From an uncultured archaeon (lineage in GTDB: Archaea > Asgardarchaeota > Lokiarchaeia > Sigyniarchaeales > SOKP01), in contig CAZDTP010000084.1 of assembly GCA_964508365.1 (NCBI GenBank), forward strand, positions 1 through 13,180: a stretch of DNA of 13,180 bases, in the 5' to 3' direction. The notes beneath the pieces were generated by a model that was not told the origin of the DNA, ran no database searches, and saw nothing but the letters and a program-made list of their open reading frames with translations. The translations under genes were made by a program, and so were the position numbers. This document shows, piece after piece, positions 1 to 13,180 of the stretch (the first letter of the stretch is position 1; each line of letters begins with the position of its first letter).

Positions 1-2
1 AG

Positions 3-440
3 AATGGGAATTCACATTCCACAAGTATTTTATATGCTGTATCCCCACCCGAATCCAAATTCGCCCTTTATATATTGACTGAAAAGCATTATAAAAAAGT
101 AAAAAATGTTGAAAATAATAACTCTATTTCTTTTGTAATTCCTTTCCCTCATCATTTTCTACGTTTTGTTCCGGCTAATTGCGTTCAGTTTCAAGGAAAT
201 GGCGAAATCGTGCCATATAATAATTCTGAAGCACATCAAGCATTTGAAAATGGTCCAAAAATCCTTAAAATGAATATTAAACAAGTGAGTAAAATGAATT
301 CTGAAAATGAAGATCCTGTTTTCATCAAAATCCTACCCAAAAAAACCCTTTATTGCTACGGAGTCGGTTTAAGCCTAATGGAACTCCGAAAAAATATCGA
401 AAGTGGGAATTATTCTGTATTAATCCCTCCAGATGTATAG
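3..440 (+). CDS. Pyridoxamine 5'-phosphate oxidase-like (split-barrel flavin-binding) family protein, 5'-truncated by the window edge
   Basis: The frame of ORF 75..440 is open back to position 3 (NGNSHSTSILYAVSPPESKFALYIL-TEKHYKKVKNVENNNSISFVIP...VQFQGNGEI). The pattern G-x-x-HST-x-ILY ... T-x4-KK-x-KN-x3-N-x2-(I/V)SF ... QFQG-x-(A/G)EI is typical of PNPOx-like proteins. The TTG at 75 is probably internal. Confidence 0.7.
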   Translation, partial: NGNSHSTSILYAVSPPESKFALYILTEKHYKKVKNVENNNSISFVIPFPHHFLRFVPANCVQFQGNGEIVPYNNSEAHQAFENGPKILKMNIKQVSKMNSENEDPVFIKILPKKTLYCYGVGLSLMELRKNIESGNYSVLIPPDV

Positions 441-476
441 TTATAAATCAAAAAGCTAAGAAAGCTATTAGTAAAG

Positions 477-485
477 AAAAAAAAA
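477..485 (-). terminator. Oligo-T (T9 on minus strand) archaeal-type terminator candidate for the ABC operon
   Basis: A9 run at 477-485 on +, lying 14 nt past the TAA of 500..1735(-), in the 59-bp gap between convergent genes. Confidence 0.45.
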
Positions 486-499
486 GTTTAGTAGAATTA

Positions 500-1735
500 T
501 TATTTTGATGATATCACAAATTTATGATACAAGTATAATCCTGCGAGCGTAAATATCACAATATAAAGAATTATGCCAACAACATATGTTGGAGGCGCAA
601 AATCTCCAGTTAATATTGTATTTTTGAAAATGGCGTATAAATAAGTGAATGGAACCCATTCTATAATTGATTGGATGACTGGATTAAATAATTGAATATC
701 CACAAAACCACCGCATAAGAATAATGTTGTTAAAGCAATAAAAGCTGCAGTAGGAACCGTAAATACTTGTTCTGGGATTAGTGCTCCTATCATTGAACCA
801 AATAAAGCGCCTATTATTACTGTTACAAATGTAATCATTATAAAACCCAATATGTCAACTGGTATTGGAAGACCAATCCATAAAAAGACAACTATAGCGC
901 CAATTACAAAGTTTAAACCAAGAGTTAAAATTGACGTAGCACTTATCTTTCCAAAAAAAGTTATAATCTGATTTTCTGAAGAAGCTAATGCCAATTCTTG
1001 TTTCATCTGATCAGTTTTCTCATTAAAAATGAAAGATGCGGCAATAATCATTGAAGAAGTTAGGCATAGATATACCAAAGCGCCTGAACCTATTGTCCAC
1101 ATTCGTGGAAAGGTAATCCGATTTGGATCGGCGTCTAAATATTCATATCTTATTTCTGTTTCATTAGATAGAACCTCATCGTAATAAGCTTTCAATTTTC
1201 TTTGAAATCCAAAATAAATATTTTTCAGATAATCCTCATGCATGTTTAGTAAATGTAGTTTAATCGTGATACTTCCATTAGTCCAACTCCCATTTTTCAC
1301 TTGATTGATAATATTATTAAAATTCAAGGGCAACGTCACGATTAAAGAGAGTTCCTGCAATTTCAATTCTTCTTCAAATTCATCCACCGATATACCTAAT
1401 GCACTGATATGACTTTTTACAATTGTTTGCCCAACAATACTATTATTGTCTAAATAATCCAAAAACTGGGCAGTATTAGGAATATCATTAGATTCAAGCG
1501 CATTATGTAATTCCTCATTTGAGTTATAATCTGGTATTACTACTGCCATTGGATAATTGAAGTCCATTACTCCAAAGATCATGTTCATAAAAGTTAGATA
1601 AAGTAACGGAAAAATTATACATATAATCAAAATTGTGCGTGTAGGACCCCGAATTATAACTCGGATATTTTTCATAATTTCACTCAAGAAAAGTCGTATA
1701 GCTTTTCTATTTTTATTCATTCTCTGTGAATTCAT
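500..1735 (-). CDS. ABC-2 type exporter permease (N-terminal TM, large extracytoplasmic domain, C-terminal TM bundle)
   Basis: 411 aa. One N-terminal hydrophobic helix, ~150-aa soluble loop, then about 5 TM helices with ABC-2 features (IFNEKTDQMKQEL; LFLCGGFVDI; WVPFTYLY). ATGA start/stop overlap with the upstream permease at 1732-1735. Confidence 0.9.
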   Translation of the reverse strand: MNSQRMNKNRKAIRLFLSEIMKNIRVIIRGPTRTILIICIIFPLLYLTFMNMIFGVMDFNYPMAVVIPDYNSNEELHNALESNDIPNTAQFLDYLDNNSIVGQTIVKSHISALGISVDEFEEELKLQELSLIVTLPLNFNNIINQVKNGSWTNGSITIKLHLLNMHEDYLKNIYFGFQRKLKAYYDEVLSNETEIRYEYLDADPNRITFPRMWTIGSGALVYLCLTSSMIIAASFIFNEKTDQMKQELALASSENQIITFFGKISATSILTLGLNFVIGAIVVFLWIGLPIPVDILGFIMITFVTVIIGALFGSMIGALIPEQVFTVPTAAFIALTTLFLCGGFVDIQLFNPVIQSIIEWVPFTYLYAIFKNTILTGDFAPPTYVVGIILYIVIFTLAGLYLYHKFVISSK

Positions 1736-2931
1736 GATCTAAATCCCTCCTTAGAAATTAAATACCATGAAAACAACGTGATTACTATACTCAATATTAC
1801 TAAAATTGCTAAGCGGGGTATAACATAAGAGAATGATGGATAAAGTGTTTCTGCTACTAAAATTTCTGTCCAATAAGTAGCAGGGATGAATCGTGAGAAT
1901 AATTCAACATTTTCGCCTAGAATATTCAAAGGTGCAAAACCACCAGTAAAAAACCAAAGTAACATCGAGACAATGATACAGACTAAGATTACCGGCATAG
2001 TACGCTTAAATTTTAAACCAATTAAGCAACCTATCCCTGAATGAATCCAAGTAATAAGCACGAATGAGATGATAACAATTGATAAATCTCCCCGAAATTC
2101 GATGTGAAAAAGTAGGAATAGAAGAATGGAGAGTATTAAAATTACTAATCCTCCCAGAACTACCGCAATTAATTGTTTTGAAGCCATATATGCGGTGCGA
2201 CGAACTGGGCTATTAGCTATCTCAAGAATAGTGTTATCTTCGTACTCTTTTGCGATATTTAAAGCTCCAAACACCAATCCACAAATAATTCCATACATGG
2301 CAATTATGCCCAATGTAATACTTTTAGCATTAGTTACCGATTGATCGATAACGTATGTCTTTTCCAGGCTTACAGCAAACAGATCTACCGAACCTGCTGA
2401 TACATGCACTTCTTCATTAAAAGTAAGGACCGCTTCATCTAATCGCTGCATATAATTTTTTACATAGTCATTATTGATATTTTGTACTATTAGGTAAACC
2501 ATCCCTTTTTGATCTGGGATGCCAGATGTTATATTTGCTTCGAAGCCAGACGGTATGTAAATTAACCCTAAATATGTAAAATCTTGTAATAGAGCTACTG
2601 CTTCATCAAATGTATCAATTTCTATTGTTGTAAACCAAGGTGCAAAATCACTACTAATATTTGCCACATAATCAACCATAATTTCAGAAAATTGCGATTT
2701 GTCATCATCAACCACGATAACAGTATATGTTTCTGGATTGCTTATCTGTAAAAATAAAGTAAACACGAATAGCATTACAAGAGGAGGAATTACCCCAGAA
2801 AAGAAATATTTTTTTACCCTTTTAGTAGAAATCAAATCCTTTTTAAGTATTGTGCGTAAATCTCGAAACCATTTTTTAATTTTATAGACTGCTTTTTTAC
2901 GTTCATCTACAATACTATTCACTATTTTCAC
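1732..2931 (-). CDS. ABC-2 type exporter permease (paralog of the downstream permease)
   Basis: 399 aa, GTG start overlapping the ATPase stop (GTGA at 2928-2931). Motifs TVIVVDDDKS (extracytoplasmic domain start), IAKEYEDNTILEIANSPV (EAA-like), FFTGGFAPL and RFIPATYW. Confidence 0.9.
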   Translation of the reverse strand: MKIVNSIVDERKKAVYKIKKWFRDLRTILKKDLISTKRVKKYFFSGVIPPLVMLFVFTLFLQISNPETYTVIVVDDDKSQFSEIMVDYVANISSDFAPWFTTIEIDTFDEAVALLQDFTYLGLIYIPSGFEANITSGIPDQKGMVYLIVQNINNDYVKNYMQRLDEAVLTFNEEVHVSAGSVDLFAVSLEKTYVIDQSVTNAKSITLGIIAMYGIICGLVFGALNIAKEYEDNTILEIANSPVRRTAYMASKQLIAVVLGGLVILILSILLFLLFHIEFRGDLSIVIISFVLITWIHSGIGCLIGLKFKRTMPVILVCIIVSMLLWFFTGGFAPLNILGENVELFSRFIPATYWTEILVAETLYPSFSYVIPRLAILVILSIVITLFSWYLISKEGFRS

Positions 2932-3929
2932 TCTCTAAATTCTTTTCCAGTCAATTTTATGAATACATCTTCTAAATTAGGTCTTTTTAATGTGAACTCC
3001 TCAATTGGAATATCGTTAGCTTTAGTATATGCTATAAATTTCTCAAATATTTCCTCTATATGGATGGTATCAAAAATAATTTGAAGAAGAACATGTTTTT
3101 CACTCATATCTTTCTCTGAAATGATTTTCCCTTTCAATTCTTTTTGGAGAAATATAGTAAGGAAATCCGATTTTAACATAGCGCGCTCAGTTTTAAACTC
3201 TATAATCAAATTAGGAAATACTCTCTCTTGAATTTCTAATAATCTTCCTGGACCATCTATAATTTTAGTATCTAAAATTATTAAGCGATCAGCTAACCGT
3301 TCTGCTTCTTCCATATAATTCGTGGTTAATAACACGGTTTTCCCTTTGGAAGGTAAATCTCGGATATATCTATGTATTGCATTTCGAGACTGAACATCAA
3401 CCCCTAAAGTTGGTTCGTCCAAAATCACAATTTCTGGTTCATGCAATAATGCGCGGATTAACTGTAATCGTCTCTTCATACCACCAGAATATGTTTTCAC
3501 TAAATCATGCTGGCGATCAATAAGCCCAGCCATAGTTAGAAGTTCCTCTATTTTTTGAGTCATAAATTGTTTAGAAAGATCAAAGAGACGACCATGAAAT
3601 TCCAAGTTTTCTCTGCCAGTTAATTCGTTATATAATGCAATTTCTTGAGGTACTAACCCGAACATCCCTAGAATCTTTTTCCTATCCTTTATGGTATGGA
3701 ACTCATGCACCCTTATTTCCCCCTTAGACGCTTTAATCTGACCCGTTAGTAATTTAACGATGGTCGACTTACCGGCACCGTTTGGACCGATTATGCAGAA
3801 AATCTCTCCTCTCCGAATGTTAAATGATATATCCTTTAATGCGACTGTATTTGGATACTCCTTTGTTATATTTTTTATGGTAATTAGTTCTTGTTGTTTA
3901 TTTTGATTATTTAAGACTGATTCTGACAT
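2928..3929 (-). CDS. ABC transporter ATP-binding protein (DrrA/NodI-like exporter ATPase)
   Basis: Walker A GPNGAGKS, Q-loop GLVPQE, signature YSGGMKRRL, Walker B ILDEPT, C-terminal RPNLEDVFIKLTG. The H-switch reads TTNYMEEA instead of the usual TTHYMEEA. Confidence 0.95.
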   Translation of the reverse strand: MSESVLNNQNKQQELITIKNITKEYPNTVALKDISFNIRRGEIFCIIGPNGAGKSTIVKLLTGQIKASKGEIRVHEFHTIKDRKKILGMFGLVPQEIALYNELTGRENLEFHGRLFDLSKQFMTQKIEELLTMAGLIDRQHDLVKTYSGGMKRRLQLIRALLHEPEIVILDEPTLGVDVQSRNAIHRYIRDLPSKGKTVLLTTNYMEEAERLADRLIILDTKIIDGPGRLLEIQERVFPNLIIEFKTERAMLKSDFLTIFLQKELKGKIISEKDMSEKHVLLQIIFDTIHIEEIFEKFIAYTKANDIPIEEFTLKRPNLEDVFIKLTGKEFRE

Positions 3930-3959
3930 TTTTTTTCAAAACCAAAAATTAAAATATTA

Positions 3960-3975
3960 TACTACTTAAGTAGTA
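3960..3975. promoter_or_regulatory. Perfect 16-bp palindrome TACTACTTAAGTAGTA, putative operator of the divergent ABC/TrmB promoters
   Basis: Exact self-complementary 16-mer centred in the 75-bp divergent gap. It is flanked by ATATTAT (3954-3960) and ATAATAT (3977-3983), AT-rich TATA-like elements about 25-30 nt from each ATG. Confidence 0.7.
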
Positions 3976-4004
3976 AATAATATAAAAATATTTTTAATAT
4001 AAAT

Positions 4005-4847
4005 ATGGATCGTTTAGAACCTCTATTAAAGGAATTTGATTTTACAAAATATGAGGCTCAAATTCTAGATACTCTAATTAGATACATCGTGTTAAGCGCA
4101 AGAGAGATTCATAAATACAGTGGAGTTCCTCAACCAAAAATTTATGAAAATCTTGTATTGCTCCAAAAAAAAGGATTAGTAAACATAATTCATAGGAAGA
4201 AGAAGAAATTGTTTATGATTAAGCCAAAAGAAAAAATTCAAGAGCATCTTCTTAATTACTCTAGGCATATACAAGCAATTGGAAACAAAAGTCTAGAGAT
4301 TATTGATCAAATTTACAGCACAGAAGAAGCAGAGGAAATTCCTTTTATGGGCGTAGCTGGGCTAGAAGCAATCCAAGATTTTATCTATATGCTTATAGAT
4401 ACAGCAAAAAAATCCTTTGTATCCTTTTTTCCCCTCAATTTCTTTGATACGAAGATTTTCACATTATTAATTCAAAAAGCTGAAGAACTTAATATTAGAA
4501 TTATCTTATTGGATGATGCCTCTGAAGTTTATATCGACCAATATAAGCAGTTAACTTTTTATCGTCTTAATTCCCCCGCATTTGAGGTAATTAAAGAAAT
4601 TATCTCCAAAATCGAACGTTTTCTTCCTCCTGAACATGGTAATGCTTATTCTTTTCAAATAATCAAAGATTTAGCATTAAACATAAAAGAAATATTTGGA
4701 ATAATCCTTGTTGATGATAGGAAAAGCTTTTTCAAAATCCCCCTACCTGTGAAACTTCCGATGGCCATCTTATCATCATTACCAGAGCTAGTCGAATTTC
4801 ATACAAGCGGAATGAATGCTATATTAGCAAGCTCAACCAAAATATGA
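4005..4847 (+). CDS. TrmB-family transcriptional regulator
   Basis: N-terminal wHTH with TrmB pattern FDFTKYEAQILDTL...SAREIHKYSGVPQPKIYENLVLLQKKGLV, followed by a C-terminal effector-type domain (IQDFIYMLIDTAKKSFV...IRIILL...IILVDDRKSF). Confidence 0.9.
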   Translation: MDRLEPLLKEFDFTKYEAQILDTLIRYIVLSAREIHKYSGVPQPKIYENLVLLQKKGLVNIIHRKKKKLFMIKPKEKIQEHLLNYSRHIQAIGNKSLEIIDQIYSTEEAEEIPFMGVAGLEAIQDFIYMLIDTAKKSFVSFFPLNFFDTKIFTLLIQKAEELNIRIILLDDASEVYIDQYKQLTFYRLNSPAFEVIKEIISKIERFLPPEHGNAYSFQIIKDLALNIKEIFGIILVDDRKSFFKIPLPVKLPMAILSSLPELVEFHTSGMNAILASSTKI

Positions 4848-4853
4848 TTTTTT
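4848..4853 (+). terminator. T6 tract immediately after the TrmB stop, terminator candidate
   Basis: TGA-TTTTTT at 4845-4853. Confidence 0.35.
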
Positions 4854-4969
4854 CAAATAGGAAAAAAAATATAAATTTAAATTAGAGAATCATCACTTTA
4901 AATCAATTAAGTTGTTCTACAGCAGAGCAACCTAATCCTACTACAATTCGATTTATTTTTGGAGGGATT

Positions 4970-4989
4970 ATTTAATGATATCATTAAAT
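4970..4989. repeat. Perfect 20-bp palindrome ATTTAATGATATCATTAAAT
   Basis: Exact reverse-complement symmetry read directly from the sequence, in the spacer between convergent genes. Confidence 0.85.
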
Positions 4990-5094
4990 TTGTATTAACA
5001 ACTCAACCGTTTTCTCTAAAATCATAATTAAAAATGATTCAATCAGATTGACATTAATTATAAAATATAAATATAAGAACGGTCTAAAGATAAA

Positions 5095-6243
5095 TTAGAT
5101 TTCTTCTTTTTTTCCTTTCCTTGGTTTGAGAATCTTGAAATAAATCAGGCTTGAAATTACTAATACTACTGCAGCAGATACAGCCAATATTATTATTAAA
5201 TAAAAGAAGAACTCAGAATCGTCACTTTCAGGCGTTGTACTTACTTCAAGAATTAGTATTCCGCCCCCCAACGCAACATAGATATATTCCTCATCAACAT
5301 CAATATCGTGGGCAGCGCTCACATCACTCGTCCTTTCAGCTATTTCAACAATTAAAGTAGGATCACTAACATTGAATAATTCAACTCCACAATTATCAGC
5401 GACGTAAAGCAAATTGTCTTTTTCTATTACTCCTAATTCCTCTCCTCCATCGTTATCAACATAAGAATCAAGTATTTGTGGTGTTGTCGGATCAGAAATA
5501 TCAATTACTCTTATACCCGCCCCCCAACATGCAAGAAATAATGTATCATTGGTAATATGGATATCATTAGCTCCTCCCGTTTGGGAAACTGTTGCTACAA
5601 GTTGTGGTGAACTAGGATTAGAAACATTTACCACTTTTAATCCTATTTCCGCGTTTGCGAAATAGGCAAAATTTTCTTTAATTTCTATAGCGTCACTTCT
5701 TGTATCACTATATTCTCCTAAAAAAGTGGGGTTTGTAAGATCGCTGATGTTAAAGATCTTAAATCCCCCTCCGATATAAGTTACATAAGCACGCGAACCT
5801 GAAAATGCAATTCTAATCGCCCCTCCAGCGCTGTTCTGTCCTAATAATTGTGGATTAGTCGGATTAGATATGTTTGAGATAATAAAACCACTAGTGACTG
5901 ATGCAATATATGCGATATTATTATCAACTTCAAATCCTAATGACCCTCCACATAGTATTTCTCCTGCCTTTTGAGGGTTGTGAGGATTTTGAATATCAAT
6001 TATCATCAAGCCATCATTATTTGTTACATACGCGTAATCATCAACTATGTGAACATCGTATCCAACCTCTATATTAAGGAAACCAACCCTATTCAAATAT
6101 AAACTTTGAGGTGTCAGGGCTAGAGAATTAGAGGAAAATATAAGAAACAAAAACATAAAAAGAATGAGATTAATAGAAACAGTTTTTCGAATATTTCTGT
6201 AAGAAAGTTTACACAAATTCCTTGAGATCAGCATCAAATTCAC
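5095..6243 (-). CDS. LVIVD-repeat (beta-propeller-like) surface protein with N-terminal signal/TM segment and C-terminal membrane anchor
   Basis: Repeated units: GLMIIDIQNPHNPQKAG, GFIISNISNPTNPQLLG, GFKIFNISDLTNPTFLG, GLKVVNVSNPSSPQLVA, GIRVIDISDPTTPQILD, GVELFNVSDPTLIVEIA. Hydrophobic N-terminal stretch (INLILFMFLFLIFSSNSLA), C-terminal TM (FFFYLIIILAVSAAVVLVISSLIYF) and basic tail. Start is GTG 6243 or ATG 6234. Confidence 0.85.
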   Translation of the reverse strand: MNLMLISRNLCKLSYRNIRKTVSINLILFMFLFLIFSSNSLALTPQSLYLNRVGFLNIEVGYDVHIVDDYAYVTNNDGLMIIDIQNPHNPQKAGEILCGGSLGFEVDNNIAYIASVTSGFIISNISNPTNPQLLGQNSAGGAIRIAFSGSRAYVTYIGGGFKIFNISDLTNPTFLGEYSDTRSDAIEIKENFAYFANAEIGLKVVNVSNPSSPQLVATVSQTGGANDIHITNDTLFLACWGAGIRVIDISDPTTPQILDSYVDNDGGEELGVIEKDNLLYVADNCGVELFNVSDPTLIVEIAERTSDVSAAHDIDVDEEYIYVALGGGILILEVSTTPESDDSEFFFYLIIILAVSAAVVLVISSLIYFKILKPRKGKKEEI

Positions 6244-6270
6244 ATAACTAATTTTATAGTTGTAAATTTA

Positions 6271-6294
6271 TGTCAATTTATAAATCTATTGACA
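6271..6294. promoter_or_regulatory. Inverted repeat TGTCAAT-N10-ATTGACA enclosing a TATA box (TTTATAAA)
   Basis: 7-bp perfect arms at 6271-6277 and 6288-6294 with ATTTATAAAT at 6276-6285, about 35-40 nt upstream of the LVIVD gene start. Confidence 0.5.
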
Positions 6295-6395
6295 GAATTC
6301 CTACTTGAAATGATTTTTAAAATTAAATTATAAAATTAAATTTTTTTTTCTATTTCAAATTATATTTAATAATTCCTAACTTTACACTAATTATA

Positions 6396-7571
6396 ATGGA
6401 TGCTAAAGAAAGAATCTTAAAAAGCATGAATCATGAGGAGCCAGACAGAGTACCTTCTTTTGAAATTGCGATAGATAATTTGAAGGTATATGAACACTTT
6501 GGTCTTAAATACGGCTACCAAGGAAGTGGAGATCTTTTAGCTAAAACGTTTGATTTGTTAAAGGGAGATACTGCTCTGCTTAAGAAGTTTGTTGATAAAT
6601 CTAGTAAAGTAGCAGATACCCTTACCCCGGGAATTGAACTCTACCTAAAAGCAGGTATAGATTTATTTTCCCTTTACCTTTCTAATTATCCTGTAGAATA
6701 TACAAGAGAGGGAATAATTGATGATGTAGGTAGAGTTATGCATTTTAAGAAAAATCCTGCTGATAATATGGATATCCTTTATTACATGAGAGGTCATTTT
6801 AAGAATTTTGAAGATTATGAATCTTTTCCTAAACCTGATCCTGACGATCCTATTAGAGAATCTGTATATAAAGCTGGTAAATCTATTGAAGAAAAATTTA
6901 AAGGAAAAATATATACTGTGCCTTCATTTTGTGGATTAGTAGAATCGTCTTGGCAATGTTTCGGGCTACAACAATTTAGTAGGATGTTAGCTCGACCCAA
7001 AATCATTAAAAAAATTTTTGATGAAAGAGGAAAATTTCAAGTTGAATTGATCAAACGATTAATTGATTGGGGGGAGGATGGCTTAGTTTTAATGGGAGAT
7101 GATTATGGATTTAAAAAGGGATTATTAATGGCTCCATCTAATTATCATAAATATGTGTTTCCATGGTTAAAAAGAATGTGTGAGACCGCGCATAAAGGAG
7201 GCTTAAAATTCTTTTTACATAGTTGTGGAGATGTAGAAACCATTTTTGAAGATATCATTAATTGTGGGGTAGATGCTATCCATCCAATCGAGCCTACAAC
7301 TGCCAATCCTGAATTTAATATCTTTAAATTGTATGAGAAATATGGGGACCAAATTGCTTTTGTTGGGAACGTTTCTCCCCAAGATTTAGCAGACCAACCT
7401 CCAGAAGTTATTAAAAATTATGTAAAGGAATTAATAGATAAATTAGCTCCAGGGGGTGGATTTATCCTCAGTTCAGGCCACAGTATAAATCCCGCAGTAA
7501 AATTAGAAAACTTTCTTGTTATGCACGAGACATTAAAAAAATATGGCAGATACCCTATACAAGTTAATTAA
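6396..7571 (+). CDS. Uroporphyrinogen decarboxylase-family protein (MtaA/CmuA-like methyltransferase subgroup rather than true HemE)
   Basis: N-terminus MDAKERILKSMNHEEPDRVP; GDDYGFKKGLLMAP; FFLHSCG (HxC); GVDAIHPIEP; AFVGNV; PGGGFILSSGHSI. The HemE WxMRQAGR motif is absent. Confidence 0.85.
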   Translation: MDAKERILKSMNHEEPDRVPSFEIAIDNLKVYEHFGLKYGYQGSGDLLAKTFDLLKGDTALLKKFVDKSSKVADTLTPGIELYLKAGIDLFSLYLSNYPVEYTREGIIDDVGRVMHFKKNPADNMDILYYMRGHFKNFEDYESFPKPDPDDPIRESVYKAGKSIEEKFKGKIYTVPSFCGLVESSWQCFGLQQFSRMLARPKIIKKIFDERGKFQVELIKRLIDWGEDGLVLMGDDYGFKKGLLMAPSNYHKYVFPWLKRMCETAHKGGLKFFLHSCGDVETIFEDIINCGVDAIHPIEPTTANPEFNIFKLYEKYGDQIAFVGNVSPQDLADQPPEVIKNYVKELIDKLAPGGGFILSSGHSINPAVKLENFLVMHETLKKYGRYPIQVN

Positions 7572-7598
7572 CATTATTTAAAGATTAATGCGATTAAA

Positions 7599-7940
7599 AT
7601 GCAATACATTATAATTGAAAATGAAAAAATTGGTCAAATTCAAGCTAAATTATTAGTTGATAAAAACCCAGAGACTTGCAAAGCGATATGGGATAAATTA
7701 CCCTTCGATCTAAACCTTGCAAGATGGGGTGAGGAGCTCTATGGAGAAATACCAGTTGCTATAGGTAGAGAAAATGCTCAAGTAGATTGTGAGGTCGGAG
7801 ATGTTGGATATTGGCCTGATGGAAATGGATTCTGCATTTTTTTTGGTCCTACTCCTGCAAGTAAAGATGAAAAACCAAGAGCGGCATCACCAGTGAATAT
7901 CTTTGCCAAAATTGAAGGAGATGCCAATATATTTAACTAA
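7599..7940 (+). CDS. Cyclophilin-like fold protein (DUF369/TM1367-like), possibly C-terminally truncated
   Basis: PETCKAIWDKLPF...RWGEELYG...EVGDVGYWPDGNGFCIFFGPTPAS...ASPVNIFAKIEGD is the characteristic motif set. It lies 27 bp downstream of the URO-D-like gene, probably in the same operon. Confidence 0.85.
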   Translation: MQYIIIENEKIGQIQAKLLVDKNPETCKAIWDKLPFDLNLARWGEELYGEIPVAIGRENAQVDCEVGDVGYWPDGNGFCIFFGPTPASKDEKPRAASPVNIFAKIEGDANIFN

Positions 7941-8077
7941 TTTTCATCCTTTAAAGGAATGGCAAGAAAAGGAAATTAAAGAATTTCTAATTTTTCTAAG
8001 AAATAAGACTTTTAAAAATTGTACTAGACCATTATTATTTATCAATTAAATTAACGTATTATACAAAAAGAGAAAAG

Positions 8078-8085
8078 AAAAAAAA
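8078..8085 (-). terminator. Oligo-T tract downstream of the ThDP enzyme gene
   Basis: A8 run within AGAAAAGAAAAAAAAG on +, which is T-rich on the minus strand, about 20 nt after the TAA at 8105-8107. Confidence 0.4.
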
Positions 8086-8104
8086 GAATTTCTTTATGGT
8101 GTTT

Positions 8105-9808
8105 TTATGAAGTTCTAACCCTCAGATGCGAGGCACGACTAGTGACAACATCAACTACCGTAGGTTTATCACTTTTAAAACCTTTTTCAAGGGCAGGTCG
8201 AAGATCATCTAGTTCTTCAACACGAATTCCTTCCACACCCATCGAATTTGCGATATCGGCAAAATTTGTTTCAGGGTACTCTGCAAGAGGTCTACTTTTT
8301 CTAGAAAAGAAATCTCGTACATTTCCTAAGCTTTGATTGTTAAACACTACGTACATGAGAGGTATGTTATATTGTTTCACAGTTTCAAAGTTATAAAGAG
8401 ACATCATCATACCGCCATCTCCAACCGCACTGACAACTTTTCCCTGCTTATTTAGCAGTTGAGCGGCCACCGAAGCACTGGGACCCCAAGCCATTCCAGC
8501 CGCACCACCAGGACCGATTACCTGTCCGGCTTTTTTAGATTTGAACATTTTACAGAACCATATTTTCTTGTTCCCGGCATCCAAAACAAGCAGATCTTCT
8601 TCTCTAACTAGTTCATTGAGTTCTTTTACGATCCTTTCAGGTTCTATAGGTACTTTAGTTGAATCATACCATTTATTGGTGAAAAACTCATTTTCGGGTG
8701 TGGCCTTTAATTCCAGTATGGTTGAAATCCTCTTTTGTACATCAATTTGTGGATTTTTTGCCTTAATAGTGTTAATTATCGCCCTTAAACCTAATTTTGC
8801 ATCCGAAGTTGCACCTAGAGTTGCCGGATATGTCCAGGCTGCATTGCGGGGTTCAATATCAATATGGAGTAGTTTCTGATTTTCAACATCAATAAATTTT
8901 TTACTACAATCATTAGTATTATCGGGAGCAAGGCAAGTTCCTACGGCAAGAATGGTATCTGCCTTACCTATAAGATCTGTAGCTAACTTCTGTCCCCGAC
9001 CGGCCATCACACCTAAAGCGAGGTCGTGAGTTTCTGCAATACTACTTTTTCCCATATAACTTGTAGCAACGGGCATTCCGATCAGTTCGGCAAGTTCTTG
9101 TACTTCTTCATAAGCACTTGAAACATGAATTCCCCTCCCGCATATTAAGACAGGGTTCTCTGCGTTGATTAAATAATCTACCATCTTCTCAGCATCAGAT
9201 TTTGCTATGCTTGGTGGACTCACGCTAAGATATCCTTTTGTTGGATATATTGGTGGATCTAAACCGGCGGGATCATCAATAAATCCTCCAATGGAAGTCA
9301 TTTTGGTGATTACTGCAGCTGGACCCGGTCTTCCAGAAATTGCATGTTTTATCGCAATTTGCACACCGTAAACGACGTCTTTAGGTGAGGTTGCAAATGT
9401 AGTAAATTTTGTCATCGAACGAAACATATTTGGCAGATCAACGGAACCATATGCCCCCGATCCGCATTGATATGGACCGTGAAGACTCAAGTTGCTCCAA
9501 TCTGAAACATCTGTTATTATCAGCATCGGAGAGCCAGCAAGAAAGGCTTCCACTATACCGAATGCTCCATTAGTGCCTATCCATAATCCTTGACCTAATA
9601 AAAGACCAGGTTTTTTAGTAATCCTTCCGTAAATATCTGCCATCGCAGAAGCACCACCTTCGTGACGGGTGACGATTACATTAATTTTATCACTGTGTTG
9701 ATAGAGCGCTTCTATTAGAAATTGAGTATAACCCCCCGGTAAACAAAAAGCGTGGTCTATTCCTGCTTGAGTGATTGCCTTAACAACTAAATCTATAACT
9801 CTTGGCAT
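8105..9808 (-). CDS. Thiamine diphosphate-dependent enzyme, acetolactate synthase large subunit-like superfamily
   Basis: 567 aa. N-terminal PYR domain (AFCLPGG...TRHEGGASAMAD with catalytic Glu), central domain (PVLICGRG...GMPVATSYMGKS), and ThDP motif GDGGMMM...VVFNNQSLG. AAGGA lies about 8-12 nt upstream of the ATG. Confidence 0.92.
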   Translation of the reverse strand: MPRVIDLVVKAITQAGIDHAFCLPGGYTQFLIEALYQHSDKINVIVTRHEGGASAMADIYGRITKKPGLLLGQGLWIGTNGAFGIVEAFLAGSPMLIITDVSDWSNLSLHGPYQCGSGAYGSVDLPNMFRSMTKFTTFATSPKDVVYGVQIAIKHAISGRPGPAAVITKMTSIGGFIDDPAGLDPPIYPTKGYLSVSPPSIAKSDAEKMVDYLINAENPVLICGRGIHVSSAYEEVQELAELIGMPVATSYMGKSSIAETHDLALGVMAGRGQKLATDLIGKADTILAVGTCLAPDNTNDCSKKFIDVENQKLLHIDIEPRNAAWTYPATLGATSDAKLGLRAIINTIKAKNPQIDVQKRISTILELKATPENEFFTNKWYDSTKVPIEPERIVKELNELVREEDLLVLDAGNKKIWFCKMFKSKKAGQVIGPGGAAGMAWGPSASVAAQLLNKQGKVVSAVGDGGMMMSLYNFETVKQYNIPLMYVVFNNQSLGNVRDFFSRKSRPLAEYPETNFADIANSMGVEGIRVEELDDLRPALEKGFKSDKPTVVDVVTSRASHLRVRTS

Positions 9809-9925
9809 CTTATAAGTTCCTTTTATTCTAATTAGATTTAATTATATTTTATGTCATTTGAATTTATAATTATTCTTATATTAGATTTTTTAATTCAGAA
9901 GAGAATACCAATTATAAGAGATTAA

Positions 9926-10270
9926 TTAAATATAAGAGGAGATATCTTCAAATTTGATCTTATAAATCTCACTCCAAGTATCAAACTCTTCTTGTGTCAA
10001 TAAATGAAATTCAAACGGATGACTAAGCGGTAATCCCGATTTTTCTTCTATGTTGGCAATTATTTCTGCTCTTTTTAAATGTTTTTTAGGGACTTCCGCA
10101 ATAATTAGAATATCGATATCACTAGCAGCTACTAAATTTCCTTCAATTATACTCCCAAATAGATATATCTGAGATTCATTTAAAACAAGTTTAATGTTCT
10201 TGTAGATTATTTTCAAGTATTCTTTATGATTTTTAATCATATCTTTAGTTCTAATCATTAGATCTAACAT
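9926..10270 (-). CDS. Minimal nucleotidyltransferase (MNT), antitoxin-type partner of HEPN
   Basis: IYLFGSIIEGNLVAASDIDILII is an exact GS-X10-DxD motif, with third acidic strand FEFHLLT. ATG at 10270 (MLDLMIRTKDMIKN...) is preferred over the TTG at 10279. Overlaps the HEPN stop by 20 nt. Confidence 0.9.
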   Translation of the reverse strand: MLDLMIRTKDMIKNHKEYLKIIYKNIKLVLNESQIYLFGSIIEGNLVAASDIDILIIAEVPKKHLKRAEIIANIEEKSGLPLSHPFEFHLLTQEEFDTWSEIYKIKFEDISSYI

Positions 10271-10634
10271 ATTCAACAATTTTTTTTATTTCTTCTGCAA
10301 TTTTTATCGCTTCTTCAGCGTCTTCTTTCTCATAAGTAAAATTAAAATATCTAGAATTCAAATAAGCACTTTCAAGAAATAATAGAGCTTTTCTATCGTA
10401 TTTAAACTCATCATGTTCTGTTAACTCATATAATAATGCAAATAATTTTCTAATCGAATGAGTTTTTGGTAATTCTCCTCCTTTTTCAAGGATGATGGCT
10501 TTTGTTGTAAGTTGAACAGATTGTTCTGCCATAAAACATGTTAAATCCCAATCTTCTTTTTGAAATCTCTCTTTCGCTCCATCTAAAAAGTTTTTAGCTC
10601 GTTTTACAAAAAGCTCTACTTCATCTTTATGCAT
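10251..10634 (-). CDS. HEPN domain protein (COG2250/PF05168-like)
   Basis: RAKNFLDGAKERFQKEDWDLTCFMAEQSVQLTTKAII...PKTHSIRKLF...LESAYLNSRY...EDAEEAIKIAEEI is the typical HEPN helical pattern with THxI and YxxxRY motifs. TTATATAG TATA-like box about 24-31 nt upstream of the ATG. Confidence 0.92.
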   Translation of the reverse strand: MHKDEVELFVKRAKNFLDGAKERFQKEDWDLTCFMAEQSVQLTTKAIILEKGGELPKTHSIRKLFALLYELTEHDEFKYDRKALLFLESAYLNSRYFNFTYEKEDAEEAIKIAEEIKKIVEYVRSND

Positions 10635-10940
10635 ATATAATAAGATTATTTTCTAACTATATAATTTTACTTCAGAATGTAAGGTTAAAGATGTTTTATA
10701 TCATAAACTGAATTAAGGTCTGGCTATAGGAGATCAAAGGTTCTTTTCCAAAAGAGGAAACTGTTTTATTTACGAAAAAGTCATAAAATTGATATCATAT
10801 AAACAAAAAACTTAATTTATTTACATTTTTCTCTAATAAAAGCTAATTTTAGATGTAATTCTATAAAGATGTGAAGTCTTATTAGTTCGACACCAACAGC
10901 TCAAGATAAAAAATTCGACAAACGCCTTTTAATCATTTTC

Positions 10941-12134
10941 ATGATTCAATTTACAGAGGTTTTAGGATTTAGCAGTGTGATGCCCATAATCCCATTTTTA
11001 GGGTTATCTTTAGGTTTGAATGCGTTTCAAGTTGGTTTAATTCTTAGTATTTTTAGTATATGTCAATTATTCGCTAGTCCAATTACAGGGAAACTTAGTG
11101 ATAGATTTGGTAGAAAACCATTGCTATTATTCAGTCAAACGAGTACTTTTATAGGATTTATTCTTTTGGGATTTGCCAATAATGTCTGGATATTAGTTGC
11201 AGCACGTCTTGTAGATGGACTCCTAGGAAGTAATATGACCGTCAGCCAGGCGTATATTAGCGATGTGACAAATCCAAAATATCGAACTAAAACGTATGGT
11301 TATTCAAGCGCGGTTTTTGGTGCTGGATTAATTTTTGGACCAGTGATTGGAGGATTATTATTATCAATTAGCTTTTCAGCTCCCTTTTTTTTTGCTGCTG
11401 GAATTAGTCTTCTCTCAATTATATTGGTATTACTCTTTTTGCCTGAATCGTTAACTAAAAAAGAGGAAAAATTAGATTTTAAGCTTGGAGATATCTTTCC
11501 TACTAAAGAAACTAAACGATTCTTTAAAGCAGCTGAAATTCGAGGTCTGCTTGTGGTCTTTTTCATCTATAATTTCGGATTTTTTCTATTTATCACAACA
11601 TTTGCAATATTTGCTGCTAATCAAATTAATGTTTCTCCCCAAGAGGTAAGTTTTTATATGGCTTGGCTTGGTGTTCTTAGGGTCCTTTTTCAGAGTGTTC
11701 TCATCAATCCTTTAGTGAAAAAAGTAGGTGAAAACAAAACTCTAGCAATAGGTAATTTTGCGATGATTTTTGCGATGGCAATCCTTATATTTTCTACTAG
11801 TTATTTGATTGTATATCTCCCATTTTTCTTTTTAGCATTTGGAACAGGTGTAGTTCGCCCAATTCTAACTAGCAAACTAACTAAAGCCGTTAAAAAAGAG
11901 GAAACTGGTAGTGTACTAGGCGTAAATAATGGATTAACCAGCATTGGTCAAATAATTAGCCCAATTCTCGGCGGATTTATCTTACAATTTCTACCAACAC
12001 AAACTCTCCCAATTTTATCAGCAGTCATATTCGTACTCATATTTCTCCTATGGCAATGGGCATTTGGTAATTCAGTTCAAAAAGAAAAAGAGCAACTACA
12101 AAAATCAGAAGAACAAGTAATTAATTTAGAATAG
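10941..12134 (+). CDS. MFS transporter, DHA1/TetA-like drug:H+ antiporter; true N-terminus probably upstream of 10941
   Basis: Motif A GKLSDRFGRKP, motif B-like ILVAARLVDGLLG, motif C GAGLIFGPVIGG, about 12 hydrophobic segments. The frame is open upstream to 10875 (SLISSTPTAQDKKFDKRLLIIF-M). Confidence 0.9.
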   Translation: MIQFTEVLGFSSVMPIIPFLGLSLGLNAFQVGLILSIFSICQLFASPITGKLSDRFGRKPLLLFSQTSTFIGFILLGFANNVWILVAARLVDGLLGSNMTVSQAYISDVTNPKYRTKTYGYSSAVFGAGLIFGPVIGGLLLSISFSAPFFFAAGISLLSIILVLLFLPESLTKKEEKLDFKLGDIFPTKETKRFFKAAEIRGLLVVFFIYNFGFFLFITTFAIFAANQINVSPQEVSFYMAWLGVLRVLFQSVLINPLVKKVGENKTLAIGNFAMIFAMAILIFSTSYLIVYLPFFFLAFGTGVVRPILTSKLTKAVKKEETGSVLGVNNGLTSIGQIISPILGGFILQFLPTQTLPILSAVIFVLIFLLWQWAFGNSVQKEKEQLQKSEEQVINLE

Positions 12135-12159
12135 ATTCCTTTCTTTTCCTCTAGATTAT

Positions 12160-12756
12160 TTAGGTTTTATTATTAAACTTCTCCCAAATGTCTTTTGAGA
12201 TATTTCGTAGATTATTGGTAAAATCTGATTTAAATCCTTTTAAAACCTCGTTAAATTCTTTTCCTAAATCAGTCCATTTTAATCGATAAATAAGGTATTC
12301 CCAATCTATTATGTTCGTGTTAGCTATTAAAATTTGTAAAATATCATTTATATCCGTTGAACTACGATCAGATCGCCCTAGTTTTGTTAGGATATAATCT
12401 TCAACGGATAACACATAAACATTAGAATAGAATTTTTGGATTCTATTTACCATCTTTTCATCCCAACGAAATGTGTCACAAGGTTGTAGCCAGATTTCTG
12501 CTTCTCCACCCTTTCCGAATACAGTAAACAAATTGTGATTTATTTTAGGCGCTTGAACAGTTGAAATCTCATGTTTTTTTAATATATTAATGAATTCATT
12601 TAATTCCTCTTGATTTTTAATATAGATACAAAGATCGAGATCCAAAGTTGATCTCGCTATATTATAAGCTGGAAGTGCCAAACCCCCTATAATTACTATA
12701 GGTAAGTCGCAAGAAGCTGCTGTTTTTAAAATTATTTGAAGAAGATCACTATTCAA
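12160..12756 (-). CDS. Nucleotidyltransferase of the DUF6036/DUF2204/AbiEii-like (MenT-like) group, putative toxin
   Basis: IVIIGGLALPAYNIARSTLDLDLCI (GG-x-A...R-x-T-x-D-x-D) and VLSVEDYILTKLGRSDRSSTDINDILQIL (K...R-x2-3-D-x2-D). TTG start overlaps the upstream small ORF stop. Confidence 0.8.
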   Translation of the reverse strand: MNSDLLQIILKTAASCDLPIVIIGGLALPAYNIARSTLDLDLCIYIKNQEELNEFINILKKHEISTVQAPKINHNLFTVFGKGGEAEIWLQPCDTFRWDEKMVNRIQKFYSNVYVLSVEDYILTKLGRSDRSSTDINDILQILIANTNIIDWEYLIYRLKWTDLGKEFNEVLKGFKSDFTNNLRNISKDIWEKFNNKT

Positions 12757-12907
12757 CTTGAATCAACTTGAGTAAATCTTTAAAGATCTGTTCTCTGGTT
12801 TTTCCTCGCTCAATTAAGCGTTGAAATTCCTCTACTTTTTTATACGCCCTTTCTATATCCGAAAGAGTAACATAGATCGGAGATCGGGTTTTTTTCTTCA
12901 CGGTCAT
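12749..12907 (-). CDS. Small 52-aa helical protein, putative antitoxin/partner of the downstream nucleotidyltransferase (not in the ORF track)
   Basis: Translated by hand: MTVKKKTRSPIYVTLSDIERAYKKVEEFQRLIERGKTREQIFKDLLKLIQVE*. ATG at 12907, AGGA about 6-9 nt upstream, TTATAAA at 12947-12941. The TAG at 12751-12749 overlaps the TTG start at 12756 by 8 nt. Confidence 0.72.
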   Translation of the reverse strand: MTVKKKTRSPIYVTLSDIERAYKKVEEFQRLIERGKTREQIFKDLLKLIQVE

Positions 12908-12940
12908 GTTTTTCCTATAGATATAATGTAATTAATCCTT

Positions 12941-12947
12941 TTTATAA
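12941..12947 (-). promoter_or_regulatory. TATA box candidate for the small ORF-nucleotidyltransferase operon
   Basis: Minus strand reads AGGAAG-TTATAAA, a purine-rich BRE-like run followed by TATA, 34-40 nt upstream of ATG 12907. Confidence 0.45.
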
Positions 12948-13134
12948 CTTCCTATGGATTTCTTATATATTAAGCCTAGAAGTGATGTAATAATGAATTA
13001 TACTATCAAAAACAAAAATAAGGATTGTCATATAAGTATTAATTCGTGAAACTCAGCTTTTATTCTTAAAAAGTATAAAGTTTATACCATTATAGGTAAT
13101 TGATTAAAAATCATTCTTATTTGAATCAATCATT

Positions 13135-13158
13135 ATTAAAAACTTCCAAGTTTTTAAT
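13135..13158. repeat. Inverted repeat ATTAAAAACTT-CC-AAGTTTTTAAT
   Basis: 11-bp perfect arms with a 2-nt centre, read directly from the sequence. Confidence 0.75.
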
Positions 13159-13180
13159 TAAGTATTCACCATATAGTACT

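Follow-up and report, generated by a model that had tools for sequence, protein, structure and literature searches.

Nucleotidyltransferase (NTase) toxins of Mycobacterium tuberculosis, the MenT proteins, add nucleotides to the 3′ ends of tRNAs, and one of them, MenT1, is neutralized by MenA1, a short helical protein encoded upstream. To our knowledge, MenT-type NTase toxins, which block tRNA acceptor ends, have been characterized almost only in mycobacteria and streptococci. Type II toxin–antitoxin (TA) modules carry a DNA-binding domain in the antitoxin for autoregulation. In AbiEi/AbiEii and in MenAT3/MenAT4 (a COG5340 antitoxin with a DUF1814 NTase), the antitoxin has an N-terminal winged helix and a toxin-directed C-terminus and is followed by the NTase toxin; AbiEi and MenA3/4 are ~200–300 residues long and end in a domain that is NTase-like or kinase-like. 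The MenAT1 pair consists of MenA1 (Rv0078B) and MenT1 (Rv0078A), for which the structures 8an4, 8an5, and 8rr5 are available in the PDB (PMC10435456, PMC11375011). MenT1 toxicity requires D41, K137, and D152, and T39 is the site of auto-phosphorylation (PMC10435456, PMC11375011). In E. coli, MenT1 is not toxic (PMC10435456).

We analyzed a gene pair in a 13,180-nt stretch of DNA from an uncultured Asgard archaeon (the window), which a preliminary description of the sequence had taken to be an archaeal TA pair of the MenA1/MenT1 type. As in MenAT1, the NTase has ~190–200 residues, the same fold, and the same T-x-D-x-D, K, and D catalytic residues, and it is preceded by a short partner (52 residues here, 68 in MenA1) that has two helices and lacks a DNA-binding domain; the face on which the partner is predicted to bind also matches the MenA1 pockets of MenT1. 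The pair differs from MenAT1 in its archaeal host and in its enzyme, which belongs to Pfam DUF6036 and not to AbiEii/DUF1814. Unlike MenA1, with which it shares no detectable sequence or fold similarity, the 52-residue partner comes from a family that is otherwise fused to a winged helix-turn-helix (wHTH) domain. Furthermore, the MenAT1 complex has a 1:2 composition, whereas the pair was modelled here as 1:1, and the addition of CMP to tRNA is known for MenT1, whereas this pair is known from its genes.

Organization of the gene pair

The window has a G+C content of ~31%. The features relevant to this study are as follows.

12749–12907, minus strand: small ORF of 52 codons with an ATG start, whose translation is the candidate antitoxin or regulatory partner
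12160–12756, minus strand: NTase ORF of 198 codons with a TTG start, DUF6036 with a MenT1-like fold, candidate toxin
12749–12756, minus strand: 8-nt overlap TTGAATAG, with the NTase TTG within the last codons of the small ORF, suggestive of translational coupling
12941–12950, minus strand: TATA-box-like element AAGTTATAAA, about −43 to −34 from the small-ORF ATG, putative promoter of the cassette itself
12634–12687, minus strand: catalytic loop GG-x-A...R-x-T37-x-D39-x-D41 (NTase codons 24–41), equivalent to T39/D41/D43 of MenT1
12343–12402, minus strand: motif ED...K125...D135..D138 (NTase codons 119–138), equivalent to K137, D149, and D152 of MenT1
10251–10634, minus strand: HEPN-domain protein (PF05168, E 4e-31)
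9926–10279, minus strand: minimal nucleotidyltransferase (NTP_transf_2/Polbeta)

The last two genes overlap by 29 nt and constitute a second TA-like pair in the window (9926–10634, minus strand).

Both ORFs of the cassette and the 8-nt overlap between them were found as the preliminary description had given them, with an ATG start for the 52-residue protein and a TTG start for the 198-residue NTase. An ORF list with a cut-off of 60 residues would miss the shorter of the two. The overlap measures 8 or 11 nt in most orthologous loci. Among the 19 loci in which the NTase match begins at residue 1, the start codon is TTG in 15 and GTG in 2 more, and the TTG is embedded in small-ORF codons for a conserved V/I-D.

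Of the two expression signals that had been proposed for the small ORF, the TATA element was borne out: when the 130 nt upstream were aligned for ten orthologous loci, it was conserved as AARTTATAAA and was the sole conserved block, the rest of the upstream sequence being divergent among these loci. Judged by this pattern, AARTTATAAA is plausibly a TATA box of the archaeal type, from which a transcript start near 12920 and hence a short leader would be predicted. The proposed AGGA signal is present 5′ of the small ORF at 12913–12916, but it is not conserved among the orthologs and is therefore a weak ribosome-binding signal.

A single metatranscriptome run yielded one matching contig of 207 nt, which spans 12696–12901 with 13 differences and covers nearly all of the small ORF together with its junction with the NTase; the remainder of the NTase had no cover in the same run. 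Since this contig represents a relative's sequence at a depth of 2.7, and since the RNA library may contain DNA, transcription of the cassette is not demonstrated by it.

The NTase is a DUF6036 protein with a MenT1-like fold

The NTase matched Pfam DUF6036 (PF19502) with 33.7 bits (E 3.8e-8) against a gathering cut-off of 23.6, and with 30.1 bits in the genome-wide search. Its relatives carry the NCBI name “DUF6036 family nucleotidyltransferase,” and the closest of them in the databases are labelled Promethearchaeota, which makes the host an Asgard archaeon of the Lokiarchaeia type. AbiEii/DUF1814 (PF08843) was absent from its Pfam hits even at E values up to 10, so that by sequence the relation to AbiEii/DUF1814 is one at the superfamily level only. 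Neither the NTase nor the small protein gave anything meaningful with the NCBIfam and PADLOC libraries. Pfam describes DUF6036 as a “nucleotidyltransferase of unknown function,” with neither a function nor a partner; we found no paper mentioning the family in the literature, and a review of archaeal dark matter has nothing on it. One homolog cluster (P0077, 290 residues) carries, besides the NTase, a precomputed TGS domain (PF02824); it could have arisen by fusion or from two genes called as one.

The relationship to MenT1 emerged from both profile and structure comparisons. A phmmer search of the PDB with the single NTase sequence returned nothing, and MenT1 was reached only via the family profile, which found it by sequence alone with an E value of 3e-11. 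The AlphaFold2 (AF2) model of the NTase had a pLDDT of 91.9, and in a Foldseek search with this model MenT1 occupied ranks 1–3 (E 5e-6; TM 0.64–0.68). Structure alignment against PDB representatives likewise placed MenT1 (8an4_A) at the top, with a Z score of 16.2 and an rmsd of 2.6 Å over 170 of 195 residues. The next-best chain had a Z score of 10.9, and ANT(2'')-Ia, LnuA, TM1012, JHP933, MenT3, and MenT4 trailed at Z 8–10 (MenT3, 9.6; MenT4, 8.3). The grouping with AbiEii, DUF6036, and MenT proposed in the preliminary description thus stands as far as DUF6036 and MenT1 are concerned, MenT1 being the best structural match by both methods, while no Pfam match supports its AbiEii/DUF1814 part.

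An alignment of 40 family sequences, reaching down to 20–30% identity, revealed invariant columns at G24, R35, D39, E119, and D138 and nearly invariant ones at G25, T37, D41, D120, K125, and D135. The motifs previously read from the sequence, GG-x-A, RxTxDxD, and K...R..D..D, could accordingly be located as G24-G25-x-A27, R35-x-T37-x-D39-x-D41, and K125...R128..D135..D138, and their positions are invariant or nearly so in this alignment. In the HMM alignment, MenT1 T39, D41, D43, K137, D149, and D152 correspond to T37, D39, D41, K125, D135, and D138 of the NTase, which therefore retains all the MenT1 catalytic residues.

The small ORF and its relation to winged-helix partners

Among 27 loci drawn from GTDB genomes of Promethearchaeota/Hodarchaeota, a profile of the small ORF matched the ORF next to the NTase, on its upstream side, in ~26. 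The remaining locus (L022) is masked by N, yet its upstream ORF still ends in LIHVDK. Within the genus, tblastn and the small-ORF profile likewise matched the ORF that immediately precedes the NTase in orthologous loci, and in the sample taken across the phylum a small ORF was found at adjoining coordinates in all 13 genomes that had a close NTase. Conservation of an ORF of ~50 codons next to homologous NTases, on which the preliminary proposal depended, is therefore seen in essentially all 27 loci and in 13 of 13 sampled genomes. Differences between orthologs fell on codon positions 1, 2, and 3 in the numbers 1366, 483, and 2415, and of the codon differences 1769 were synonymous and 1544 non-synonymous. 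This pattern is one of purifying selection, and the small ORF is accordingly a genuine gene.

The databases hold 56 clusters of the small protein (44–64 residues), all of them unnamed and none with a Pfam domain; twelve positions are invariant. The AF2 monomer model (pLDDT 81.5) showed an extended N-terminus followed by helices at residues 15–33 and 38–51, in line with the two helical segments noted earlier, and the absence of a helix-turn-helix (HTH) or other DNA-binding domain was likewise seen in both the Pfam results and the AF2 model. Profiles of the small protein had no match among PDB sequences, and the MenA1 chain (8an5) did not appear at E values up to 10. Foldseek with the small-protein model returned only noise (E 7.8 or more), short helical proteins being hard to compare in this way, and a search of the ESM Atlas produced nothing of use. 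The suggestion that the partner represents an unrecognized family was thus upheld by the lack of Pfam, NCBIfam, PADLOC, and PDB matches and of similarity to MenA1. We also considered a ribbon-helix-helix identity (CopG/Arc/MetJ), suspected from the pattern of strand, helix, G-x-T, and helix, but dropped it as the main reading; ribbon-helix-helix families were absent from the Pfam hits of 28 small-protein members (E up to 1) and from the PDB profile searches, and the domain borne by the homologs is a wHTH.

The relatives of the small protein were found in other archaeal DUF6036 loci. In Bathyarchaeia, Hadarchaeales, and Nitrososphaerales, the overlapping gene upstream of the NTase encodes a protein of 123–162 residues with an N-terminal winged helix, which gives weak Pfam PadR/ArsR/HTH_27 hits and bears the JGI names of PadR/MarR/ArsR regulators. 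The last ~45 residues of these partners align with the 52-residue protein: hhalign of six winged-helix partners against the small-protein alignment gave a probability of 94.4% and an E value of 9.5e-8 over 43 columns. The segment equivalent to the extended N-terminus of the small protein aligns as a linker after the wHTH. A combined profile retrieved 95 clusters of such longer proteins, and in further Asgard families, too, DUF6036 NTases are preceded by partners composed of wHTH and module (L048–L051).

Because of its homology to the C-terminus of the winged-helix partners, the 52-residue protein is, as judged from the alignments, the stand-alone form of the C-terminal, NTase-facing module of a regulator-type partner; in the same terms, it has the classic antitoxin layout, a DNA-binding domain plus a toxin-directed tail, minus the DNA-binding part. 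The wHTH–module partners of Bathyarchaeia, Hadarchaeales, and other Asgard archaea resemble AbiEi and MenA3/4 in layout. Their C-terminal part differs, being a two-helix module of ~45 residues, and in the window the wHTH is missing altogether. The 52-residue protein also departs in this respect from type II TA antitoxins and from its own wHTH-bearing archaeal homologs. Hence, the comparison with MenAT1 made in the preliminary description holds for the MenT1-like NTase and for the architecture with a short upstream partner; the partner itself shows no detectable similarity to MenA1 and is homologous instead to the C-terminus of winged-helix partners.

Distribution, genomic context, and decay

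The cassette is present in one copy in the source genome, and close orthologs occur in 5 of the 25 genomes of the genus, the pattern of an accessory gene. Among 300 genomes sampled across the phylum, 13 had close orthologs of the NTase (E 5e-46 or better). No related sequence was found among viral contigs or PLSDB plasmids. Just downstream of the NTase lies a convergent gene for an MFS transporter (10941–12134, plus strand), which is kept in the five closest loci (it is present at L011, L012, and L013 and duplicated in L010, L010:3126–5593). Since the same convergent neighbor is kept in these five loci, inheritance looks vertical within the clade; this and the negative searches of viral contigs and plasmids count against the toxin reading. 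Upstream neighbors differ even among the five, and beyond them all flanks are different, the MFS gene being missing from loci that include L014 (70% identity). The gene pair is the only element constant across the flanks and is therefore the conserved unit.

The MFS neighbor invites a reading in which the NTase modifies a small molecule, as ANT(2'')-Ia and LnuA do, and works together with the efflux pump, the partner being a mere regulator. These two enzymes are indeed among the next-best structures (Z 10.2; Foldseek ranks 4–5), and the conservation of the transporter in the five closest loci and its duplication in one of them point in the same direction. MenT1 is nevertheless much closer both in fold and in sequence profile, the transporter is encoded on the other strand and absent from the distant loci, L014 included, and a regulator that has no DNA-binding domain and is predicted to sit on the active-site face would be ill-suited to a resistance operon. 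We therefore consider this reading quite unlikely.

Several loci have lost one or both genes. The NTase is interrupted and the small ORF whole in L030, L032, L033, and L039, and further cases of this kind were seen in G204, G210, and G207, some of which may be the same genomes as these four loci. Disruptions of the NTase only outnumber those of the small ORF, although this excess is not significant given the lengths of the genes (597 vs 159 nt). The whole cassette has decayed at L014:2326–3090 (the same locus as L003, in genome G021), where stops occur in both genes: two Q codons of the small ORF have become in-frame stops, and the NTase has several stops and a change of the invariant G25 to R. 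Most of the changes at this locus are transitions. Five solo small ORFs stand without an NTase. One of them (L044:953–1983) is followed by a VapBC-like pair, with one gene for an AbrB/SpoVT-like protein and one for a protein with a PIN domain, suggestive of a small toxin–antitoxin island, and another (L043:977–1571) by a 75-codon HTH-like ORF. An intact NTase without a small ORF was not seen in the clade, either in the loci or in the phylum sample.

The pair accordingly shares several traits with type II TA systems, namely a partner-first overlapping operon, a patchy distribution, a variable context, and orphans of the small ORF only, the counts being small and the genomes related. The asymmetry between decaying NTases and persisting solo small ORFs fits a toxin and its antitoxin.

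It also bears on the assignment of the two roles. MNT antitoxins AMPylate HEPN toxins, and by analogy the NTase could be the antitoxin that nucleotidylates a toxic small protein; a HEPN–MNT pair lies in the same window, and the Asgard peptides almost always have Y at position 22. The small ORFs that persist without an NTase speak against such a reversal, as do the upstream position and the wHTH fusion of the module, which are antitoxin-like. Moreover, Y22 is replaced by F in L005 and by A or V in the wHTH-fused homologs, and a soluble two-helix protein of 52 residues has no toxin-like features. Reversed roles therefore appear extremely improbable.

Predicted complex of the small protein and the NTase

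Complex modelling at 1:1, which had been suggested as a check on the pair, predicted binding, with an ipSAE of 0.85 in three runs and 0.00 for the best of three controls, a score to which the modelling program's familiarity with the MenAT1 structure 8an5 may have contributed. The ipSAE mark was benchmarked on solved complexes, 58 of 80 of which reached it, and on mismatched pairs, 2 of 110 of which did so. The runs shared at least 90% of their contacts, and the partner had a pLDDT of at least 79.

On the NTase, the predicted interface comprises residues 25–26, 29–30, and 32–40 (the GG and the R-x-T-x-D loop), residues 127–145, which form the helix bearing D135 and D138, and the C-terminal helices; G25, R35, T37, and D39 of the catalytic loop are buried in it. 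On the peptide, it extends over residues 7–50 and includes 9 of the 12 invariant residues, D17, R20, F28, and F42 among them. MenA1 is bound by L8, A93/V95, L120/L123, and the F38 loop of MenT1 (PMC10435456), and in the profile alignment these positions are equivalent to interface residues 5–6, 83–84, 109–110/113, and 32–40 of the NTase. Together, these models support binding of the small protein to the NTase over its active site.

Whether such a partner inhibits the enzyme or assists it depends on further considerations. With a pI of 9.8 and a KKKTR tail, the small protein is basic, and the NTase is acidic (pI 5.5), the reverse of the usual basic toxin and acidic antitoxin; this counts against a TA pair and fits an RNA-recruiting subunit as well. 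The two proteins could then form a heteromeric enzyme in which the 52-residue protein acts positively, for example as a subunit or adapter for RNA recruitment or for the choice of nucleotide, the NTase being non-toxic and having a housekeeping or stress role. The strict co-occurrence and coupling of the two genes, the presence of the cassette in single copy, and its absence from the viral contigs and plasmids searched would all suit such an enzyme, and MenA1 is known to alter the nucleotide preference of MenT1 (PMC11375011). A subunit of this kind would not be expected to bury G25, R35, T37, and D39, as the predicted interface does, nor to persist alone while the NTase decays repeatedly. The distribution is also patchy even within the genus, and the fusion of the module to a wHTH in relatives is antitoxin-like. 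On balance, we regard a heteromeric enzyme as unlikely.

Proposed function of the pair

The computational checks named in the preliminary description came out in favor of its interpretation. We favor the reading, with a probability of roughly 60%, that the pair works like MenAT1, that is, that an NTase of the MenT1 fold is held inactive by its short upstream partner. The conserved TATA promoter would drive a single transcript of the two-gene operon, from which the 52-residue protein would be translated first and the NTase from the weak, overlapping TTG, so that the partner would be in excess. With its catalytic centre intact (T37, D39, D41, K125, and D138), the NTase would, by analogy with MenT1, extend the 3′ end of an RNA by nucleotides, the acceptor end of tRNA being the most likely target, and in its free form it would probably be toxic and stop translation. 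According to the predicted complex, the small protein would dock on the active-site face via both helices and its extended N-terminal segment, cover the catalytic loop (residues 32–40) and the D135/D138 helix, and thereby keep the enzyme inactive; it might also induce auto-phosphorylation of T37, as in MenAT1. The partner in this Asgard clade would thus be the bare module, without a DNA-binding domain.

More tentatively, the module of ~45 residues could represent an archaea-wide family of NTase-neutralizing partners that control MenT1-like DUF6036 enzymes, an extension that we consider possible but doubtful at present. Its members would be fused to a wHTH in TACK archaea, Hadarchaeales, and some Asgard archaea and would occur as bare 52-residue proteins in Asgard archaea of the Lokiarchaeia type. 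They would cover the catalytic loop and possibly induce T37 auto-phosphorylation, and in the bare form dosage control by TTG-coupled translation would replace DNA-binding autoregulation. If this holds, the MenAT mechanism would reach beyond mycobacteria into the archaea to which eukaryotes are related.

For DUF6036, a family without literature, the present results provide a concrete, testable link to MenT1 and identify a conserved, previously unannotated family of upstream partners. The occurrence of the ~45-residue module both alone and fused to a wHTH amounts to a natural dissection of an antitoxin into neutralizing and DNA-binding parts. Should the MenAT1-like reading prove true, the pair would be a compact toxin–antitoxin system of Asgard archaea in which a MenT-fold enzyme is inhibited by a peptide of minimal size. 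Systems of this kind being already known, the advance is an incremental one.

Two further observations concern other Asgard DUF6036 NTases. At L052:564–809, L053:584–814, L054:572–856, and L055:358–822 (coordinates on the NTase strand, which for L052 and L053 is the reverse complement of the locus), the NTase has another overlapping upstream partner, a helical protein of ~75–95 residues that starts with K-D-I-E-R...G-A-D-P. The module profile gives no match to it, and it may be a distant relative of the module. In addition, in contrast to the single copy of the source genome, the Asgard genome G086 (family f23) has DUF6036 NTases that match on separate contigs, five in all and two or more of them with partners composed of wHTH and module, indicating a local expansion.
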